Shown here: one piece after another, positions 1 to 64,000 of the stretch
Layout: each line of letters starts with the position of its first letter
Numbering within the stretch: position 1 is the stretch's first letter
Sequence record: PQ850626.1
Length of the DNA stretch: 64,000 nt
DNA from: Escherichia phage SkaterBoy_Bas90
Reading direction: 5' to 3' (one strand)
Translations under genes and position numbers: made by a program
The notes under the pieces: generated by a model
Database searches by the model: none
Seen by the model: only the letters and a program-made list of their open reading frames with translations
What the model was told of the DNA's origin: nothing

Positions 1-1542
1 ATGTCATTAGATAAACAAATTTATGAAGCTCTAACTGGTAACAACCTTAGTGTAGAGGAAAAGAAAGCACTATTGAATATGTTGAAAGAGCGTGACCAAT
101 GGAGGAAGTATAATAAGATTTTGTCTTTCAAGGCGTATGACTTCCAAAAGAAATTTTATGCAGCAGGATTGAAGCATCGCTTTAGATTCTTGTGTGCAGC
201 GAACCGTGTTGGTAAATCTTATAGCGAGGCATACGAGTTTGCTTGTCATGTCACAGGTCGCTACCCAACTTGGTGGACAGGGTATAAATTTAAAAGACCT
301 ATCTTAGCATGGGCAGTTGGTATTACAGGGGATTCCACAAGGAAAGTATTGCAAAAGGAGTTGTTTGGTACACCTATCGGAAAGGATACAAACTTATTGG
401 GGACAGGTGTCATTCCTCGTGATGCTATCGTCATTGACACGATAGAACGAGATGGTAACAAACTTCAAATCGTACAAATCAAACATCAAAACGAAAGAGG
501 AGAGTTTGACGGTTTAAGTACATTAGAATTCCGTTCAACCCAACAGGGTGAACACACATTGATGGGTGCAACAGTTGACTACATTTGGTTAGACGAAGAA
601 GATCCATACGAGTCTATGGCTATATTCGCACAGTGCGTCACACGTACACTCACAACTAAAGGTCTAGTTACAATTACAGCTACACCAGAGAACGGTTTAA
701 CTGAACTGGTAGATAAATTTATGAAAGGTGAAGGGGATGAGAACACAGGTTCTCTATATTTCCAGAATGCTTCTTGGTGGGATGCTCATGCAGACCTAGG
801 TGGACACATCACTGACCAAGATATAAAAGATATGACTGAAGGTATTCCAGCGTGGCAGTTAGAGATGCGTTCGAAAGGTATGCCATTGTTAGGAAGTGGT
901 TTGATATATGATGTATCGGATGACACAATTAAATGTGAACCATTCGAAATTCCGGATACGTGGAAACGTGTCTGTGCAATTGATATTGGTATTGATCACC
1001 CAACTGCTGCTGTTTGGACAGCTTACGATGCAAACACTGATACTATCTATGTTTACGACTCGTATAAAGAAGGTGGCTTTACTCCAGTGTATCATGCTCC
1101 AGCTATTAATGGTCGTGGTCAGTGGATTCCTGTCATCCTACCGCATGATGCGGACAATATTGAGAAAGGTAGTGGTTCATCTGTTGCTCAATTCTATAAG
1201 AATGCAGGAGTTAACGTACAGAGTGAGACCTTCTACAACAAAATTGGAATGGATGGTAAAAAGAACTTCTTTGTAGAACCGGGAATCACAGATATCCGAG
1301 AAAGAATGATGAGTGGACGCTTTAAAATCTTTAACACAGCCGCTAACGCTAAGCTATTCGAAGAGAAAGCTAGATATCACCGTAAGGTTGGTAAGATTAT
1401 TAAAGAACATGATGACTTAATGGATGCAATGCGCTATTCAGCGTGCTCTGTTACACATCGTGGTCGCTCTAAGCATGACGTTAGCTACGGAAGTGCTTCT
1501 CTGTATGAGGCAAACGTAAGCAGATGGAATCAGAGTTACTAA
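1..1542 (+). CDS. terL: terminase large subunit
   Basis: 513 aa; P-loop-like 'CAANRVGKSY', ATPase acidic patch 'YIWLDEED', RNaseH-like nuclease region 'CAIDIGIDH'; first gene of the structural block followed by portal. Confidence 0.85.
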   Translation: MSLDKQIYEALTGNNLSVEEKKALLNMLKERDQWRKYNKILSFKAYDFQKKFYAAGLKHRFRFLCAANRVGKSYSEAYEFACHVTGRYPTWWTGYKFKRPILAWAVGITGDSTRKVLQKELFGTPIGKDTNLLGTGVIPRDAIVIDTIERDGNKLQIVQIKHQNERGEFDGLSTLEFRSTQQGEHTLMGATVDYIWLDEEDPYESMAIFAQCVTRTLTTKGLVTITATPENGLTELVDKFMKGEGDENTGSLYFQNASWWDAHADLGGHITDQDIKDMTEGIPAWQLEMRSKGMPLLGSGLIYDVSDDTIKCEPFEIPDTWKRVCAIDIGIDHPTAAVWTAYDANTDTIYVYDSYKEGGFTPVYHAPAINGRGQWIPVILPHDADNIEKGSGSSVAQFYKNAGVNVQSETFYNKIGMDGKKNFFVEPGITDIRERMMSGRFKIFNTAANAKLFEEKARYHRKVGKIIKEHDDLMDAMRYSACSVTHRGRSKHDVSYGSASLYEANVSRWNQSY

Positions 1543-1547
1543 AGTAA

Positions 1548-1577
1548 GGGGGAGGTTTGTCCTCCCTTCTTTTATTT
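1548..1577 (+). terminator. stem-loop GGGAGG/CCTCCC followed by T-rich tract after terminase
   Basis: inverted repeat 1550-1555/1561-1566 then ttcttttattt. Confidence 0.5.
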
Positions 1578-1603
1578 AAGCTATCAACCGAGGGAGAGAA
1601 TCG

Positions 1604-3847
1604 ATGGCTAAGCAAAAATATAGTGAAGAGGTGTTGGACGAGTTACGTGTTGACCTTCAACGTCGTTTTAATTACGCTCAAGGTTACGTGGACATGGCTG
1701 TTAAGGGCTATGCTCGTGAAGCTTGGGAATATTTCTATGGTAACTTACCTGCACCAGTAACTGCTGGCAGCTCTAGTTGGGTAGATCGTACTGTTTGGGA
1801 ATCTGTTAACGGTACATTGCAAGATATTATTAACGTATTCTGTTCTGGTGATGAAGCAGTTACTTTCGTAGCTGACAACCAACAGGATTCTGATGCTGCT
1901 GATGTAGCAACTAAACTAGTTAACCAAATTCTTCTGCGTGATAATCCGGGATACAATATTATCTCTTCTGCTGCACAAGAATGTCTAGTTACTCGTAACT
2001 CTTTTATCAAGTATTATTGGGATGAACAAACTTCTACTCAAACTGAAGAAGCTGAAGGTGTACCACCGGAAGCATTGGCTGCATATGTTCAGGGATTAGA
2101 AGCTGGTGGACTCAAGAATCTGGAAATCTTCACTGAAGAAAATGAAGATGGTACAGTGGATGTTAAAGTTACTTACGAACAAACTGTTAAACGTGTGAAA
2201 ATTGAATATGTTCCTTCAGAGCAAATCTTTGTTGATGAACATGCTACCTCTTTTGCAGATGCACAATACTTCTGTCATCGTGTTCGTCGTTCTAAAGAAG
2301 ATCTGGTTGCTATGGGCTTCCCTAAAGACGAGATTGAAGCATTCAACGACTGGACAGACACGATGGATACTACTCAATCTACAGTTGCTTGGTCTCGTAC
2401 TGACTGGCGTCAGGATATTGATGCTGATATTGGTACAGATACCGAAGATATTGCTTCTATGGTTTGGGTTTACGAGCACTACATTCGTACTGGTGTTCTA
2501 GATAAGAATAAAGAGTCTAAACTCTATCAGGTTATTCAAGCTGGTGAGCATATCCTTCACACTGAAGAAGTAACTCACATTCCGTTTGTAACCTTCTGTC
2601 CGTATCCGATTCCAGGCTCCTTCTATGGTCAATCGGTCTATGACATTACGAAAGATATTCAAGATTTACGTACCGCGTTAGTTCGTGGTTATATTGATAA
2701 CGTCAACAATGCTAACTATGGTCGATACAAAGCTCTTGTTGGTGCATACGACCGTCGCTCTCTGCTTGATAACCGTCCCGGTGGAGTGGTTGAAATGGAA
2801 CGTCAGGACGCTATTGACCTGTTCCCATACCATAACCTACCTCAAGGTATTGACGGCCTCCTAGGCATGTCTGAGGAGCTTAAAGAGACACGTACAGGTG
2901 TAACCAAACTAGGCATGGGTATCAACCCTGATGTGTTTAAGAATGATAACGCTTATGCAACTGTAGGCTTGATGATGAATGCTGCACAGAACCGCCTCCG
3001 TATGGTATGTCGTAACATTGCTCACAACGGTATGGTTGAATTGATGCGTGGTATTTACAACCTTATCAGAGAAAATGGTGAAGTTCCTATCGAGGTACAA
3101 ACCCCTCGTGGTATGATTCAGGTAAATCCAAAACAACTGCCAGCTCGTCACAATCTTCAAGTTGTTGTAGCTATCTCTCCTAATGAGAAAGCAGAACGTG
3201 CACAGAAACTGATTAGCTTGAAACAGCTGATTGCAGCAGATGCACAGTTAGCGCCTCTCTTTGGTTTGGAGCAAGATCGTTACATGACTGCACAGATCTT
3301 TGAGTTGATGGGCATTAAGGACACACATAAATACCTTCTGCCTCTGGAACAGTATCAGCCTCCAGAACCTTCTCCGATGGAAATCCTCCAGCTCGAGATG
3401 ACTAAAGCACAGGTTGAGAACGTACAGGCTTCTTCTCAGAAGATGATTGCTGATGCATTCGACCAACGTGAACGTACTACATTCGAACAGCAGAAAGCTG
3501 CAGATGAATTAAGTCTGCGTCAGGAAGAGTTGCAGTTCAAGCAAGAAAATGCAGCAGATGCAATGACTCTGGAAAACCGTAAAGAAGATAACAATGCTAC
3601 TCTGGAACAAGCTAAGCACAAGTTAGCTCTTATGCAACAGCAGGTCCGTCAGTATGAATCTGTACTGAAAGAATTGCAGATGGTTATGTCTCATCAGGTA
3701 GACCAAGAGAAGATTGTTCAGCAAGCTCGTGTTCAGGATAAAACTTTGGAACTCCAAAAGAAAGAAGCTAATGTAACTAAGAAAGAGCAACAAGCTTCTC
3801 TCAAAGATTCACGGATTCCAGGCAAACGTCTTGGAAGTAAAAACTAA
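1604..3847 (+). CDS. portal protein
   Basis: 747 aa directly downstream of terminase with SD GGGAGAG; size, position and coiled-coil C-terminus typical of portal; no motif check possible by eye. Confidence 0.7.
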   Translation: MAKQKYSEEVLDELRVDLQRRFNYAQGYVDMAVKGYAREAWEYFYGNLPAPVTAGSSSWVDRTVWESVNGTLQDIINVFCSGDEAVTFVADNQQDSDAADVATKLVNQILLRDNPGYNIISSAAQECLVTRNSFIKYYWDEQTSTQTEEAEGVPPEALAAYVQGLEAGGLKNLEIFTEENEDGTVDVKVTYEQTVKRVKIEYVPSEQIFVDEHATSFADAQYFCHRVRRSKEDLVAMGFPKDEIEAFNDWTDTMDTTQSTVAWSRTDWRQDIDADIGTDTEDIASMVWVYEHYIRTGVLDKNKESKLYQVIQAGEHILHTEEVTHIPFVTFCPYPIPGSFYGQSVYDITKDIQDLRTALVRGYIDNVNNANYGRYKALVGAYDRRSLLDNRPGGVVEMERQDAIDLFPYHNLPQGIDGLLGMSEELKETRTGVTKLGMGINPDVFKNDNAYATVGLMMNAAQNRLRMVCRNIAHNGMVELMRGIYNLIRENGEVPIEVQTPRGMIQVNPKQLPARHNLQVVVAISPNEKAERAQKLISLKQLIAADAQLAPLFGLEQDRYMTAQIFELMGIKDTHKYLLPLEQYQPPEPSPMEILQLEMTKAQVENVQASSQKMIADAFDQRERTTFEQQKAADELSLRQEELQFKQENAADAMTLENRKEDNNATLEQAKHKLALMQQQVRQYESVLKELQMVMSHQVDQEKIVQQARVQDKTLELQKKEANVTKKEQQASLKDSRIPGKRLGSKN

Positions 3848-3856
3848 GGACGTCGA

Positions 3857-4093
3857 ATGAACATTAGACATCAATTTAATAAAGAGCACGCCGCCGCTTT
3901 GGCGGCTCTCAACCTTAACGGCAGTCTTGACGCAGCATTAGAGGCATTGAAAGAAAGACTCATGACAGAGATAGTTCAAACAGAACCTCATGAGAATAAG
4001 AAACGCGAAGATTGTTATCAAAAGTATAAAATGGTTGGTAGCTTAAAAGAGGTCATAAAAGCTGCTATCAATAGTGCAGGAGATGTTTCATAA
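3857..4093 (+). CDS. hypothetical small protein between portal and scaffold
   Basis: 78 aa ORF, stop/start coupled with next gene. Confidence 0.4.
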   Translation: MNIRHQFNKEHAAALAALNLNGSLDAALEALKERLMTEIVQTEPHENKKREDCYQKYKMVGSLKEVIKAAINSAGDVS

Positions 4094-5169
4094 TGCCACA
4101 AGATAATTATATTGACCCGAACGATTTTAAATCTTTCCTCCAACTGGATGACCTGAAAGGTTCTTTCAAAGAAGAACTCGGTCGATTAGAATCTGAACAA
4201 GAACCAGAAGTGGACATTGACGATGAGTTCCCGGAAAAAGACGGTGACGATTTCGACTTTGATACCGACCTTCTCGGTGAAAGCGATGAGCTTAAGTTCG
4301 AAGATGAAGATGGTTGGGAAGATCGTGAAGAGGAAGGCGAAGTCGAAGAAGATGAAGACGAATCCTCTGAAGCAGAAGAACAAGAGGAAGAAGATTCAAG
4401 CGATGCAGAGTATGAAGATGATTCTGCTGACGGTGAAGGTGAAGTCTTTGATGTAGACTACGAAACCGTTATCACCCTTCCTGATGGACGTGAGATGACT
4501 ATTGAAGAACTTTCTAATGGCTATCTTACTGGTGCTGATATGACAGAACGAGAATCAACTCTTCAGCGTCATATGGAAGCATTCGAGGAACGTGTAGTAG
4601 GTTTGAAGGATGTATTAGAACTAGCGTCTTTAGAAGCAGACCGAGTAATTGAAGATTATAACGGTTTTGATTGGGACAAGCTTGCAGTAGAAGATCCTCA
4701 AGCATATGTTGAAAACAAACGTTTCCTAGAAAAGTACACAGCTCGCCGTCAACAGCTTGAACAGGCTCAGGTCCGTATTAAGCAGGAAGCAGCAGCTAAA
4801 GAGCAGGAAGCTTTCCAAGCCAAGAGTATTGAATGTGTTAATATTCTGAAACGTGAGATTCCAAATTGGGATGAAAACTTATATCAAAACTTAATGCAAT
4901 ACGCAATTGACTTAGGTGCTACTGAAGAAGAAGTATTGAAGGAAAACCGTCCGTCTATTTTCCTAGCTCTCCACAAAGCATACCAATTTGATAAAGGTAA
5001 GCAACAGGTGATGGCTAAGATTAAACGTCCCGGTGCTCCACGCAAGGTTGTGAAGTCTGATGCTGCAAAGTCTCGCACTTCCAATAAGCCCGACAACGCT
5101 AAGGTTGCCAAGGCATTCGCAGAGGGTCGCGTTAGTCACGAAGACGCATTCAAATTCCTCGTAGATTAA
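4093..5169 (+). CDS. scaffolding protein (putative)
   Basis: 358 aa, very acidic N-terminal half (E/D runs), helical, located between portal and capsid. Confidence 0.6.
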   Translation: MPQDNYIDPNDFKSFLQLDDLKGSFKEELGRLESEQEPEVDIDDEFPEKDGDDFDFDTDLLGESDELKFEDEDGWEDREEEGEVEEDEDESSEAEEQEEEDSSDAEYEDDSADGEGEVFDVDYETVITLPDGREMTIEELSNGYLTGADMTERESTLQRHMEAFEERVVGLKDVLELASLEADRVIEDYNGFDWDKLAVEDPQAYVENKRFLEKYTARRQQLEQAQVRIKQEAAAKEQEAFQAKSIECVNILKREIPNWDENLYQNLMQYAIDLGATEEEVLKENRPSIFLALHKAYQFDKGKQQVMAKIKRPGAPRKVVKSDAAKSRTSNKPDNAKVAKAFAEGRVSHEDAFKFLVD

Positions 5170-5186
5170 TCGACAAATTAAATTAT

Positions 5187-5198
5187 TAATAGTATAGG
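5187..5198 (+). promoter_or_regulatory. TAATAGTATAGG motif upstream of capsid gene (member of recurring GTATA motif family)
   Basis: similar to motifs at 6853, 12519, 23704, 40737, 45106. Confidence 0.25.
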
Positions 5199-5210
5199 AG
5201 CTAACATAAC

Positions 5211-6269
5211 ATGGCTAATCCAACTTTATTTGTATCGTATGACCAGAATGGTAAAAAACTTTCTTTTGCTAACTGGATTTCTGTTCTGTCCCCTCAGGAT
5301 ACCCCGTTCGTATCTATGACCGGTAAAGAGTCTATCAACCAGACTATCTTTAGCTGGCAGACCGATGCACTGGCAAGCGTTGACGGTAATAACGCACACG
5401 TCGAAGGCTCTCGTGCTGAAGACGGTGAAATGAAACCGACTGTTATCAAATCTAACGTTACTCAGATTCTGCGTAAGGTTGTTCGTGTTTCTGATACTGC
5501 TAACACCACCGCTAACTACGGTCGTGGTCGTGAACTGATGTATCAGCTGGAGAAGAAAGGTAAAGAGATCAAGCGTGACCTCGAGAAAATCCTTCTGTCC
5601 GGTCAGGCTCGTACCGACGTTCTGGCTGACCAGTATCTGACTAACTCTGCAACTGATCCTGCTGTTGTTGGTCTGAATGACACCCATGCAGCTCGTAAGA
5701 CTGGTGCATTCCAGTTCCTGTGTGCTCACGGTGGTCTGGCTGGTGGCGTTGTTGACAAGACCAAGAATGGTCCTGCTGACCCGGACACTGGTGCAGTAAC
5801 TGTTAAAGTTGCACAGAATGCTTCTAACCCGACCACTAACATTGGTTTCGACGAAGCTGATATCTTTGATATGACTCTGCAACTGTATACCGCTGGTTCT
5901 GAAGCAGATATCATCATGATTAACCCGGCTCATGCTAAGATCTTTGCTGGTCTGCAAGAAAATACTCAGGGTTCACGTAAGCGTATCTTTGAGAACACCA
6001 AGCAGTTCATCTACGAAGTTAACAGCATCACTGACCCGCTGGGCCAGAGCTACAAAATCATCGTTAACCGTTGGATGCCTACCGATGCAGTTTACTTCTT
6101 CCGTAGCGCTGACTGGACTCAGATGGTTCTGCGTGCTCCGAAACGTACTGAACTGGCTAAAGACGGTTCTTACGAGAAGTGGATGATTGAAATGGAAGTT
6201 GGTCTGCGTCACCGCAACCCGTATGCTTCCGGCGTTCTGTTCACTGCTGCGGGAAAGGTGGCGGCGTAA
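5211..6269 (+). CDS. major capsid protein
   Basis: 352 aa after scaffold; host-optimised codon usage (CTG, CGT, GGT, AAA); strong terminator downstream; -1 frameshift extension (below). Confidence 0.75.
   Translation: MANPTLFVSYDQNGKKLSFANWISVLSPQDTPFVSMTGKESINQTIFSWQTDALASVDGNNAHVEGSRAEDGEMKPTVIKSNVTQILRKVVRVSDTANTTANYGRGRELMYQLEKKGKEIKRDLEKILLSGQARTDVLADQYLTNSATDPAVVGLNDTHAARKTGAFQFLCAHGGLAGGVVDKTKNGPADPDTGAVTVKVAQNASNPTTNIGFDEADIFDMTLQLYTAGSEADIIMINPAHAKIFAGLQENTQGSRKRIFENTKQFIYEVNSITDPLGQSYKIIVNRWMPTDAVYFFRSADWTQMVLRAPKRTELAKDGSYEKWMIEMEVGLRHRNPYASGVLFTAAGKVAA
6251..6257 (+). promoter_or_regulatory. -1 ribosomal frameshift slippery heptamer G_GGA_AAG
   Basis: X_XXY_YYZ in capsid zero frame, 10 nt before capsid stop; -1 frame open 6191-6793. 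Confidence 0.55.
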
Positions 6270-6280
6270 CAGTAGACAGT

Positions 6281-6793
6281 GTGACTGTTAGCCCTGCGTC
6301 TTTAGCAAGTCTAGAGACAGGGGCTACTCGGCAGTTCACTGCAAGCGCGGAGAAAAGTGATGGTTCTACCGAAACAACTGGCTTTACTTGGTCAGTGACA
6401 GGAGGTGGTTCTATCACTCAGTCTGGTTTGTATACTGCTCCGAGTGCGTCTCAATCCACTGATGTATCCATTACTGCAACTTTAGAAGGTGTTTCTGGTA
6501 CAGCAACCATTTCTGAAATTGTTGCTCCTGCTCCTACTATTGTAGCTAAGGGTCCAATTACGGGTAAAACTGGTGGTTCTTCCACTAATTTCACTACCAT
6601 GTTTACTGTAACTAACTCTGCTGCTGCGGATTACACGTTTGTTGTAACTCCTACAGAAGCCGGTACAGTAAGCGCCGCTGGTGCGTTAACCTTAGATGCT
6701 GCTGCAAGTGGCGAAGTTACTGTTCAAGCAAGTTTGACAGCTGACCCGTCCATCAATGCAACATGCACTTTTACTGGTGTAACACCTGCTTAA
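6281..6793 (+). CDS. capsid C-terminal extension with Ig-like (Big_2-type) domain, probable -1 frameshift product
   Basis: ORF in -1 frame of capsid gene, no ATG (GTG only), S/T/A/G-rich beta-type sequence 'TVSPASLASLETGATRQFTA'. Confidence 0.55.
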   Translation: MTVSPASLASLETGATRQFTASAEKSDGSTETTGFTWSVTGGGSITQSGLYTAPSASQSTDVSITATLEGVSGTATISEIVAPAPTIVAKGPITGKTGGSSTNFTTMFTVTNSAAADYTFVVTPTEAGTVSAAGALTLDAAASGEVTVQASLTADPSINATCTFTGVTPA

Positions 6794-6800
6794 AATCAGA

Positions 6801-6830
6801 CCCTGCCTTCGGGCGGGGTTTTTTCGTTTT
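6801..6830 (+). terminator. rho-independent terminator (UUCG tetraloop hairpin + T tract)
   Basis: CCCTGCC-TTCG-GGCGGGG followed by ttttttcgtttt. Confidence 0.8.
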
Positions 6831-6852
6831 AAGACCTATACAAGCTAGTGTG

Positions 6853-6862
6853 TAATGTATAT
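6853..6862 (+). promoter_or_regulatory. TAATGTATAT motif, candidate promoter element ~35 nt upstream of 6895 gene
   Basis: recurring motif; lies just after terminator and before SD AAGGAGG. Confidence 0.35.
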
Positions 6863-6894
6863 TCTTTGTCTACATATAACAAGGAGGACAACCT

Positions 6895-7647
6895 ATGGCA
6901 ATGCCAGATGTTCAATACCCCATCAATACCTATGGGTGGCTAAAGAAGGCCGTGGCCCTCTGGGCAGATAGGGACGACGATGAATTTGTTAATCAAATTC
7001 CAAACTTTATTAACTTTGCAGAGAAAGAGATTTATCGTAACTTACGTATTCCTCCTCTGGAAAAAGAAGTGTATTTAGATATCAAAGATGGAGTAGCTTA
7101 TATTCCTCCTGATTACTTAGAAGCTCAATGGATGATGAGAGCCAAAGATGGTACAATCTTCCAAGTAACCTCTCCTGAGGAGATTAGCTATCGTAGACAG
7201 CATGGAACAATTAATCCATCTCACTGGAATAACCAACCTGTTAACTTTGCTCGTTTCGGGAGTCGTTTCATTTTCTACCCTAGTATTGAAGCAGATACTC
7301 CTGTTTATCCTGATGATGGAAGTCCTTTAATTCCAGCAGAAAACTCAGTGATTCTTAGCTATTATGCAGACCCACCGGAATTCCACGAAGATACAGATAC
7401 CAGTGCTATTCTTACTATCGCACCAGAACTTCTTCTGTACTTCACCCTACGTCATGCTTGTCTCTTTGTTCAAGATGATAACGGTGTTCAGAAATGGTCA
7501 GCATTAGGAAAAGCTATCCTTGATGAAATGGTAGAGCAGAATAAGAAACAAGAGTACTCAGGTTCACCTATCGCAATTCCGAATAACATGACTCGGCTTC
7601 AGAGCAGCTTGCCTGATATTTATGGTATTCGTACTTCTCGTGTATAA
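6895..7647 (+). CDS. virion structural protein (putative adaptor or tail tubular protein)
   Basis: 250 aa, first gene after capsid terminator, strong SD. Confidence 0.45.
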   Translation: MAMPDVQYPINTYGWLKKAVALWADRDDDEFVNQIPNFINFAEKEIYRNLRIPPLEKEVYLDIKDGVAYIPPDYLEAQWMMRAKDGTIFQVTSPEEISYRRQHGTINPSHWNNQPVNFARFGSRFIFYPSIEADTPVYPDDGSPLIPAENSVILSYYADPPEFHEDTDTSAILTIAPELLLYFTLRHACLFVQDDNGVQKWSALGKAILDEMVEQNKKQEYSGSPIAIPNNMTRLQSSLPDIYGIRTSRV

Positions 7648-7656
7648 GGAGATAAT

Positions 7657-10215
7657 ATGATCGTTTATAATAACCAAACACCTGATGCAGTGAATAACGT
7701 TGGGCAGTTTGGTGCTACTGAAGGCTCTATCGGAGCTTACAAGCAAGCAGCAGAATATGCAGCTGACTCCAAATATTGGGCACTGCTAGCAGAATCTAAG
7801 TTTGGTACAATTGATGATTTAATCGCTGAAGTAGAACGTCTATATCAACAGGGTGTTCTGATGAAGCAGGATATTGAAGATCTTAAGCAGGATTTTAAGG
7901 ATCAAGATGCTCGTTTGATGACTCTGATTGCCCAAACCAACGCAGCAGTATCGGATGCTAATAATGCCGTTGCTCTCATTAACCAAAAACTTATTGAAGT
8001 CCAGAATCAGCTTGATGTTCTGTTAGGAATGTCTGTTGATGTAACAACTCTCCCTCCGGGAACTCCAGCTACTGGCTCTTTTAATCCTAACACTGGTGTA
8101 ATCTCTTTAGGTATTCCAGAAGGTGATCCCGGAAAAGATGGTTCTGTTAAGGATTTGGATACAGCACCTACAGGTGTTCCAGAGCTAGGTGATTTAGGTT
8201 TCTATGTTGACAAAGATGACAACACCGTCCACAAAACTACTCTAGATAACATTGCTAACTTAATCCCATCTGTCCGTTCTGTCTCTATTAACGGCGGTCC
8301 AGCTCTTGATGGAGAGGTTGCTCTAACGCTTAACAAAGAGACGGTAGGTTTAGGAAATGTTCTGAACGTTGCTCAGTACAGTCGTCAAGAGATTAATGAC
8401 AAGTTTGATAAAACCACCAAGACATATCAATCTAAAGCAGAAGCTGATGCTGACGCTCAGTATCGCCAAGTTGGTGAGAAGGTCTTAGTTTGGGAAGCTA
8501 CTAAGTATGAATTTTATACTGTTGCTGCTAACAAAACATTAACTCCTGTTAAAACTGAAGGTAGAATTCTTACTGTTAATTCCCGTTCTCCAGACTCCAG
8601 TGGTAATATTGACATTACCATTCCAACAGGAAACCCTTCTCTATATCTTGGTGAGATGGTAATGTTCCCTTATGACCCAACAAAGAATATCTCCTATCCG
8701 GGCGTTCTTCCAGCCGATGGTCGTCTAGTGTCTAAAGAGTCTGCTTCAGATTTAGGCCCATCCCTTGTCAGTGGACAACTTCCTGTTGTTTCTGAAACTG
8801 AATGGCAAGCAGGGGCTAAACAATACTTCTCTTGGGGTAAATTGGCAGATGGTATTACCGATGCAGATTCTACTAATTTTATCAACATTCGACTTCCTGA
8901 TTGGACTGGAGGGGAGGCAATAAGAGCACCAGATTCTGATAAAGACTCTCAGTACAATGGGTCTGTACAGGCTCAGAAACCTTATGTTGTTACTGTAAAT
9001 AACCAAGCTCCTGATGAGATTACTGGTAATGTGAACATCTCCAGATCAATTTTAGGTGCTGCCGCTTCTGGTACAAACTCTGATATAACATCCCTCACGG
9101 GACTCACTACAGCACTGTCTGTCACACAAGGAGGCACTGGAGCTAAAAATGCTGCTAGTGCTCGTTCTAATCTAGGTCTAAGCTCCATAGCTACACTCAA
9201 CACAATTCCTATAGCTAATGGTGGTACAGGGGCAACTACTGTTGATGCTGCTCGTTCCAATTTATCTATAGATAGAGTTGATCAAGCCTCTGGGGAGAGT
9301 AGATTACTATCTCCTAACAAAGAAACCTACCTCTTTGTGGATAATAATGGGTGGGGATGTTACAGTACCTCGCCTGGAAGAGTTGGCGATTTGGCTCTAG
9401 GTGTTGAAAGAGGAGGCACTGGAGCTAAAAATGCTGCTAGTGCTCGTTCTAATCTAGGGTTGGGAAGTGTTTCTACTCTGGATAATGTACCTATTGCTAA
9501 TGGTGGGACAGGGGCTGGAGATGCTGCTGGTGCAAGGTTCAATATTGGAGCGCTAAGTAACACCCCAGCAAATTCAGGCGTAGGTGGTACTGGGGATCGT
9601 GTCCAACATGCCTCCGGGAACGGCCTGTTTACTTTAGACTTGTTTAACTGCTACTGGTATATGCAGCCAGAGGATACTAACTTCTGGATTGCCCACGGTG
9701 TGTCATATGCAGGGTCTGGTGGCGAAGCCTCACAATACGGTCGCATATCTTACGCAATAAAGATTGCAGACGGAACAATAAAATATGTCCATTGTCTTAC
9801 AAACAAAAACACCACTGTTGATGTAAACGGATTTATCAAAGCGGCATCTCCGGTAGTTCATATTTACTCCGACGGTCGATATGAGACGAACGAGGAATCT
9901 GAGGGGGTTAATGTCATTCGGCAAGGTGTTGGTGAGTACTTGATTACCGGTTGCCTTGGCTTAAACGCAGATGCAAAATGGGGAGGCATTGACGGCGGCT
10001 TTGAAATCCCTACTGACCGCAACAAACAACCTAGGGTTTGGCTGGACTATGAGATTAAAGAAGATGGTTCTATTTTAGTTAAAACCTATCACAGAACCCA
10101 TCCAACCTCTCCGGTTTTTGCTAGAAATGAGATAGAAGGTTTTTCTGACGGTGATCCTATTGATATCCCGAGTGATGCTTTTATTTCAGTTCGTGTTGAA
10201 ATGCCTTCTGAGTAA
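7657..10215 (+). CDS. tail fibre protein
   Basis: 852 aa; N-terminal coiled coil, collagen-like 'GIPEGDPGKDG', two copies of fibre repeat 'GGTGAKNAASARSNLGL...IANGGTGA'. Confidence 0.65.
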   Translation: MIVYNNQTPDAVNNVGQFGATEGSIGAYKQAAEYAADSKYWALLAESKFGTIDDLIAEVERLYQQGVLMKQDIEDLKQDFKDQDARLMTLIAQTNAAVSDANNAVALINQKLIEVQNQLDVLLGMSVDVTTLPPGTPATGSFNPNTGVISLGIPEGDPGKDGSVKDLDTAPTGVPELGDLGFYVDKDDNTVHKTTLDNIANLIPSVRSVSINGGPALDGEVALTLNKETVGLGNVLNVAQYSRQEINDKFDKTTKTYQSKAEADADAQYRQVGEKVLVWEATKYEFYTVAANKTLTPVKTEGRILTVNSRSPDSSGNIDITIPTGNPSLYLGEMVMFPYDPTKNISYPGVLPADGRLVSKESASDLGPSLVSGQLPVVSETEWQAGAKQYFSWGKLADGITDADSTNFINIRLPDWTGGEAIRAPDSDKDSQYNGSVQAQKPYVVTVNNQAPDEITGNVNISRSILGAAASGTNSDITSLTGLTTALSVTQGGTGAKNAASARSNLGLSSIATLNTIPIANGGTGATTVDAARSNLSIDRVDQASGESRLLSPNKETYLFVDNNGWGCYSTSPGRVGDLALGVERGGTGAKNAASARSNLGLGSVSTLDNVPIANGGTGAGDAAGARFNIGALSNTPANSGVGGTGDRVQHASGNGLFTLDLFNCYWYMQPEDTNFWIAHGVSYAGSGGEASQYGRISYAIKIADGTIKYVHCLTNKNTTVDVNGFIKAASPVVHIYSDGRYETNEESEGVNVIRQGVGEYLITGCLGLNADAKWGGIDGGFEIPTDRNKQPRVWLDYEIKEDGSILVKTYHRTHPTSPVFARNEIEGFSDGDPIDIPSDAFISVRVEMPSE
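9130..9176. repeat. 47-bp perfect direct repeat, copy 1 (within tail fibre gene)
   Basis: ggaggcactggagctaaaaatgctgctagtgctcgttctaatctagg. Confidence 0.8.
9412..9458. repeat. 47-bp perfect direct repeat, copy 2 (282 bp downstream, in frame)
   Basis: identical 47-mer. Confidence 0.8.
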
Positions 10216-10224
10216 TTTAACAAT

Positions 10225-10240
10225 GCTCCCTTCGGGGGGC
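10225..10240 (+). other. UUCG-tetraloop GC hairpin after tail fibre gene (weak terminator or RNA-stability element)
   Basis: GCTCCC-TTCG-GGGGGC, only 3 T after. Confidence 0.4.
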
Positions 10241-10255
10241 TTTAAGGAGATTTAA

Positions 10256-12448
10256 ATGTCTAGAGAATTAATGCCCAAATCTGGTATAATGATGCCTCAT
10301 GTGGTTGTAACCAGAGACGCGGCTGTTGTTGGGGTTTCTACTGTAGATGGACAGGCTGGAGCTATTAACCTCACCGGAAAATATTTACAGAAAACCGACG
10401 CAGCTGCTACCTATCAAACTAAAACAGAGGGTGCATCTAAAGATTTTGTGCTGGATTCGATTCAACCTATTATGTCTGGTGCGCTGTTCCGAGAAGACCC
10501 TTGGGTTGTTAATGATACCCCATTCCGTTCTACTGGAGCTAATGGTGTAGAATCAGTTGATATGATGAAAGTTACTACTGATAACTCAATCAAGATTGGT
10601 AGTTATGCCTCTTCAGTTCAAGGTGTAGAGATTCATTCTGCTGGTCGTCTTCAGGTTGTTGACCAGAATGACTCTGGGGTAGAAACTAAGTATCCAGTTT
10701 ATTCTAAACGTTACCGTCCTGAGATTGAGGATTTGCCTTTTGCTGCAATTGGTTCTTATGTTAAAGACTCTAAAGGTCGTACGGTAGGTGTTACTCGTAC
10801 AGGGATTAACTCTGATATCAAACAGCTCACACAGAAAGTTACTTTCACTCAACCAGTAACTGTCCCTGATGCAGTTGGTGATTATGATGCAGTCACTTTG
10901 AGACAGCTTCGAAACAGTGGTGGTGGCTCTGGTGGTCCTACGATGAGCGGTATCTCTAACTTTGGTATCGGTGATTTTCACTTACGGGATAGTCGAGCTT
11001 TCATCCCAGCTTTTGAAGTGTTTTCTGATGGTCAGCTTCTAAATCGTGCAGACTATCCAGACCTGTGGGCTTATGCACAGCTGTTATCTCCTATTGAAGA
11101 CTCTTTGTGGCTAGAAGACCCTTATCAAAGAGGTAGATACTCTAAGGGTGATGGCACAACTACTTTCCGTGTTCCAGACCGAAATGGTATTCAGCCTAAC
11201 TCCCTTCAGGCTCTTTATGGACGAGGTGATGGTGGTGCTTCCGCAGCTAATGGTCAAGTATTTGATTCTGCGGCCCCAGACATTGTCGGCGCTGTTGCAG
11301 CATACTCTGCTGGAACTTATGCCCAGCTTTTTGGAGTAGCTACCAATGCATTTTCATCTAGTAATGCCTTCTTTCCTGACGGTACAGGGGATACAATACC
11401 TCCGGGGTCTGGGCCAGTCGATGGTCGATATAACACTGTTGAGTTTAAGGCTTCCAAATATAATGGAATTTATGGTCGCAGTAACACAGAGATTATGGGT
11501 CGTAACTTTGTTGGTGTGTGGACTATTCGCGCTAATGGTGGGTTTGTCGCTGCTAACACTTCTTGGAGTGTCATTAATAGCGATAGCGCAGCTCCGGCTC
11601 TAAATACTTCTGTGGTTGGTGGTAAGGTAGAATCTAAATATACTAACCCAACCTCTTCCCAATATGCTCGTATTTATGTTTCCTCTTCTTGGGGAAGTGT
11701 TTGCTCTGCCGTGATTGAAGCACAAGGTGCAAGTGTTCACGCTTATAAGTTTTATGAGGATGGCACTGTTGATTTTAGGCAGTCTGGTAAGACAAACCCA
11801 TTCCGCATGTACACACCAACTGGAACTTGGACTGGACTGACGGATGCGGGGCCAAACAATTTAACCACCAATGGAATGGATAGGGTGGCGATTTCTAGTG
11901 GCTCTGACACAGTGGTGCGTGGGTACTCTATTGGAGGATCTAAACCTAATGGTTATCCAACCAAGGTTGGGTATCATATGTATTTGCCGGGAAGTGCCGC
12001 CTTCGGTGTCGCCTGTACAACTATTGGAGGAGACAACGGAAAGTTCTGTCGATATTTTTACGACATAGACGGGCAGATGTATGGCTCAACTGATTATGGA
12101 AACTTTAGCTATACAAAGAGTGGTGTCTCGGATGAAAACCTGAAACATAACATTGTTGATATTGATGCAGAAAGAGCTATTGAAGTAATAAAAGGACTGA
12201 AGTTCAAATCCTTTGTTTACAACGATGATGAGAAGAATCGATCTCGTCGTGGTATCATTGCACAGCAGGCAGAGACGGTAGAACCTCTGTATGTCAAGAC
12301 TCGCAAATACCCAGGAATGGAGAAAGGCTCTCCAGAAATTGAGCAGAAAGAGCTAGACACTACTCCAATGCTCCTTGACACTATGCAAGTAGTTCAAGAC
12401 CTTCTGAAGCGTATTGAAGTTCTGGAATCGAAGTTAGCAGAGAAGTAA
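10256..12448 (+). CDS. tail fibre/spike with C-terminal intramolecular chaperone (endosialidase-chaperone, S74-like) domain
   Basis: 730 aa; C-terminal 'SDENLKHNIVDIDAERAIEVIKGLKFKSFVY...' matches autoproteolytic chaperone signature. Confidence 0.7.
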   Translation: MSRELMPKSGIMMPHVVVTRDAAVVGVSTVDGQAGAINLTGKYLQKTDAAATYQTKTEGASKDFVLDSIQPIMSGALFREDPWVVNDTPFRSTGANGVESVDMMKVTTDNSIKIGSYASSVQGVEIHSAGRLQVVDQNDSGVETKYPVYSKRYRPEIEDLPFAAIGSYVKDSKGRTVGVTRTGINSDIKQLTQKVTFTQPVTVPDAVGDYDAVTLRQLRNSGGGSGGPTMSGISNFGIGDFHLRDSRAFIPAFEVFSDGQLLNRADYPDLWAYAQLLSPIEDSLWLEDPYQRGRYSKGDGTTTFRVPDRNGIQPNSLQALYGRGDGGASAANGQVFDSAAPDIVGAVAAYSAGTYAQLFGVATNAFSSSNAFFPDGTGDTIPPGSGPVDGRYNTVEFKASKYNGIYGRSNTEIMGRNFVGVWTIRANGGFVAANTSWSVINSDSAAPALNTSVVGGKVESKYTNPTSSQYARIYVSSSWGSVCSAVIEAQGASVHAYKFYEDGTVDFRQSGKTNPFRMYTPTGTWTGLTDAGPNNLTTNGMDRVAISSGSDTVVRGYSIGGSKPNGYPTKVGYHMYLPGSAAFGVACTTIGGDNGKFCRYFYDIDGQMYGSTDYGNFSYTKSGVSDENLKHNIVDIDAERAIEVIKGLKFKSFVYNDDEKNRSRRGIIAQQAETVEPLYVKTRKYPGMEKGSPEIEQKELDTTPMLLDTMQVVQDLLKRIEVLESKLAEK

Positions 12449-12451
12449 GAT

Positions 12452-12470
12452 AAGCCCCTTCGGGGGCTTT
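12452..12470 (+). other. UUCG-tetraloop GC hairpin after 10256-12448
   Basis: AAGCCCC-TTCG-GGGGCTT, no T tract. Confidence 0.4.
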
Positions 12471-12518
12471 AGTAGTAAGTACCCTTAGTAAGTAATGAAA
12501 CTAATATATCCCAAGAGG

Positions 12519-12530
12519 TTAATATATAGG
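12519..12530 (+). promoter_or_regulatory. TTAATATATAGG motif upstream of 12541 gene
   Basis: member of recurring motif family; overlaps SD. Confidence 0.25.
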
Positions 12531-12540
12531 AGACACTCAA

Positions 12541-12759
12541 ATGAAAATGATGAAACAAGCTGCATATGGTTTAATATGTTTAGGCGCAGGTGTTGTGGTA
12601 TCCACCGCAGTTCCTGTAGGCGCAGTTCATCCATTAGTAACTGTCCCTGCTCCAGTAGAGAAGCTCAGCTCTCAATGTAAGCAGAGAACAATTCAAAATA
12701 ACTTAGTTGTTATTTGCCCTGATGCTGAATCTAACGCTCTGAGAAAGATACTACCTTAA
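12541..12759 (+). CDS. small secreted/membrane protein (possible single-TMD holin)
   Basis: 72 aa, strong SD TAGGAGA; N-terminal hydrophobic segment 'AAYGLICLGAGVVVSTAVPVGAV', charged C-terminus; immediately upstream of lysozyme. Confidence 0.4.
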   Translation: MKMMKQAAYGLICLGAGVVVSTAVPVGAVHPLVTVPAPVEKLSSQCKQRTIQNNLVVICPDAESNALRKILP

Positions 12760-12788
12760 TTTAAAGGGACCACAAAAGGAGGTTAGAA

Positions 12789-13280
12789 ATGGATAACGCC
12801 GCATTGCCACCTGTACAACTAAACTTAAGCCCAGCTGGAATGGAATTCATCATGAAGCATGAGGGTATGAGAACCAAGGCTTATAAAGATTCCGCAGGTA
12901 TCTGGACTATATGTGTAGGGGCTACGCGCGATATGAATGGTTATCCGGTTAGACAAGGATTAACGTATTCTATAGAGGATTGTCTAGCTCTGCTAGATAG
13001 AGACACACAAGACTCTGTTCGTGCTACTCAGAAGAACATAAAGGTTCCTTTACTAGTTCATGAGTTTGATGCACTCACTTCTTTCAACTTCAATGTTGGC
13101 AGTGGGGCTTTGAGCACATCTAAGTTAAGGAAGGTTATCAATGGAGAGGTGAAAGGGGATGTATATTCCGAATTTCTTCGTTGGGATAAAATAACGGTCA
13201 AGGGAGAGAAGCAGAGAAGTCAGGGTCTTCATAATAGAAGGGTTGCAGAAGCTGATCTTTACACCGAAGGTAAATATTAA
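12789..13280 (+). CDS. phage lysozyme (GH24-type)
   Basis: 163 aa; 'KHEGMRTKAYKDSAGIWTICVGAT' matches E...D...T catalytic region of T4/lambda-type lysozymes. Confidence 0.8.
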   Translation: MDNAALPPVQLNLSPAGMEFIMKHEGMRTKAYKDSAGIWTICVGATRDMNGYPVRQGLTYSIEDCLALLDRDTQDSVRATQKNIKVPLLVHEFDALTSFNFNVGSGALSTSKLRKVINGEVKGDVYSEFLRWDKITVKGEKQRSQGLHNRRVAEADLYTEGKY

Positions 13281-13292
13281 TGGAGGTGCCTT

Positions 13293-14096
13293 TTGGCTAT
13301 CGAAACTAATGCGGTAGTTATTACCGACTTAAACCCGCTCTATCCTAGAGACAGGGATTACATCTACGAAGGGGCGGCTCAAATCCGCCTCATTAAACAA
13401 ACGTTACAGAACACATTCCCCAATGTTACAGAGCCAGTTGATATAGATTCTGACACCTTTAAGATCATGTCAGAGAAGCTCAAGTTTACTGGCGATGCAA
13501 TGGATGTTGGTGGTCTTATGATCAAGAATGTTACTCCGGGAACTGGTGACAAGGATGTTGTTACTAAAGGCCAGATGGAAGCGTTCATGAAGAACTGGAT
13601 GGAGAATAAGCTCTATCGAATTGGTTCTTACTACATCACTGAAGAAGACATTAACCCCGGTGATTCAATCTCCTTAGGGTTTGGCTCTTGGGCTAAAGTG
13701 ACTGGTGTTATCATGGGTACTGGTGTAGTAAACCCTGATGGTTCTGTTCCTAACGCTCAAAGAGTTGAGTTCCAAGCAGGTGGTACTGGTGGTCGTGTCT
13801 TCAATACTATTCGAACTGAGAACGTACCTTTGATGACAGTTAATGGCTCCAGCTTCTCTCTATCCAGTAATACTCACAGTCACAACATGGTATTTGGTCG
13901 TGGAGATGCTAGTGGTCATAACAGCTCGCCAAACTGGTATAGTCCGGGTGGTGGATATAGTCAGAGAACTGATAATGACACACATACTCATACAATCTCT
14001 GGTAGTGTAAGTCTTGGTCGTGATGATATCTCTCGTCAACCTATTAACACTTTGCCACCATTCAGAGCAGCTCACATTTGGAGACGTATTAGCTAA
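13293..14096 (+). CDS. tail fibre-like protein with His-x-His repeats
   Basis: 267 aa, TTG start with SD GGAGGTG; 'SSNTHSHNMV...DNDTHTHTISGS' HxH motifs as in fibre tip domains. Confidence 0.45.
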   Translation: MAIETNAVVITDLNPLYPRDRDYIYEGAAQIRLIKQTLQNTFPNVTEPVDIDSDTFKIMSEKLKFTGDAMDVGGLMIKNVTPGTGDKDVVTKGQMEAFMKNWMENKLYRIGSYYITEEDINPGDSISLGFGSWAKVTGVIMGTGVVNPDGSVPNAQRVEFQAGGTGGRVFNTIRTENVPLMTVNGSSFSLSSNTHSHNMVFGRGDASGHNSSPNWYSPGGGYSQRTDNDTHTHTISGSVSLGRDDISRQPINTLPPFRAAHIWRRIS

Positions 14097-14105
14097 GGAG
14101 GAATT

Positions 14106-17100
14106 ATGGCGCTGTATCCAATAAAGTCACTAGGTGCTGTGGGCGTTATCGCTGATCAGGCTCCGACAGACTTAGCTCCTAATGCTTTCACTAATGCTAT
14201 AAATGCTCGATTTGTTGAGCAGAGAGTATTTAAGACGGGGGGCAATGCCCCTCTTTCTTATGTAGATGAAGATAAGGATTTAACCCCTCTGTCTTTCGTT
14301 TCTATGCCTTTCGATTATTATAGCGCAGGTAATAGCTTTCTTGTTGTAGGTACAAATAAGAAGTTATATAAACTAACAGATGAAAGCTTGACTGATATTA
14401 GCCGTAAGGTTGCTACAGTCACTAAGAAGGCTTCTGCCTCAATTAAGATTTATCCAGTTGTTTCTCAGATCGTTCCTAAAGAATCAACTATCTCAATGAA
14501 CTTCAATCAGACCAAGAATCTAGAGGTTTCTCTTCTCCCTGCTGATGCTAACAATACCGATCTTATTTGGGAGGTTAGTAACTCATCCTATGGAAGTATT
14601 ACGGTAGACCCTAGTGACTCTAAACTTGCTACTCTAACATCTTTTGAGAAAGAGGGTAATCTTGTAGTAACTATCTCTACTGCCAATGAATCTGTAGTGG
14701 CTCAGATTGCTGTTAATATCATCGATGGTGATTCAGGCATCTTCTTGAGTCAAGATACTGTTACAATTCGTAAAGGAGGGACTACTACTCTCACGGCTGT
14801 TACTGGCAAAACTCCTGTAACTTGGTCCAGCAATAACGCTTCTATTGTATCTGTAACTCCTAACGCCAACTCTTTAACTGCTGTCATTACAGCGAATGGA
14901 GAAGGTAATGTAACAATCACTGCTGATAACGGGACTAAGACTGCTTCTTGTGAGATTGTTTCTATCCCTCAGATTGATAGCATTTCTTTAAGCCAGTCAG
15001 ATGTTACTGTGAGTAGAGGTTCTCAGTATATCTTAACTGCTACCCTTTCTCCTGCTAACGCCCCTAATCAAAATATTACTTGGACCTCTTCTAATCCAAA
15101 TATTGCAACAGTATCAGGGACTGGCACACAAGGGACGATCAACGCTCTACTTGCTGGTTTTACTGAGATTACAGCTACCACTGAAGAAGGTAGCAGAGTT
15201 GCTGTCTGTACTGTACGTGTGGATTTAGCTGGAAGGACAATGAGAACAAGTGCTATGGCATTTGCCGCTCCTGTGTCAGAGTCAGTAGAAACTCAAGAGG
15301 AAGAAGTAGTAACTCCTCCTGAAAGTGAAGAGACGGTTTATTTTGCTGAGCCTACATCCGGTATTGATACGTCAGGGATGTACGAAGGTAATAACTTCTA
15401 TGACTACTCTAACGTGAACGACATTGAAGGTTTTGCAAGAGCTTCTTTACTGGCAACCCCTCTGTCATCTGTAACCTTAGATATTGTCAGCGCTTCTCTT
15501 GATGTTGGTGAAGAGATTGTCATTACCGCTACGGCTTCTCCAGAAGGCGATTATTCTTATCAATGGTCTGTTGATAAAACTGGCTATGTTTCTACAACTT
15601 CAGTCACTGGTAAATCTATCAAACTGGTTGCTCTCCGTAAAGGGGAGATTAATGTAACTTGTACTGTTAGTCAGATGACTCAGAAAGATTACGATGCTTT
15701 TGATGACTATCCTTGGTATCACGCTGTTATCTCTAACTGTGCAGTTGCTACAACTCACTATGAAACTCCTCAGGTAAAAGAATTCGAATCAGAATACTTT
15801 GTAGACCTTCCGGGGTGGGGTGAGCAAACAGTTGTTGATAATGATGGAAACCCTTCAGTCAAGAAGTTTAACTGGAAATGTGAGAGAGTAAGATCTTTTA
15901 ACAACCGTCTTTTTGCTCTGAATATGAGAGAGGCTAATGCTTCTGGTGTTACCACTAACTACCCGCTTCGTCTTCGTTGGTCTAACTTTGCCAATGAGAA
16001 CAAGGCTCCTACACTGTGGGATGACTTTGCCTATGATCGAGTTGTGTCTTCGGACTTAGCTTCTAACATCGTAGGGCAGACTCAGGCTCTAGAGAATGGG
16101 TATGCTGGTTACATTGACTTAGCTGACTCTAATGGTAGCTTGATTGATATCCTGCCTCTTAAAGATTACTTGTTCGTTTACACAGAGTTTGAAACGTATA
16201 TTGGTTCTCCGACTAATAACACGTACCAACCTCTAATGTTCAAGAAGCTCTTTAACGACTCTGGTATCCTTGCTCCTGAGTGTGTAGTTGAAGTAGAAGG
16301 TAGTCACTTCGTAGTTACTCAGAACGATGTAATCTTACATAATGGTGCAACCAAGAAATCAATTGCATCTAACCGTGTCAAGAACATGCTGATTAACGAG
16401 GTGTGTCTGGTTAACCCTCTAGCAACTAGAGTACACTTGCATCAGGATAAGAAAGAAGTCTGGGTTCTCTATGTAGGACCGGGGGAGCCAAAAGAAAGCT
16501 TCGCTTGTACCAAAGCTGCTGTATGGAATTATGAGTTTGATACCTGGTCTTTCCGTACTATCCCATATGCTCAGTGTATTGGTCTGGTTGATCCTCCTGT
16601 TTTAGAAAGAGGTCCAATCTGGTCTGACTTCCAAGAAATCACTTGGGATGACCCATCTATTAAAGAACTCGTTTGGAGAAAGGATGCAACAAACTTTAGA
16701 CAGAGGGTTACGATAGTAGGTTCATTCTTGAAGGGATTCTATCAAGTGGATGTAGGTGCTCTTGATTATTTCTATGACAGGCTAAACGATGTTGTTATAG
16801 AGAAGCCTCTGGAAATGAGGTTGGAGAGGACTGGTATAGATTTTGATAATGTGACGAATGAGTGGAATCAGAAGCATATTAACAGGTTCCGACCTCAGAC
16901 AACTGGTTCAGGTACTTACATATTTGAAGCTGGTGGTAGTCAATTCTCAAATGAATATGGACACCCACACACATCTAAGACATATACGATCGGTGTTGAC
17001 AGGCATGTCTCGGTGAGACTGAACCATCCATACCTTTTCTATAATGTTATAGATAATGATGTTAATAGTAATGCTGCTATCAATGGTTTAACGATAGAGT

Positions 17101-17123
17101 TTGCTGTTGGCGGGCGGAGATAA
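14106..17123 (+). CDS. large virion protein with tandem Ig-like (Big_2) domains
   Basis: 1005 aa; repeated ~80 aa S/T-rich units 'VTIRKGGTTTLTAVTGKTPVTWSSNNASIVSV...'. Confidence 0.6.
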   Translation: MALYPIKSLGAVGVIADQAPTDLAPNAFTNAINARFVEQRVFKTGGNAPLSYVDEDKDLTPLSFVSMPFDYYSAGNSFLVVGTNKKLYKLTDESLTDISRKVATVTKKASASIKIYPVVSQIVPKESTISMNFNQTKNLEVSLLPADANNTDLIWEVSNSSYGSITVDPSDSKLATLTSFEKEGNLVVTISTANESVVAQIAVNIIDGDSGIFLSQDTVTIRKGGTTTLTAVTGKTPVTWSSNNASIVSVTPNANSLTAVITANGEGNVTITADNGTKTASCEIVSIPQIDSISLSQSDVTVSRGSQYILTATLSPANAPNQNITWTSSNPNIATVSGTGTQGTINALLAGFTEITATTEEGSRVAVCTVRVDLAGRTMRTSAMAFAAPVSESVETQEEEVVTPPESEETVYFAEPTSGIDTSGMYEGNNFYDYSNVNDIEGFARASLLATPLSSVTLDIVSASLDVGEEIVITATASPEGDYSYQWSVDKTGYVSTTSVTGKSIKLVALRKGEINVTCTVSQMTQKDYDAFDDYPWYHAVISNCAVATTHYETPQVKEFESEYFVDLPGWGEQTVVDNDGNPSVKKFNWKCERVRSFNNRLFALNMREANASGVTTNYPLRLRWSNFANENKAPTLWDDFAYDRVVSSDLASNIVGQTQALENGYAGYIDLADSNGSLIDILPLKDYLFVYTEFETYIGSPTNNTYQPLMFKKLFNDSGILAPECVVEVEGSHFVVTQNDVILHNGATKKSIASNRVKNMLINEVCLVNPLATRVHLHQDKKEVWVLYVGPGEPKESFACTKAAVWNYEFDTWSFRTIPYAQCIGLVDPPVLERGPIWSDFQEITWDDPSIKELVWRKDATNFRQRVTIVGSFLKGFYQVDVGALDYFYDRLNDVVIEKPLEMRLERTGIDFDNVTNEWNQKHINRFRPQTTGSGTYIFEAGGSQFSNEYGHPHTSKTYTIGVDRHVSVRLNHPYLFYNVIDNDVNSNAAINGLTIEFAVGGRR

Positions 17124-17128
17124 CAACA

Positions 17129-17156
17129 AGGGGCTTCGTGCCCCTTTTATTGTTTT
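17129..17156 (+). terminator. rho-independent terminator
   Basis: AGGGGC-TTCGT-GCCCCT then ttttattgtttt. Confidence 0.7.
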
Positions 17157-17166
17157 GGAGGAACTT

Positions 17167-18135
17167 ATGGGTGCAGGTGGTTTTCGTAAGAACACTGGTC
17201 GCAATAACACCACACTCCCGTACAACGTTGGGTTTCTCAATAATGTACAGGACACAGAAACATATAACGTAGCCGTGTATGATGAATTACAAAAAGTTAG
17301 CACAGCTACTAACCAAATGTTCCAAGCTATAGATGAAATTCACGAAGAGATTGATGTTCGTATTAAAGCTCTTAATGCAATGAATCTACAATTCGATGAG
17401 CTTGAGAATAGAATTACTACAGAGATAGAGACAGCTATTGCCGATATCCAAACACAGATGGGGAACCTCTCCACTGAAGATATTTGGGATAATTCTGTTC
17501 AACCTCCTGTAAAATTAGAAAGCACTGTATCTGGCTTTAAGACAAGTATTGAAGGTAACACAACCAAGATTCAAACTGTAGAAGGTATCGTCAACGACCA
17601 AGGTCAAGAGATTGCTTTGGTTCAGACAGAGATTCAAAATATTAATGGAAGCCTATCTCAGTATATGAAGCTCTCTGAATATGAAGCTACGTGGGGTATT
17701 AACTCTACAGTAAACGGAAGATATGCTGGGGTCAAGTTAACTAACAACGGAACAAACAGTCAATTCCAAGTAACAGCTAACAAGTTTATTGTTGGTGATG
17801 GCAGCTCTGGTAACACACCTTTTGTGTTTGAGGGTGGTAGGGCTAGGATGGAGTTCGCTGACATAAAGAACGTCAACATCACAACAGCTCAGATTGCCAA
17901 CGCTAGGATCCAATGGGCACAGATTGATAACGTATCTATCTCCAATGCTCAGATTCAGAACTTGTCAGCGGATAAGATTACTGCTGGCTCTATGTGGGGT
18001 TCTAACTGGAGACTTACTGTTGGTGGGGACTTTGTTATGGGTGGCACAGGTGGGGCACAATTGTGGATGAATGGTAACAGAATAGACTTCTACGATGGAA
18101 GCGGTGCTCTGAGAATCAGGATAGGGAGTTGGTAA
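17167..18135 (+). CDS. tail fibre/tail tip protein
   Basis: track ORF 17101-18135; start moved to ATG 17167 (SD GGAGG 5 nt upstream, after terminator). Confidence 0.5.
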   Translation: MGAGGFRKNTGRNNTTLPYNVGFLNNVQDTETYNVAVYDELQKVSTATNQMFQAIDEIHEEIDVRIKALNAMNLQFDELENRITTEIETAIADIQTQMGNLSTEDIWDNSVQPPVKLESTVSGFKTSIEGNTTKIQTVEGIVNDQGQEIALVQTEIQNINGSLSQYMKLSEYEATWGINSTVNGRYAGVKLTNNGTNSQFQVTANKFIVGDGSSGNTPFVFEGGRARMEFADIKNVNITTAQIANARIQWAQIDNVSISNAQIQNLSADKITAGSMWGSNWRLTVGGDFVMGGTGGAQLWMNGNRIDFYDGSGALRIRIGSW

Positions 18136-18136
18136 T

Positions 18137-19168
18137 ATGGCATATGGAATATGGACACAACCAGTAGGGCCGGGGCCAGCAACCCCCGCTCCCTTATTTA
18201 TTGATAGCGGAAGCACTTTCCCTCAGTTCAAGAATAGTATAAGAGGGAGTTTTAACTTTAATGGGGCTGGGAGATCTTTCCCTATTAGTGGATGGGATGG
18301 CAGTGGTCAGATAGTTATTGTTCCTACCGGTTCTTTATGCTGGCAATGGGAAGTCCCTCCTAACCTAGTTCCTGATGTTTATTGTGTGAATAACATCTAC
18401 GTAGAAAACAGTTCCTCTTTTAGAGTTACTCTGAATCAGAACCCCGGCAGTAACCCCTTATTTGACTGTGGGTTCAACGTATATCAAATATGGCCTAGAG
18501 CGGATAGGAATTACGGAATTACCTTTTCTAATACAGCAGACTACTTCTCGATATCTGATAGTGGGGTCGTCGGTCAATGTATTTGGGCTTGGCAGGGGAC
18601 TATAAACAATGCCCTCCAGATACCAAATATCGGTGGGTTCAATATGACCAATGCTGTTGTGTTTGCTAATTGGTCTGATGGAGGGATAGGACTGTCTTAT
18701 ACCTCTGATGACAGGGTTATTCGTGTTTATCAGAACAGACCTTACATAAACGGCAACACTAATGAGGGTGGTTCTGTGTTTGCTAGAGTTGCAGTATTCT
18801 GCAATGGAGCAGGAGTTCCGGAACATAATGGAGGTTTGAATATTTATTCTCCGGGTACCACGCAATGTGTCTTCTCTACTAACAGAACACCTTTCACTGT
18901 TGATACTTTTATAGGCTCAGGAGGTGGTAACACAGGAATGGCATACCCTATGATACCTCTTACCTCTGGAATAGGTGCGATAAAAGGCCAAGGCAGTGGA
19001 TGGAGATATCAGCAAATGAGATCTCACACAATGAGTGGCTCTAGCATAGGAACTGGCTATGGAAGGTATCTATTTCAGTGGGATCAAAATTACGACCTAG
19101 GGGCTGATACTGTAGTTAATTTGTCAGTTCCTGTAATAAATGCAGCTAAGGTTTTTGCTGGACTATAA
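18137..19168 (+). CDS. virion structural protein
   Basis: 343 aa, coupled to upstream gene. Confidence 0.45.
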   Translation: MAYGIWTQPVGPGPATPAPLFIDSGSTFPQFKNSIRGSFNFNGAGRSFPISGWDGSGQIVIVPTGSLCWQWEVPPNLVPDVYCVNNIYVENSSSFRVTLNQNPGSNPLFDCGFNVYQIWPRADRNYGITFSNTADYFSISDSGVVGQCIWAWQGTINNALQIPNIGGFNMTNAVVFANWSDGGIGLSYTSDDRVIRVYQNRPYINGNTNEGGSVFARVAVFCNGAGVPEHNGGLNIYSPGTTQCVFSTNRTPFTVDTFIGSGGGNTGMAYPMIPLTSGIGAIKGQGSGWRYQQMRSHTMSGSSIGTGYGRYLFQWDQNYDLGADTVVNLSVPVINAAKVFAGL

Positions 19169-19180
19169 CAAGGAGATATT

Positions 19181-19963
19181 ATGGCAATTAAAATGGGTAT
19201 TGAAGAACTAGACCCAATGGTTCAACAGGCTTCAAAGAAGTATGGGATTCCTGCTGCTTTGATTCATGCTGTAATCCAAAGGGAGTCTAGTGGTCGTCCT
19301 ACAGTGGCTTCTGGAACTGGTCCTGTAGGTTTAATGCAGATCAGTAAAGGATTGGCTAAAGACTACGGTTACAAACTAGAAGACAGACTTGACCCAGCAA
19401 AGAACATTGATATGGGTGCTCGTTATATTAGAGATAATTTAAAAGCTTTTAATGGTGATGTTAAGAAGGCGATGGTTGGTTACTCAGAAGGCATTGGTGG
19501 TGCTAAGCAAATGTTCGCTGGTAAAAAGGGATTTACACCTCAAGCCCTTGACTCAATGAACAACAAACACTTTCTTCCTTTCTATGGTGATGCAGCTTCT
19601 CAGATTGCTAACCCTGTTGGAGCTTTACAAGCTGTTCAACCAGTCAATCAGTTTAGTCCTGACTTGTTAGATAGAGAGAAGGCCGCACAAGCTCCAACTC
19701 AGGCAGACATTACTGCTTCTAAGACAGGTGCTTTAGGCGGAAATCCAGTAGAGTTTTACTCTGATGAAGCACAAGAAGGGGAAGATCAGAAGCCTCAACA
19801 GAACTTTGGTAATGCAGTATTAGGTGTAGCTGCTATGCTTGCTGGTAAACCTCCGACTTCTCAAACAGTTCAGAGGGCAAGTGCACCACATGCAGCAGGT
19901 TCTCAGTACAGTCCACAAACACAAGCAGTGCTCAGACGTTTGGCTAGCATTGGTGTAAAGTAA
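19181..19963 (+). CDS. lytic transglycosylase (SLT domain), likely virion-associated
   Basis: 'AVIQRESSGRPTVASGTGPVGLMQI' SLT catalytic-Glu region. Confidence 0.7.
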   Translation: MAIKMGIEELDPMVQQASKKYGIPAALIHAVIQRESSGRPTVASGTGPVGLMQISKGLAKDYGYKLEDRLDPAKNIDMGARYIRDNLKAFNGDVKKAMVGYSEGIGGAKQMFAGKKGFTPQALDSMNNKHFLPFYGDAASQIANPVGALQAVQPVNQFSPDLLDREKAAQAPTQADITASKTGALGGNPVEFYSDEAQEGEDQKPQQNFGNAVLGVAAMLAGKPPTSQTVQRASAPHAAGSQYSPQTQAVLRRLASIGVK

Positions 19964-19982
19964 TAATCTTTAAGGAGGACTT

Positions 19983-21035
19983 ATGTCTTTATTTGGAAAA
20001 TCAGCTTCTAGCAAAACCACAGTGGCCCCTTCCTCTCAGGTTGATGCCCTGCTGAAGCAGATTGTTGCTAATGCTCAGAATATGCAGAACAACGATCCGG
20101 GATTCATCTCCCAACAGCTGGCTGGGTTTAATGGCAACCAACAAGGTGCTCTGAACAACTTAGCAGCTTCTACTACTCAGAAGAAACTAGCTGATATGTA
20201 TACACCACGTACACAGCAAGGGTTGGACCAATTAAACGCTCTTGCCCAGCAGTATCAGAATATTGTTAATGGTGGTGGAGTAACAGCTGAAGGGGTTAAT
20301 AACTTTAGTAAAGGTTTGAATAACTCAGCCCTTGCACAAGCTACTAGCAAAGCAGCTTCTAATGTCTCTCTTGGCAATGGCTCTGACTCTGGCTCTCTCC
20401 GTAGGGCTGCGGCTCAAGGGGCTGCTTTGAATGGCGCTAACACTAACCTGTCTCGTACTATCAGTGGTAAGAATATGGGTGTAAGTGCTCTGCAACAAGA
20501 TCAGAACTTCCAGAGAGGGTTGCTTGGTGCTCAGTCTGGTTTAGCTGGACAGAACCTCAATCTTGGTGCTCAAGGCGTTCAGGCAACTCAACAAGCTATT
20601 CAGAATCAGCTGATGGCTGGTAATCTGCAACAGCAACAAGCTCAAGCTCAAGCTGATATTAATTGGCAGAACGCTATTGGCTCTCAGCAGTATGGGTGGA
20701 ATCAGCTTAACAACCAACTTAATGTATTAAATAGTGTAAGCCCAATGGCTGGGTATACAATTAAGAATGCTGCTCCGGGGGTTAATACTGGACAACAGCT
20801 CCTAGGTGCTGGTATCACTGGTTTAGGTATTGCAGGTCGTATGGGTGCTTTCTCTCCTAACCAACAGACTCAGAATGCTTGGAGTTCCTATAACAACTCA
20901 GGTGGGCAATCTGGAATGGCTGGTCCTATGATTGGAGGTTCTAATCTTTCTCAACAGAAAGGTCAGTCTAACTGGTTATCCACAGCAGGTAGTAATATCT
21001 TAGGTGGTGTCTTAGGGGCATTTGGAGCAAACTAA
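19983..21035 (+). CDS. internal virion protein (Q/N/G-rich)
   Basis: 350 aa low-complexity Q/N/G/A-rich. Confidence 0.45.
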   Translation: MSLFGKSASSKTTVAPSSQVDALLKQIVANAQNMQNNDPGFISQQLAGFNGNQQGALNNLAASTTQKKLADMYTPRTQQGLDQLNALAQQYQNIVNGGGVTAEGVNNFSKGLNNSALAQATSKAASNVSLGNGSDSGSLRRAAAQGAALNGANTNLSRTISGKNMGVSALQQDQNFQRGLLGAQSGLAGQNLNLGAQGVQATQQAIQNQLMAGNLQQQQAQAQADINWQNAIGSQQYGWNQLNNQLNVLNSVSPMAGYTIKNAAPGVNTGQQLLGAGITGLGIAGRMGAFSPNQQTQNAWSSYNNSGGQSGMAGPMIGGSNLSQQKGQSNWLSTAGSNILGGVLGAFGAN

Positions 21036-21047
21036 AGGAGATTTGAT

Positions 21048-22016
21048 ATGGGACTTTTCGGAGGCGGGGGTAGTAAAACTACTTCCCAAATGATTCGCCC
21101 TGAATACATTCAACAGTATATTGACCAGCTTAACCAACAGATTGGTAATACTAGTTCAGGGGATTATGTCTATCGTGACAATGTAGGGTTTAATAATAAT
21201 CAGACAGAGGCACTTAATAACCTAGCACAATCTGGCGCTTTGGGCACTCTCTCACAGCAATACATGGATGCAGCAGGTCAAGGGTTAGGGTATCTGGATA
21301 ATGCCTATAAAGGCTATCAGAGCCTTTCTGGACAAGGTGGGATTACTGGAGAACAGATTGGTGCTCTCGCTGGTCAACTGTATGATGATGACGCTGTGCA
21401 AGCAGCCATTACAGCTAACAATGAACAGGTTCAACAGAATCTAGCACGTAATGCTCTTCCTCAGTTAGCTCAACAATATGCGGGTCAGCAAGGTTCAGGT
21501 GCTCGTATGGCTAAATCTTTTGCCCAAGGTGATGCTCTGAATCAGATGCAAGGTCAAGCAACAGATATTACCAACAGTGCCTATAACTCGGCTATCAGCC
21601 AAGCTGAAAGCATCCTCTCTGGTAATAGACAGAATCAGGCAGCTGCTCTCTCTGGTCTTTCTAATATTGGTTCTAACCTTTCTAACCTAGGTCAGCAGGG
21701 TGCTAATTTGTCTCAACAGCAAATAATGAATCAATGGAATGCAGGGTTGCAGCAACAACAGCAACAACAGAATGAATATGATAATGCCTACCAGAATGCT
21801 CAGAACGCAGCTAATTGGGGATGGCAAGATATCAATAACCAACTCGGTGCAGCAGGTGTACTTAATGGTGCTCTCGGACAAACTACAACTACTAAAACAT
21901 CTGGTGGCAAAGGTGGTTTCCTTGGTGGAGCTATGAGTGGTGCAGCAGCTGGCTCTTCCTTTGGACCTTGGGGTGCATTAGCTGGGGGTGTAATCGGTGG
22001 GTTGGCTAGTACTTAA
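21048..22016 (+). CDS. internal virion protein (Q/N/G-rich, poly-Q)
   Basis: 322 aa, 'QQQQQQQNEYDNAYQNAQNAANWGWQ', Gly-rich C-terminus. Confidence 0.45.
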   Translation: MGLFGGGGSKTTSQMIRPEYIQQYIDQLNQQIGNTSSGDYVYRDNVGFNNNQTEALNNLAQSGALGTLSQQYMDAAGQGLGYLDNAYKGYQSLSGQGGITGEQIGALAGQLYDDDAVQAAITANNEQVQQNLARNALPQLAQQYAGQQGSGARMAKSFAQGDALNQMQGQATDITNSAYNSAISQAESILSGNRQNQAAALSGLSNIGSNLSNLGQQGANLSQQQIMNQWNAGLQQQQQQQNEYDNAYQNAQNAANWGWQDINNQLGAAGVLNGALGQTTTTKTSGGKGGFLGGAMSGAAAGSSFGPWGALAGGVIGGLAST

Positions 22017-22029
22017 TTAGGAGATAAAT

Positions 22030-23685
22030 ATGCAACAGACAACTTACGCTCAGGTCAGAAGTCGTGACCCGAGAAATACTTTCTATGGTGTTAATCCGGG
22101 AGCGGCTTCGGCCTCTCCTTATATGGCTAGACCTACTCAGACAGCAGATATTTCTATGTATCAACGTCCTGCTGTACCTTCATCTCTTGCGGGTCTTGTC
22201 TCTCAGGCAGAAGAAGATCAGAATGCTATGGTTAATCCGGGATTCCAGCAACGTCTTATGGAACAGCAGAATCAAGGAACTCCTACCAGTCTTCAGGGTA
22301 TTGATATTGGAGCACCGGCCCCTGTAGCAGCTAATCCTAACCTATCCACTGATCAAGGTTTACAGGATGCTGGGCTTATGCCTAGTGACCCTCTTCCGGT
22401 AACACCTCCTCCTAAACCACTAGAAGCTGGTCCTATGGAGTTTACTCCTTCTCAGGTGGAACAGGCACAGGGTGTGATTAACACTCTTGCTCAAGGACAA
22501 GACACTGGTGATGGAATGGCTGCTGCTACTCGTGCTAAAGATCAGGAACGTGTTAACAACGATATCTTGCAAGTTGCGAAAGCTAAAGACCCTTCAGAAG
22601 CTTGGAACAAATTACAGAAAGAACCATTCTATCAGAACTCTAGTTTCTACACAGGTTTGATGGGTGTAGGTCTTTCAATCATGTCAGGTAAGTCTCCTAT
22701 CGAAGCTTTCCAGATTGGTCAGGGAATGGCTAATCAAGATGAGACTAAGAAGCAACTGGAAGCTAACCGTGATGCTCTGATTGAACAAGGCTTCTCTCAA
22801 GACTCGATCGCAGCTGCTATTGCTAACGGAGACCCGTCTCTACTGAAGATGAGAGCTGTAGACCCTGCTCAGAAAGAAGCGTTGTATGCTGCTCGTGAAG
22901 AACGACAAAATGCTGAATGGGATAGACGTCAACAGATTCAAGAGCAAACTATGCGTGAGCGTGCTGATGAAACTCGTCGTGCCGCTGAAGAAAGGGCTAA
23001 CATGAACTTTGAACGTCAGAAAGAGTTGATTGGTTATCGTGATAAAGTTAAGGCTGAACGTGCTGAACAAGCTGCTCAGAGTTTTAACTTTAACCCGAAA
23101 GAAGTTCGTCTTGCTCAGAATACAGCTGAAGGTACGGTTGCTAAGCAGTGGGCAGAGAAAGGTGGCCTGTTTAACCAGTCTAACAAAGACTTGGATTTGG
23201 CTGATAAGGCTGTTAAGGATAAAGACTATCAGACAGCTCGTTCTGCTTACATGCAGGCTATCATGAACTCCGCAAGGGCTGAAATCGGTGCTACTCGTTC
23301 TCTTACCGAAGAAGACTTGGGGCACTTTGCAGAAGACCCATCAATCTTCGTTCGTGTTGGCAACAAGTTTGCGCTGAAATCTGGATGGCGTCCTACTGAT
23401 TCTGCTCTTGCTTATGCTCGTAAGCAAGCTAATGTTGGTCACACCTCTGCAATGAAAGGTGTTGCTGATGCTAAGAGAGCTACGATTGAAGCTTACATCG
23501 GTTCTGGTATGGATAAGAAGAGAGCTACTGCATTGGTTAACCGTGCAATCCCTTCTGGTGGTTTCTATGACCCTCTAGGTGTTTTCTCTGAACAAGCAGA
23601 AGAAGCAGTTGGTGGTGCAGCAACCAATCCTAAGCTTAATGGTGCTTTATCAGCTGTCGAAGACACTAGCTGGTTTACTCAATAA
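22030..23685 (+). CDS. internal virion protein
   Basis: 551 aa, position between fibres and large ejection-like protein. Confidence 0.45.
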   Translation: MQQTTYAQVRSRDPRNTFYGVNPGAASASPYMARPTQTADISMYQRPAVPSSLAGLVSQAEEDQNAMVNPGFQQRLMEQQNQGTPTSLQGIDIGAPAPVAANPNLSTDQGLQDAGLMPSDPLPVTPPPKPLEAGPMEFTPSQVEQAQGVINTLAQGQDTGDGMAAATRAKDQERVNNDILQVAKAKDPSEAWNKLQKEPFYQNSSFYTGLMGVGLSIMSGKSPIEAFQIGQGMANQDETKKQLEANRDALIEQGFSQDSIAAAIANGDPSLLKMRAVDPAQKEALYAAREERQNAEWDRRQQIQEQTMRERADETRRAAEERANMNFERQKELIGYRDKVKAERAEQAAQSFNFNPKEVRLAQNTAEGTVAKQWAEKGGLFNQSNKDLDLADKAVKDKDYQTARSAYMQAIMNSARAEIGATRSLTEEDLGHFAEDPSIFVRVGNKFALKSGWRPTDSALAYARKQANVGHTSAMKGVADAKRATIEAYIGSGMDKKRATALVNRAIPSGGFYDPLGVFSEQAEEAVGGAATNPKLNGALSAVEDTSWFTQ

Positions 23686-23703
23686 GACCTAAGTCCTGCC
23701 TTC

Positions 23704-23716
23704 TATAATGTATATA
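23704..23716 (+). promoter_or_regulatory. TATAATGTATATA motif, candidate promoter for 23753 gene
   Basis: contains exact TATAAT; ~37 nt upstream of ATG 23753. Confidence 0.35.
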
Positions 23717-23752
23717 GGGGGTAGGACATTTTTATTTATAAAAGGAGACGTT

Positions 23753-26700
23753 ATGGCTAACATTAAACCGTGGGAAGAAGCTTCCAAAGCTCCTGCGTAT
23801 CTGAATGCCTCTCCGGAGCAACAAGCTCAAATGAGAGAACAATATAAGGCAGCAGGTGGCTCTATTCCTGAGGAACAACCAGTAGCACAACCACAACAAG
23901 AAGAACGTGGTGCTATAGGTGAGTTTGCTCAAGGTGTGTCAAATGCTCTTCAATCTGGTGGTGCAAATATTGCAGCTAGTGCTGCTAAAGGTATTGGTGG
24001 TTTAGTTGAGATTGGTGAGAATCTAGCTGGAGCACAAACTAGTTATGGTAAGCGTATCCAAGAGAACTCTCAGAACCTTCTGAAAGAACGTATGGATAAG
24101 ATTGAGGATGGGATTGGTAAAACTGTTGGTCAGTATGCTGGTGTTGCTGGTGATATCGGTTTGACAGTTGCTAACCCATTGGCTGCTGCTGCTATCATCG
24201 CAGGTCGTGAGACAGGTCGTGCATATGCAGACCAAACCCCTGAAGAGGGAGAAGATAAGTCTATTCTAGATGCAGCGTTAGTTGGTGGTGCTAACTATGC
24301 GGCTCAGAGAATCCTTCCGGGTGCTGTTGGTACAGCTGAGTCCACACTTGGACGTATTGGTCAGAACGTTGCTAGTAACGCAGTGGCTGGTGCTAAAGGT
24401 GGTGCTCTTGTGGGTGCTGCTGAAGCTCAGAATAAGCACGGAGATGACACAACATTTGCTAATGTATTAGAAGGTGCTATCGAAGAAGGTGCTATGGGTG
24501 CTGCATTCGGTGGTGCAGTTGGTGGGGTTCATGGTTTGATTAGCCGTCCGGATTCTGCTGTCTTCAAGAATACTCCAGAGTATGCGAAGACTGATATTGC
24601 TGCTGATGATGAACTAATTCGTAGTGCTAAGAATATTGATGAACTGAAAGAAGCTTACTCTAAAGCTGAAACTGCTAACGCTGCTTCTGCTCTTAACCTT
24701 CTGGATGAGAATGGATTCCGTATTACAGATGCTGTTGCTGTAGATTCTCCTGCCGCTCAGCGTATTCTTAATACTGACCAAGCTCGTGCTGAGAAAGCTG
24801 CTTCCGTTCAGAAAGAACATTCCAACATTCCGGGCCTCAACCCTTTAGCTTCTCCTGCTAAGACTCGTGGTAAAGCATTCGCTGATAACGAGCACAACCA
24901 GAAGCAGGCTGTTGCTATGAAGGATGCAATGGCTGACTACACCAAAGACAACACGAAAGCTCTTACAGATGTTCTAGATAATCTAGACCGTGAATTAACC
25001 TCTCTCCGAGCTTCTGGTGATTTTACTGGTAGTCCGATTGATATTAAGAACCGTACACAAGCTGACCGTGATTTCATTGATGCTTACAAGACTTTCTACA
25101 ATGAAGCAAATCGATTCAAAGCTCGTGATGGTGAAGACTTTAATAACTTTGTAGAGAAAGCTGCTGAACTACAGAAGATGGCTGATAATGTTTCTCCAGA
25201 GATGAAGAAAGCTATCGGTGGGTTGAAGAAACTGAAAGGTATGCCTGAAGGTTTTAATCCTATTCAAGATGCTTACACTCTGAACAATACAGCTAAGTTC
25301 ATGAGCAATCAAGACCGTGGTTGGACTTCCCTGACTGATGATGGATTCCGTGAGGCTTCTTCACCTAGTCTGGTAATGAACACTCTTGGTGCTGCTAAGT
25401 ATGCTCTGAATCGCTTCTCTTCTCAGCGTGCTCGCTCTCAACGTGTTAAGCAACAAGAATCTAACAGCGAAGCTATCCGCTCTCTTGCTCGTGGTGATTT
25501 GGAAGTTGCTCGTGCTAAATCTACTGCTGATGAAGCTCGTGCTAAAATGGAAGAAGAACCAGTTGTTGATGACATTAAATTTAAGACGCAAAATGACGTG
25601 GAAACCGAACCGGTTCGGGAGCCTTCTTCTAGTACTGTGACGGAAGAAAATCTTCCTTCTTCTGCTCCTCAAGAAACTCCTCTTACAGCTCGTGATTTAG
25701 TTGCGCAAAGACGCGCTATCCGTCAGGCTGAACAGCGTCGCGCTGAAGAAGAGGCATTGGCTGCTCAAGAAGCTCCGGTCGAACAAACTCCACAGGCTGA
25801 ACCTCTCCCTGCTCGTAACCCTCTAGAGGAGCGTCGTGCAATGGAACAGCAACGTGCTCAAGAAGAGGCCGCACAGGCTCCAGAACCAACCGTAGAGGAA
25901 CCAACAGTCAAAGCTGAGCCATTACCTGCTCGTGCTCCTAAAGCTCCTAAGGAAGCTGTACAGGACGTTAAACCGGCAAGTGGTGTAGAGCGTTTAGCTG
26001 CTATGTCAAGTGCTGCTCGTCAGGCTACTAAAGATCGTGCAGAACGCTTTGCTCGTTCTCTGTACTCTAAGGCTGCTAAAGCTAAAGCTACTGCTGAAAA
26101 CTTCTTGGCTTATAAAGGTGATCCTAAGGAATTGATGCGTCGTATCCGTCAGGAAGACAATGCTATCAACACTGAACGTCATGAAGAAATGGCTCGTAAC
26201 CAGCTGGCTTCTCAGCAAGGTATTGCTACTGCTAAGAACAACACTGTACGAACTAATTTTGCTGAATGGGTTAAAGAACGTGGTCTGCCAGAAGATATTG
26301 CCACTAAGGCATTACGTGCTGAAGAGAAAGGCTTAGGTGGGAACGTAACTAACTTAGATAGTCTGAAACGTCGTGCTGAAAGGTTGTATCAGAAGCAGCG
26401 TGAGGATGAGTTTGATAGGCTATATCAACAAGCTCTTGAAGAGAACAAAGCTTTCGATAATAAGAATGCCCCTAAGCTGGTTGACCAGAAGAAAGAGCTT
26501 CAGTCTGAGATTGATGCTTTGATTGATTCAGAACCTTTACGTCCTGCTCAGAAAGATGCTATGCGTAAGCTGATGAATGACTTTGTAGATGGGAAGTTTA
26601 AATCTTCAGAGAAGGCTGGTAGGGAAGAGGCTTTGGAAGTTGGTCAGATGAAGGATATTTGGGATGGGTTTATTAACACCTACAACAGAGAAGTGAATGC

Positions 26701-28174
26701 CTTCAACAAAGCTAACAAGAACTCTCAGTACGAAGCTGCTGCTAAGCACTTACAGGCTCGTGAAGAACGTCTTGCTACCCTCAGGAAAAAGGCTCAGGCT
26801 CGTTCAGATGCTAAGGCTGCTGTTGAGAATGAACGTAAAACTCTAGAGGCTATTGCAGCTCAGAAGAGTGAGATTGAGAAGATGATGGAAGGTTTACCTA
26901 AACCTGTTCGTGAGGCTCAGGAATCTCGTACATTGAAACAGTTAGCTGCTCACCATGACAAGAACTCTCCAGTTCCTCCAGAGAAGTTCCGTAGTTACAT
27001 TGAACGTATCCATAACGCCGAGTCAGATTACCTTGATCGTCAGCGTCGTTTAACTGATGCAGAGGAAGATGCTCGTCAGGCCAAGTGGAACAAGATGTAT
27101 GAGCAAGCGGAAGAGATGAACCGTAAGTTTGATGTGGACAAGAGAGTTAAGCGCAGTGAAGAGCTTAAAGCGGCCCAAGAGCGTGAGAATGACCTTATGG
27201 CAGTACAACGTCAACGTGATGACATTCATCGCCGCCTGATGCGTACTATGGAAGATAAGGGCATATCTAGAGAGGATGCTGAAGCGTTTGCTGGTTCCTA
27301 TATGGACAACCGTTATGCACTTCTTGAGAAACCTATGACTCCTACTGAACATCAGAATGCTCGTTCTCGTATCGAAGCTGATGTTGAGAAGTTCGCTAAG
27401 AAGTACGAATCAATGACTCCTATTGAGAAAGAGATTGTTAAGGTTACTGGAGATACTGAAGGTAAGCTTGATAACTTGGATGCAGATACTAGGAAGGCTA
27501 TTGAGGAGGCTCAGAAGGTTGACTCTGATATTAAGAAACTGCAAGAGGAAGAGTTGGAGATGGAGAAGATTCGTTCTGCTCTGCCTGATGATGAAAGATC
27601 TCAAGCAAATTCTGATATCTTGGAAAGCATTAAACAACAGGAAGAGGTCTTTGCTGATAAAGTAGAGAAAGCTTTCTTGAGTGGGAAGAGCTTGGATGAG
27701 TTGGCTAGTGTGGCTGAAGTTTTAGACAGGGTTCATGGTGCAGATAAGGCTGGTAACAACCGTCGCTTTGTACGTGCATTGCAGACTGCTGCTGAAAACA
27801 AGAAGAAGTATGGTGATAATCCAGTAGCTTGGTTTAGTGCTGATGATTACTCTGCCATTGCTAAACTTGGTGCTTCTTCCGCAGGTGGTAACAAATCCAG
27901 AGCACTGGAGAAGATCTTTGGTTCTACAGCTGAACAGGCTAAGAGTAAGTTGCTTGGTAGGGATGATGTAGCGAAGATGAGACATGTGATTGAAGAGAAC
28001 CCTGATATTAAGATTCCTTCTTACAAGACAACGAATCGTACTGAGTACTTGCAGTTCTTGGAGAAGTTTAATGACGAAGGGAAGCCGAAGATTAAACGTG
28101 GCTCATTATCAGAGAAGCTTGAACGCAGTAAGCGTCAATCGAGACTCCGTGTAAGAGTTCGACCTAAGGAGTGA
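23753..28174 (+). CDS. large internal virion/ejection protein
   Basis: track ORF 23708-28174; start moved to ATG 23753 (SD AAAGGAG); 1473 aa, A/E/K/R-rich coiled coil, internal repeats 'AEPLPAR'. Confidence 0.55.
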   Translation: MANIKPWEEASKAPAYLNASPEQQAQMREQYKAAGGSIPEEQPVAQPQQEERGAIGEFAQGVSNALQSGGANIAASAAKGIGGLVEIGENLAGAQTSYGKRIQENSQNLLKERMDKIEDGIGKTVGQYAGVAGDIGLTVANPLAAAAIIAGRETGRAYADQTPEEGEDKSILDAALVGGANYAAQRILPGAVGTAESTLGRIGQNVASNAVAGAKGGALVGAAEAQNKHGDDTTFANVLEGAIEEGAMGAAFGGAVGGVHGLISRPDSAVFKNTPEYAKTDIAADDELIRSAKNIDELKEAYSKAETANAASALNLLDENGFRITDAVAVDSPAAQRILNTDQARAEKAASVQKEHSNIPGLNPLASPAKTRGKAFADNEHNQKQAVAMKDAMADYTKDNTKALTDVLDNLDRELTSLRASGDFTGSPIDIKNRTQADRDFIDAYKTFYNEANRFKARDGEDFNNFVEKAAELQKMADNVSPEMKKAIGGLKKLKGMPEGFNPIQDAYTLNNTAKFMSNQDRGWTSLTDDGFREASSPSLVMNTLGAAKYALNRFSSQRARSQRVKQQESNSEAIRSLARGDLEVARAKSTADEARAKMEEEPVVDDIKFKTQNDVETEPVREPSSSTVTEENLPSSAPQETPLTARDLVAQRRAIRQAEQRRAEEEALAAQEAPVEQTPQAEPLPARNPLEERRAMEQQRAQEEAAQAPEPTVEEPTVKAEPLPARAPKAPKEAVQDVKPASGVERLAAMSSAARQATKDRAERFARSLYSKAAKAKATAENFLAYKGDPKELMRRIRQEDNAINTERHEEMARNQLASQQGIATAKNNTVRTNFAEWVKERGLPEDIATKALRAEEKGLGGNVTNLDSLKRRAERLYQKQREDEFDRLYQQALEENKAFDNKNAPKLVDQKKELQSEIDALIDSEPLRPAQKDAMRKLMNDFVDGKFKSSEKAGREEALEVGQMKDIWDGFINTYNREVNAFNKANKNSQYEAAAKHLQAREERLATLRKKAQARSDAKAAVENERKTLEAIAAQKSEIEKMMEGLPKPVREAQESRTLKQLAAHHDKNSPVPPEKFRSYIERIHNAESDYLDRQRRLTDAEEDARQAKWNKMYEQAEEMNRKFDVDKRVKRSEELKAAQERENDLMAVQRQRDDIHRRLMRTMEDKGISREDAEAFAGSYMDNRYALLEKPMTPTEHQNARSRIEADVEKFAKKYESMTPIEKEIVKVTGDTEGKLDNLDADTRKAIEEAQKVDSDIKKLQEEELEMEKIRSALPDDERSQANSDILESIKQQEEVFADKVEKAFLSGKSLDELASVAEVLDRVHGADKAGNNRRFVRALQTAAENKKKYGDNPVAWFSADDYSAIAKLGASSAGGNKSRALEKIFGSTAEQAKSKLLGRDDVAKMRHVIEENPDIKIPSYKTTNRTEYLQFLEKFNDEGKPKIKRGSLSEKLERSKRQSRLRVRVRPKE

Positions 28175-28182
28175 TAAAAGAA

Positions 28183-28208
28183 AAGCCCCAACCGAAAGGA
28201 AGGGGCTT
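28183..28208. terminator. bidirectional terminator at convergence of late (+) and early (-) blocks
   Basis: AAGCCCC...GGGGCTT hairpin flanked by A-rich 5' and T-rich 3' tracts. Confidence 0.65.
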
Positions 28209-28363
28209 TATTTGTTTCTAAGTTTTAAAAACCATCAAATTCGTCATACATCCCAATTCTCTTCAGAAGTCTGGATGTTCATCTTCAAAGCATCCTGAGA
28301 TGCCTCCGTAGAACCAATCTGATTTATTGCCAAGAATGACAACTTCTTCATTCATATACCCTC

Positions 28364-28525
28364 CTAGATTGTGTTTATAAAATTAGTAAGTTTCTCTTCA
28401 CTTTCATCAAAAGCTTTTCCAGCTGCTTCCATCTCCCAAGTATCGGCATTGTCAATAAAGCTCTGAGCTTCTAATAGGTCGTGGATTAAGTCGAAGAGTT
28501 TATTTTTATCTGCTTGTGTGATCAT
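28364..28525 (-). CDS. small acidic hypothetical protein (53 aa)
   Basis: hand-translated MITQADKNKLFDLIHDLLEAQSFIDNADTWEMEAAGKAFDESEEKLTNFINTI; SD AGGAA. Confidence 0.3.
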   Translation of the reverse strand: MITQADKNKLFDLIHDLLEAQSFIDNADTWEMEAAGKAFDESEEKLTNFINTI

Positions 28526-28533
28526 GTCAGTTC

Positions 28534-28902
28534 CTAGATTAAATCGTAATACTGAATAATATCTGAGAGCTTGAACTCTCGAATCTCGTCTTTCTCTACA
28601 TCAATTGCTGTCATAATCCAACAAGGTTTGCCACCGTTATGAAAACGGGAGCTAGCAACGGAGGTTCGGAGTGGAATAACGGACCGGTCAGCAACCTCGC
28701 CTCTCCAATTGCGATAGCGAAAGCGAAGCACTTGTTGCGTAGATTTTTGATCATCACTCATTTCCTTTTTTGAATTGTTTTCTTGCATCATTCTCTTCTT
28801 TTGTTTTAATCTTATGACAAGGGTCTTTACACAGAACCTGAAAACCTTCTTTCTCACACAGAGCACGAGAGATGATCTCATCCCAAGTGGCTTCATGGTC
28901 AA
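28534..28902 (-). CDS. hypothetical protein (start probably internal, near 28761-28791)
   Basis: track ORF; N-terminal part overlaps HNH gene in another frame. Confidence 0.4.
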   Translation of the reverse strand: MTMKPLGMRSSLVLCVRKKVFRFCVKTLVIRLKQKKRMMQENNSKKEMSDDQKSTQQVLRFRYRNWRGEVADRSVIPLRTSVASSRFHNGGKPCWIMTAIDVEKDEIREFKLSDIIQYYDLI

Positions 28903-29155
28903 GAGGAACTATAGGCTCTATGTGGTCAATAGCCATATCCTTTACAGGGTGGTCAGAACCACACATGGCACACTTAAAGTGCATTGCCAGTCTGCCTGTC
29001 TTTGGATTAATCTTCTGCTCTGTCTTGGCGTCTGCTAGTGCATCGAACATGGGCTTCCATTTTCTAGTCAGAGAACGAATCCCTGACTTGATGAAAGAGT
29101 TGTAACGAGCTTCAGTCCACATTCCACTACAGCGAGTCTTCTCAGACTTCGCCAT
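28754..29155 (-). CDS. HNH endonuclease
   Basis: 133 aa; 'HFKCAMCGS...DMAIDHIEPI...FQVLCKDPCHKIK' HNH/zinc motif. Confidence 0.65.
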   Translation of the reverse strand: MAKSEKTRCSGMWTEARYNSFIKSGIRSLTRKWKPMFDALADAKTEQKINPKTGRLAMHFKCAMCGSDHPVKDMAIDHIEPIVPLDHEATWDEIISRALCEKEGFQVLCKDPCHKIKTKEENDARKQFKKGNE

Positions 29156-29321
29156 AATCAGCTTCTTCCCAAACTCGTTTGTTTACACGATGACTCACTT
29201 TGCCCTCACGAGGAATACGACCAGTTCGCTGATCAAACAGTTGATGTTTAATCTTTTGATCTTTACGAGATTCACGATTGGATGAGTTTTCATCATATGA
29301 ACGATAATCAAATTTACCCAT
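29142..29321 (-). CDS. small basic hypothetical protein (59 aa)
   Basis: hand-translated MGKFDYRSYDENSSNRESRKDQKIKHQLF...; SD AAGGA. Confidence 0.3.
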   Translation of the reverse strand: MGKFDYRSYDENSSNRESRKDQKIKHQLFDQRTGRIPREGKVSHRVNKRVWEEADYGEV

Positions 29322-29334
29322 TATAATATCCTTA

Positions 29335-30177
29335 TTACCAAGATTTATCTAACCATGTCCAGTCGAACAGGTCTTCCGGAGCCTGACCAACAAAGAGCAG
29401 CCGAGCATTCTCAAGCATCTTCTCTTCATCTTCAGTATCGAACTTCTTATAGTATTCCATTCGTACTATATGATACATGGTCCACTTATCTGTAACACCA
29501 GCCAACAATTTAGCTGCTGCCTTCTTCCCTATTCCTTGACGTCGAAGCTGAAGCTTACCGCCCCACATAACTTCTTTACGTTCCCCACATCCGGGGATAT
29601 TATCCGTACCATCTCCAATCAACATTTGATAGAAGAAGTTTTGCCATGAGACTAAATCGGATACATAGTGAGGAGGAACTTCTTTCTGTCTTTCTCCACA
29701 AGCCCAGCGATAATGCCATCCGGGAGTTATCAACAAATCCTTGTCTCTAGTACAGATGATAGTATTCTTATCCCTACGTTGTCTTTCAGCTAGTGCATCA
29801 TCAGCTTCTCTCCCAAAGACCTCAATGTATTCGTACTTGGCTTTAATGTAATCACCAACGTTTTGCCAGTGAAAAGGTCTTTCTCCGGGAGGTCTGTTTG
29901 CCTTGTAATCTTGCTGCTTAGCAACATCAAAACGGAAGTTACCACCTTCGCTGAAGTAGAACACAACCTTACTGCAACCTGAGCGAGCAATGATTGTATC
30001 TATCTTGTACTGAAGTCGTTCAATCATGAAATTGTAATCAACTGGAACACGTCCTGTGTCAAGAAAGGGATGCTCCTGAGTAAGAGCACCCACTTCATAT
30101 CGAAGAACGTCAGCATCCACTATAGCAACTTCAGGGAGCTTAACTTCTTCCATAAATATCATCCTGAGCTTGAGCAA
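29335..30177 (-). CDS. 5'-3' exonuclease / flap endonuclease
   Basis: 280 aa; 'CTRDKDLLI' and 'GDGTDNIPG' motifs of FEN/Pol I 5'-exo family. Confidence 0.7.
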   Translation of the reverse strand: MLKLRMIFMEEVKLPEVAIVDADVLRYEVGALTQEHPFLDTGRVPVDYNFMIERLQYKIDTIIARSGCSKVVFYFSEGGNFRFDVAKQQDYKANRPPGERPFHWQNVGDYIKAKYEYIEVFGREADDALAERQRRDKNTIICTRDKDLLITPGWHYRWACGERQKEVPPHYVSDLVSWQNFFYQMLIGDGTDNIPGCGERKEVMWGGKLQLRRQGIGKKAAAKLLAGVTDKWTMYHIVRMEYYKKFDTEDEEKMLENARLLFVGQAPEDLFDWTWLDKSW

Positions 30178-31029
30178 TAATCCAATCTAGATCTGAGACT
30201 GCTGATTCGATGGTTGAGTCATTAAACAGTAGATATGTTTTTCTCTGTTCGCCTTCAATATATGAACGAGAGTCTCCATCAAAAGAGCAACCATCTCTAA
30301 GAACTTGGACAACTTGGACATGGAAATTCTTTTCTAGTTCTCGTACCTCTGCATCAAAACCTCCGTCAGTAAACACGACAATATCATCCTGACCTAGCCC
30401 TTCTTGTTTGATACTTTTTACAGCAAGATTCCCCATATGATTGTTGCCAAACATAGGTTTTAAGAAGTCTTCACTTGTAGAAATCATCAAATCTCTTACA
30501 GACTTCCCTCCCCATTCTGGTCTAGGTTTTTCTTTCCATTCACGATCTTCATAGCGTGCTAGAAAATTTTCTAGAGGTATTCCTAGTGCAGCAGCAGCTA
30601 CTCTGTACATTGGCTCCTTGAAGGATTTGGTTGAATATCCGTGGTGGTATGAATGGGCATTGACCCAAGCATTGGCTATCGTATCTTTACCACAACCCGG
30701 AGGCCCATTAAGAATTACTACTAAAGGCTTATAGTGGGAATCTCCCACCATATTGGTCAGTGCTGGATTGCCTTGAGATTCCATTTCTAATTGCTCCGTG
30801 TGGTCATGTGAGTAATCTACTGGAGAAGTTTTGTTACCAGTAACTTTAGGTAAAATCGCTCTAGTTGTTTCTACGTACCTACCGCCATCAACATTGATTT
30901 GAAACTCTACAAGTTCATTCTGTAATTCATACCCTGATAAGTTGGATAGCTCCTCCAACTCATCTCTGACGAAATTTAAATGTTTGATTTTAATTGCAAG
31001 AGCTTTCTTTAAAGCTTTTACCTCTTCAT

Positions 31030-31039
<10 letters not shown>
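30140..31039 (-). CDS. P-loop nucleotide kinase (dNMP kinase-like)
   Basis: 299 aa; Walker A 'GPPGCGKDT'; start uncertain. Confidence 0.5.
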
Positions 31040-32525
<1,486 letters not shown>

Positions 32526-32526
<1 letters not shown>

Positions 32527-32786
32527 TATTCTATTCCACGCTCTTTCAGAGCTTCTAACAATCCATTGTGATTAGCAGCACATTCTGTGTACTGGTCCTG
32601 ATACCACTCCAACGTAGTGGCTAGTGCTTTTCCTTGAGCACTTTCTAAAAGAGGTAGGTCAACCCTACATTCAGCTTTTAGGTTTGTTGGTAAGGGCATT
32701 GATTGCCTGCTGTTGTCGCTCGTTGAACAAGCTGACATACTCATCACTAGCGCAGACATTATAAAAAACTGGTTTAGTTTTCTCAT
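32526..32786 (-). CDS. o-spanin (Rz1-like outer-membrane lipoprotein)
   Basis: internal ATG 32786 of track ORF 32526-32885; signal peptide with lipobox 'SMSAC', Pro/Cys-containing mature part; starts inside i-spanin gene in another frame. Confidence 0.5.
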
Positions 32787-33021
32787 AATGCATCTCTTTA
32801 TAAACGGTTTCCGTGTTCTTCTTCCAGTTAGATAAACCGGTAAGAACTCTCTGAGCAACTTCATCAGCTGCTCTACTTCTTTCAATCTCTAATTCTTGCT
32901 GGTGCTTCTCTTTGTCCAGATTACTGCTGTCTGTTTGATATTCGTTAAACTTCATACCACCAAAGAATACAAGAGCTGAGAAAACGATAAACCCTAAGTT
33001 ATCACTTAATGTGTTTTGCAT
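32671..33021 (-). CDS. i-spanin (Rz-like)
   Basis: N-terminal TMD 'LGFIVFSALVFFGG' then charged coiled coil; track GTG start 33045 lies inside the terminator hairpin, so ATG 33021 preferred. Confidence 0.5.
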   Translation of the reverse strand: MQNTLSDNLGFIVFSALVFFGGMKFNEYQTDSSNLDKEKHQQELEIERSRAADEVAQRVLTGLSNWKKNTETVYKEMHYEKTKPVFYNVCASDEYVSLFNERQQQAINALTNKPKS

Positions 33022-33030
33022 GTTGTCTCC

Positions 33031-33057
33031 AACGAAAAAAGCCACCCGGAGGTGGCT
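33031..33057 (-). terminator. rho-independent terminator after SSB
   Basis: AGCCACC-CGGA-GGTGGCT hairpin followed on minus strand by TTTTTTCGTT. Confidence 0.6.
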
Positions 33058-33078
33058 AAGCTATAACAAGGAGAGTTA

Positions 33079-33825
33079 TTAGAATGGGCTATCGTTGTCG
33101 TCTTCGTAAGTAGAAGCAGGCTCTTTATCAATCGTAGGGATTGAAGGAGTAGCTTCTTTCTGCTCTGTTTCAGAAGCACGAGTAATTTCACGACCAGCCA
33201 GAGGCATGTTCTTAGCGTCATTAGCTTGAGTAAGCAGGTTGCGCTGGAACGGGAACATCAGTTGGTAGGATGCTACGTTCTCGTCGGTTTCAGCATATGG
33301 TTCGAAGAATACCAGAGGACTACGAGCTTCACCAACTGCTGCACGATATTTGGTTGGGATTGGAGAAATGGTCTTGATGGAGTTTTTAACTTCACCAGCT
33401 TTGTTAGTATAAGAGTTAACCAGAATGTTAACAGGCTGACCTAACAGAACATCCTTGAACCAAGATAGATCACCTTTCAGTGCTTGAATACTTGGGTCAA
33501 TCATCTTGCAAAGATCAAGAATACCAGAGTTCTTAGCTCGTGGGTTTACATCATAGCTCTTGAACTGGCAAGCTGGACGTGGTTCTAATGCCTTACCATC
33601 GGAATCTTTACCAGTAGCATCAACACCAATCAGCTCGAAAGCTAAATCCATACGGAAAGCCGGATTCTTAGGAGTCACTGCTTTGGTCTTCGGGTCAATC
33701 CAAGGGTCACGATTGTGAACACCCAAACCTACTACACGAACGATACGTGCTTCGTACTCACCATCAGGGATTACATCGTAGTTGGATTTACGGGAAGCGG
33801 TTGCGATAGTTGGAATCATAGACAT
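33079..33825 (-). CDS. single-stranded DNA-binding protein
   Basis: 248 aa; acidic C-terminal tail '...STYEDDNDSPF'; sits in replication module. Confidence 0.6.
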   Translation of the reverse strand: MSMIPTIATASRKSNYDVIPDGEYEARIVRVVGLGVHNRDPWIDPKTKAVTPKNPAFRMDLAFELIGVDATGKDSDGKALEPRPACQFKSYDVNPRAKNSGILDLCKMIDPSIQALKGDLSWFKDVLLGQPVNILVNSYTNKAGEVKNSIKTISPIPTKYRAAVGEARSPLVFFEPYAETDENVASYQLMFPFQRNLLTQANDAKNMPLAGREITRASETEQKEATPSIPTIDKEPASTYEDDNDSPF

Positions 33826-34241
33826 ATTTTAATTTCCTTATTTAATTTGAAAGATTGTTGCTCTCTTTGAGCGGTTATGTATAGTATACATTACGCTTAT
33901 ACCGATAAGAGTACTATATAATATAAGTATCTTTGGTAGTAGATATATCACACTAGTAATGTATATATTGTATAGCTGATAAAGTTATTGCAGGCTTGTA
34001 TATTGGGCAATTCACAGAATCCCTTGCAAGTACCGAAGGGCAGGAGCCACCTGCGAGATAAAAATAGAGAATTAAGGAATCCTTGATTTAGGTTGTAGGG
34101 ACTCCTAGGGACTTTGATTCTCTATTTAAAAGAATATTAATTACTTATTACCTAAATAATTAACTAACTTACTTAAACCAAATTCAAGAATAATAGATAA
34201 AAAGATTATTCCTAAGAAAGCTAAAAAGTAAAGAATATAAG
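33826..34241. other. 416-bp ORF-free AT-rich region with inverted/direct repeats (candidate origin/promoter hub)
   Basis: repeated GTATA motifs, TAGGGACT x2, 11-bp inverted repeat AAATAGAGAAT/ATTCTCTATTT. Confidence 0.4.
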
Positions 34242-34490
34242 TTACCATTCAAGTAAACCTTTAAAATTAGATTTTTCTACTATCCTCTGATAACGAAGAT
34301 TAGAATCAGCTTGTTTCTTTAACATCTCATTATATTGATCTCTAATAGAGTCTTTATAAACTACAGGTTCTTTAAATAATGAGATCTTGTTCTTTTCTTC
34401 TTTCATCAAAGACCTTCCTAATCTCTTGCAGAGAAACAGCTTTATAGTCAATTTGCTCCATTGATGTACAGAAATATCTCCAATCATCAA
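34242..34490 (-). CDS. hypothetical small protein (start probably internal)
   Basis: track ORF overlapping 3' end of phosphoesterase gene in another frame. Confidence 0.3.
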   Translation of the reverse strand: MMIGDISVHQWSKLTIKLFLCKRLGRSLMKEEKNKISLFKEPVVYKDSIRDQYNEMLKKQADSNLRYQRIVEKSNFKGLLEW

Positions 34491-34875
34491 TTACATGGTT
34501 GTGTGTATGAGCATAAATGTTAAACTTTCCTCTCATCTCATCAGTGTGAATAGGAATATGAGTTACCCAAAACTCTTTATATTTATAATCACCAGAGATT
34601 CTACGGAAGACTTTCATCATATCATGGAGAAGTTCTAACCTGTCATGGTTTCCTAAGACTAGATGCTTCTCTCCTCTTACTTCAGCGATGATATCAAGGG
34701 CATACTTTTCAAACACCCAATCACCGGTAAAGAAGATTTTATCACGCTTAGTTACATGATCAAATGCAGCTAGGATTGCTTTGTCGTGTTCTTCGATGGT
34801 TTTAAATTGCTTACGAAAACTACAGATGTTGCGATGGCCTAAGTGACCATCCCCTGCAAAATAAACTTCAGCCAT
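34372..34875 (-). CDS. calcineurin-like metallophosphoesterase
   Basis: 167 aa; 'GDGHLGH', 'GDWVFE', 'GNHD', 'HTH' phosphoesterase motifs. Confidence 0.7.
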   Translation of the reverse strand: MAEVYFAGDGHLGHRNICSFRKQFKTIEEHDKAILAAFDHVTKRDKIFFTGDWVFEKYALDIIAEVRGEKHLVLGNHDRLELLHDMMKVFRRISGDYKYKEFWVTHIPIHTDEMRGKFNIYAHTHNHVIDDWRYFCTSMEQIDYKAVSLQEIRKVFDERRKEQDLII

Positions 34876-34884
34876 AAAGACCTC

Positions 34885-35100
34885 TTAGATAGTACACCCA
34901 TCACAAGTTAAGTCACCTAGCAGGGACAGGGAAAGTAATCTGGATTGCTCATCGCTGTATAGTTGATCAATCTCTTCTTTAAGTTTTGCCAACTCCATAA
35001 AGTTAATGAGCTGACCATGTTCGAGGCAGTCTGTTTTTAGTACGAACAAAACTTCAGCGTTGGTTGAGTCTTCACTTGAGTATTTATCAATGTATTCCAT
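34885..35100 (-). CDS. hypothetical protein
   Basis: 71 aa track ORF. Confidence 0.4.
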   Translation of the reverse strand: MEYIDKYSSEDSTNAEVLFVLKTDCLEHGQLINFMELAKLKEEIDQLYSDEQSRLLSLSLLGDLTCDGCTI

Positions 35101-35102
35101 TT

Positions 35103-35345
35103 TTATGCCACATCTCCTTGTTTGTTGTTAATAACATCCAGTGCTGTATAAGCTTTACCTGTTCCTAAGTATTCCAAAACTGGAGGACTCTTCTTTTCTT
35201 CAGCGACTACATAAGGTGTGATCTTCCCTTTCAGTACAGCCTGAGATGCTTTAGCACTGTCTTCAGAGGTATGAATAGTAGTAAGCCCTTTCTTTCCAAT
35301 TCTATAAGTGTGAACCCAAATCATTCTTCTTCCCCATATTCCCAA
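35103..35345 (-). CDS. hypothetical protein (start likely ATG 35324, ATGA overlap)
   Basis: track ORF. Confidence 0.4.
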   Translation of the reverse strand: MGIWGRRMIWVHTYRIGKKGLTTIHTSEDSAKASQAVLKGKITPYVVAEEKKSPPVLEYLGTGKAYTALDVINNKQGDVA

Positions 35346-35488
35346 TTTCTTTCATAATATCCAGAGTTATAGTTTAGGGCGCACTTCTCGGCCTCTTCTA
35401 TGTCGTCGGTGTTTAGGATATTCACCCACCCTCCAGCTTCATCAAAACCTTCTTCTTCCTCGTTAATCCATACACTATATTTCTTCAT
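35321..35488 (-). CDS. small acidic hypothetical protein (55 aa)
   Basis: hand-translated MKKYSVWINEEEEGFDEAGGWVNILNTDDIEEAEKCALNYNSGYYERNWEYGEEE; ATGA overlap with upstream stop. Confidence 0.3.
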   Translation of the reverse strand: MKKYSVWINEEEEGFDEAGGWVNILNTDDIEEAEKCALNYNSGYYERNWEYGEEE

Positions 35489-35877
35489 CGAATCACCAAA
35501 GGCTCTTCAGAGTACACAGGAGCGGCTATTTCTACAGGAGGTGCTGCCCTAAGGTCATTAAGTCTTACGCCCTTCAGCATACCGTCTAGGTGGTCCTTTT
35601 TGGGGATTCCAACAGGGAAGTCATCAATCCAGATATCGACGAAGAAACCTAACTGTCGACACACCTCATCCTTCTGCACACCATTACAAAAGATGATAGG
35701 AATCTGCAAACACTCTGCATCAATCTTAATGTCATAATTATCATACCCATTAGGCTCTGCAAAGCGATAAGTTACAAAGCGTACATCGTAGCCCTTTTCT
35801 TGCATTAATGCCACCACAGAGCGCCACAGCTTTTTATCTGAGGTGTAAGTGTCATCGTAATCTAAACCAATATTCAT
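35485..35877 (-). CDS. HAD-superfamily phosphatase (5'-nucleotidase-like)
   Basis: starts 'MNIGLDYDDTYT' (DxDxT motif I); track TTG start 35895 lies in terminator hairpin. Confidence 0.5.
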   Translation of the reverse strand: MNIGLDYDDTYTSDKKLWRSVVALMQEKGYDVRFVTYRFAEPNGYDNYDIKIDAECLQIPIIFCNGVQKDEVCRQLGFFVDIWIDDFPVGIPKKDHLDGMLKGVRLNDLRAAPPVEIAAPVYSEEPLVIR

Positions 35878-35890
35878 GTCAAATCCTTTA

Positions 35891-35917
35891 GACAAGAAAA
35901 GCCGCCCGAAGGCAGCT
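35891..35917 (-). terminator. UUCG-tetraloop hairpin + U-rich tract (minus strand)
   Basis: plus AGCCGCC-CGAA-GGCAGCT; on minus followed by TTTCTTGTCT. Confidence 0.45.
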
Positions 35918-36109
35918 TCTTATTTAACTGTTCACTTTAGCTTCAAGTGTTTCGTTTTCAATACTCAAGTCAATCACTACACCAGTAAGCTCAACGACTG
36001 CTTGGCGAAGGGCATCTTTACCCATAGAGTGTACTTGAGATAAGAAGAAAGCTTTACCTTCTTCAGTGGATAGGGTTTCTTTTAATTCAGAAGCAGTCAT
36101 TGATATTCC

Positions 36110-36304
36110 TTATGTTATGTTATAAATTCGCATGATTGTACCACCATTGGCTTCAATAGCAGCAACCATTTGGTTTCGTTCTTCATCCGTGTAAACTAAC
36201 ACACTTCTAAACTCGCCTGTTGCATCAGTATAAAGGATGTTATATTTTGGAGGCGGTTTACGGTAAATACCTTCCATCACTCTTTCTCCTCTCGTTCTTT
36301 CCAC
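36110..36304 (-). CDS. hypothetical protein
   Basis: 64 aa track ORF. Confidence 0.4.
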   Translation of the reverse strand: MERTRGERVMEGIYRKPPPKYNILYTDATGEFRSVLVYTDEERNQMVAAIEANGGTIMRIYNIT

Positions 36305-36460
36305 AGTTCGGCTAGCTCTAGATAGAACTCAGCCTCATCAGGACGACCTTGTTCATTACAGATGGCGCTCTGACGATAACACCAATCCGATGGCATCTCT
36401 TCCACTTCAATCTCCTTGTTACGAACCAATCAATAAGAATAGTTCATTCGTCTTATTTAT

Positions 36461-36655
36461 TCACTCTACCAATGCAGGTACTTCTATCCTTTTAACTGTG
36501 AATGTCTTGTTTGGAAACTTTCGAACTAGCTCTGCTGCTTTGGTTATTGCTAAGTTCTCTGTCTCAAAGATACACAGTTGACCATTTAATGCTACGAGAG
36601 TGGAGCCACCGCTGAAGACGGCCCAAGATTCATAATAACCACGAACACTCATCAC
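36461..36655 (-). CDS. hypothetical protein
   Basis: 64 aa track ORF, coupled to next. Confidence 0.4.
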   Translation of the reverse strand: MMSVRGYYESWAVFSGGSTLVALNGQLCIFETENLAITKAAELVRKFPNKTFTVKRIEVPALVE

Positions 36656-37020
36656 TCAACCTCAATATTATATAGAGTTTTCAGTGTATCTTTAATCCAA
36701 GTAATTCTTTTTTGGTTCTTGTGGTGTGATCTGTTATCCCTATCTCTGAAATATTGGTCACAGCCAAAAGGGTATGTATGGTCCGAGAATTTATCTTGGT
36801 TAAACATATTCTTCATGTCATCCACGTCTAGATGTTTTGTGAAATAATAATACTTCTTATAACAGCGGAAGTTGAAGCATAGTCCGTGATCTTCGTTAAA
36901 CCAAGGAGGACACTCTTCTGTTTGAGTTATATGATAATACTGGAGGAGGAAATCTTCCATCCCTCTCTCCTTGAATAAACACCTAAGTGTTCTATAGATT
37001 ATATTAGTTTCTTTCATCAC
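36652..37020 (-). CDS. hypothetical protein
   Basis: 122 aa, Cys/His/aromatic-rich. Confidence 0.45.
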   Translation of the reverse strand: MMKETNIIYRTLRCLFKERGMEDFLLQYYHITQTEECPPWFNEDHGLCFNFRCYKKYYYFTKHLDVDDMKNMFNQDKFSDHTYPFGCDQYFRDRDNRSHHKNQKRITWIKDTLKTLYNIEVE

Positions 37021-37025
37021 TCACC

Positions 37026-38870
37026 TTAGTGTGTGTGCATCCAGTTAAGTCCAATCTGACAATCAGATGCCAGAGGACATTCCATGTTCAGATACTCGCC
37101 AGCTTTCTTAACACAAAGCTCAGTGTGCTCTTTGAGTTTCTGTACATCATTACGGTTTACTGAGAATTGACCTTCATCGTGCATATCAATTACCTTAGCA
37201 CAACGAACCTTATCTTTCTCAATCCACTTGTTAAGGAACATCATAGCATATTTCATAACAACAGCACCAGCACATTGCAGGAGTGTGTTAAGGGCTTTAT
37301 GAACCATAACCTTACCAGTGGCATCCCGTCTCATTGTAATCTTACGACCATCAACTCCAATCAAGTATCCTTGAGCAGCTTTCTCTGTCATACGATCAAT
37401 GAGGATTGCAATACATGGGTTCTCTGCTAAGAAACGTGCTCGCATCACTGAACCTTCGTCAGCCCCACCACCTACAATTGAACCAAGCTTAGCATCGCCA
37501 GCACCGTAGTTGAATGCATAGATAAACGTTTTAGCGTTGTCACGAGTAGGAAGACCAGCAAGTTTCTGGTTGTGGGAGTGGATATCACCTTCAAGGAGAA
37601 TATCACGATACATAATAGCAGAAGCTAAACCACGTTCTGCCAGAGCTTTCTTAGCTGGGTTGTTCTCTTCAATTGCCTCAGCAAGCATATCCCTACACTC
37701 TTTAATGAGGTAGTGAGCGAGCATACGAAGTTCAAGTCCAGAACCATCATACCCCAAGAATACTTCTTTACCAGCGGGTATGTAATATTTGTAAGCGCCT
37801 ACAGGTTTGTCTTTCTTCCCCGGCTTACCTTTCTCGTAAATTACGTTAGTACCTTTTCGTATATAACAACCATCAGGAACAACGTTAGTAATAACGAAAG
37901 GACGAGAGTGATCACTGTCTGAGTTATAGTCAGACTCAAACAAACTGCGACACTCGTGACCAAACAAACCACGGGAGGGAATATTAACCACGATACGATG
38001 TTTGAATCGAAAAGTTGGCGTAGCGCAGCTGTTAGCTTCTGCCGAAAGTTTACCATCTTCGCGTTCCTTTGCTATGAGTCCACTGATAAGACCTAGCCTG
38101 TGAGCCGCTACAACGCGTCTCTTAAGCAAACTTCCGACACTCCCTAGCTCACCCCCTAACCCTTCTTCAAGAGTCTCCTCGAGGTTTGTAGGAGCTGTAG
38201 GCCACTTGTTTGATGTGGCTAGTGCTTTCTTAATCTCATCAAACGTTACAGGATTACGACGATTCGGGTTTAATCCCAAACCAAATACGTAAGCCTTCAT
38301 ATAATTCTTAGTTTTAAACCTGAAATGCTTTTCTAAGAACTTCTTAATATCAGCGTCAACCATCTCGGCTGTCTGCTTCTGCTTAGCATTGCCTCGCATC
38401 CAAGCAGTATACCATGCTTGGTACGTTCCATACTTTCTCATATCTTTCTTAATTTCGAAAGTATTCCAAGGCTTCTTAGATACGTTAAACTCTGGAGGAA
38501 GAAAGCCCTCATCCATAAGAGCTTCTTTAACTCGTGCATCTTTCGATGGGTCAAAGTCTACGTATTCGACACAGGTGAAAGCTCCACCAATATCTTCTCT
38601 CTTCAGCCCAACCCTATCACAATAGGCTTGAGGCCACTTCTGTAAAGCTCCAGACTTCTTAAACGGCTTCATGTAAGTAGAGCCGTCTAATCTCATCTTA
38701 GGTAAGAGAGGAATCAACTCTCTGTCAATATTAACAATAATCTCTTTAAGGAGGTGAACATACCACCGAGCATTTCTTCGGTTGAAACTCACTCCGTGCT
38801 TTGCTTGCTTAGAGATTATATCAGCGACAGTCATCTCTGTCAAAAATGGAAGAGCGTCCGGGTTGCTCAC
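37026..38870 (-). CDS. DNA polymerase, family A (polymerase domain only)
   Basis: 614 aa; motif A 'YDGSGLELRMLAHY', motif B 'RDNAKTFIYAFNYGAG', motif C 'VIDMHDEGQF'; no DEDD exonuclease motifs. Confidence 0.85.
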   Translation of the reverse strand: MSNPDALPFLTEMTVADIISKQAKHGVSFNRRNARWYVHLLKEIIVNIDRELIPLLPKMRLDGSTYMKPFKKSGALQKWPQAYCDRVGLKREDIGGAFTCVEYVDFDPSKDARVKEALMDEGFLPPEFNVSKKPWNTFEIKKDMRKYGTYQAWYTAWMRGNAKQKQTAEMVDADIKKFLEKHFRFKTKNYMKAYVFGLGLNPNRRNPVTFDEIKKALATSNKWPTAPTNLEETLEEGLGGELGSVGSLLKRRVVAAHRLGLISGLIAKEREDGKLSAEANSCATPTFRFKHRIVVNIPSRGLFGHECRSLFESDYNSDSDHSRPFVITNVVPDGCYIRKGTNVIYEKGKPGKKDKPVGAYKYYIPAGKEVFLGYDGSGLELRMLAHYLIKECRDMLAEAIEENNPAKKALAERGLASAIMYRDILLEGDIHSHNQKLAGLPTRDNAKTFIYAFNYGAGDAKLGSIVGGGADEGSVMRARFLAENPCIAILIDRMTEKAAQGYLIGVDGRKITMRRDATGKVMVHKALNTLLQCAGAVVMKYAMMFLNKWIEKDKVRCAKVIDMHDEGQFSVNRNDVQKLKEHTELCVKKAGEYLNMECPLASDCQIGLNWMHTH

Positions 38871-38886
38871 TTTATACTCCTTTAAA

Positions 38887-39309
38887 TTATTGGTAAAGTA
38901 AATCTGTAAATGCTTGGTTATCTTCTACTACATTCAACATGGTAGCTTCATCACTATAAGCCCTAACCGTCCCGTTGACAACTGTCCAAGGAGGAGGTGG
39001 AGGTGGTGCATGGTTAGCCCTATCTTCACGAGGTTGCTCTCGTACTAAATGAGCCACAACCCTCTGATTAGCAACTTCTTCTCTTTCTCTGATAGCTCTC
39101 TGAATGTAGGCCAGCTTCATGCCCCAAGCTTCTTCAAACTCTTGAGGGTGTTTATCACTGATAACAACATACTGACGTTCAGTAATACCAGAGCGAATTT
39201 CTGATAATAATTCATGGAACAAATCCAGTTCATGTTCAGTGAGATTCATTTCGATATCATCCCACTTGAGAACTAAGAAACGGTTTGGATATCTAGCTGG
39301 TAATGGCAT
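38887..39309 (-). CDS. hypothetical protein
   Basis: 140 aa, poly-Pro 'APPPPPPW'. Confidence 0.45.
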   Translation of the reverse strand: MPLPARYPNRFLVLKWDDIEMNLTEHELDLFHELLSEIRSGITERQYVVISDKHPQEFEEAWGMKLAYIQRAIREREEVANQRVVAHLVREQPREDRANHAPPPPPPWTVVNGTVRAYSDEATMLNVVEDNQAFTDLLYQ

Positions 39310-39310
39310 C

Positions 39311-39469
39311 CTACTCCACCTCTACTTCAATGTAAGTTCTCTCGCCAACATCGTCTTTTAAGACCCATGACTTGGCATCTTCTTCCGACTTAAAAGCTTT
39401 CACAACGCTGTATCCGCCTTCCCATTCATCGCCGAACCAGCGCTGTCCTACGTAAATGTATTCTTTCAT
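39311..39469 (-). CDS. small hypothetical protein (52 aa)
   Basis: hand-translated MKEYIYVGQRWFGDEWEGGYSVVKAFKSEEDAKSWVLKDDVGERTYIEVEVE. Confidence 0.3.
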   Translation of the reverse strand: MKEYIYVGQRWFGDEWEGGYSVVKAFKSEEDAKSWVLKDDVGERTYIEVEVE

Positions 39470-39472
39470 CAC

Positions 39473-39757
39473 TCAACCTCTTGGGAATGGCATCAAAAAT
39501 TCCATAGCAGATTTAATCTCATTATTGATTCGTGAATCACGATAAGAGATAAACTTACCTTTGCTATCACGTAACATCACATGGGTTCTGGCTGTTTTGT
39601 GAGGGAGCAATGTGATACTAGTTGGAATAGCATCAATCCCTACAGCGTATTTGTCAATAGTCTTACTTTCAGCCAACAGATAAGACCAAGTACGCGGTTT
39701 CTGCTCCGGGCGGTTAGGGTATGTGTCCCGAATTTGAACCATAGCTAACTTATTCAT
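39473..39757 (-). CDS. small paralog family A, copy 1
   Basis: shares '...TART.V.LR...GKFISY...E.L.PFP(R/K)G' with next gene. Confidence 0.45.
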   Translation of the reverse strand: MNKLAMVQIRDTYPNRPEQKPRTWSYLLAESKTIDKYAVGIDAIPTSITLLPHKTARTHVMLRDSKGKFISYRDSRINNEIKSAMEFLMPFPRG

Positions 39758-39758
39758 A

Positions 39759-40013
39759 TTAAACTCCTTTAGGGAATGGGATGAGATTTTCTACTGCAAC
39801 ACGGAAAGATTTTTCTACGTTCTTATTCTTATAAGAGATAAATTTTCCATCAGCTCCTCGAAGGAGTACGTTAGTGCGAGCTGTATTTGGGTTTTGTTGA
39901 ATCATAGAACGAATGATGTTCTCTGAACCTCTATGCTTATTGGTGAATTTCCAACTGATAGTTTTACCGGTACGAGTTACATCAATGATATTTACGATTT
40001 TTACAATAGACAT
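39759..40013 (-). CDS. small paralog family A, copy 2
   Basis: tandem paralog of 39473-39757. Confidence 0.45.
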   Translation of the reverse strand: MSIVKIVNIIDVTRTGKTISWKFTNKHRGSENIIRSMIQQNPNTARTNVLLRGADGKFISYKNKNVEKSFRVAVENLIPFPKGV

Positions 40014-40040
40014 ATTTATTACCTAAGAAGTTTAATTTGG

Positions 40041-40078
40041 TTTATATAAAAGAAAAGGCCACCTGATTAGGCAGCCTT
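40041..40078 (-). terminator. hairpin with G.U pairs + U tract (minus strand)
   Basis: 9-bp stem around loop, followed on minus by TTTTCTTTTATATAA. Confidence 0.4.
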
Positions 40079-40082
40079 TGTT

Positions 40083-40376
40083 CTAGAGACGAAGCCAAGT
40101 TTGATAGTCAGCTTCAGTGTAATGGTTGTTTCGAGAGTTATTTTTCATTTCCTTGAGAGTAGCTCTCAGGTCAATGTTATGCTCTCTCCTTGTTCTATTC
40201 GGGTCTGTATCTTCTAATAGATGGGAGTGATCACTACAAGAGTAGTGCTTATAGTGGTCCCTGTATCCTCTACTTGGAGAATACTTGGTCATTAAAGTTG
40301 CAACTCTTTTTACACCCTCTGCTTTACAGAATTTACAATAAGTGTGAATTGTACATCTTTTTGTTTCTGCTGACAC
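40083..40376 (-). CDS. zinc-finger hypothetical protein
   Basis: 97 aa; 'CTIHTYCKFC...CSDHSH'. Confidence 0.45.
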   Translation of the reverse strand: MSAETKRCTIHTYCKFCKAEGVKRVATLMTKYSPSRGYRDHYKHYSCSDHSHLLEDTDPNRTRREHNIDLRATLKEMKNNSRNNHYTEADYQTWLRL

Positions 40377-40386
40377 TATAACCTCT

Positions 40387-40701
40387 TTATGAGCTTAAAG
40401 CTCCTTTGCGTGCTCCAGCTGCTTTTCCAGCTCGATCACCACTTTTGCCGCCGTTTGAACGGTTTGAGCTGACTGATTCAACACGTAAGTTGCTTGACGC
40501 ATTAGAGCCTCCAGACTTGACAGCTCGTTTGTGTCCAACGTCTTTACCTCTGACAGCAGCTTTTCCATCGCGCTTTTCAACGATGCGACGTGCACGGTGG
40601 CGCTGAGCATCTCCGCTCTTGCTCCCAACGCCTGTTTCACCACGGGCAATTGCGGTACGTCTTTCTTGTGCATAATCTCTCTTTCCTACATGATCTGCCA
40701 T
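40387..40701 (-). CDS. basic Gly/Lys/Arg-rich protein (possible nucleic-acid binding); alternative frame 40395-40673 also open
   Basis: 104 aa, ATG with SD AAGGAG 7 nt upstream. Confidence 0.4.
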   Translation of the reverse strand: MADHVGKRDYAQERRTAIARGETGVGSKSGDAQRHRARRIVEKRDGKAAVRGKDVGHKRAVKSGGSNASSNLRVESVSSNRSNGGKSGDRAGKAAGARKGALSS

Positions 40702-40736
40702 TTAGAACTCCTTAATATATCAGTGTACACTAAGGA

Positions 40737-40748
40737 GTATACATTATA
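40737..40748 (-). promoter_or_regulatory. TTATAATGTATAC motif (minus sense), candidate promoter for 40701 gene
   Basis: contains TATAAT; ~35 nt upstream of ATG. Confidence 0.3.
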
Positions 40749-40757
40749 AGTTACTGT

Positions 40758-41495
40758 TTAAGCTTTCTTTTCCATTGCTTTAACAATCGCCTTACAGAAA
40801 CCAGAACGAACAATATCATCTGATTCACCATCTACAATCTCAGCAAACTCATACAGATCATGTTCATCAATAAAGTTAGTAGCCCAAGTAAGACCACTCT
40901 CACGACCACGCATATCATGCTGGTTAGTATCGCCCATGCAGAACAGCTGAGAGGTTTCTCCCAATCGAGTCATGATCGAGAAGGCTTCATCTTTAGTGGT
41001 GTTCTGGAATTCATCAACAATAACAATAGCATCATTGAAAGAACGACCACGGAGATATTCCAGAGGTACGAACTCAATGTTACTGTTACCGAGCTGGCAT
41101 TCATAGAATCCCTTACCATATCGCTGAGTAATAACATCAATGATAGGCATCAGGTAAGGTTCAAACTTCTCACGCATTCCTCCCGGAAGTAACCCAAGAG
41201 AGTTACCCATGCCGACCGAAGGACGACTCAGAATGATCTTCTGAATCTTACCGCTCTTCAGTGCATCAATAACCGTGGAAGTGATTACAAAGGTCTTACC
41301 ACAGCCCGCAGGAGCGTCTGTGAACACAACTTGTTTAGTCTTAATAGCATTGAGTAGCTCAGACTGAAACTGGTTCTGAGGGACTACAGGCTTTGCTAAA
41401 ACCACCTCTTCATACTCTCGCTTACCCTTACGAGTAACAAGTGCTTCCCGACGAAGGTCTTTCCGTGATTCTTTCCGTGATTGACGACGACTCAT
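40758..41495 (-). CDS. phoH: PhoH-like ATPase
   Basis: 245 aa; Walker A 'APAGCGKTF', Walker B 'AIVIVDEFQNT', PhoH-type layout. Confidence 0.8.
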   Translation of the reverse strand: MSRRQSRKESRKDLRREALVTRKGKREYEEVVLAKPVVPQNQFQSELLNAIKTKQVVFTDAPAGCGKTFVITSTVIDALKSGKIQKIILSRPSVGMGNSLGLLPGGMREKFEPYLMPIIDVITQRYGKGFYECQLGNSNIEFVPLEYLRGRSFNDAIVIVDEFQNTTKDEAFSIMTRLGETSQLFCMGDTNQHDMRGRESGLTWATNFIDEHDLYEFAEIVDGESDDIVRSGFCKAIVKAMEKKA

Positions 41496-41689
41496 TTACG
41501 CTCTCCAATTTCTTCGTAATGACATTCAGTAGTTAAGCAGTCTTTACAGATTGCTGTATAAACCCTGACGTTAGTAAATCGTTTGTTCTTCCCTTTGGTT
41601 GGAGAGCCTTTGGCAAGCTCTCTGATAACCTTGTTACTTAAATGAAGGTTTGTTCCTTCACATCTAGAGCACTTCACCACAATGTCCAC
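41492..41689 (-). CDS. zinc-ribbon protein
   Basis: 65 aa; CSRC...CKDC. Confidence 0.45.
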   Translation of the reverse strand: MDIVVKCSRCEGTNLHLSNKVIRELAKGSPTKGKNKRFTNVRVYTAICKDCLTTECHYEEIGERK

Positions 41690-41874
41690 TCAGTAAGAGA
41701 CCACAAGGAGTCACCTATGTGGGAATTGTCATTTCTGATGAGGTCTTTGATTTTATCAACATCAGTTAAGTTGGTCACATTCAAAATGTCCTCAACATCC
41801 GGGGCATATTTAAATATGGCAACAATACTGTTGTGATCTTCAGCGTATCTTTCTAGAACATAAACTACGCTCAT
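41674..41874 (-). CDS. hypothetical protein
   Basis: 66 aa track ORF. Confidence 0.4.
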   Translation of the reverse strand: MSVVYVLERYAEDHNSIVAIFKYAPDVEDILNVTNLTDVDKIKDLIRNDNSHIGDSLWSLTEWTLW

Positions 41875-42194
41875 GCGACGTTAACCTCTTTATGAAGTCT
41901 GTAAACAGCTGTCGCCATACAAGCAACAGCTTCGTTATGTGGGAGATGCATACCTGTAGAACCATCCCAATCTTTAAACTCGTTGTCAAAGACTCCAGTA
42001 GGTTCTGGATACAGAGATTGCAACTCAACCAAATCGTTAGCAACTTGTTGCCATTTATCATCAGACCAGATAGGGTCATCCAACCAGTAATACAAATAGG
42101 AATGGATGATCAATTGCCTTCTATGACGATTGATTACTTCAGCGGGACTTATTTCACTTCCATTTGAAGTCCTAAATGTATTACTGTCAATCAT
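41871..42194 (-). CDS. hypothetical protein
   Basis: 107 aa track ORF. Confidence 0.45.
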   Translation of the reverse strand: MIDSNTFRTSNGSEISPAEVINRHRRQLIIHSYLYYWLDDPIWSDDKWQQVANDLVELQSLYPEPTGVFDNEFKDWDGSTGMHLPHNEAVACMATAVYRLHKEVNVA

Positions 42195-42439
42195 TTCACA
42201 ACCTTAAATTTGAATGTTGTTGGGTGATAATAATGCAATCTATTGATAGTGTGTTTTGTTTCAAGATATATCCTGCAAGAGTGGCACATGACATGGGTCA
42301 GACCAGTTACAGGATTAGGTTTAAAGTTGGCGACAGTCTTCTCTTTATTACAGAAGCTACAGATTTTCTTTTCCATCTTTTCTCCAGTGGTCAACGAATT
42401 GCTGAAACACTTTACGATCAAATGTGAAATTACGAGCAA
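42191..42439 (-). CDS. zinc-finger hypothetical protein
   Basis: 82 aa; CSFC...CHSC. Confidence 0.4.
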   Translation of the reverse strand: MLVISHLIVKCFSNSLTTGEKMEKKICSFCNKEKTVANFKPNPVTGLTHVMCHSCRIYLETKHTINRLHYYHPTTFKFKVVK

Positions 42440-42590
42440 TTCCGCATTCTCTAAAAGTGGCAGGCATATAATCTACATCACCTTCAGATGTATGACCATA
42501 GACTTGAATAAGCTTCTTAATCTTATCCTTCTCTCTTCGAGGAAGCATTCTAAATGCCTCCTGAATATCTGTAATATGTTTTATCTTCAT
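42357..42590 (-). CDS. hypothetical protein (overlaps previous; one start likely internal)
   Basis: 77 aa track ORF. Confidence 0.35.
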   Translation of the reverse strand: MKIKHITDIQEAFRMLPRREKDKIKKLIQVYGHTSEGDVDYMPATFRECGIARNFTFDRKVFQQFVDHWRKDGKENL

Positions 42591-42602
42591 AAGGAATTCC
42601 TG

Positions 42603-42737
42603 CTAATCCTCTGAGTTGTGGGAACAGCAATATTCACATACTCCGCAACATGGACAAATTTCTACACTTGGGTCATATGCATCATCAACTGTCATCCCAC
42701 ACTTGGTGCAGAACACATCGTCATCTTCTTCCAACAT
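42603..42737 (-). CDS. small zinc-ribbon protein (44 aa)
   Basis: hand-translated MLEEDDDVFCTKCGMTVDDAYDPSVEICPCCGVCEYCCSHNSED; TAATG stop-start overlap, GGAGG SD. Confidence 0.35.
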   Translation of the reverse strand: MLEEDDDVFCTKCGMTVDDAYDPSVEICPCCGVCEYCCSHNSED

Positions 42738-43021
42738 TAATCCTCCAAACAAGAATCATTCATCAGTAGCTCCAAGCTATCAAGTGTGTAATAATAACCA
42801 AAGAATGGGGCTGTTGACTTGGAAACCTTTTTATCAAAAAGAGATTGAGAAACATCCTCTTCTACTCCAACATCCTCAAGCTGCGGTTTTGTAGGGTAGT
42901 CAGTGAAAGAGCAAAGTACTTCTCTGTCCTCCCCTCTGTCCGTTTCTTCGACACGACTCAGAATCCAAATACTTTTACTAGCCATTTTTAACTCTCCAAA
43001 GTTTTCTTCAGAGCTGCCCAT
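42737..43021 (-). CDS. hypothetical acidic protein
   Basis: 94 aa track ORF. Confidence 0.45.
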   Translation of the reverse strand: MGSSEENFGELKMASKSIWILSRVEETDRGEDREVLCSFTDYPTKPQLEDVGVEEDVSQSLFDKKVSKSTAPFFGYYYTLDSLELLMNDSCLED

Positions 43022-43644
43022 GAGATTGGGTAGAGTTTAGCCATCTCTTCATCCAGAGATTGAGCAAACACTCTAACTTCGTATTGAGCGTGAGAGGAGA
43101 GTCGCTGACGACACAACTCAAACCATCCATACAAAGAACCAGTCCACACCCACTCAGTGATCATCCCCTGAGGGAGTACAAATCTGGCTTGCTCTGGTGC
43201 AATAAACTCAATTAACTTGTCATATGCTGCTAGAGAAGCTTCATATGCATCGTTAATCAACATTAATGCTTCAGCTCGTTCTCCGTCGATGAGTTGAATC
43301 CCTGAACCTGCATGGAGGTCCGAAGGTCTAGCAAAAATCTCTTTAGGGATGAAGACTTCAACTGCTCCATCTTTATACCGCCGGGACATTTCGTTCCACG
43401 AGAATCCAACCTGATGCTTGCCCAACTGTCTCGCAATTGCAATAGGTGCTTTGCATCGGAAACTGACTTGCGGGTGTCGGAATGGGGTAACATGCTTCTC
43501 TCTTGCGAGGAAGTTGATGAGACGTTCATCACGTTCATTTAAATCACCTTCACGGGTTACGCCAAAGGAAACTCGAGCTGCGTTTACTACGCTACGATCA
43601 CTTCCCATAGCTTCGATTAATGTTGCTTGTAGTTGTTCATTCAT
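42988..43644 (-). CDS. thyX: ThyX-like flavin-dependent thymidylate synthase homologue (RHR motif not conserved)
   Basis: 'ARVSF', 'ERDERLINFL', 'HVTPF', 'KAPIAIARQ', 'NEMSRRY' match ThyX; canonical RHR replaced by 'GKHQ'. Confidence 0.7.
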   Translation of the reverse strand: MNEQLQATLIEAMGSDRSVVNAARVSFGVTREGDLNERDERLINFLAREKHVTPFRHPQVSFRCKAPIAIARQLGKHQVGFSWNEMSRRYKDGAVEVFIPKEIFARPSDLHAGSGIQLIDGERAEALMLINDAYEASLAAYDKLIEFIAPEQARFVLPQGMITEWVWTGSLYGWFELCRQRLSSHAQYEVRVFAQSLDEEMAKLYPISWAALKKTLES

Positions 43645-43659
43645 CCGTGAATATCCTTA

Positions 43660-43935
43660 TTACTTATTGCTCAGGGCTGTGTCCAAAAATGCTTTCAGGT
43701 TTGCTTCAGTCTGCATACCAGAGAGGCTATAGTGTGCACCACTGTTACGGTCAGGCACAACGAAAGCAGGGATACTTCGTACACCATACTTAACAGCTTG
43801 TTCACGACCATCACCTTCAAGGATGTTAATCTCTTCAACTTCTACATCAAACTCCTTAACAACCTTCTCAAAGGTAGGAGCCATTGCTTTACATGGAGCA
43901 CACTGATCACTATAAAACTTAATTACTTTAGGCAT
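43660..43935 (-). CDS. thioredoxin
   Basis: 91 aa; CxxC active site 'YSDQCAPCKAM'. Confidence 0.65.
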   Translation of the reverse strand: MPKVIKFYSDQCAPCKAMAPTFEKVVKEFDVEVEEINILEGDGREQAVKYGVRSIPAFVVPDRNSGAHYSLSGMQTEANLKAFLDTALSNK

Positions 43936-43943
43936 GTAAATCC

Positions 43944-44123
43944 TTATGCAGTCAGGAGGTGAAGCAGGAATGGGATAACAACAGCTACGATAACCATGAT
44001 AGTTGATGCTGTTTGAATCTCACCTTTCTTATCAGGAGTTTCTTCAATAAGCTTACCAGAAGCCCAATAAATACCACCACCAATAAAGATAGCCCAAATA
44101 CCCCATACGATTGCTGATAACAT
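43944..44123 (-). CDS. small two-TMD membrane protein (59 aa)
   Basis: hand-translated MLSAIVWGIWAIFIGGGIYWASGKLIEETPDKKGEIQTASTIMVIVAVVIPFLLHLLTA; stop overlaps SD of thioredoxin gene. Confidence 0.4.
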   Translation of the reverse strand: MLSAIVWGIWAIFIGGGIYWASGKLIEETPDKKGEIQTASTIMVIVAVVIPFLLHLLTA

Positions 44124-44184
44124 ATATCTATATCCTTATAAATAAGTTCGCCCCACCTCGGGTTAGGAGACAGGGCGGAGGTTT

Positions 44185-44796
44185 TTAGTAAGACACGTCA
44201 CCACTTGAATGGGACATGTTGCTCTTGACGAAGTAGCAATACTTGCCAAGACCTTCATTAATTTCTTGAAGCATACTCTGATCGACAGGGTAGGTGGCTA
44301 AATCACCATCAAACTCATCCATCTTCTCAATAATACACATCAAGGTCATGCACATATCAGAGAGCATACCGTCCATGTCTAGATCAGCGTTACCCTCTGA
44401 GAACCAAGCATGAGAGAGGTAGTTAGCTGCTGTAGCGTCCACTTTAACACAGTGGTAACGCATACGTTCAGCAATACGATCTCCTACCTGTCGTGCGTAA
44501 TCTTCCAGCTCGTCAAACATACCATGAACACCCTGAAATCCTGAACCAGAGACGTTCCAGTGGTAGTTTTTAGCTTTGATATGCAAGAGTTCCATGTTAG
44601 CTTGCAAGCAGCTCAGAATGTGTTCTAGGCTGTTTCCACTAATCATACCCTGCATTGTTTCAAGGCGAGAGATTGATAGGTCGGACCGGTCTAACATACT
44701 ATAGCTGTCACGACCAATCTCAGGTAAATCAAAGACATTCTTATGCATTTGGGTTTTCTCCATCAAGTTCAACCGAGTTAGCAACATTACGTGCAA
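44185..44796 (-). CDS. Dps/ferritin-like protein (true start probably internal)
   Basis: 'KNYHWNVSGSGFQGVHGMFDELEDYARQVGDRIAERM' matches Dps ferroxidase-site region. Confidence 0.55.
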   Translation of the reverse strand: MHVMLLTRLNLMEKTQMHKNVFDLPEIGRDSYSMLDRSDLSISRLETMQGMISGNSLEHILSCLQANMELLHIKAKNYHWNVSGSGFQGVHGMFDELEDYARQVGDRIAERMRYHCVKVDATAANYLSHAWFSEGNADLDMDGMLSDMCMTLMCIIEKMDEFDGDLATYPVDQSMLQEINEGLGKYCYFVKSNMSHSSGDVSY

Positions 44797-45070
44797 TATT
44801 ATCCATTACCTGCTGGGTAATTACGATGCAGTTCTGTGGGTCTACTGACTTAGAACGCCCCATTTCAGGGTCATACACCTTAACCCGCTTAGCAGTTGAA
44901 CCTGTAACCTGAAGAACCTTCAACAGATATCCCTGATTACCAATAGACCAAGCAACAACATCACGATTCTTGATAAAGCGACCAAGCATATCACGATGAT
45001 AAAACTGTTGCATCACCTTGGATTTTGTAATCTCTTCAGTGGGCGGGGCCACTTTACTCAAATCTAACAT
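44741..45070 (-). CDS. hypothetical protein
   Basis: 109 aa track ORF. Confidence 0.4.
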   Translation of the reverse strand: MLDLSKVAPPTEEITKSKVMQQFYHRDMLGRFIKNRDVVAWSIGNQGYLLKVLQVTGSTAKRVKVYDPEMGRSKSVDPQNCIVITQQVMDNIARNVANSVELDGENPNA

Positions 45071-45105
45071 AACTCTCTCCTGTAAAATACAAATTCTTAT
45101 TGTAC

Positions 45106-45118
45106 TCTATATACATTT
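45106..45118 (-). promoter_or_regulatory. AAATGTATATAGAG motif (minus sense) upstream of 45070 gene
   Basis: member of recurring motif family. Confidence 0.3.
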
Positions 45119-45142
45119 GAGAGTTACCATATCTACTACCAA

Positions 45143-45352
45143 TCAGTAGTAAATTACTTTAGACATAAAAGAACCAGTGTTAGGGTCTTCATACCAGCGA
45201 TGTATGTCAGCGCTTTTTACTATTGTGCCCAGAGTCTTCAACTGTTTCTTAGCAATACGAGCCTCTTTGCGAGTATCAAACAATTTGATGTTATCTTTTC
45301 TCATGTGTTGCTCAAGATCCCAAACAACATGAATAGCCCACATCTTTTTCAT
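45143..45352 (-). CDS. small paralog family B, copy 1
   Basis: 69 aa; shares 'TR..AR..KK' and C-terminal 'KV.YY' with next two genes. Confidence 0.45.
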   Translation of the reverse strand: MKKMWAIHVVWDLEQHMRKDNIKLFDTRKEARIAKKQLKTLGTIVKSADIHRWYEDPNTGSFMSKVIYY

Positions 45353-45561
45353 TAGTAATGTACCTTTCCGCTGATATAAACACGACCAGAAGAATACTCC
45401 TTGGCCTTATGGATACTGATACTATTAACCACGTCACCAGTAAGCATAGTCTTTTTAAAATCTCGAGCTTGTTGGCGAGTGGGTAGTGCAGTCATAGTCA
45501 TGCCACCTGATGCCCACTTAATCTTTGCTAACCAAAATTGTCTCATGGTGATTGGTCTCAT
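45352..45561 (-). CDS. small paralog family B, copy 2
   Basis: 69 aa tandem paralog. Confidence 0.45.
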   Translation of the reverse strand: MRPITMRQFWLAKIKWASGGMTMTALPTRQQARDFKKTMLTGDVVNSISIHKAKEYSSGRVYISGKVHY

Positions 45562-45758
45562 TAATAATAAACCTTACTGTTAACACAAAAAGCACCTTCA
45601 CTATTCACGATAGCTTTTCCTAGTGTAACCCTATTAAGTCTAAAAGTAGATTTGTATTGATTTTTGACCCTACGTGCGTGCTCTCGAGTCTTAACAAAAT
45701 CTACAGCTACTAACTCTCCAGTCGTGTTATCATGTACACGAACAATCCACTTTTTCAT
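45561..45758 (-). CDS. small paralog family B, copy 3
   Basis: 65 aa tandem paralog. Confidence 0.45.
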   Translation of the reverse strand: MKKWIVRVHDNTTGELVAVDFVKTREHARRVKNQYKSTFRLNRVTLGKAIVNSEGAFCVNSKVYY

Positions 45759-46292
45759 TTACACACCTTTAGATGCAACTACACCTTCAGAGTTATTATA
45801 ACGACCCTTCACTGCATAGGAGTGCTCCCCTGCATGAGAGTGCTCAAACATGACCATCTGACCAACACGCATACCAGCACGAACTCGTAAGCTGTGGTGC
45901 TTGGTTACGTTATGGAATTCAAATGTCAGCTTACTGCTATTAAATCCTGCATCTGCCCAACCGGCGTGAAGGTGGTTCAAACCACAACGAGCCATAGACG
46001 AACGCAGGACAAACAGACTTGAGATGTTATCTGGAAGATTAAACTCCTCCATAGAGTGAGCCAAGAAGAACTGACCCGGAGTGATAACCAAACCCTCTTC
46101 AGGAATCTTTACTTCCTTCCACTGAAGATTCTCTTTCGCATCAATATCAACGATGCCATCAGCCTGTTCTTCAACAAGGATAGTATCACCAATACGGATA
46201 TCCACACTAGCAGCGTTAACATACTTATGCTCCGCATCCAGATAGCCATTGTCAATTACATCATGCAGTTCAATACTTCCTAGTAAACTCAT
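45759..46292 (-). CDS. dCTP deaminase (dUTPase-superfamily)
   Basis: 177 aa; 'SVDIRIG', 'LRSSMARCGLNHLHAGWADAGF', 'RAGMRVGQMVMFE' match Dcd. Confidence 0.8.
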   Translation of the reverse strand: MSLLGSIELHDVIDNGYLDAEHKYVNAASVDIRIGDTILVEEQADGIVDIDAKENLQWKEVKIPEEGLVITPGQFFLAHSMEEFNLPDNISSLFVLRSSMARCGLNHLHAGWADAGFNSSKLTFEFHNVTKHHSLRVRAGMRVGQMVMFEHSHAGEHSYAVKGRYNNSEGVVASKGV

Positions 46293-46301
46293 TCTTATTC
46301 C

Positions 46302-47615
46302 TTAGTTATTTGTTTCCATGTCAAAAGAGATTCCACGACCCGCTTCATCGGCAAACCGAACTGTACGGGTTTGAGGTTCTAATACTTCAGGGTTGTTAGC
46401 AATAAAGCGATCAGCGAGACTATCTCCCAAATCTTGTTCCATACCTTCATCAGTCCAGATAACACGAGAAGGGGCGTTGATATCACCAACAGCGAAACCC
46501 TGACCAGAGAACTGACGTGCGCTAACAGTTAAGCCGTTTGGTCGACCACGAGAGGGTCTAGCCATCCATCGCTCCATAGAATCACTTGTAATACCAAGAG
46601 CTTCTTCAAAAGATGTTCTACGAGTAGGGCTTTCTCTTCGTGACTCTTGTGCTCGACGCATTGCAGGGGCTACAAACACCCCTTCAATTGCATTGTGTCG
46701 GTTAGGTTCCTCTTCTCGACCAAGCAGATCACCACCCGTGTTAGTCGTTAAATTTGTCAACCCCTCAGACCAATACGCATGAATCTGACCAGAACCGTGA
46801 AGACTAGACATAATCTGAATCTCTTCATAAGGGATTCCAAAGAATCGACTCATGTCTCGGTTAACACAATATAGAGCACTTGTTGTATCTTCAATAAGAG
46901 AAACCTGACCTAATCCATTGACTAGATGACTAACTGGCTGAGGTGTGGGAAGATATCGAGTTTGGGCCATGTATTGATGCGCAACTGCTGGAGAGGAAAA
47001 TCTCAACACTTGTGAGTTAGGCCACTTCTTGTGAACATACATGATTTCACGACTAGAGACAACCACTGGACAAGGGGAAGTCATAGCCAAATATCCGTGA
47101 GAAGTCATGAATAAGTTGTCAAGAGTCATCGCACCACGGCACATCATAGGAAAATTATCCAATACCTCTTCAATAGAAGTAGGATAATTAAACATGAATT
47201 GGATACGAACCCCATTCCACTGAAACTCAATAATATCAGTGAATGTTAATTGAGAACCCCCAGCATAGGATTCGTTTGTAGCTTCAGCAAGAAGTGATGC
47301 ATATTCAATATCTTGTGACTCTAGCCATTCCTTCACATTACTTTCAATCTCCCGTCCAAGCTCTTGCCAACGATCAGTTGGGATGAAAGTGTTTTGAGTT
47401 CTTGGTGTTTGTCCTCTGACAATAAAGATATCAATGTCATGTGGAGCTATGTTATTAAGGACAGCATCACGAACAGCCCCACCAGTAATGATGGGACAGA
47501 TACCATCTGGAATCAAGTTGTTGTTAATCAACTGTTCAATGAAGTGACGACCAACAGTGATATCAGGTTGTTGAGCAACCTTATCTTCAATTTGGTTAAT
47601 CGGGATAACAATCAT
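46302..47615 (-). CDS. Pol-beta-superfamily nucleotidyltransferase with CCA-adding/poly(A)-polymerase-like head domain
   Basis: 'ITGGAVRDAVLNN...HDIDIFIV' (GGAVRD + DxD); start set to ATG 47615 coupled to exonuclease stop (track start 47672). Confidence 0.5.
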   Translation of the reverse strand: MIVIPINQIEDKVAQQPDITVGRHFIEQLINNNLIPDGICPIITGGAVRDAVLNNIAPHDIDIFIVRGQTPRTQNTFIPTDRWQELGREIESNVKEWLESQDIEYASLLAEATNESYAGGSQLTFTDIIEFQWNGVRIQFMFNYPTSIEEVLDNFPMMCRGAMTLDNLFMTSHGYLAMTSPCPVVVSSREIMYVHKKWPNSQVLRFSSPAVAHQYMAQTRYLPTPQPVSHLVNGLGQVSLIEDTTSALYCVNRDMSRFFGIPYEEIQIMSSLHGSGQIHAYWSEGLTNLTTNTGGDLLGREEEPNRHNAIEGVFVAPAMRRAQESRRESPTRRTSFEEALGITSDSMERWMARPSRGRPNGLTVSARQFSGQGFAVGDINAPSRVIWTDEGMEQDLGDSLADRFIANNPEVLEPQTRTVRFADEAGRGISFDMETNN

Positions 47616-47616
47616 T

Positions 47617-57384: not shown

Positions 57385-58348
57385 TGTAATACTCCACTAG
57401 TTCAGAAAAGAGAGATGAGATTGTGTTACCAACTTCTTCAAGAGTAAGACCGGAATCTGCTCCAGTTCTTTGAATCAGTCGGGATGTAAAGTTTTGTACC
57501 GTAATGTTTCCCAACTTGTCGTCTATTGCTTCACGTTTGTGACCATAACAGTTGGACCAGAGTCTTAACCACTCTGACATTGTTTCATACTCGTCTGGGT
57601 CTTGATCTTTAGCACGAGCAAATCTTCGTAAGGCATCTTGGTTGTGGTTACGAACATAACCATTCTCATTGTCGCCAACACCGAAGGGGTTTTGAACCCA
57701 TACTTGCTTCGTATATTCATCAGAGTCTACAACCAAAGGAAGGAAAGCTGCTGCTGACATATTGTTGTTAATAACAATAGAGGTGCTCTCGCTACTCCCA
57801 TTGGCTCTTCCTCGTTGAGACCACCCACCGAAGAAGTCACGACCCAACCCAGCTAACACTAGAGCGATGCCGATGCGTTTACGCTTCAGCCACTCTTCCC
57901 TGTCTTCAATTCCTTCTGCTAGGAAATCCATTCCACGATATTGCCCTTCCAGAATACTACGGAAGAGCATAAGTCCTGTGAAGATCTGATCTGCTGGATG
58001 CTCACGAAGATTGACAGCAACACTGTTCGCTGAAGTGATAGTAAATACATCACGATAGCAAGACATAGAATTCATAATGTCTGCTGTTTCAATCAAGTTC
58101 TTTTCAATATCAGATGGAACATGACCATGAAAAGAGTGGGTCCAGTAATTCAACATCTCCAATTGCAAGTTAATGTCACGGTTGAAGCGTTTATGGCGCC
58201 CATCTTCCATTACACATTCGTCATTAACATCATATACGACTTGACCTTGCATGTAGTTGTGGATACCGAAGCACCCACGACCTAAGAACTTCTGTTCCCC
58301 TAAATCCTGTTGAAGATTAAGAGGTACGATCGTTGTGGAGATTGACAT
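57377..58348 (-). CDS. hypothetical protein (ligase operon)
   Basis: 323 aa track ORF. Confidence 0.45.
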   Translation of the reverse strand: MSISTTIVPLNLQQDLGEQKFLGRGCFGIHNYMQGQVVYDVNDECVMEDGRHKRFNRDINLQLEMLNYWTHSFHGHVPSDIEKNLIETADIMNSMSCYRDVFTITSANSVAVNLREHPADQIFTGLMLFRSILEGQYRGMDFLAEGIEDREEWLKRKRIGIALVLAGLGRDFFGGWSQRGRANGSSESTSIVINNNMSAAAFLPLVVDSDEYTKQVWVQNPFGVGDNENGYVRNHNQDALRRFARAKDQDPDEYETMSEWLRLWSNCYGHKREAIDDKLGNITVQNFTSRLIQRTGADSGLTLEEVGNTISSLFSELVEYYND

Positions 58349-58358
58349 AACTAACCTT

Positions 58359-59558
58359 TTATTTTCCTAAAAATAATCCGCTCATAATACCATCCCACTC
58401 AGAGGACGGAATCACTGAATACTCCGAACTTTGGTCCAGAGTTCCACTACTAAATCGCTGAATGATGTTGTAGATGTTGAACAGGTCTTTAGCCTCGGCA
58501 CGAATGCCGTAGATTAACCTGTTAGCTGTTTTCTCATTTTTAGACACGCGACGGGTAAAGTTAACCAAAAGATTATCACCTTTAAGTGTCTCTGACCCGT
58601 CTTTTACTAGATCGGGGTGCATCACTGGCAAGAACATTGAGTTGTTAACTCGTAATTCTGCTGTTTCATCATTCTCGTAATGAATCCACTTAAAGTCTTC
58701 ATCACGGAAATGACCGCATCCATCTCTATATGACTGTTGACGCCAAGGCACTTGAAATACTTCAGCGTATTTATTAGCCATGCCAACTGTAAACAGCGAC
58801 GCTGGGAAGATACAAGCATCCCAATCATTACCAACCAGAGTTGCTTTCGTTTCCCCTAAGAGGTTAGTGTAAGTGCTAACCATTCGCGAGTAAACATAAG
58901 CCTGAAGGATTGTCCAGCCTTCAACCAACCATTTGTGGAGGAAGGTTTCAACTTGACTCTCTTCATCTTCACAATAGAAGATTCGGTCTAACATCAAATA
59001 GAACAGACAACGATCAGCAGGGATATTCTCAGTTGCTACCCCCATAAAACCTTTATCGTGCCAGCGTAAACAGGAGGGACGATCTTTGTCCACAAATGCT
59101 TCCATAGCTTCCAGTACAGCACGAGGTGTGGTTCGATGCTCAGGGTTTTTGTCGTTCCAACGTTCGATGTTGTTCTTAGGGGGCGTGTCTTCATCTTCAT
59201 ACGAACACCAACTTAAAGCTTCAGCTACATGCTTTTCATCACGCCAACGTCTAAAACCTAACATCTTCATATGAGTTCCAGAGTTCCAGATATGCTTGAT
59301 TTTACACATATCCATCTCTCGGCTTAACAGGAACTCTTCCCCATCAGCACTACGAACGTTAGCTTCTTCATGCCACACTCGAACGTGCATATTCCATCCA
59401 TGAGTTGCCTCATACATGTTAGGGTCGAAGTAGTCATCATACTCTTCATCGTCTTCATCAACGCCACCGTTATAGTTGCGAAGCTGAAGGAACCCATAAC
59501 AAGGAGGGTTGACTGTTAAAACATTACCTTCAGTATCTTCTAATGTTACTGGAAACAT
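58359..59558 (-). CDS. hypothetical protein (ligase operon)
   Basis: 399 aa track ORF. Confidence 0.45.
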   Translation of the reverse strand: MFPVTLEDTEGNVLTVNPPCYGFLQLRNYNGGVDEDDEEYDDYFDPNMYEATHGWNMHVRVWHEEANVRSADGEEFLLSREMDMCKIKHIWNSGTHMKMLGFRRWRDEKHVAEALSWCSYEDEDTPPKNNIERWNDKNPEHRTTPRAVLEAMEAFVDKDRPSCLRWHDKGFMGVATENIPADRCLFYLMLDRIFYCEDEESQVETFLHKWLVEGWTILQAYVYSRMVSTYTNLLGETKATLVGNDWDACIFPASLFTVGMANKYAEVFQVPWRQQSYRDGCGHFRDEDFKWIHYENDETAELRVNNSMFLPVMHPDLVKDGSETLKGDNLLVNFTRRVSKNEKTANRLIYGIRAEAKDLFNIYNIIQRFSSGTLDQSSEYSVIPSSEWDGIMSGLFLGK

Positions 59559-59569
59559 TATACCAACCT

Positions 59570-59932
59570 CTATTGGTTTTTAATCAACTCAATCGACTTA
59601 CGAATATAAAGAATATCTCGGAAGTTTCGATAGTTGTTCATAAATTGATGCTTCTGGAACTCAGCTTCTTCCAGAGCTTTCTTTGCTTCTGCGTAGTTTT
59701 TACGGGCAAGATGTACAACCCGCTCCGGTAACACGTTTGCACGATGGATTAGATACTTATGAGCTTTCATGTTACTTTGCTCACGAGCAATCTTACCTTT
59801 AGCAACCTTGATACCATTTGCAATCCAAGCAAGTTCTTGCTCAAGCTCATCGTTGGACATTCCACCGAGGTTTGATGCAACCTTGTTCAGAGTTTCAATA
59901 TTAACGTTGCCCTTGATGGGACGTGTATTCAT
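59570..59932 (-). CDS. hypothetical protein
   Basis: 120 aa track ORF. Confidence 0.45.
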   Translation of the reverse strand: MNTRPIKGNVNIETLNKVASNLGGMSNDELEQELAWIANGIKVAKGKIAREQSNMKAHKYLIHRANVLPERVVHLARKNYAEAKKALEEAEFQKHQFMNNYRNFRDILYIRKSIELIKNQ

Positions 59933-59934
59933 AC

Positions 59935-60087
59935 TTACTCCTGTTGTTTACACTCGTCAATAACCCACTGATAAGTGGATTGCCCAGAAAAGAAACACTG
60001 AATAAATCCAGATGTTCTCTGCGTTACCAGTGCTAGTGCACAAATCACTACCGCTGCTGCTAGCAGTTTTAAATCTAATTTAGACAT
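59935..60087 (-). CDS. small signal-peptide/membrane protein (50 aa)
   Basis: hand-translated MSKLDLKLLAAAVVICALALVTQRTSGFIQCFFSGQSTYQWVIDECKQQE; SD GAGAGGA. Confidence 0.3.
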   Translation of the reverse strand: MSKLDLKLLAAAVVICALALVTQRTSGFIQCFFSGQSTYQWVIDECKQQE

Positions 60088-60106
60088 ATTTCCTCTCTTT
60101 GAATTT

Positions 60107-60131
60107 AAAAAAGGACTCTCCGAAAAGAGTC
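60107..60131 (-). terminator. rho-independent terminator (minus strand)
   Basis: GACTCT-CCGAAA-AGAGTC hairpin followed on minus by TTTTTT. Confidence 0.5.
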
Positions 60132-60322
60132 AAGCTTTAAATACAAAAAGATATTACCCAATATCTGTGGATAACCTGCTCTTAAAATATCTATCCGACG
60201 GATGTTCGAGGAATGTTCCTCTCCCTAGCATCGGCCCCATACGGGAAATATATTAAGATTAGGTTAGTTGAGTCAGAATAACTCACATAGCCCTCCGAAG
60301 AAGGCTATAGGCGTTACTACAA

Positions 60323-60541
60323 CTAAAAATCACCTGATTTTACAAAATCATCACTAAGAATTTCGTCAATCTCTTTGCTAGTCAAATCTTTCCTGAACCA
60401 GCAACAAGGAACATTCACCCATTGACCAGAGTTGTTCTCTACAGAGCATAGATTCCCTGTCTTACTCTTGCATTTATAAGATTTTCCTTTATCTAGGCGA
60501 TAGTGTAATCTGTAAACTACAGACACAAGTGTTATCATCAC
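60323..60541 (-). CDS. hypothetical protein
   Basis: 72 aa, Cys-containing. Confidence 0.4.
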   Translation of the reverse strand: MMITLVSVVYRLHYRLDKGKSYKCKSKTGNLCSVENNSGQWVNVPCCWFRKDLTSKEIDEILSDDFVKSGDF

Positions 60542-60771
60542 TCACCTTTCTTAGCACGATCTTTGGCAGTTTTGCCAGTGCGGATGCGATGAGAAACGTT
60601 AACCAGAGTGCCACCATCAACTACGGTAACGCTCTTGTTTTTAGCCAGATCAAACACAGTCTTCTCTGTACCACCCAAGCGAATTTGCTTAGGTTCGCTG
60701 AAGGTTTGGGTTGATTTGGATTGGAACTGAAACGGTTGACGGATTGCATCGATTGCGCTTACTTTAGACAT
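60538..60771 (-). CDS. hypothetical protein
   Basis: 77 aa track ORF. Confidence 0.4.
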   Translation of the reverse strand: MSKVSAIDAIRQPFQFQSKSTQTFSEPKQIRLGGTEKTVFDLAKNKSVTVVDGGTLVNVSHRIRTGKTAKDRAKKGE

Positions 60772-61003
60772 AGGGGAAATTCCTTAAAAAATTATGGCTG
60801 CGTAGAGGGAATTCCCTACGCAAATCGGGCCGCCCACAGAGAGGCGTCATAGTACTAAAAGGAGGAGAGAAGAGGGCTTATTTAGCTACCTTTTTCTGTC
60901 CGTTTACGAACCAGATAATTGAACCGTCAGGCTGTCGTTGACCGAAGCCTTTCTGGTTAATCATATCGTCATAAGAATATGCTTTACGTCTCATTTGTTT
61001 TCC

Positions 61004-61258
61004 CTACGAAGTTAAGATGATTTCAGCCTTAATAAACTTCTCACCAACAACCATATCACCAGAGATGACACGTAGTTCTCCAGTGCCTAGGTTAACAGCT
61101 CCAGCAGGTTGACAACCCCTGCTTTTAGCTGTCATCATATAAACCTTTTGATTTTGGCACTCTTGGAGAGTGAACACATCTGACATATTTAGATCTCTGA
61201 CGCGGAGGATTTTTTCCTCTTTGTCTTTAACTTTAATGTTAATAATGCTCATATGCAC
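61004..61258 (-). CDS. small paralog family C, copy 4
   Basis: 84 aa; shares K-rich N-terminus and '(V/I)..L..G..F' pattern with the three upstream genes. Confidence 0.45.
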   Translation of the reverse strand: MHMSIINIKVKDKEEKILRVRDLNMSDVFTLQECQNQKVYMMTAKSRGCQPAGAVNLGTGELRVISGDMVVGEKFIKAEIILTS

Positions 61259-61503
61259 TACTCCTGAACCACTGACATACGAATCATTTCTACCTGATCA
61301 TCAAGACCTTTAACAGATAACACACCTGTGGAAAGGTTTACCACAGGAACCCAACCACTGGCTATACGGATGTTACCAGAAGCATTTTCAACCCTCATGT
61401 AATACTGAGGAGAGGCACTTCCGTTCTGAACCACGAAAGGGTTTCCGGGAATGATTGTTTCCAATCGTACCGTATTATCCTTTTTCTTTGGGATGATTTT
61501 CAT
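61258..61503 (-). CDS. small paralog family C, copy 3
   Basis: 81 aa 'MKIIPKKKDNTVRLETIIPGNPF...'. Confidence 0.45.
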   Translation of the reverse strand: MKIIPKKKDNTVRLETIIPGNPFVVQNGSASPQYYMRVENASGNIRIASGWVPVVNLSTGVLSVKGLDDQVEMIRMSVVQE

Positions 61504-61751
61504 TGCGTATTATCCACCAAAAGTTCTGCTGATACAGGAACAACTCGGCACCAGATAGAAGGTGCTGTTACGTTACCATCGGATAGACGAAGAGTAATTG
61601 TTCGATCAGAGTTAACGGTTACATTAGGACTTTCAGACACAGACCCTTTAACATAGAGAGTAGCACTCTCAGGGAATTTAAACACTGCTCCGCTGGGGAG
61701 GGAGTTGAGATCAATCGTGGTCACTTCTTCTTTCTTGTGGGTAATCTTCAT
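61500..61751 (-). CDS. small paralog family C, copy 2
   Basis: 83 aa 'MKITHKKEEVTTIDLNSLPSGAVFKF...'. Confidence 0.45.
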   Translation of the reverse strand: MKITHKKEEVTTIDLNSLPSGAVFKFPESATLYVKGSVSESPNVTVNSDRTITLRLSDGNVTAPSIWCRVVPVSAELLVDNTQ

Positions 61752-62002
61752 TTAGAATCCTTAATAACGTTAGCTTCAACCTTAACAGGAATAACAGAGA
61801 TGCCCTCAACGGGGCCACTTAAGTGTCCATCTTCCAGTCTGACACACACGACTCGATCTCGTGCAACTTCTACCCAATTAGTAGATGCCGCAGTACAGAC
61901 CATATGAATTGGACCGTTCTCTTCCAGCCGGAAGGTATCGCCCTTCTTCAGAGTGTGGAGTTTCACAGTCTTGATAGTTTTGTTCAATTCGTTAACTTTC
62001 AT
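61748..62002 (-). CDS. small paralog family C, copy 1
   Basis: 84 aa 'MKVNELNKTIKTVKLHTLKKGDTFRLE...'. Confidence 0.45.
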   Translation of the reverse strand: MKVNELNKTIKTVKLHTLKKGDTFRLEENGPIHMVCTAASTNWVEVARDRVVCVRLEDGHLSGPVEGISVIPVKVEANVIKDSK

Positions 62003-62010
62003 ATTGATTC

Positions 62011-62322
62011 CTATTTAAGTTTGAGGCTAATGTTAAGGTGCATACATGCTCTGTTCTGTACAGCAGCATAACTTCTACCGAGCATGTCAGCCATTCTCTG
62101 AATAGACATGAACCCAGCATTACGGATAAGGAACTGGTCCTCTTCTTCAGACCATTTAACTCGGATTGAAGCTCTTGATATGCCGAATTTAGTGCAAGCT
62201 GTGTTAACAGCATTCTCCGTTACATTCATAATCTGAGCTACTTCTTGAACCGAGTACTCTTTGATTAGTCTCCGAAGATTTTCAATCTGCATCGGAGTCC
62301 ATATAGTTCTTCGTGCTTTCAT
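62011..62322 (-). CDS. double helix-turn-helix protein (two sigma-region-4-like HTH repeats), putative transcription regulator
   Basis: 'YSVQEVAQIMNVTENAVNTA' and 'MSIQRMADMLGRSYAAVQNRA'. Confidence 0.5.
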   Translation of the reverse strand: MKARRTIWTPMQIENLRRLIKEYSVQEVAQIMNVTENAVNTACTKFGISRASIRVKWSEEEDQFLIRNAGFMSIQRMADMLGRSYAAVQNRACMHLNISLKLK

Positions 62323-62676
62323 ACATCCTCCAATTAATTGTTAAAACTATCAGGGGAGAACACTAGCTCTGGGCCACGCTGTAGATATTGGCCTACCTTC
62401 CACAGCTAATCAGCTAATATACTCCCCTAATAGTTTATGAATAGGGGGAGGGGACGAATCCTCCCTTATCCTATTAGTTAATATTGCATGTAAGATCTAA
62501 CAATCGGTTGCCTTTGTAGGAATAAGCGTAAAGCCAATCCAGCACTAAACTCCCGCCCCCTTAGTGGGCTGGGTTATTAAAGGGTAACGCCCTTATGGGC
62601 TAGTTACATGAATGTTAGTTTGATAGGAGATCTGAAGTCCTATCTCAAAGGACTCTCGTAAGAATCCTTCACGATA
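62323..62676. other. ~350-bp ORF-free region rich in GC hairpins (regulatory region or candidate ncRNA)
   Basis: nested inverted repeats CTAATAG/CTATTAG and GGGAGG/CCTCCC; GCCC-TTAT-GGGC. Confidence 0.35.
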
Positions 62677-62817
62677 TTACTTATTCATCTCTCGTCGGCT
62701 ATCTCTCCAAGCCAACCAAGTGTAGGTTTTCAGTTCTTCAAAGTCTTCTGGAGAGAATAGATACTCTTTGAAGGTGTTCCCAAACCACTCTAAAAATTCT
62801 TCAGTCATAAGATTCTC

Positions 62818-62991
62818 TTAACAAGATTGGTCACACGGCTGATCACCACATGTTTTACAGATCACTGGTGAGTAACTACAGGCAGGATAAACAGACACCC
62901 CATCAAACGTCTCACATCCACAATCAGGACATGTACCGTTGGATTCCATGTCATCATCGTCATCTACTTCACCGCCACCAAAACAACTCAT
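62818..62991 (-). CDS. small Cys-rich zinc-ribbon protein (57 aa)
   Basis: hand-translated MSCFGGGEVDDDDDMESNGTCPDCGCETFDGVSVYPACSYSPVICKTCGDQPCDQSC; SD AAGGAG. Confidence 0.35.
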   Translation of the reverse strand: MSCFGGGEVDDDDDMESNGTCPDCGCETFDGVSVYPACSYSPVICKTCGDQPCDQSC

Positions 62992-63000
62992 ACAGGCTCC

Positions 63001-63222
63001 TTAGTAAACTAAACCTGTAGCCTTTGCATCAGGCTGAGGGACTACTTTTGCACTAGGGCGATAGCCATCCACTGAGCCGTTCCAAAGATTGACACAGGTG
63101 ATATATCCATCGTCTATGATGTCTGTTTTAATCCAGAAGTGTTTATCATGACCAAAAATACTTCCGTTTGGCAGCGTGGACAATTCAACAGTTTTAAGTG
63201 ACTGCTTAGAGTCTAGTTTCAT
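63001..63222 (-). CDS. small paralog family C, distal copy
   Basis: 73 aa 'MKLDSKQSLKTVELSTLPNGSIFGHD...'. Confidence 0.45.
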   Translation of the reverse strand: MKLDSKQSLKTVELSTLPNGSIFGHDKHFWIKTDIIDDGYITCVNLWNGSVDGYRPSAKVVPQPDAKATGLVY

Positions 63223-63231
63223 ATAAGTTCC

Positions 63232-63429
63232 TTAATATACCAAACCATGTAAAAGAAACATCCTCTTTGTAAGCTCTGCTTTAGCTCTGTAATAAGCCTT
63301 AGAACCTAACAGGCGGCTCTTAACAAAGAACTTAATGTCATTGCTAACATCTTGTATTAAACGCTCCTGTACAGTTTCTGAGGAGTTATTAATCGAATCA
63401 ATTAACACCTTTGTAGATGTGTAATTCAT
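63232..63429 (-). CDS. hypothetical protein (65 aa; internal ATG of track ORF 63232-63621)
   Basis: ATG 63429 sits 1 nt after lipoprotein stop. Confidence 0.35.
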   Translation of the reverse strand: MNYTSTKVLIDSINNSSETVQERLIQDVSNDIKFFVKSRLLGSKAYYRAKAELTKRMFLLHGLVY

Positions 63430-63430
63430 A

Positions 63431-63730
63431 TCACCACTCCTTACCGGTTGTAATCGTAGAGCCACCACACCACAATGCTGTATCAATAACAACATTATCC
63501 GGTGTAGACTTCTCTTCGTTGATAGAAGGGTTAGCATTAGAACAGGTTGCTCCGTTCCATCGCATATCAATTTCACCAGAAGGAATCTTCTCACCCTTAT
63601 GCCAGCGAGAAACACAAACACCTTCCACTGCTACTGCACACCATCCATCAGGACGGCTCTGTACGCAGCCTGTAAGGGCTATGCAGACAAGGAAGATACA
63701 GATTAAGGATATTACACCACCCCAACTCAT
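63431..63730 (-). CDS. Cys-rich outer-membrane lipoprotein (possible receptor-blocking/superinfection-exclusion protein)
   Basis: 99 aa; strong SD GGAGG; signal peptide with lipobox 'ALTGC', five further Cys. Confidence 0.55.
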   Translation of the reverse strand: MSWGGVISLICIFLVCIALTGCVQSRPDGWCAVAVEGVCVSRWHKGEKIPSGEIDMRWNGATCSNANPSINEEKSTPDNVVIDTALWCGGSTITTGKEW

Positions 63731-63870
63731 AATTACCTCCTATTAGATTTGGTGGACTATCTGGAATCGAACCAGAAGCTCACTAAGAAAGTAATTCCCA
63801 CTGTTATAAAAGCACTTGCCTCAACAGGGATACACTAACTCTGGTGCCGCACCCATACTAGCCCTAAATG

Positions 63871-63946
63871 TGGTGCGCCCTACAGGACTCGAACCTGTAA
63901 CCAATAGCTTAGAAGGCTACTGCTCTATCCATTGAGCTAAGAGCGC
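63871..63946 (-). tRNA. tRNA-Arg (anticodon UCU), CCA encoded
   Basis: hand-folded cloverleaf: acceptor GCGCTCT/AGGGCGC, D-arm GCTC-AATGGATA-GAGC, anticodon arm GTAGC-CTTCTAA-GCTAT, T-arm ACAGG-TTCGAGT-CCTGT, discriminator A + CCA. Confidence 0.85.
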
Positions 63947-64000
63947 AGAATTATTTAGATCATATCTCGCTTGGTGATATGACCACATGTTTTACATCGA

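Follow-up and report, generated by a model that had tools for sequence, protein, structure and literature searches.

A predicted programmed −1 ribosomal frameshift in the major capsid protein gene of the Kuravirus Escherichia phage SkaterBoy_Bas90

The capsid frameshift of the phiEco32-like group of phages is already known and has been published since 2008. It is said to have been described for phiEco32 by Savalia et al. in that year, as related by the papers that cite this work and by a RefSeq note. In phage SU10, Mirzaei et al. (2014) identified the GGGAAAG motif, predicted a head-protein fusion to the Ig-like coding sequence "as in phage phiEco32", and used mass spectrometry to detect two forms, one of 38.5 and one of 55.4 kDa (PMC4281155). 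The paper on the Proteus phage Privateer describes a GGGAAAG frameshift signal and the detection of the long form in virions, also by mass spectrometry (PMC7881722). A survey of the Kuraviruses (PMC9965538) extended the heptamer and the −1 isoforms, which measure about 500–550 aa and up to 892–894 aa, to the whole group, and the capsid frameshift is also reported for phage YF01. For close relatives, the presence of the long form in virions is thus reported in the literature. In the RefSeq record of phage Paul (NC_070992), the CDS is joined and bears the remark "Frameshift at GGGAAAG", which adds that the major capsid product of phiEco32 is frameshifted too (PMID 18294652). Such addition of Ig-like domains by frameshifting was treated by Fraser et al. 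(2006), as cited in PMC9965538 and PMC5009743.

The sequence analysed here is a stretch of 64,000 nt from Escherichia phage SkaterBoy_Bas90 (PQ850626.1), referred to as the window, and the locus considered lies at 5211–6793. Judged from its sequence, the source is a Kuravirus, a phiEco32-like podophage of E. coli. The 1583 nt of the locus are 100% identical to Escherichia phages EC.W2-6, EC.W14-3, and EC.W8-1, and share 98.8% nucleotide identity with phiEco32, the type Kuravirus (98.3–98.8% when SU10 is also considered). The gene order, which runs from the portal through a small ORF, the scaffold, the capsid, the Ig ORF, and the adaptor to the tail fibre, is that of phiEco32 and SU10, and the capsid module is nearly identical to and syntenic with phiEco32 genes 8–14. 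The following features are referred to below:

5211–6269, plus strand: major capsid protein gene, from ATG at 5211 to TAA at 6267–6269; 352 aa, 38.7 kDa, HK97 fold
6191–6269, plus strand: overlap of two open frames, that of the capsid and −1, the latter having a stop at 6188–6190 and being open afterwards
6251–6257, plus strand: slippery heptamer G_GGA_AAG in the capsid zero frame, read directly from the sequence
6257–6793, plus strand: −1 frame extension, 178 aa and a stop, with a Big_2 domain at residues 6–83 followed by a second beta-rich module
6798–6831, plus strand: intrinsic terminator at the end of the capsid transcription unit, with a 10-bp stem of which six pairs are G-C, followed by a T run

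The identity of the capsid gene is supported by several searches. Its product matches the Pfam family SU10_MCP (PF17236) with an E value of 9e-77 (258.8 bits, cut-off 24.1) and the solved SU10 capsid chain 7z45_A with an E value of 9e-236, and it belongs to PHROG 1328, the major head protein. The counterpart of the gene is phiEco32 gene 11, with 98.8% nucleotide identity. Terminators are annotated in SU10 and Paul at the position matching 6798–6831.

At the 3′ end of the capsid gene, the zero-frame codons read GCG GGA AAG GTG GCG GCG TAA. The heptamer at 6251–6257 is a canonical X_XXY_YYZ motif, whose codons GGA and AAG stand in the capsid frame. The original prediction placed this zero-frame heptamer correctly, while its distance of 10 nt to the capsid stop is in fact nine (6258–6266). 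Translation of both frames confirmed the capsid gene at 5211–6269 and a −1 frame which, after the stop at 6188–6190, is open from 6191 until the TAA at 6791–6793 and provides 178 codons after the slip. The two products, predicted at 352 and 527 aa with the junction ...FTAAGK-GGGVTVDSVTVSP, were recomputed with the same outcome, and the region around the predicted junction reads ...LFTAAGKGGGVTVD. The calculated masses of 38.7 kDa for the short form and 55.6 kDa for the long form agree with those determined for SU10 by mass spectrometry, 38.5 and 55.4 kDa (PMC4281155).

The heptamer as such is not enriched in the window, where six copies of GGGAAAG are observed and 7.1 are expected. The argument rests on its frame, position, and conservation. 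Among the copies in the window, that at 6251 is the only one placed in the zero frame of a long ORF and followed by a long −1 ORF. From the expected density, the chance of finding a copy in the right frame inside the 79-nt overlap can be estimated at about 0.0015, and the conservation of the arrangement across the relatives settles the question against an origin by chance.

Loci of relatives were gathered from GenBank, IMG/VR, and metagenomes with capsid peptide patterns, so the sampling was blind to the heptamer. The metagenome scan added 14 loci, few of which are divergent, which leaves the covariation test underpowered. GGGAAAG occurs at the identical codon position in all Kuravirus loci sampled, which comprise 14 distinct local sequences. 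Between the heptamer and the stop, both sequence and length differ among these loci, the length from 9 to 15 nt (GGTGGCGGCG, GGCAGTGGCGGCG, GGCGGGAGCG, GTTGGATCCGCAACAG). The heptamer is also found at the capsid 3′ end of two Privateervirus genomes, Privateer and CsaP_009, whose capsids are 57% identical to that of SkaterBoy_Bas90 and whose extension is of another Ig type, I-set and Big_2. The −1 ORF is intact in every sampled locus except SU10.

Two further observations were made in the same collection of loci. The length of the extension lies between 169 and 545 aa, and it varies even where the capsids are 99–100% identical to that of SkaterBoy_Bas90 (L029–L031). Such differences in length behind near-identical capsids indicate a mosaic boundary situated right at the recoding site. 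In Lahexavirus-like relatives (L016–L018 and LAh_9), the −1 frame that follows a non-canonical G_GUA_AAG holds Ig ORFs free of methionine.

The codon usage of the capsid gene adds a separate line of evidence. The gene is strongly biased, with CTG used for 19 of the 23 leucines, CGT for 15 of the 16 arginines, and neither ACA nor ACG used at all. The GGA at 6252, within the slip site, is the sole GGA among its 26 glycine codons. Such confinement of GGA to the heptamer points to selection on the slippery sequence itself. The extension differs from the capsid gene in its codon usage, with a GC3 of 0.27 vs. 0.46, and contains no CTG. This relaxed usage fits a low translational flux, a separate origin, or both.

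The extension is composed of two beta-rich modules, and Big_2 is demonstrable for the first of them only. Residues 6–83 match Pfam Big_2 (PF02368) with an E value of 2.1e-5 and 24.8 bits, above the gathering score of 22.8. The Ig-like (Big_2) assignment made in the original prediction thus holds for the first module, while the second is unmatched to Big_2 and resembles the C-terminal, Ig-like domain of T5 pb6 only weakly (E 0.24). The whole extension belongs to PHROG 13745, "Ig domain containing protein" (E 1e-80). A sequence search against solved structures returned only marginal matches (E 0.09–0.25), and an AlphaFold2 model calculated without an alignment has an all-beta secondary structure at low confidence (mean pLDDT 55.6). 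The content of S, T, A, and G, predicted to be high, amounts to 59% in the extension and 32% in the capsid, and the Big_2 domain expected in the protein encoded at 14106–17123 is found there with an E value of 5e-23. The extension evolves under purifying selection, with pN/pS of 0.15–0.39, in the −1 frame only.

These data are best explained if ribosomes translating the Kuravirus major capsid protein gene undergo a programmed −1 frameshift at its 3′ end, a reading which we consider very probable from the sequence comparisons. The locus combines a zero-frame heptamer, an open −1 ORF, the lack of a conserved start of its own, and conservation together with selection in the −1 frame. The fusion of the capsid to an Ig-like tail by such a shift, as originally proposed, is supported by these sequence features, by the comparison of relatives, and by the literature.

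The most familiar alternative is that the Ig-like ORF is a separate gene, as phiEco32 gp12 was deposited, which starts at GTG 6281 and encodes a free decoration or minor capsid protein of 170 aa. It is annotated in this way in many GenBank records, and the SU10 cryo-EM paper treats gp10 as a protein of its own (PMC9509320). The ORF listed at 6281–6793 does begin at GTG, and it was said to lack an ATG and a Shine-Dalgarno sequence of its own. Such is the case: the first ATG in the frame is residue 115 of the extension, and no Shine-Dalgarno-like motif was found in the 18 nt preceding the GTG (GGCGTAACAGTAGACAGT). The GTG is replaced by GTA or ATA in 7 of the 11 distinct relatives, and since the Big_2 match begins at extension residue 6, a start at this position would cost it its first residues. 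The first start codon past the capsid stop is residue 47 in L013/KBNP1711, 34 in the Paul-type extensions, and 61 in Privateer, whose extension was scanned for ATG and contains none at all. Selection acts on codons which lie upstream of any possible start. In the first 28 codons past the stop, pN/pS of the −1 frame is 0.15–0.32 in seven of the eight comparisons, and the eighth is 0.72 and concerns the near-identical Bas94, where differences are few. Read in the other two frames, these codons show pN above pS in seven of the eight. Since there is no conserved start and the early codons are under purifying selection, only ribosomes coming from the capsid frame can read them. The first eight residues of the tryptic peptide GGGVTVDSVTVSPASLASLETGATR of the extension are encoded upstream of GTG 6281. 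We therefore regard a separate gene as very improbable.

The access to the second frame could also be ascribed to RNA polymerase slippage at GGGAAAG, that is, to editing of the transcript rather than to the ribosome. The runs at this site consist of just three G and three A, while known transcriptional slippage sites need, to our knowledge, homopolymers of about seven or more. Moreover, the motif is an exact tandem-tRNA X_XXY_YYZ heptamer in the right frame, and G_GGA_AAG is listed as highly shift-prone on E. coli ribosomes (PMC5009743). Nothing specific speaks for slippage at this locus, which we hold to be extremely improbable, although trans-frame phage proteins arise in this way elsewhere (reviewed in PMC5009743). 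Finally, the arrangement could be a decaying remnant, in which the heptamer is kept only for the ...AGK... of the capsid and the downstream ORF is no longer expressed. SU10 provides the support for such a view. Its record contains a 1-nt insertion that ends the −1 frame after 11 codons (also noted in PMC9965538), the extension density was not seen by cryo-EM (PMC9509320), and SDS-PAGE in the cryo-EM study gave no long band according to PMC9965538. SU10 is the sole discordant datum for the frameshift. In all other loci, the −1 ORF is intact and under purifying selection, and longer versions with several domains, of up to 545 aa, have arisen from the extension repeatedly. The otherwise avoided GGA encodes glycine at the slip site only. 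The long form is also reported in the virions of phiEco32, SU10, and Privateer, as far as these are covered by PMC7881722 and PMC4281155. A decaying remnant is, in our estimate, scarcely credible, and the frameshift remains the preferred reading.

The region downstream of the heptamer was considered for RNA structures that might stimulate the shift. Two candidate hairpins were recognised:

6267–6290, plus strand: candidate stimulatory hairpin 1, UAACAGU paired with ACUGUUA, 7 bp with a 10-nt loop, beginning 9 nt past the heptamer
6291–6324, plus strand: candidate hairpin 2, directly 3′ of hairpin 1, with pairing of 6291–6295 to 6320–6324 and of 6298–6305 to 6311–6318

The stem of hairpin 1, including four synonymous third positions, is unchanged in 10 of the 11 distinct relatives, and its loop is variable; covariation was looked for across the 11 relatives, and none was found in this hairpin. 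In hairpin 2, compensatory changes are present among the relatives at 6301–6315 (U-A, G-C, A-U) and 6302–6314 (G-C, U-G), although they are few and come from related lineages. Single-sequence folds of the downstream region in SkaterBoy_Bas90, Paul, L013, and Privateer have z values of −1.25 to −1.78 against shuffled sequences, which are not significant. An upstream Shine-Dalgarno-like stimulatory motif is not present at the slip site. A stimulatory element is not known to be obligatory for a −1 frameshift, as the lambda G-T shift works without a defined structure. Altogether, the sequence comparison is only suggestive of a possible conserved downstream stimulatory RNA structure made of the two candidate hairpins. 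The SU10 paper proposed a different stem-loop (CTGCTGC...GCGGCGG), which encloses the slip site. Its folding does not surpass that of shuffled sequences (z +0.25), and its 3′ arm is missing in Bas94, so it was not adopted.

The expression of the locus could then proceed as follows. Most ribosomes would translate GGA-AAG-GUG-GCG-GCG-UAA and end with the 352-aa capsid protein of HK97 fold. In a minority of them, the tandem glycine and lysine tRNAs would slip back by one base on G_GGA_AAG, and the slipped ribosomes would read GGG-AAA-GGU-GGC-GGC-GUA... to give a capsid protein of 527 aa. The last 178 residues of this long form would constitute the Big_2 Ig-like domain and the second beta-rich module. 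The long form would co-assemble at low copy into the prolate head, with the Ig-like modules presumably displayed outside. By analogy, the efficiency of the shift may be a few percent, between about 3.5% for lambda and 10% for T7, both quoted in PMC9965538. The SU10 head contains 715 capsid subunits (PMC9509320), and with an efficiency in this range a virion would carry tens of long subunits, roughly 25–70. The Ig-like modules may act in weak adhesion, and the downstream hairpins may have a part in the shift. Weak adhesion to carbohydrate or mucus is a candidate role for Ig-like domains on the surface, a point of relevance since Kuraviruses like ES17 are on trial in the gut.

The main practical value of the analysis is a correction of annotation. 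In the majority of deposited Kuravirus genomes, the 100%-identical records among them, the extension is entered separately as "hypothetical", "Ig domain", or "hemagglutinin", or is omitted, while the right product is a joined capsid CDS. The original prediction missed that the feature had already been described and that the extension has two beta-rich modules. SkaterBoy_Bas90 represents one further case of phages adding Ig-like domains to structural proteins by frameshifting, and mildly new leads come only from the putative RNA structure downstream and from the relatives' non-canonical sites. The occurrence of G_GUA_AAG with −1 Ig ORFs in the Lahexavirus-like relatives may hint at one ancestral capsid-Ig recoding site. 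It is conceivable, though on present sequences rather unlikely, that the shift needs a previously undescribed RNA element (the hairpins at 6267–6290 and 6291–6324) and that the A_AAG shift position predates the canonical heptamer, being an ancestral capsid-Ig recoding site across several phage families. If the site is ancestral, the 7-11-like phages would have swapped recoding for gene duplication.

Compared with the known systems, SkaterBoy_Bas90 is closest to phiEco32 (gp11/gp12) and SU10 (gp9/gp10), with which it shares the heptamer, its position, the Big_2 extension, and the predicted masses. There is no essential difference between them, and the truncating insertion of the SU10 record is absent in SkaterBoy_Bas90. 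Paul and YF01 have the same heptamer and the same first Big_2 domain. The extension of Paul is 545 aa, which gives a long form of 894 aa, compared with 178 aa for the extension in SkaterBoy_Bas90, and Paul has one codon more between the heptamer and the stop. The Proteus phage Privateer likewise shifts by −1 at a GGGAAAG at the capsid 3′ end into Ig-like domains. In this phage, unlike in SkaterBoy_Bas90, the heptamer directly abuts the stop, the domains are I-set and Big_2, and the capsid is 57% identical.

A different solution is present in Salmonella phage 7-11 and Escherichia phage ECO319P1, whose capsids are homologous members of SU10_MCP and which also have a second, longer form ending in Big_2. 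There, a distinct paralogue encodes the long form, carrying its Ig domain as an in-frame fusion, without a heptamer or a frameshift. The lambda G/G-T shift uses the same G_GGA_AAG heptamer, as was stated in the original prediction, but the proteins are unrelated, and its product is a tail assembly chaperone which is not part of the virion. In T3 and T7 (gene 10A/10B), a minor, C-terminally extended capsid protein is produced by a −1 shift (PMC9965538, PMC5009743). T7 differs from SkaterBoy_Bas90 in its slip site, in the extension, which is not Ig-like, and in the protein, which is unrelated (PMC5009743). The extension of T3 is Ig-like, as is that of SkaterBoy_Bas90 (PMC9965538, PMC5009743).

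The length of the Ig-like extension behind the capsid gene varies among relatives. Extensions of 217, 370-372, 437-443 and 545 aa were found in seven loci (L022, L025, L027, L042 and the metagenome contigs L029, L030 and L031), and the capsids ahead of them are 94-100% identical to the capsid of the window (99-100% in the three contigs). The boundary of the Ig-domain cassette exchange therefore lies at the slip site or just after it.

Codon usage in the window (5211-6793) changes abruptly at the recoding site. In the capsid gene, leucine is encoded by CTG in 19 of 23 cases and arginine by CGT in 15 of 16, and the threonine codons ACA and ACG are absent; GGA serves for one of the 26 glycines, solely at 6252. 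The extension has no CTG and ten ACA codons, and its GC3 is 0.27, whereas that of the capsid gene is 0.46.

Further features of relatives and of the window, in the coordinates of each locus, are as follows.

3861-4433 (L016-L018): Ig-domain ORF, -1 frame relative to the capsid
3861-4190 (L009 and L019, Aeromonas phage LAh_9 type): Ig-domain ORF, -1 frame relative to the capsid
1982-2920 and 3001-4758 (L007, Salmonella phage 7-11): capsid paralogues
2992-3930 and 4011-5096 (L008, ECO319P1): capsid paralogues
within 1069-3927 (L010, APT65): capsid paralogues
6798-6831 (window): strong intrinsic terminator, a 10-bp stem followed by a T run, directly 3′ of the extension ORF

In L016-L018 and in the LAh_9 type, the first 63 nt of the -1 ORF overlap the capsid end, and its Ig content is either a pair of Big_2 domains or a single I-set domain. 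No methionine occurs in the ORF of L016, and the only one in LAh_9 is residue 57; the annotated LAh_9 start at 3966 would remove the beginning of the Ig domain. The capsid gene ends in ...CUG AAG GUA AAG GCG UAA in L016-L018, with CCC in place of GCG in LAh_9 and L019. The sole candidate slip site in these loci is the non-canonical G_GUA_AAG (A_AAG), the position of which is homologous to the Kuravirus slip site. A canonical A_AAA_AAG is present in the distant relative L021 (capsid 55% identical) at 3921-3927, 3 nt 5′ of the capsid stop, and the -1 ORF behind it has merely 45 codons.

In phages 7-11, ECO319P1 and APT65 the capsid gene is present as two to four paralogues in tandem, and the heptamer is absent from their loci. 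In 7-11, a Big_2 domain is fused in frame to one paralogue; the in-frame Big_2 match on one ECO319P1 paralogue is weak (19.4 bits, below the Pfam cut-off of 22.8). Short and long capsid forms are here reached by gene duplication.

The SU10 record (L023, KM044272) departs from all relatives at 4066-4078, which aligns to window 6276-6287. It reads ACACTGTCTACTG, where the others have ACAGTGT-GACTG. This one-nucleotide insertion, located in the loop of hairpin 1, the candidate stimulatory stem-loop, closes the -1 frame after 11 codons. It may have arisen by mutation in the laboratory or by an error in sequencing, and may explain the disagreement between mass spectrometry and cryo-EM in the published reports.

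Annotation of the extension is inconsistent among the GenBank matches (H1-H30), where the names given to it as a product of its own are 'hypothetical protein', 'Ig domain containing protein', 'major head protein' and 'hemagglutinin protein'. It is left without any annotation in YW01 (L003) and, among the Kuravirus records examined, is joined to the capsid CDS in Paul only. In MLP3 (L026), an inserted HNH homing endonuclease separates the extension from the adaptor gene.

Because the terminator stands directly 3′ of the extension ORF, the capsid and the extension close a transcription unit. The records of SU10 and Paul have annotated terminators at the matching place. Big_2 domains (E 5e-23) also occur in the 1005-aa protein encoded at 14106-17123 of the window, the size of which corresponds to the 110-kDa gp17 of SU10, a nozzle protein bearing Ig-like nozzle domains (PMC4281155, PMC9509320).

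Follow-up and report, generated by a model that had tools for sequence, protein, structure and literature searches.

Positions 23,700 to 23,720 carry a short motif that recurs upstream of genes on both strands, and this locus raises the question of what the motif is and what reads it. An earlier note on this DNA, made from the letters alone, proposed it as a candidate phage promoter element, possibly specific for a sigma factor encoded by the phage. Here this proposal is set against the published work on related phages and against the distribution of the motif in the window, by which we mean the whole stretch of 64,000 nucleotides analysed (Escherichia phage SkaterBoy_Bas90, PQ850626.1).

The motif and its sigma factor

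Two 4-kb stretches of the window, one surrounding the 23706 site and the other surrounding the sigma gene, have matches in 98 phage records, every one of them an E. coli or Shigella podophage of the phiEco32 group (Kuravirus and Suseptimavirus, Gordonclarkvirinae). Over the 4-kb stretches, the closest records have a nucleotide identity of 97-99% and phiEco32 one of approximately 95-97%, and on sequence grounds the window is that of an E. coli Kuravirus of phiEco32 type. Compared with the phiEco32 annotation, it begins at gene 7 (the large terminase). The late genes run rightward up to about 28.2 kb, and beyond this point the middle and early genes run leftward; the non-coding share of the window is 7.1%. 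Phage 4E8, which is referred to repeatedly below, has late genes that are only about 78% identical to those of the window. Also present are a macro-domain (Appr-1-p processing) protein adjoining the sigma gene (32086-32526, minus strand), a YspA/SLOG-family protein directly downstream of the sigma gene (31030-31422, minus strand) and a tRNA-Arg(TCT) at 63871-63946 (minus strand), all three being known features of phiEco32-type genomes.

According to two later accounts, six promoters of the gp36 holoenzyme have been mapped in phiEco32, and these share a single element, tAATGTAtA (PMC8948821; PMC4281155). The mapped start sites are given as 6-8 bp downstream of the element (PMC8948821), and the promoters are listed as late (P6, P13 and P26) or middle (P40, P58 and P68) (PMC8948821 Table S3). 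Cryo-EM and mutational work puts AATGTA at -14 to -9, where -14A, -13A, -12T and -11G are read by the N-terminal domain of gp36, while the C-terminal domain contacts -37G and -34A of P68 (PMC12276001). The same cryo-EM paper describes -37G as essential at P68. That work includes in vitro transcription from both P26 and P68, and the open complex whose structure it determined contains P68 (PMC12276001, PDB 9m7y).

The window encodes counterparts of both phage proteins in that complex:

31419-32066, minus strand: sigma factor gene, gp36 orthologue, matching PDB 9m7y chain F.
50849-51097, minus strand: gp79 orthologue, matching PDB 9m7y chain G (E = 1e-51, all 82 residues).

Residues 2-215 of the sigma ORF (214 residues) are 100% identical to chain F (E = 1e-145), with a weak match to Pfam Sigma70_r2 besides. 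The sigma factor that had been read from the ORF list is thus real, and is identical to phiEco32 gp36. The position of the gp79 orthologue corresponds to phi32_79. In phiEco32, gp79 inhibits the sigma70 holoenzyme and co-activates the gp36 holoenzyme, with a stimulation in vitro of 4-fold at P26 and 3-fold at P68, and the authors of the 2025 paper liken this dual role to AsiA/MotA (PMC12276001).

Of the six published promoters only P6 falls outside the window, upstream of it. The other five show one-to-one orthology with phiEco32, with near-identical flanks and the same downstream genes. Transcription start sites (TSS) were predicted by extrapolation, with AATGTA taken as -14 to -9 and the T of the element as -15:

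6853-6861, plus strand: P13, late, TAATGTATA; phiEco32 9101, upstream of phi32_13; predicted TSS 6868, gene 13 start 6895.
23706-23714, plus strand: P26, late, TAATGTATA; phiEco32 26014, upstream of phi32_26; the site flagged by the earlier note.
33885-33893, minus strand: P40, middle, TAATGTATA; phiEco32 36640 (minus), upstream of phi32_40; predicted TSS 33878, gene 40 start 33825.
40738-40746, minus strand: P58, middle, TAATGTATA; phiEco32 42945 (minus); predicted TSS 40731, gene 58 homologue start 40701.
45110-45118, minus strand: P68, middle, aAATGTATA; predicted TSS 45103, gene 68 homologue start 45070.
45129-45142 (-39 to -26), minus strand: P68 upstream element, TTGGTAGTAGATAT.

At P26 the element spans -15 to -7, the predicted TSS is G23721 and the start codon of gene 26 is at 23754; from about -26 to +50 this promoter is identical to that of phiEco32. 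At P68 the cryo-EM contacts -37G and -34A fall on G45140 and A45137 of TTGGTAGTAGATAT. All five sites are co-oriented with the downstream gene, the motif starting 41-68 nt before the start codon, and the predicted leaders of 27-53 nt each have their own Shine-Dalgarno sequence.

The primary mapping of the gp36-dependent promoters of phiEco32 was reportedly that of Pavlova et al. in 2012. In the TAATGTATA motif we recognise the promoter element already published for the phiEco32-type sigma factor gp36. With an identical sigma factor and promoter regions that are near-identical to the experimentally mapped ones, the reading of these sites as specific for the phage sigma is borne out. It is correct, and has been known experimentally since 2012 and from a structure since 2025, so that the finding of the motif is a correct rediscovery of something already known. 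From the raw sequence alone, the reading recovered every one of the five promoters that this well-studied phage sigma system has in the window.

We therefore hold it very probable that the motif serves a phiEco32-type phage (Kuravirus) as the -10-like element of its middle and late promoters. As shown for phiEco32, gp36 would take the place of sigma70 on the host core RNA polymerase. Its N-terminal domain would read -14A to -11G of tAATGTAtA and open the DNA at -11, so that transcription would start about 7 nt past the element, while gp79 would displace sigma70 region 4 and stabilise the gp36 open complex. P13 and P26 would drive the plus-strand late (virion) genes, and P40, P58 and P68 the minus-strand middle genes. 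That the sites fire in this phage, and exactly where their transcripts start, is what we infer from the phiEco32 experiments.

The promoters have in common with those of phiEco32 the 9-nt element, the orthologous positions, the downstream genes, an identical sigma factor and gp79. Nothing of substance differs for the five, and the copy at 33957 (phiEco32 36704), to which we return below, is unlisted there. The late promoters of T4 have TATAAATA at -10, which gp55 reads together with gp33 and the sliding clamp. They resemble the present system in that a sigma-like phage factor on the host core reads a single short AT-rich element of -10 type together with a phage co-activator, but the proteins are unrelated, the element is a different one and there is a coupling to the replication clamp, whereas here gp79 is repressor and co-activator in one. 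The related Salmonella phage 7-11 shares with the phiEco32 type a prolate podophage form, the promoter layout and a phage sigma (gp47) on host core polymerase, and its transcripts also start just a few bp past the proximal promoter element (PMC8948821). It differs in that its late promoters have a bipartite consensus, GTAAtg-N16-aCTA, and in having a sigma factor only about 15% identical to gp36, and it has neither a middle class nor host shut-off (PMC8948821).

Strict and loose copies of the motif

The number of copies depends on how the motif is defined. Exact TAATGTATA is present five times in the window (6853+, 23706+, 33885-, 33957+ and 40738-), against 0.66 expected from shuffles. The shorter AATGTATA is present six times, the sixth copy being the aAATGTATA at 45110-45118 (minus strand), and all six are in non-coding DNA (binomial p = 1.3e-7); the ORF list puts 23706 inside an ORF solely by way of an in-frame ATG within the motif, and gene 26 starts at 23754. 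An unbiased scan of all 8-mers and 9-mers found AATGTATA to be the most intergenic-restricted 8-mer, with TAATGTATA at the top of the 9-mers. A AAATTAAATAAGGA motif was hinted at by the k-mer scan but is not significant. Once a mismatch is allowed, the enrichment over the window is lost, with 17 matches to TAATGTATA against 17.6 expected, and the bare AATGTA core is likewise not enriched in the window (40 against 41.7 expected). Correction for background frequency thus upholds the recurrence described in the earlier note for the strict TAATGTATA and AATGTATA, which are intergenic and far above chance, but not for the loosened forms, which are at chance level.

With a PWM derived from the six phiEco32 elements in the literature, the six strict sites score no less than 12.6 bits, and the next match in the window, at 10.7 bits, is inside a gene. 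The bases -14A, -13A, -12T and -11G are present in all six strict sites. P13, P26, P40, P58, P68 and the 33957 site are also all kept in 4E8. The promoter features annotated in the 4E8 record are software predictions for sigma70 and were set aside as uninformative.

All five published promoters in the window had been flagged from the sequence alone, along with two sites that are not promoters. The first, at 5187-5198 (TAATAGTATAGG), has an inserted base, scores -8 to +3 bits in the PWM and does not fit the element. The surrounding gap of 41 nt, in which the AGGAG of the capsid gene is located, is conserved throughout. The second, at 12519-12530 (TAATATATA), scores 9.6 bits, which is among the noise from coding sequence, and has A in place of the base-specifically contacted -11G. 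4E8 has AATACACATA at this position, with AGGAG alone retained. The likeness of both sites to the motif is mostly that of the Shine-Dalgarno sequence AGGAG, 8-10 nt before the start codon. The ORF-free region 33826-34241 had been said to contain copies in both orientations, and indeed the sites at 33885 (minus) and 33957 (plus) stand, but the remaining two are mere flanks: 33875 (plus), TTATGTATA, is the transcribed downstream flank of P40 in reverse sense, for which conservation is lacking in ECBP2 and 4E8, and 33966 (plus), TATTGTATA, is the downstream flank of the 33957 site, with no separate conserved element. A loose definition of the motif admits false sites, and only the strict AATGTATA core is informative.

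A further near-consensus element is found upstream of the sigma gene at 32130-32147 (minus strand), inside the 3' end of the macro-domain gene. It consists of TAAGACCTA followed directly by TAATGTTTA, the latter also reading TATAAT, and its PWM score is at noise level. 4E8 does not have the macro-domain gene, and has TAATGTAAA 18 nt before the sigma start codon, at 34331-34339 (minus strand). The element could be the sigma70 promoter mentioned in the SU10 work, or could serve a weak autoregulation.

Three other explanations of the motif have to be weighed. The one that fares best is that the sites are host sigma70 promoters, of -10-only or extended -10 type, with the phage sigma incidental, and this we judge to be very unlikely. 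As noted earlier, two sites do contain an exact TATAAT overlapping the element, namely P26 (23704-23709) and P58 (40748-40743, minus strand), and the authors of the SU10 paper speculated that the middle promoters might be read by sigma70 as well as by the phage holoenzyme (PMC4281155). However, the TATAAT is preceded by TTC at P26 and by CTT at P58; the TGn of an extended -10 promoter and a convincing -35 hexamer are absent at all sites, and the suggestion of extended -10 promoters is not supported. P13, P40, P68 and the 33957 site have no TATAAT, and the conserved core AATGTA has G where sigma70 needs a flipped-out -11A. In phiEco32 itself the promoters depend on gp36, and transcription by sigma70 is shut off by gp79 (PMC8948821; PMC12276001).

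Less credible still is that the motif arises by chance, or as a structural by-product of AT-rich intergenic DNA and terminator palindromes. Such an origin would fit the chance-level counts of the loose versions, and it is true that the P26 element is the tip of a terminator hairpin and that the P40 element lies within a near-palindrome. Yet the strict 8-mer is confined to intergenic DNA with the significance given above, and P13, P58, P68 and the 33957 site are outside hairpins, while the palindromic partner at P40 is not conserved. The element is invariant across relatives, and it is the flanks and spacers that vary. The conservation pattern and the published mapping have between them already refuted this explanation.

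We give practically no credence to the third, a translation-initiation or mRNA-leader element, a role that the earlier note had kept in view for copies close to a start codon: the 5187 and 12519 sites end in AGGAG at a suitable 8-10 nt, but they fail the strict element, 12519 being conserved in its AGGAG only, and as AGGAG tails rather than instances of the motif they confine the translational caveat to non-motif sites, whereas at the strict sites the motif starts 41-68 nt from the start codon, ends before the predicted TSS and is therefore outside the mRNA, each gene has a separate Shine-Dalgarno sequence, and one strict copy (33957) has no downstream ORF at all.

Upstream elements and the hairpin at P26

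The gp36 promoters differ from one another in what surrounds the element. P26 coincides with a predicted structure:

23693-23733, plus strand: terminator-like hairpin after gene 25, with a 15-bp stem (23693-23727), an AUGUA loop and then U5.

The hairpin has a predicted MFE of -22.9 kcal/mol (z = -4.66), and 4E8 keeps the same 15-bp stem despite five substitutions in the arms. It looks like an intrinsic terminator for transcripts arriving from P13. Its tip and loop are the P26 element, so that the promoter appears to form part of the very structure that terminates the operon before it. As transcription from P26 is predicted to begin within the 3' arm, P26 transcripts would not contain the 5' arm, and the hairpin could not form in them. 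By this overlap of hairpin and promoter, upstream transcripts would be stopped and P26 transcripts would escape. P13 is also preceded by a terminator hairpin (6798-6821) with a U-tract.

TAAGACCTA is common to P13 and P26, in both cases at exactly -38 to -30 (6830-6838 and 23683-23691, plus strand), and the same is true in 4E8; P6 of phiEco32 does not have it. TAAGACCTA may be a late-class upstream element, distinct from the GGTAGTAGATA of P68. When one mismatch is allowed it is not enriched (24 matches against 17.6). The -37G is found only at P68 and the 33957 site, P13 and P26 carrying A at -37 within TAAGACCTA, and P40 and P58 differ again. Since the upstream (-35) regions thus differ among the promoters, the P68 structure does not fully explain how the others are recognised.

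It is worth adding that at 1677-1699 of phiEco32, which is outside the window, the P6 element TAATGTAGA has AGGAG directly after it and ATG 6 nt later. With a start 6-8 bp downstream, the P6 leader would be 5-7 nt long and would contain no Shine-Dalgarno sequence.

The plus-strand site at 33957 and its candidate RNA

One strict copy of the element corresponds to none of the published promoters:

33933-33965, plus strand: seventh gp36-type promoter candidate, with TTGGTAGTAGATAT at 33933-33946, a 10-nt spacer and TAATGTATA at 33957-33965.

The site shares with P68 the exact 14-mer TTGGTAGTAGATAT, in the same register, and has both -37G and -34A. Transcription is predicted to start at A33972 and would run away from gene 40, against the middle operon, with no ORF downstream. 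The orthologous site in phiEco32, 36704 (plus), is not one of the six mapped promoters. The phiEco32 genome as a whole has six copies of [T/A]AATGTATA, namely the five published sites with that sequence and 36704 (plus). Within the literature short of the 2012 primary paper, the site is absent from the published list of six promoters, and Pavlova et al. may have seen it and dismissed it.

Both elements of the site are kept, with a variable spacer between them, in 20 of 21 relatives (15 from GenBank or IMG/VR and five of six metagenome contigs), the exception being contig L041, which has TAATaTATA. This conservation extends across Kuravirus and Suseptimavirus. In some phages P40 and the 33957 site are set apart by a natural insertion of about 120 bp, and the two are therefore independent modules. 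A scan of IMG/VR for the P68-type architecture returned mostly relatives that were already known, together with unrelated short contigs. The arrangement and conservation of the two elements suggest that 33957 (plus) is most likely a gp36 promoter as well.

A transcript from this site would enter the sole sizeable ORF-free gap of the middle region, where the following features were identified:

33972-34130, plus strand: candidate non-coding RNA of about 160 nt, with an inferred 3' end.
33972-33988, plus strand: 5' hairpin of 6 bp, beginning at the predicted +1.
34062-34127, plus strand: long 3' hairpin of the candidate RNA.

Reading the plus strand of 33972-34130 by eye, no ATG or GTG was seen. 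In phages with 78-79% identity in the neighbouring late genes, the identity over the intergenic region is 91-93%. The plus strand is predicted to fold at -45.8 kcal/mol (z -2.1), against -35.3 kcal/mol (z -1.05) for the minus strand. Two pairs of the 5' hairpin have compensatory changes, and a G-C/G-U alternation fits the plus strand only. In the alignment of this hairpin 97% of the cells are paired, and the covariation is 0.44 against 0.17 when shuffled (3/500), a weak test with six distinct sequences. Comparison of the window with L003, L033-L035 and L041-L045 shows that the middle domain (33990-34030 in the window) exists in two unrelated versions, of about 40 and 66 nt, with the same conserved helix-forming ends. 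The closing helix UUGCAGG/CCUGCGA surrounds this swappable domain, and both versions keep the architecture of 5' hairpin, closing helix and long 3' hairpin.

The AT-rich hairpin at 34062-34135 (AAAUAGAGAAU...AUUCUCUAUUU) contains the direct repeat TAGGGACT twice and hardly varies among the relatives. Read on the minus strand, it lies directly after the 35-codon gene 41 (34141-34248) and runs into U5. The 34062-34127 hairpin is probably the terminator of this minus-strand gene, and possibly works in both directions. A simple scan found no canonical plus-strand terminator for the candidate RNA; the hairpin fails the simple criteria on that strand, so that the 3' end of the RNA is uncertain.

The candidate RNA, taken from the window and three relatives, had no match in Rfam 15 at E <= 1, and no similarity was found in complete E. 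coli genomes. Against the sense mRNAs of the window it has no complementarity longer than 11 nt, which is the chance level. Searching the literature for small RNAs or transcriptomes of Kuravirus or phiEco32 yielded nothing relevant.

We hypothesise that the 33957 site is a functional gp36 promoter, back-to-back with P40, and that it yields a structured non-coding RNA of about 160 nt, a proposal for which we see the chances as evenly balanced. Such an RNA could regulate as a small RNA, act by antisense or interference on the P58-driven operon, or serve replication as a primer or origin transcript. In T7 the primary origin lies behind phage promoters. The 33957 site is similar to the phage small RNAs and the primer or origin transcripts of the T7 kind in that a phage promoter faces an ORF-free, conserved and structured stretch; it is different in that its candidate RNA has no relation to known RNAs by sequence or in Rfam, and an origin role is hypothetical.

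As far as the motif itself is concerned, the finding as stated is a confirmation, and the window needs no new promoter hypothesis. The 33957 site with its structured downstream stretch is a modest new lead. If transcribed, the site would provide a natural test template for the gp36/gp79 system, and with the candidate RNA this group of phages would have its first assigned non-coding RNA.

Follow-up and report, generated by a model that had tools for sequence, protein, structure and literature searches.

Divergent gp36-type promoters beside gene 40 of phiEco32-like phages: a known one and an apparently new one that leads into a conserved, putatively structured non-coding region

Phage phiEco32 is a model for the re-programming of host RNA polymerase by a phage-encoded sigma factor, gp36, together with the factor gp79. 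Promoters recognized through gp36 carry a single element, tAATGTAtA, with AATGTA centred at -11.5, and transcription starts 6-8 nt downstream of it (PMC8948821). Six such promoters have been described, the late promoters P6, P13 and P26 and the middle promoters P40, P58 and P68 (PMC8948821; PMC4331800; PMC4281155), and in the published descriptions all of them serve genes (PMC8948821; PMC4331800). For gene 40, the upstream motif figures in published lists as agreeing with promoters detected by experiment (PMC4331800; PMC8948821 Table S3). A cryo-EM structure of the open complex that the gp36 holoenzyme forms with a middle promoter shows -37G and -34A in contact with the C-terminal domain of gp36, and -14A, -13A, -12T and -11G are read by the N-terminal domain (PMC12276001). 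In the literature searched, no mention was found of an antisense RNA, a small RNA or an origin of replication in these phages.

The DNA analysed here, referred to as the window, is a stretch of 64,000 nucleotides from Escherichia phage SkaterBoy_Bas90 (PQ850626.1). It is a Kuravirus genome of the phiEco32/SU10 type: the 2-kb neighbourhood of the locus under study is 96-99% identical to that of many Kuravirus Escherichia phages (phiEco32, SU10, WFI101126 and others), and 98 phage records match it. From about 28 kb onwards, all genes are carried by the minus strand. A preliminary description had pointed to positions 33826-34241 as an AT-rich, ORF-free region and as the largest non-coding stretch of the window. 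The base composition is indeed extreme, with 29.6% GC against 42.6% for the window, which places the region in the lowest 0.4% of all 416-bp windows. It is not free of ORFs, as the 35-aa ORF phi32_41 occupies 34141-34248 on the minus strand; the non-coding block is 33826-34140, 315 bp. Nor is it the largest, since the gap at 62323-62817 is 495 bp long when ORFs of at least 45 aa are counted. That gap, which contains no ORF of this size on the expected strand, is probably an early-promoter spacer of the kind described for phiEco32 and SU10, and a tRNA-Arg(TCT) gene lies near it at 63871-63946 on the minus strand. The features of the locus are as follows.

33079..33825, minus strand: gene 40 (phi32_40 homolog), SSB-like OB-fold, from the ORF list and an AF2 model with PDB fold search
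33826..33878, minus strand: predicted 5' UTR of the P40 transcript, its start at 33878 placed from the published spacing
33885..33893, minus strand: -10-like element TAATGTATA of P40, the middle promoter of gene 40 that is published as gp36-dependent
33935..33946, plus strand: -35 box GGTAGTAGATAT of the predicted opposite-facing promoter, the same as the P68 box
33957..33965, plus strand: -10-like element TAATGTATA of this opposite-facing gp36-type promoter, with predicted start A33972
33972..33988, plus strand: P1, predicted 5'-terminal hairpin ATAGCT/AGTTAT, beginning at the predicted +1
33988..34034, plus strand: central variable hairpin domain, of type A in the window and swapped in relatives
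34035..34059, plus strand: invariant GAAGGG and then predicted hairpin P4 (GCAGG-AGCCA-CCTGC, 34040-34054)
34062..34127, plus strand: P3, long predicted 3' hairpin; its lower stem measures 16 bp, two G.U pairs among them
34141..34248, minus strand: phi32_41, gene of a 35-aa hydrophobic peptide that matches PHROG 24970

The part that is conserved in all relatives extends from 33826 to about 34131, and the DNA to the right of it is lineage-specific or missing in an alignment of 20 phage relatives. The gene phi32_41 therefore lies outside the conserved non-coding element. Its match to PHROG 24970 has an E value of 2.7e-24, and relatives including phiEco32 have it annotated under the name phi32_41; its amino-acid sequence is kept across genera, with substitutions, and it is absent or truncated in some lineages. 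The product is a single-helix hydrophobic membrane peptide of 35 aa, MVTYILYFLAFLGIIFLSIILEFGLSKLVNYLGNK. A version truncated to 25 aa is found in EcoN5, FH3 and one metagenome contig, and the gene is absent in the lineage with a longer phosphoesterase gene.

To the left of the conserved block lies gene 40. Sequence searches with its product gave no Pfam or PDB match. An AlphaFold model (pLDDT 81.8, built from 28 homologs) has its best PDB matches, all of them weak, in the OB-fold proteins PrgE, SSB, PriB and RPA, and the acidic C-terminal tail of the protein ends in EDDNDSPF, resembling the tip of E. coli SSB. The label SSB, under which the gene had been introduced in the preliminary description, is plausible and reasonable in view of the modelled fold and this tail.

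The GTATA-type motifs that had been noticed in both orientations are -10-like elements of the phage sigma factor gp36. Exact copies of TAATGTATA are present at 33885-33893 on the minus strand and at 33957-33965 on the plus strand, with one-mismatch copies at 33875 and 33966. The window holds five exact copies, against 0.66 expected, and four of the five precede genes in the same orientation. The copy at 33885-33893 is the published, and already known, promoter P40, which lies upstream of and is co-oriented with gene 40. Its -35 region reads AGTA, so that of the cryo-EM contacts -37G and -34A only -34A is present. The leader measures 53 nt from the predicted start at 33878, with a ribosome-binding site AAGGAA at 33834-33839 and a small conserved hairpin, GCTC..GAGC, at 33860-33872. 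Because gene 40 has its own promoter and is followed by a hairpin at 33057-33040 that the terminator scan reports as strong and terminator-like, it looks self-contained. In the interval that separates the gene 40 stop from this hairpin (33057-33079), the window lacks an insertion of about 424 bp that is seen in relatives just 3' of gene 40 (SU10, WFI101126, Ptacy1532, FH3 and others; 3081-3494 in L001) and that encodes an HNH homing endonuclease.

A weak match to an Rfam family, DUF2815 RNA (RF03084), was found in the gene 40 leader at 33823-33864 on the minus strand; it scores 15.2 bits, where the gathering score is 41.2. The motif of this family occurs in the 5' UTRs of SSB-like phage genes, and the match likewise falls in the 5' UTR of an SSB-like gene. 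It amounts roughly to the ribosome-binding region, and the hairpin of the motif is almost deleted; a comparison of gp40 with Pfam DUF2815 gave no match. With a sub-threshold score, a nearly missing hairpin and a gp40 that does not match DUF2815, the leader is not counted here as a member of this family. The match is probably due to chance, though the coincidence of context is notable.

The exact element on the plus strand, at 33957-33965, faces away from every gene, as all neighbouring genes are on the minus strand. Neither the ORF list nor the comparison of homologs revealed a conserved plus-strand ORF downstream of it; a small ORF at 33988-34086 (plus strand) was rejected as coding because module swaps in relatives alter its length by non-multiples of three. 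At a distance of 10 nt, the element is preceded by GGTAGTAGATAT, as is the case at P68. The 11-mer core of this box occurs exactly twice in the window, at 33935 (plus strand) and at 45130 (minus strand), and the second copy precedes the P68 element AAATGTATA at an equal distance. The rightward promoter has GGTA at positions -37 to -34, identical to P68, and all six bases contacted by gp36 (-37G, -34A, -14A, -13A, -12T and -11G) are matched. By these features it would be a near twin of P68 and is predicted to belong to the middle class.

Both boxes are well conserved. TGGTAGT is kept in all 25 unique relatives, and the -10-like element is invariant in 20 aligned phage records. Some variation is seen in other homologs, one metagenome variant reading TAATATATA and three sequences (L038, L041 and L043) reading AATGAA. 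The tetramer AATG is retained in nearly all relatives; a metagenome contig (L031) has AATATA for AATGTA. In divergent metagenome relatives the promoter reads TGGTAGT and [TG]AATG[AT]AT with 9-nt spacing, and both boxes are kept even in metagenome phages in which gp40 is only 71% identical. The idea of a divergent promoter hub, put forward in the preliminary description, is supported by this arrangement of the published P40 and, opposite to it, an exact tAATGTAtA with a P68-type -35 box. The rightward promoter does not appear in the published lists of gp36 promoters that were consulted (PMC8948821, PMC4331800). It is apparently undescribed, and it may also be already known, or silent.

Several other gp36-type promoters of the window can be compared in their -35 regions. 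The late promoters at 6823-6861 and 23676-23714 (plus strand), of the P13 and P26 types, share TAAGACCTA at about -38 to -30. P40 and the copy of TAATGTATA at 40738, which is probably P58, have neither TAAGACCTA nor GGTAGTAGATAT. This distribution suggests that gp36 promoters may fall into sub-classes defined by their -35 regions. In the myPSH2311/ES17 group, an insertion of about 140 bp is located exactly between the divergent promoters (in L008, myPSH2311, between the equivalents of window positions 33915 and 33933). It contains an apparent minus-strand ORF of about 47 codons, as translated by eye, the start codon of which abuts the -35 box of the rightward promoter.

From the predicted start of the rightward promoter onwards, the conserved DNA has the appearance of an RNA-coding element. 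A small RNA had been mentioned as a possibility, and this gains comparative support from compensatory changes in three helices and from G.U pairs that work only on the plus strand. In every lineage the predicted +1 coincides with the first position of hairpin P1. Its stem occurs in ten sequence variants, all of which form a hairpin of 5-7 bp; they include AUAGCU/AGUUAU, AUAGCU/AGCUAU, AUAGUU/AACUAU and AGAGUU/AACUCU and, further, AUAGA/UCUAU, ACAUC/GAUGU, UCUCU/AGAGG and ACAGU/ACUGU. In an alignment of 13 sequences, two P1 pairs are changed on both sides. The covariation score, for which about five lineages could be reached, is 0.037 against 0.017 in shuffles, a value attained by none of 500 shuffles.

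The central domain opens with an invariant TTGCA, and the rest of it is replaced wholesale in relatives by unrelated modules (B, B' and C) of 38-73 nt. Within these modules, too, pairing is preserved by compensatory change: CUG/CAG has become CCG/CGG in module B of ECBP2, and UCCUU/AAGGG has become UCGUC/GGCGA, affecting two pairs, in module C of L048. The same sequence, L048, carries a compensatory change in P4, where GCAGG/CCUGC is replaced by GCUGG/CCAGC (A-U to U-A), and a P4 hairpin is predicted in all divergent homologs. A long-range pairing proposed by the RNAalifold consensus, TTGCAGG/CCTGCGA, was rejected, as L048 breaks it and preserves the local GCUGG/CCAGC hairpin.

The 3' part of the element is of a different character. 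It contains most of the repeats that had been recorded from the DNA, and these are all present: the inverted repeat AAATAGAGAAT/ATTCTCTATTT at 34062-34072 and 34117-34127, the near-palindrome AAGGAATCCTT at 34074-34084 and the direct repeat TAGGGACT at 34096-34103 and 34106-34113. The inverted repeat can be extended to 14-16 bp if G.U pairs are counted and, so extended, makes up the lower stem of P3, which encloses AAGGAATCCTT and both copies of TAGGGACT. P3 is flanked by an A-tract on its 5' side and a short U-tract on its 3' side (34124-34131) and is nearly invariant in 25 unique sequences. The whole 3' domain, 34035-34131 or about 97 nt, is almost invariant in the same number of sequences and has stops in all frames. 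The block 34030-34131 is 91-99% identical to that of other genera, compared with 78-81% for the coding sequence of gene 40. Overall, 39 of the 47 predicted pairs are invariant. Pairs that never vary are uninformative, and P3 and the inner helices are in this sense unproven as RNA structure. The two copies of TAGGGACT, which are not equivalent in the predicted RNA fold, drop one G together in one lineage, giving GAGGACT..TAGGACT (ECBP2, Paul, XT18, Bas88, L043 and L048); this concerted change could reflect a constraint at the level of DNA or protein.

The strand on which the element would act can be judged from the pairs themselves. On the plus strand 99.5% of the pair cells in the alignment are standard pairs, compared with 86.1% for the mirror image on the minus strand, a comparison that is biased since the structure was derived from the plus strand. 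The lower value comes from the six or seven G.U pairs in each sequence. The minimum free energy is -45.8 kcal/mol on the plus strand and -35.3 on the minus strand, and the commonest P1 variants fold stably only on the plus strand. In XT18, an A-U pair of P3 has changed to G.U, which would be C.A on the minus strand. The four-part architecture recurs in the predicted folds of divergent homologs. Folding z-scores are modest and range from -1.5 to -3.3. What the sequences show directly is the motifs and how far they are conserved, together with the compensatory changes and the bias towards one strand.

The two sides of P3 call for a separate consideration of the minus strand. Terminator scans, for which an intrinsic terminator is a short G+C-rich hairpin with a loop of 3-8 nt and then a stretch of 8 nt with 5 or more T, flagged none at 34062-34131 on either strand; the P3 stem is AU-rich, with 38 nt between its arms. 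The plus-strand tail of P3 is not U-rich, having only 2-4 U (UAUUUAAAA, UUUUAAAA, UAUUAAAA and similar), whereas the tail on the minus strand is U-rich and invariant, UAUUUUUAUC. It can be imagined from this order of P3 and U-rich tail that P3 is an intrinsic terminator or an RNase III-type hairpin of the minus-strand mRNA, which ends or cuts the transcript of the P58 operon before P40. The rightward promoter would then serve only to cause transcriptional interference or to supply an antisense partner for read-through RNA, a mode of action for which lambda oop offers a comparison. Such insulation would be sensible for a gene that has its own promoter and a downstream terminator, and a plus-strand RNA is fully complementary to any read-through transcript. 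Nevertheless, this arrangement seems unlikely. Read on the minus strand, the stem has A.C mismatches at its G.U positions, with the lower pairing (86% against 99.5%) and weaker folding energy (-35.3 against -45.8) given above, and an AU-rich stem with widely separated arms went unflagged by the scan. For antisense pairing or interference, a conserved 5' hairpin with compensatory changes would be superfluous, and so would an invariant domain of 97 nt. Furthermore, the small minus-strand ORF of the myPSH2311 group lies downstream of P3, and a promoter of its own was not identified, which suggests read-through.

The mosaic structure of the locus invites yet another explanation. The second TAATGTATA and the repeats could be functionless by-products of an AT-rich recombination junction that are kept similar by frequent exchange. 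Swaps of the central module, the ORF inserted in the myPSH2311 group, the lineage-specific upstream genes and the nearby HNH insertion all show that exchange does occur here. Chance, however, does not account for an 11-nt box that is shared with P68 at identical spacing, and selection is indicated by the compensatory changes in three helices and by conservation that exceeds that of the flanking coding sequence even where gp40 is only 71% identical. It is therefore very improbable that the element is such a by-product.

An origin of replication had been proposed for the region in the preliminary description. In its most specific form, this would be a transcription-primed origin of the T7 or T4 kind, in which the 3' part of a structured pre-primer invades the AT-rich DNA downstream and primes the rightward leading strand. 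The layout of the locus agrees with this in several ways. The rightward promoter serves no gene, and its predicted middle class, as for P68, corresponds to the phase in which replication starts (PMC4281155). Beyond P3 the DNA is richer in A+T than anywhere else in the window (19% GC at 34132-34241) and has 18-28% GC in all lineages despite differing sequences. The site adjoins the SSB-like gene within the replication gene cluster, and its very high DNA conservation would fit a site that is read both as DNA and as RNA. The cumulative GC skew that had been suggested as a check shows no inflection at the site; it peaks and turns at about 28 kb, where gene orientation flips. This is weak evidence, because skew in such phages follows transcription and gene orientation, so that it is uninformative as a test for an origin. 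Near the site there is only a 1-kb blip over the coding sequence of gene 40, where skew is positive (+0.084 at 33001-34000) in comparison with -0.1 to -0.2 in neighbouring 1-kb bins of minus-strand genes. Other observations speak against an origin. In the lineage of the window the AT-rich stretch is the conserved peptide ORF phi32_41; only two short direct repeats and no iterons are present, AGGGACT not being enriched in the window; a protective 5' hairpin and swappable central modules are unexpected in a primer; and distant relatives with the same replication genes are without the element. Taken together, the evidence gives no positive support for an origin, which we regard as rather improbable.

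The element is confined to a limited group of phages. It was found in 98 records of the subfamily Gordonclarkvirinae and in a small number of metagenome relatives. The more distant gp40-bearing phages 7-11, GAP52, Privateer and LAh_8 lack it, as do metagenome phages with gp40 of 63-69% identity; in these phages only 54-148 bp lie upstream of the gene. Four metagenome sequences with gp40 in this range (L039, L040, L046 and L047) contain other conserved nested inverted repeats, AAGCATCTAGCAAAGCTAGCATATCAAAGCTAAGCTAAGCTATATGCTT, about 145 bp upstream of the gp40 homolog, which is possibly a positional analog. Outside the phage group, no homologs were found in E. coli genomes, plasmids or the genomes of 185,579 bacterial species, and a 17-mer scan of IMG/VR gave 76 loci, with the neighbouring motifs in none of the 71 new ones.

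In a comparison with Rfam 15, no family reached its gathering threshold locally, the best local scores being 11-22 bits against thresholds of 39-140, and the sole threshold match in the window is a tRNA elsewhere. Matches to CRISPR-DR47 and to microRNA families were far below their gathering scores and were discarded. No paralog of the predicted RNA is present in the window. A search for trans targets within the window gave only 11-nt complementarities, by estimate about the number expected by chance, and no partner or target was found in the window, E. coli genomes, plasmids or bacterial species genomes. A role as CsrA sponge was also considered and rejected: by our own count the RNA has only 4 GGA motifs in 160 nt, where about 2 would be expected by estimate, and most of them fall in paired stretches of the predicted structure.

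Stated most cautiously, the locus appears to contain a divergent pair of gp36 promoters, of which one is known and the other apparently new, and the new one leads into a conserved, putatively structured non-coding region. We consider it somewhat more probable than an even chance that the divergent promoter pair is combined with a new gene for a structured non-coding RNA. Three features favour a discrete, stable RNA: a hairpin that sits precisely at the predicted 5' end and is maintained by many compensatory changes fits a plus-strand transcript; the central part resembles an exchangeable RNA module set between fixed elements; and the 3' domain is constrained well beyond the needs of a promoter, a terminator or an antisense RNA.

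Promoter activity, RNA ends and function are here deduced from sequence, and the following course of events can be envisaged. Both promoters would be used by E. coli RNA polymerase carrying gp36. Leftward, P40 would start the mRNA of gene 40 at about 33878, and gene 40 would form its own transcription unit, ended by the hairpin at 33057-33040. Rightward, the opposite promoter would fire in the middle phase and make a non-coding RNA of about 160 nt, from 33972 to about 34130. In this RNA, P1 probably protects the 5' end, the central hairpin module would be an exchangeable part between fixed elements, and P3 probably sets the 3' end; in the opposite orientation, P3 may reduce the read-through that reaches gene 40 from the upstream operon. 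The 3' end is the weak point of the proposed RNA. As the plus strand is without a canonical intrinsic terminator, the transcript possibly runs on, antisense to genes 41-43.

Since the 3' domain is far more conserved than neighbouring protein-coding DNA, the RNA would seem to act through the sequence of these approximately 97 nt, presumably by binding a conserved protein or nucleic-acid partner, and it would not be merely an antisense transcript. It is a tentative idea, and a doubtful one, that the domain binds or titrates a conserved macromolecule of host or phage, such as a defence, RNA-decay, translation or polymerase factor, or that it belongs to a structured replication pre-primer.

If this picture is correct, a seventh, P68-like promoter without a gene would change the view of six promoters that all serve genes, and it would drive the most conserved non-coding sequence of the neighbourhood. 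The phiEco32 model would gain an RNA player, or a missing origin of replication, and a previously unseen functional RNA could turn out to be central to the middle programme of this phage. The RNA element spans the subfamily Gordonclarkvirinae, many members of which were isolated on pathogenic or multidrug-resistant E. coli.

Compared with the gp36 promoters of phiEco32 (P6, P13, P26, P40, P58 and P68), the rightward promoter shares the exact tAATGTAtA and, with P68, also the -35 box and its spacing. While each of the six published promoters precedes a gene and is co-oriented with it, this one opposes the gene cluster and enters non-coding DNA. In this respect it is reminiscent of orphan replication promoters and promoter-plus-DUE origins, as known from T7 (phiOL, phiOR and phi1.1A/B) and T4 (oriF and oriG). 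The likeness consists in a phage-specific promoter, here a predicted one, without a gene, in a replication region, with AT-rich DNA downstream. It differs from these origins in that about 160 nt of conserved, structured and GC-richer sequence separate the promoter from the AT-rich DNA, and in that its transcription would run head-on to the genes.

P40 is known. The opposite promoter, like the RNA-like element, seems not to have been described before, and the two would make up a new family among phage small RNAs or orphan phage promoters. Antisense or stable small RNAs of phages include lambda oop, P22 sar, the T4 stable RNAs and phi29 pRNA. The predicted RNA resembles these in being a short non-coding transcript with its own promoter and, here by prediction, terminal hairpins, and like lambda oop it is oriented against an operon. 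It has no sequence or Rfam relationship to any of them. Also unlike them, it would overlap no coding sequence if it ends at P3, its promoter is of the phage-sigma type, and its 3' domain is more constrained than an antisense role needs.

Follow-up and report, generated by a model that had tools for sequence, protein, structure and literature searches.

Near one end of the window (the whole stretch of DNA analysed here, 64,000 nt from Escherichia phage SkaterBoy_Bas90, PQ850626.1) lies a small leftward gene for a predicted lipoprotein, which raises the question of what such a protein does in the infected cell and on which outer-membrane target it might act. The first-pass annotation had proposed a factor that inactivates the phage receptor and so excludes superinfecting phage. 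Read directly, the open reading frame starts with ATG and encodes a 99-aa precursor with a 78-aa mature part; the precursor sequence is MSWGGVISLICIFLVCIALTG up to the predicted cleavage site and CVQSRPDGWCAVAVEGVCVSRWHKGEKIPSGEIDMRWNGATCSNANPSINEEKSTPDNVVIDTALWCGGSTITTGKEW from Cys22 onward. The features of the locus are as follows.

63431..63730, minus strand: lipoprotein gene, Rtp45 family / Pfam PF24052 (profile, alignment, orthologs)
63735..63741, minus strand: Shine-Dalgarno sequence AGGAGGT, 4 nt before the ATG (sequence read directly)
63665..63730, minus strand: signal peptide, aa 1-21, plus the codon of the predicted lipidated Cys22; lipobox LTG-C (sequence)
63545..63655, minus strand: conserved Rtp45-like core, aa 26-62, including the first strand of the long hairpin (alignment, AF2)
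63467..63544, minus strand: Cys63...Cys88 insertion around a 24-aa loop, predicted hairpin tip (alignment, AF2)
63434..63466, minus strand: conserved C-terminal strand, aa 89-99, GGS.ITTGKEW, hairpin return strand (alignment, AF2)
63871..63946, minus strand: tRNA-Arg(TCT), 140 nt upstream of the lipoprotein gene and in the same direction (tRNA scan)

The strong Shine-Dalgarno sequence noticed earlier is thus AGGAGGT, 4 nt upstream of the ATG, and the lipobox noticed with it is present as L19-T20-G21-C22, preceded by a hydrophobic stretch. The mature length of 78 aa was also correct, but the five additional cysteines credited to the mature part are four (Cys31, Cys39, Cys63, and Cys88); Cys11 and Cys16 lie within the signal peptide, and Cys22 is the residue predicted to be lipidated. 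The n-region of the signal peptide contains neither Lys nor Arg, and the siphophage relatives of the protein differ in this respect; this lack of basic residues counts against the reading preferred below. Under the Lol sorting rule, Asp at position +2 keeps a lipoprotein in the inner membrane; since the +2 residue here is Val rather than Asp, sorting to the outer membrane is expected. The base composition of the gene is unremarkable. A sigma-70 scan around the gene returned fewer sites than expected from shuffled sequences (10 versus 15.5), so a dedicated promoter is not supported. A terminator-like hairpin within the open reading frame was weak (3 GC pairs) and was taken as chance.

Profile and structure searches placed the protein in a single family. 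It matched the PF24052 profile ("Phage lipoprotein family"; cut-off, 27 bits) with an E value of 7.4e-35 and 119.2 bits over residues 3-99, covering profile positions 1-80 of 80, and it matched phrog_4281 with an E value of 2e-33. Rtp45 of coliphage Rtp (UniProt Q333D9; PDB 9RPS chain D) scored 128 bits on the same Pfam profile. When the protein was compared with all PDB sequences using phmmer, the sole real match was 9rps_D, "Phage lipoprotein" (E = 8.9e-14); Armadillo-repeat entries matching residues 63-98 were rejected, since their scores were summed from sub-threshold repeats with no significant stretch. The multiple alignment gave 44% full-length identity to Rtp45 and 24 invariant columns, both disulfide cysteines included, which places the window lipoprotein closer to Rtp45 than is the superinfection-exclusion (SE) protein of phage Oekolampad, at 35% identity (PMC12685063). 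The shared motif reads R-P-D-G-W-C31-A ... G-x-C39-V ... W ... G ... P-x-G-E-x-D-x-R ... G ... G ... G-x-E-W. Cys31 and Cys39 were invariant in both alignments, including one of 40 sequences, and align with Cys30-Cys38 of Rtp45; by this correspondence the window lipoprotein would form a Cys31-Cys39 disulfide.

The AF2 model of the protein (pLDDT, 77) contains strands at residues 31-35, 38-44, and 47-50, followed by a long hairpin formed by residues 52-65 and 86-98. In a Foldseek search of the PDB, the only meaningful match of this model was 9rps_D (probability, 1.0; target-normalised TM score, 0.79; the runner-up had an E value of 4.3), to be read alongside the report that AF predictions are unreliable for Rtp45 itself (PMC12685063). 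The Rtp45-type family is small and phage restricted, comprising 20 clusters at 50% identity among 1.84 billion representatives. These comparisons support assigning the window protein, over its full length, to the Rtp45 family, with LptDE, the LPS-export translocon, as its predicted target rather than a TonB-dependent transporter.

What is known of Rtp45 gives this assignment its functional content. In the cryo-EM structure of Rtp45 on Shigella LptDE(M) (Dunbar et al., PNAS 2025; PMC12685063), the lipoprotein occupies a site between LptE and LptM on the periplasmic rim of LptD. Its fold contains a Cys30-Cys38 disulfide, and a long, partly beta-stranded hairpin runs up through the LptD lumen. 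When Rtp45 binds, extracellular loop 4 moves by as much as 20 A, a displacement incompatible with binding of the phage receptor-binding protein (RBP) (PMC12685063). The case for exclusion by Rtp45 consists of LptDE binding together with this structural rationale (PMC12685063). Masking of LptDE is feasible because a cell contains only ~400-600 copies of LptD/E (PMC12685063). The earlier proposal of a receptor-inactivating, superinfection-excluding lipoprotein therefore gains support from homology to Rtp45 (phmmer E = 9e-14, 44% identity, TM score of 0.79) and from the genomic context described below.

The first-pass annotation had drawn its comparison with T5 Llp, and here a distinction has to be made between function and descent. 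T5 Llp (PDB 8A60 and 7QJF) is likewise a small, early outer-membrane lipoprotein with a disulfide. Llp binds the periplasmic face of its own receptor and alters the extracellular loops, so that the RBP is blocked and progeny are spared adsorption to debris. Nevertheless, when our 40-sequence alignment was compared with Llp (query sequence verified against 8a60_B) using hhalign, only the signal peptide aligned (41% probability, 11% identity), and no Pfam family matched T5 Llp. Since the alignment is confined to the signal peptide and Llp belongs to no Pfam family, the resemblance holds as a functional analogy and fails as a family relationship. The exclusion factor Cor of T1, phi80, and N15 is also a small lipoprotein, and its gene belongs to the J-like/RBP locus in small siphophages; Cor has historically been grouped with Rtp45 and acts on FhuA. 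Homology to T1 Cor was rejected, given that Cor scored 17.7 bits on PF24052, below the cut-off, and aligned by hhalign over residues 1-26 only, which is again the signal peptide. An Llp-type or Cor-type inactivator of a TonB-dependent transporter such as FhuA or BtuB would share the small size, the periplasm-facing outer-membrane location, the disulfide, and the early timing expected of the window protein, but these signal-peptide-only alignments, together with the LptDE binding of its specific homolog Rtp45, make such a function very improbable. The systems also differ in mechanism and layout: Llp targets FhuA, a TonB-dependent transporter, through long-range allostery, whereas Rtp45 displaces loops from within the LptD lumen (PMC12685063), and T5 llp adjoins its RBP gene (oad/pb5), which the window lipoprotein gene does not.

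The genomic setting was consistent with an early function. Positions 61000-64000 of the window are 100% identical to Escherichia phage vB_EcoP_DE5 (MW741821; Gordonclarkvirinae, genus Kuravirus) and 91-98% identical to ShigP1, MN03, SU10, and others. Kuraviruses are phiEco32-like podophages with prolate C3 heads. Orthologs of the lipoprotein in phiEco32 (phi32_106) and SU10 (gp104) are both annotated as a "putative (phage) lipoprotein," and Bas88_0091 and the DE5 coding sequence are both annotated as "hypothetical." When records were counted by portal identity, the lipoprotein was kept in ~85 of ~98 Gordonclarkvirinae records; this conservation, the 119-bit PF24052 match, and the phrog_4281 match together exclude a chance open reading frame. 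The gene lies within a leftward cluster of small genes, and its neighbours are small early open reading frames and the tRNA. A second tRNA upstream was unsupported by ARAGORN, even at relaxed settings, and by Rfam. The placement in an early region beside a tRNA, as claimed in the first-pass annotation, is borne out by the SU10 ortholog, since gp104 falls inside SU10 CDS 69-125, which form the early class (PMC4281155), and by the tRNA-Arg(TCT) only 140 nt away.

A small lipoprotein with several cysteines might also serve as the outer-membrane spanin (o-spanin) or as another lysis lipoprotein, particularly as the Kuravirus papers name just a holin and an endolysin. The lysis genes of the window, however, are found elsewhere.

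12541..13280, plus strand: holin and endolysin
32671..33045, minus strand: i-spanin, phrog_1152, E = 3e-37 (PHROG profile)
32526..32786, minus strand: o-spanin with lipobox MSA-C, overlapping the i-spanin (lipobox scan with a relaxed pattern)

This overlapped i-spanin/o-spanin pair at 32526..33045 bears out the earlier remark that the lipoprotein gene is far from the spanins. Beside the lipoprotein gene, no i-spanin partner with a transmembrane domain or coiled coil was found, and the lipoprotein itself has no C-terminal transmembrane domain, for which reason a u-spanin was rejected as well. With only 4 Pro residues in its 78-aa mature part, it is not proline rich. Its gene is in the early region, its closest homolog was solved on LptDE, and family members in siphophages coexist with annotated spanins. 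Because a separate spanin pair is present and family members occur alongside spanins in siphophages, the o-spanin reading fails; the view that the protein is unlikely to be an o-spanin, also put forward in the first-pass annotation, can be stated more strongly, as the lysis function is already effectively refuted and next to no weight is left to it.

Having placed the protein in the Rtp45 family, we compared it with Rtp45 and the Oekolampad SE protein (bas18_0026). All three have a lipobox signal peptide, the RPDGWC...GxC knot, and a C-terminal beta-hairpin ending in G.KEW; they belong to the same Pfam and PHROG families, and the genome in each case also encodes a DUF6453 RBP. The window lipoprotein differs from Rtp45 in being encoded by a podovirus (Kuravirus) rather than a small siphovirus, in the 45 kb that separate its gene from the RBP homolog, which is not adjacent as in the case of Rtp45, and in a signal peptide lacking a basic residue together with a hypervariable stretch of 24 aa inserted between two cysteines at the tip of the hairpin.

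This insertion, bracketed by Cys63 and Cys88, was found in Kuravirus proteins and in ~100-kb metagenomic phages with SU10-type portals. Its length among podophage members is 16, 18, 23, 24, or 33 residues, in contrast to the 2-7-aa turn without Cys that occupies the same position in Rtp45 and all siphophage members. Among Kuravirus-type sequences, the majority-residue fraction was 0.40 in the loop versus 0.88 in the scaffold, and residues 66-85 form the low-confidence tip of the hairpin in the AF2 model. The two bracketing cysteines probably add a second disulfide, Cys63-Cys88, to the one predicted at the N terminus. If the Rtp45 binding mode is kept, the modelled loop would reach higher within the LptD lumen, in the direction of the extracellular loops.

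Since Rtp45 on LptDE is incompatible with binding of the phage RBP, a central question is whether the window also encodes an RBP of the matching type. Two adjacent genes of the window bear on this question.

17101..18135, plus strand: tail needle, orthologous to SU10 gp18 (annotated start probably 17167), on which the RBP is proposed to dock (profiles, alignment)
18137..19168, plus strand: DUF6453 / phrog_1265 RBP homolog, 343 aa, SU10 gp19 ortholog; proposed cognate RBP (profiles, AF2)

When Rtp44 and ACG-M12 gp41 were used as tblastn queries, both matched the window at 18236..19135, nearly full length (E = 3e-10 and 3e-11, respectively); HK578_023 as a query gave no significant match in the window. 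The gp19 homolog scored 84.6 bits on PF20051 (DUF6453; cut-off, 25 bits) and had an E value of 1e-108 on phrog_1265, and Rtp44 belongs to the same Pfam and PHROG families. By phmmer, it matched the Oekolampad RBP chain 9rpt_C with an E value of 1.9e-9. Its AF2 model (pLDDT, 84; pTM, 0.86) had a single Foldseek match in the PDB, again 9rpt_C, the LptD-bound RBP (E = 5.5e-13; TM score, 0.81), and the runner-up had an E value of 0.08. The protein has no transmembrane segment despite its database label of "membrane protein." It thus resembles Rtp44 and the Oekolampad RBP (PDB 9RPT, 9RPW, and 9RQI) in family and in its position directly after a J-like distal fibre module, although it is only 22-25% identical to them and is partnered with a podovirus needle.

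The needle gene strengthens this comparison. Its product carries the Pfam domain Phage_Tail_Tip and aligns, through to the C terminus, with the final ~270 aa of J-like proteins from T1, HK578, ACG-M12, and Rtp (E = 7e-8 to 6e-5), and the ATG of the gp19 homolog follows the needle stop codon by 1 nt. The distal J module is regarded as the non-covalent docking site of dedicated RBPs in small siphophages, in which the allele at the RBP locus predicts the receptor "without exception" (PMC8594841). The separation of lipoprotein and RBP genes in the window has a parallel in Klebsiella Webervirus, where a DUF6453 gene begins 1 nt after the J-like gene and the lipoprotein lies 10 kb off among replication genes; since this layout is also split, adjacency to the RBP is not universal in the Rtp45 family. 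More broadly, the lipoprotein and DUF6453 families are found in the same phage groups, and gp19 is present in ~93 of the ~98 Gordonclarkvirinae records (counted by portal identity).

Because the same genome encodes a matching RBP type behind a J-like needle, we consider it most likely, with a probability of roughly 60%, that the early outer-membrane lipoprotein binds LptDE as Rtp45 does and acts as the Kuravirus's own exclusion factor. In the sequence of events that we infer, which includes lipidation, LptDE binding, a function for the loop, and use of LptD as receptor by the Kuravirus, the gene would be expressed early, and its product would be processed by Sec, Lgt, and LspA and delivered by the Lol pathway to the inner leaflet of the outer membrane. 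The N-terminal knot, stapled by the Cys31-Cys39 disulfide, would dock on the periplasmic rim of LptD, and the long beta-hairpin would rise through the lumen of the barrel, forcing the extracellular loops of LptD into a shape unusable by DUF6453-type RBPs. The extra 24-residue loop, closed by its own disulfide, would reach further towards the cell surface. With the ~400-600 LptDE complexes per cell masked, superinfection would be stopped and progeny would not be wasted on debris; LptD-dependent siphophages would also be excluded, as a by-product.

It follows from this scheme that LptD may be the terminal receptor of Kuraviruses. These phages require O-antigen, and their terminal receptor has been assumed to be the LPS core, bound by short tail fibres (PMC11990801, PMC9509320). 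Neither the need for O-antigen nor this assumption excludes LptD, a protein that is essential and therefore invisible to knockout screens. In the openly searchable literature, we found no paper that ties Kuraviruses to LptD, Rtp45, or DUF6453.

A different possibility is that the lipoprotein binds LptDE and excludes only competing LptD-dependent siphophages, with Kuraviruses not being LptD users themselves and gp19 having a role outside the virion. The SU10 data speak for it in several ways. Two studies of SU10 virions did not detect gp19, which is also the main caveat to the preferred reading: it was not found by the cryo-EM study and is absent from the 2014 proteome, in which gp11-13, gp16-18, and gp20-24 were all detected. 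Its low Lys and Arg content, which leaves ~6 suitable tryptic peptides, and its expected copy number of 1-3 would account for this absence only in part. Resolution at the SU10 needle reached only 10-15 A, and the cryo-EM paper does not discuss gp19. Besides the O-antigen dependence, two other fibre sets have already been assigned as RBPs (PMC11990801, PMC9509320), and in tomograms more than one SU10 particle, indeed several, can be seen injecting DNA into the same cell (PMC9509320). The lipoprotein and gp19 alleles also showed no co-variation among Kuraviruses (KBNP1711, 96% versus 63%; Bas88, 60% versus 88%); this result fits a block directed at LptD and not at any one RBP allele, and it lends no positive support to the pairing.

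Weighing against exclusion of competitors only, gp19 is retained in nearly all of the Gordonclarkvirinae records counted above, is translationally coupled to the needle gene in the late tail operon, stands behind a J-like distal fibre module in just the arrangement seen in siphophages, and has a predicted fold that matches an LptD-bound RBP. To our knowledge, moreover, no non-virion function has been described for DUF6453. On balance, we regard a competitor-only role as unlikely.

A second alternative accepts LptDE as the target and concerns the consequence of binding: the lipoprotein might mainly modulate or plug LptDE, slowing LPS and O-antigen export or altering outer-membrane permeability, with exclusion as a side effect. 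The Rtp45 hairpin does fill the LptD lumen, which is the path taken by LPS (PMC12685063), and the Kuravirus hairpin tip is larger by 16-33 residues. Expression of the Oekolampad homolog in E. coli was unsuccessful, which might reflect toxicity, but Rtp45 was co-overexpressed with LptDE and no toxicity was reported (PMC12685063). Furthermore, LPS already at the surface stays there for the length of a lytic cycle (PMC11990801 makes this point as well), and the lipoprotein family always occurs together with a DUF6453 RBP, an association that points to receptor masking. We therefore consider a primary effect on LptDE function improbable, and receptor exclusion by the Kuravirus lipoprotein remains the preferred reading.

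The most complete version of this preferred reading makes further commitments and is offered tentatively, at somewhat under even odds. In it, LptD would be bound by the gp19 homolog, seated on the J-like needle, and the early lipoprotein would serve as the exclusion factor paired with that RBP. By plugging the LptD lumen all the way to the cell surface, the stapled loop would take the Rtp45 mechanism a step further. A podovirus needle would, in this view, have acquired a siphophage RBP/SE module. Relative to Rtp45, what is new is the podovirus context, the unlinked gene, and the disulfide-stapled, hypervariable hairpin tip.

Kuraviruses are common, broad-host-range coliphages that have repeatedly been isolated for therapy and biocontrol. 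The lipoprotein and the overlooked tail gene together suggest that these therapeutically used podophages dock on LptD, a protein that is essential, conserved, costly to mutate, and an antibiotic target. The first three of these properties would make a podovirus that depends on LptD attractive for phage steering. If true, dependence on LptD would explain why knockout screens have yielded only O-antigen mutants. The analysis assigns a probable function to two genes annotated as "hypothetical" or "membrane protein" in ~100 sequenced phages, and it suggests that the SU10 needle tip has a component that has so far been missed. Since LptD is an antibiotic target, the lipoprotein may also be of interest as a natural variant of a peptide scaffold that binds within the LptDE lumen. 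Finally, the lipoprotein and gp19 make the identity of the Kuravirus terminal receptor a directly testable hypothesis.

The lipoprotein, a 99-residue member of the Rtp45 family and candidate superinfection-exclusion (SE) factor, begins with a signal peptide whose n-region, MSWGGVISL, is common to all Kuravirus-type members and contains no basic residues.

63668..63730, minus strand, lipoprotein signal peptide

Two cysteines lie in the h-region of the Kuravirus-type proteins, after this n-region. In contrast, the siphophage members of the family start with MK.. or MT..K.

Upstream, a spacer separates tRNA-Arg(TCT) from the Shine-Dalgarno sequence of the lipoprotein gene.

63745..63870, minus strand, 125-nt spacer with a tRNA-like 3' part

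The spacer ends in TCTGGTTCGATTCCAGATAGTCCACCA, a perfect tRNA-like T-arm, acceptor strand and CCA, and a near-complementary 5' acceptor strand, GGGCTAG, is found ~118 nt upstream. Neither ARAGORN, including its relaxed and pseudogene settings, nor Rfam called a tRNA in this stretch, which may represent a second tRNA that has been disrupted or has degenerated. The stretch is absent from phiEco32, where tRNA-Arg lies 22 nt from the lipoprotein gene, and in Bas88 a small open reading frame occupies its place.

Two genes that match PHROGs without known function directly follow the lipoprotein gene.

63232..63429, minus strand, 65-aa product, phrog_13462
63001..63222, minus strand, 73-aa product, phrog_6570

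Both are kept together with the lipoprotein gene in phiEco32, SU10 and Bas88. We found no hint of a functional link between them and the lipoprotein. The GenBank record of phage vB_EcoP_DE5 (MW741821) carries an UNVERIFIED flag, and its coordinates are circularly permuted with respect to those of the window, with record position 24598 corresponding to window position 61000.

A classic two-component spanin with overlapping genes was identified at 32526..33045 (minus strand).

32671..33045, minus strand, i-spanin, 124 aa, phrog_1152 (E = 3e-37)
32526..32786, minus strand, o-spanin, 86 aa, lipobox MSA|C

The pair is placed among middle genes, ~19 kb from the holin/endolysin pair (12541..13280), and the published Kuravirus accounts examined name only holin and endolysin as lysis genes.

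The proposed receptor-binding protein (RBP), the DUF6453 homolog of SU10 gp19 (18137..19168, plus strand), is highly variable across the subfamily (46 to 99.7% identity; portal, at least 93%), and among kuraviruses its variation is mosaic with respect to the alleles of the lipoprotein. Host-recognition proteins typically show such a pattern. The database label of gp19 is "membrane protein," yet a hydrophobic segment is absent.

Uncultured ~100-kb phages with an SU10-type portal (L009-L011, ENA/Logan contigs of 49 to 100 kb) carry an 87-aa lipoprotein, P0066, with the Cys-bracketed hairpin-tip loop, encoded at 10001-10264 among small genes. Since the longest contig recorded for a gp19-like protein, P0093, is identical in length to that for P0066 (100,570 bp), the two are probably encoded on one contig. 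On this basis, the RBP/SE pair appears to reach beyond the Gordonclarkvirinae.
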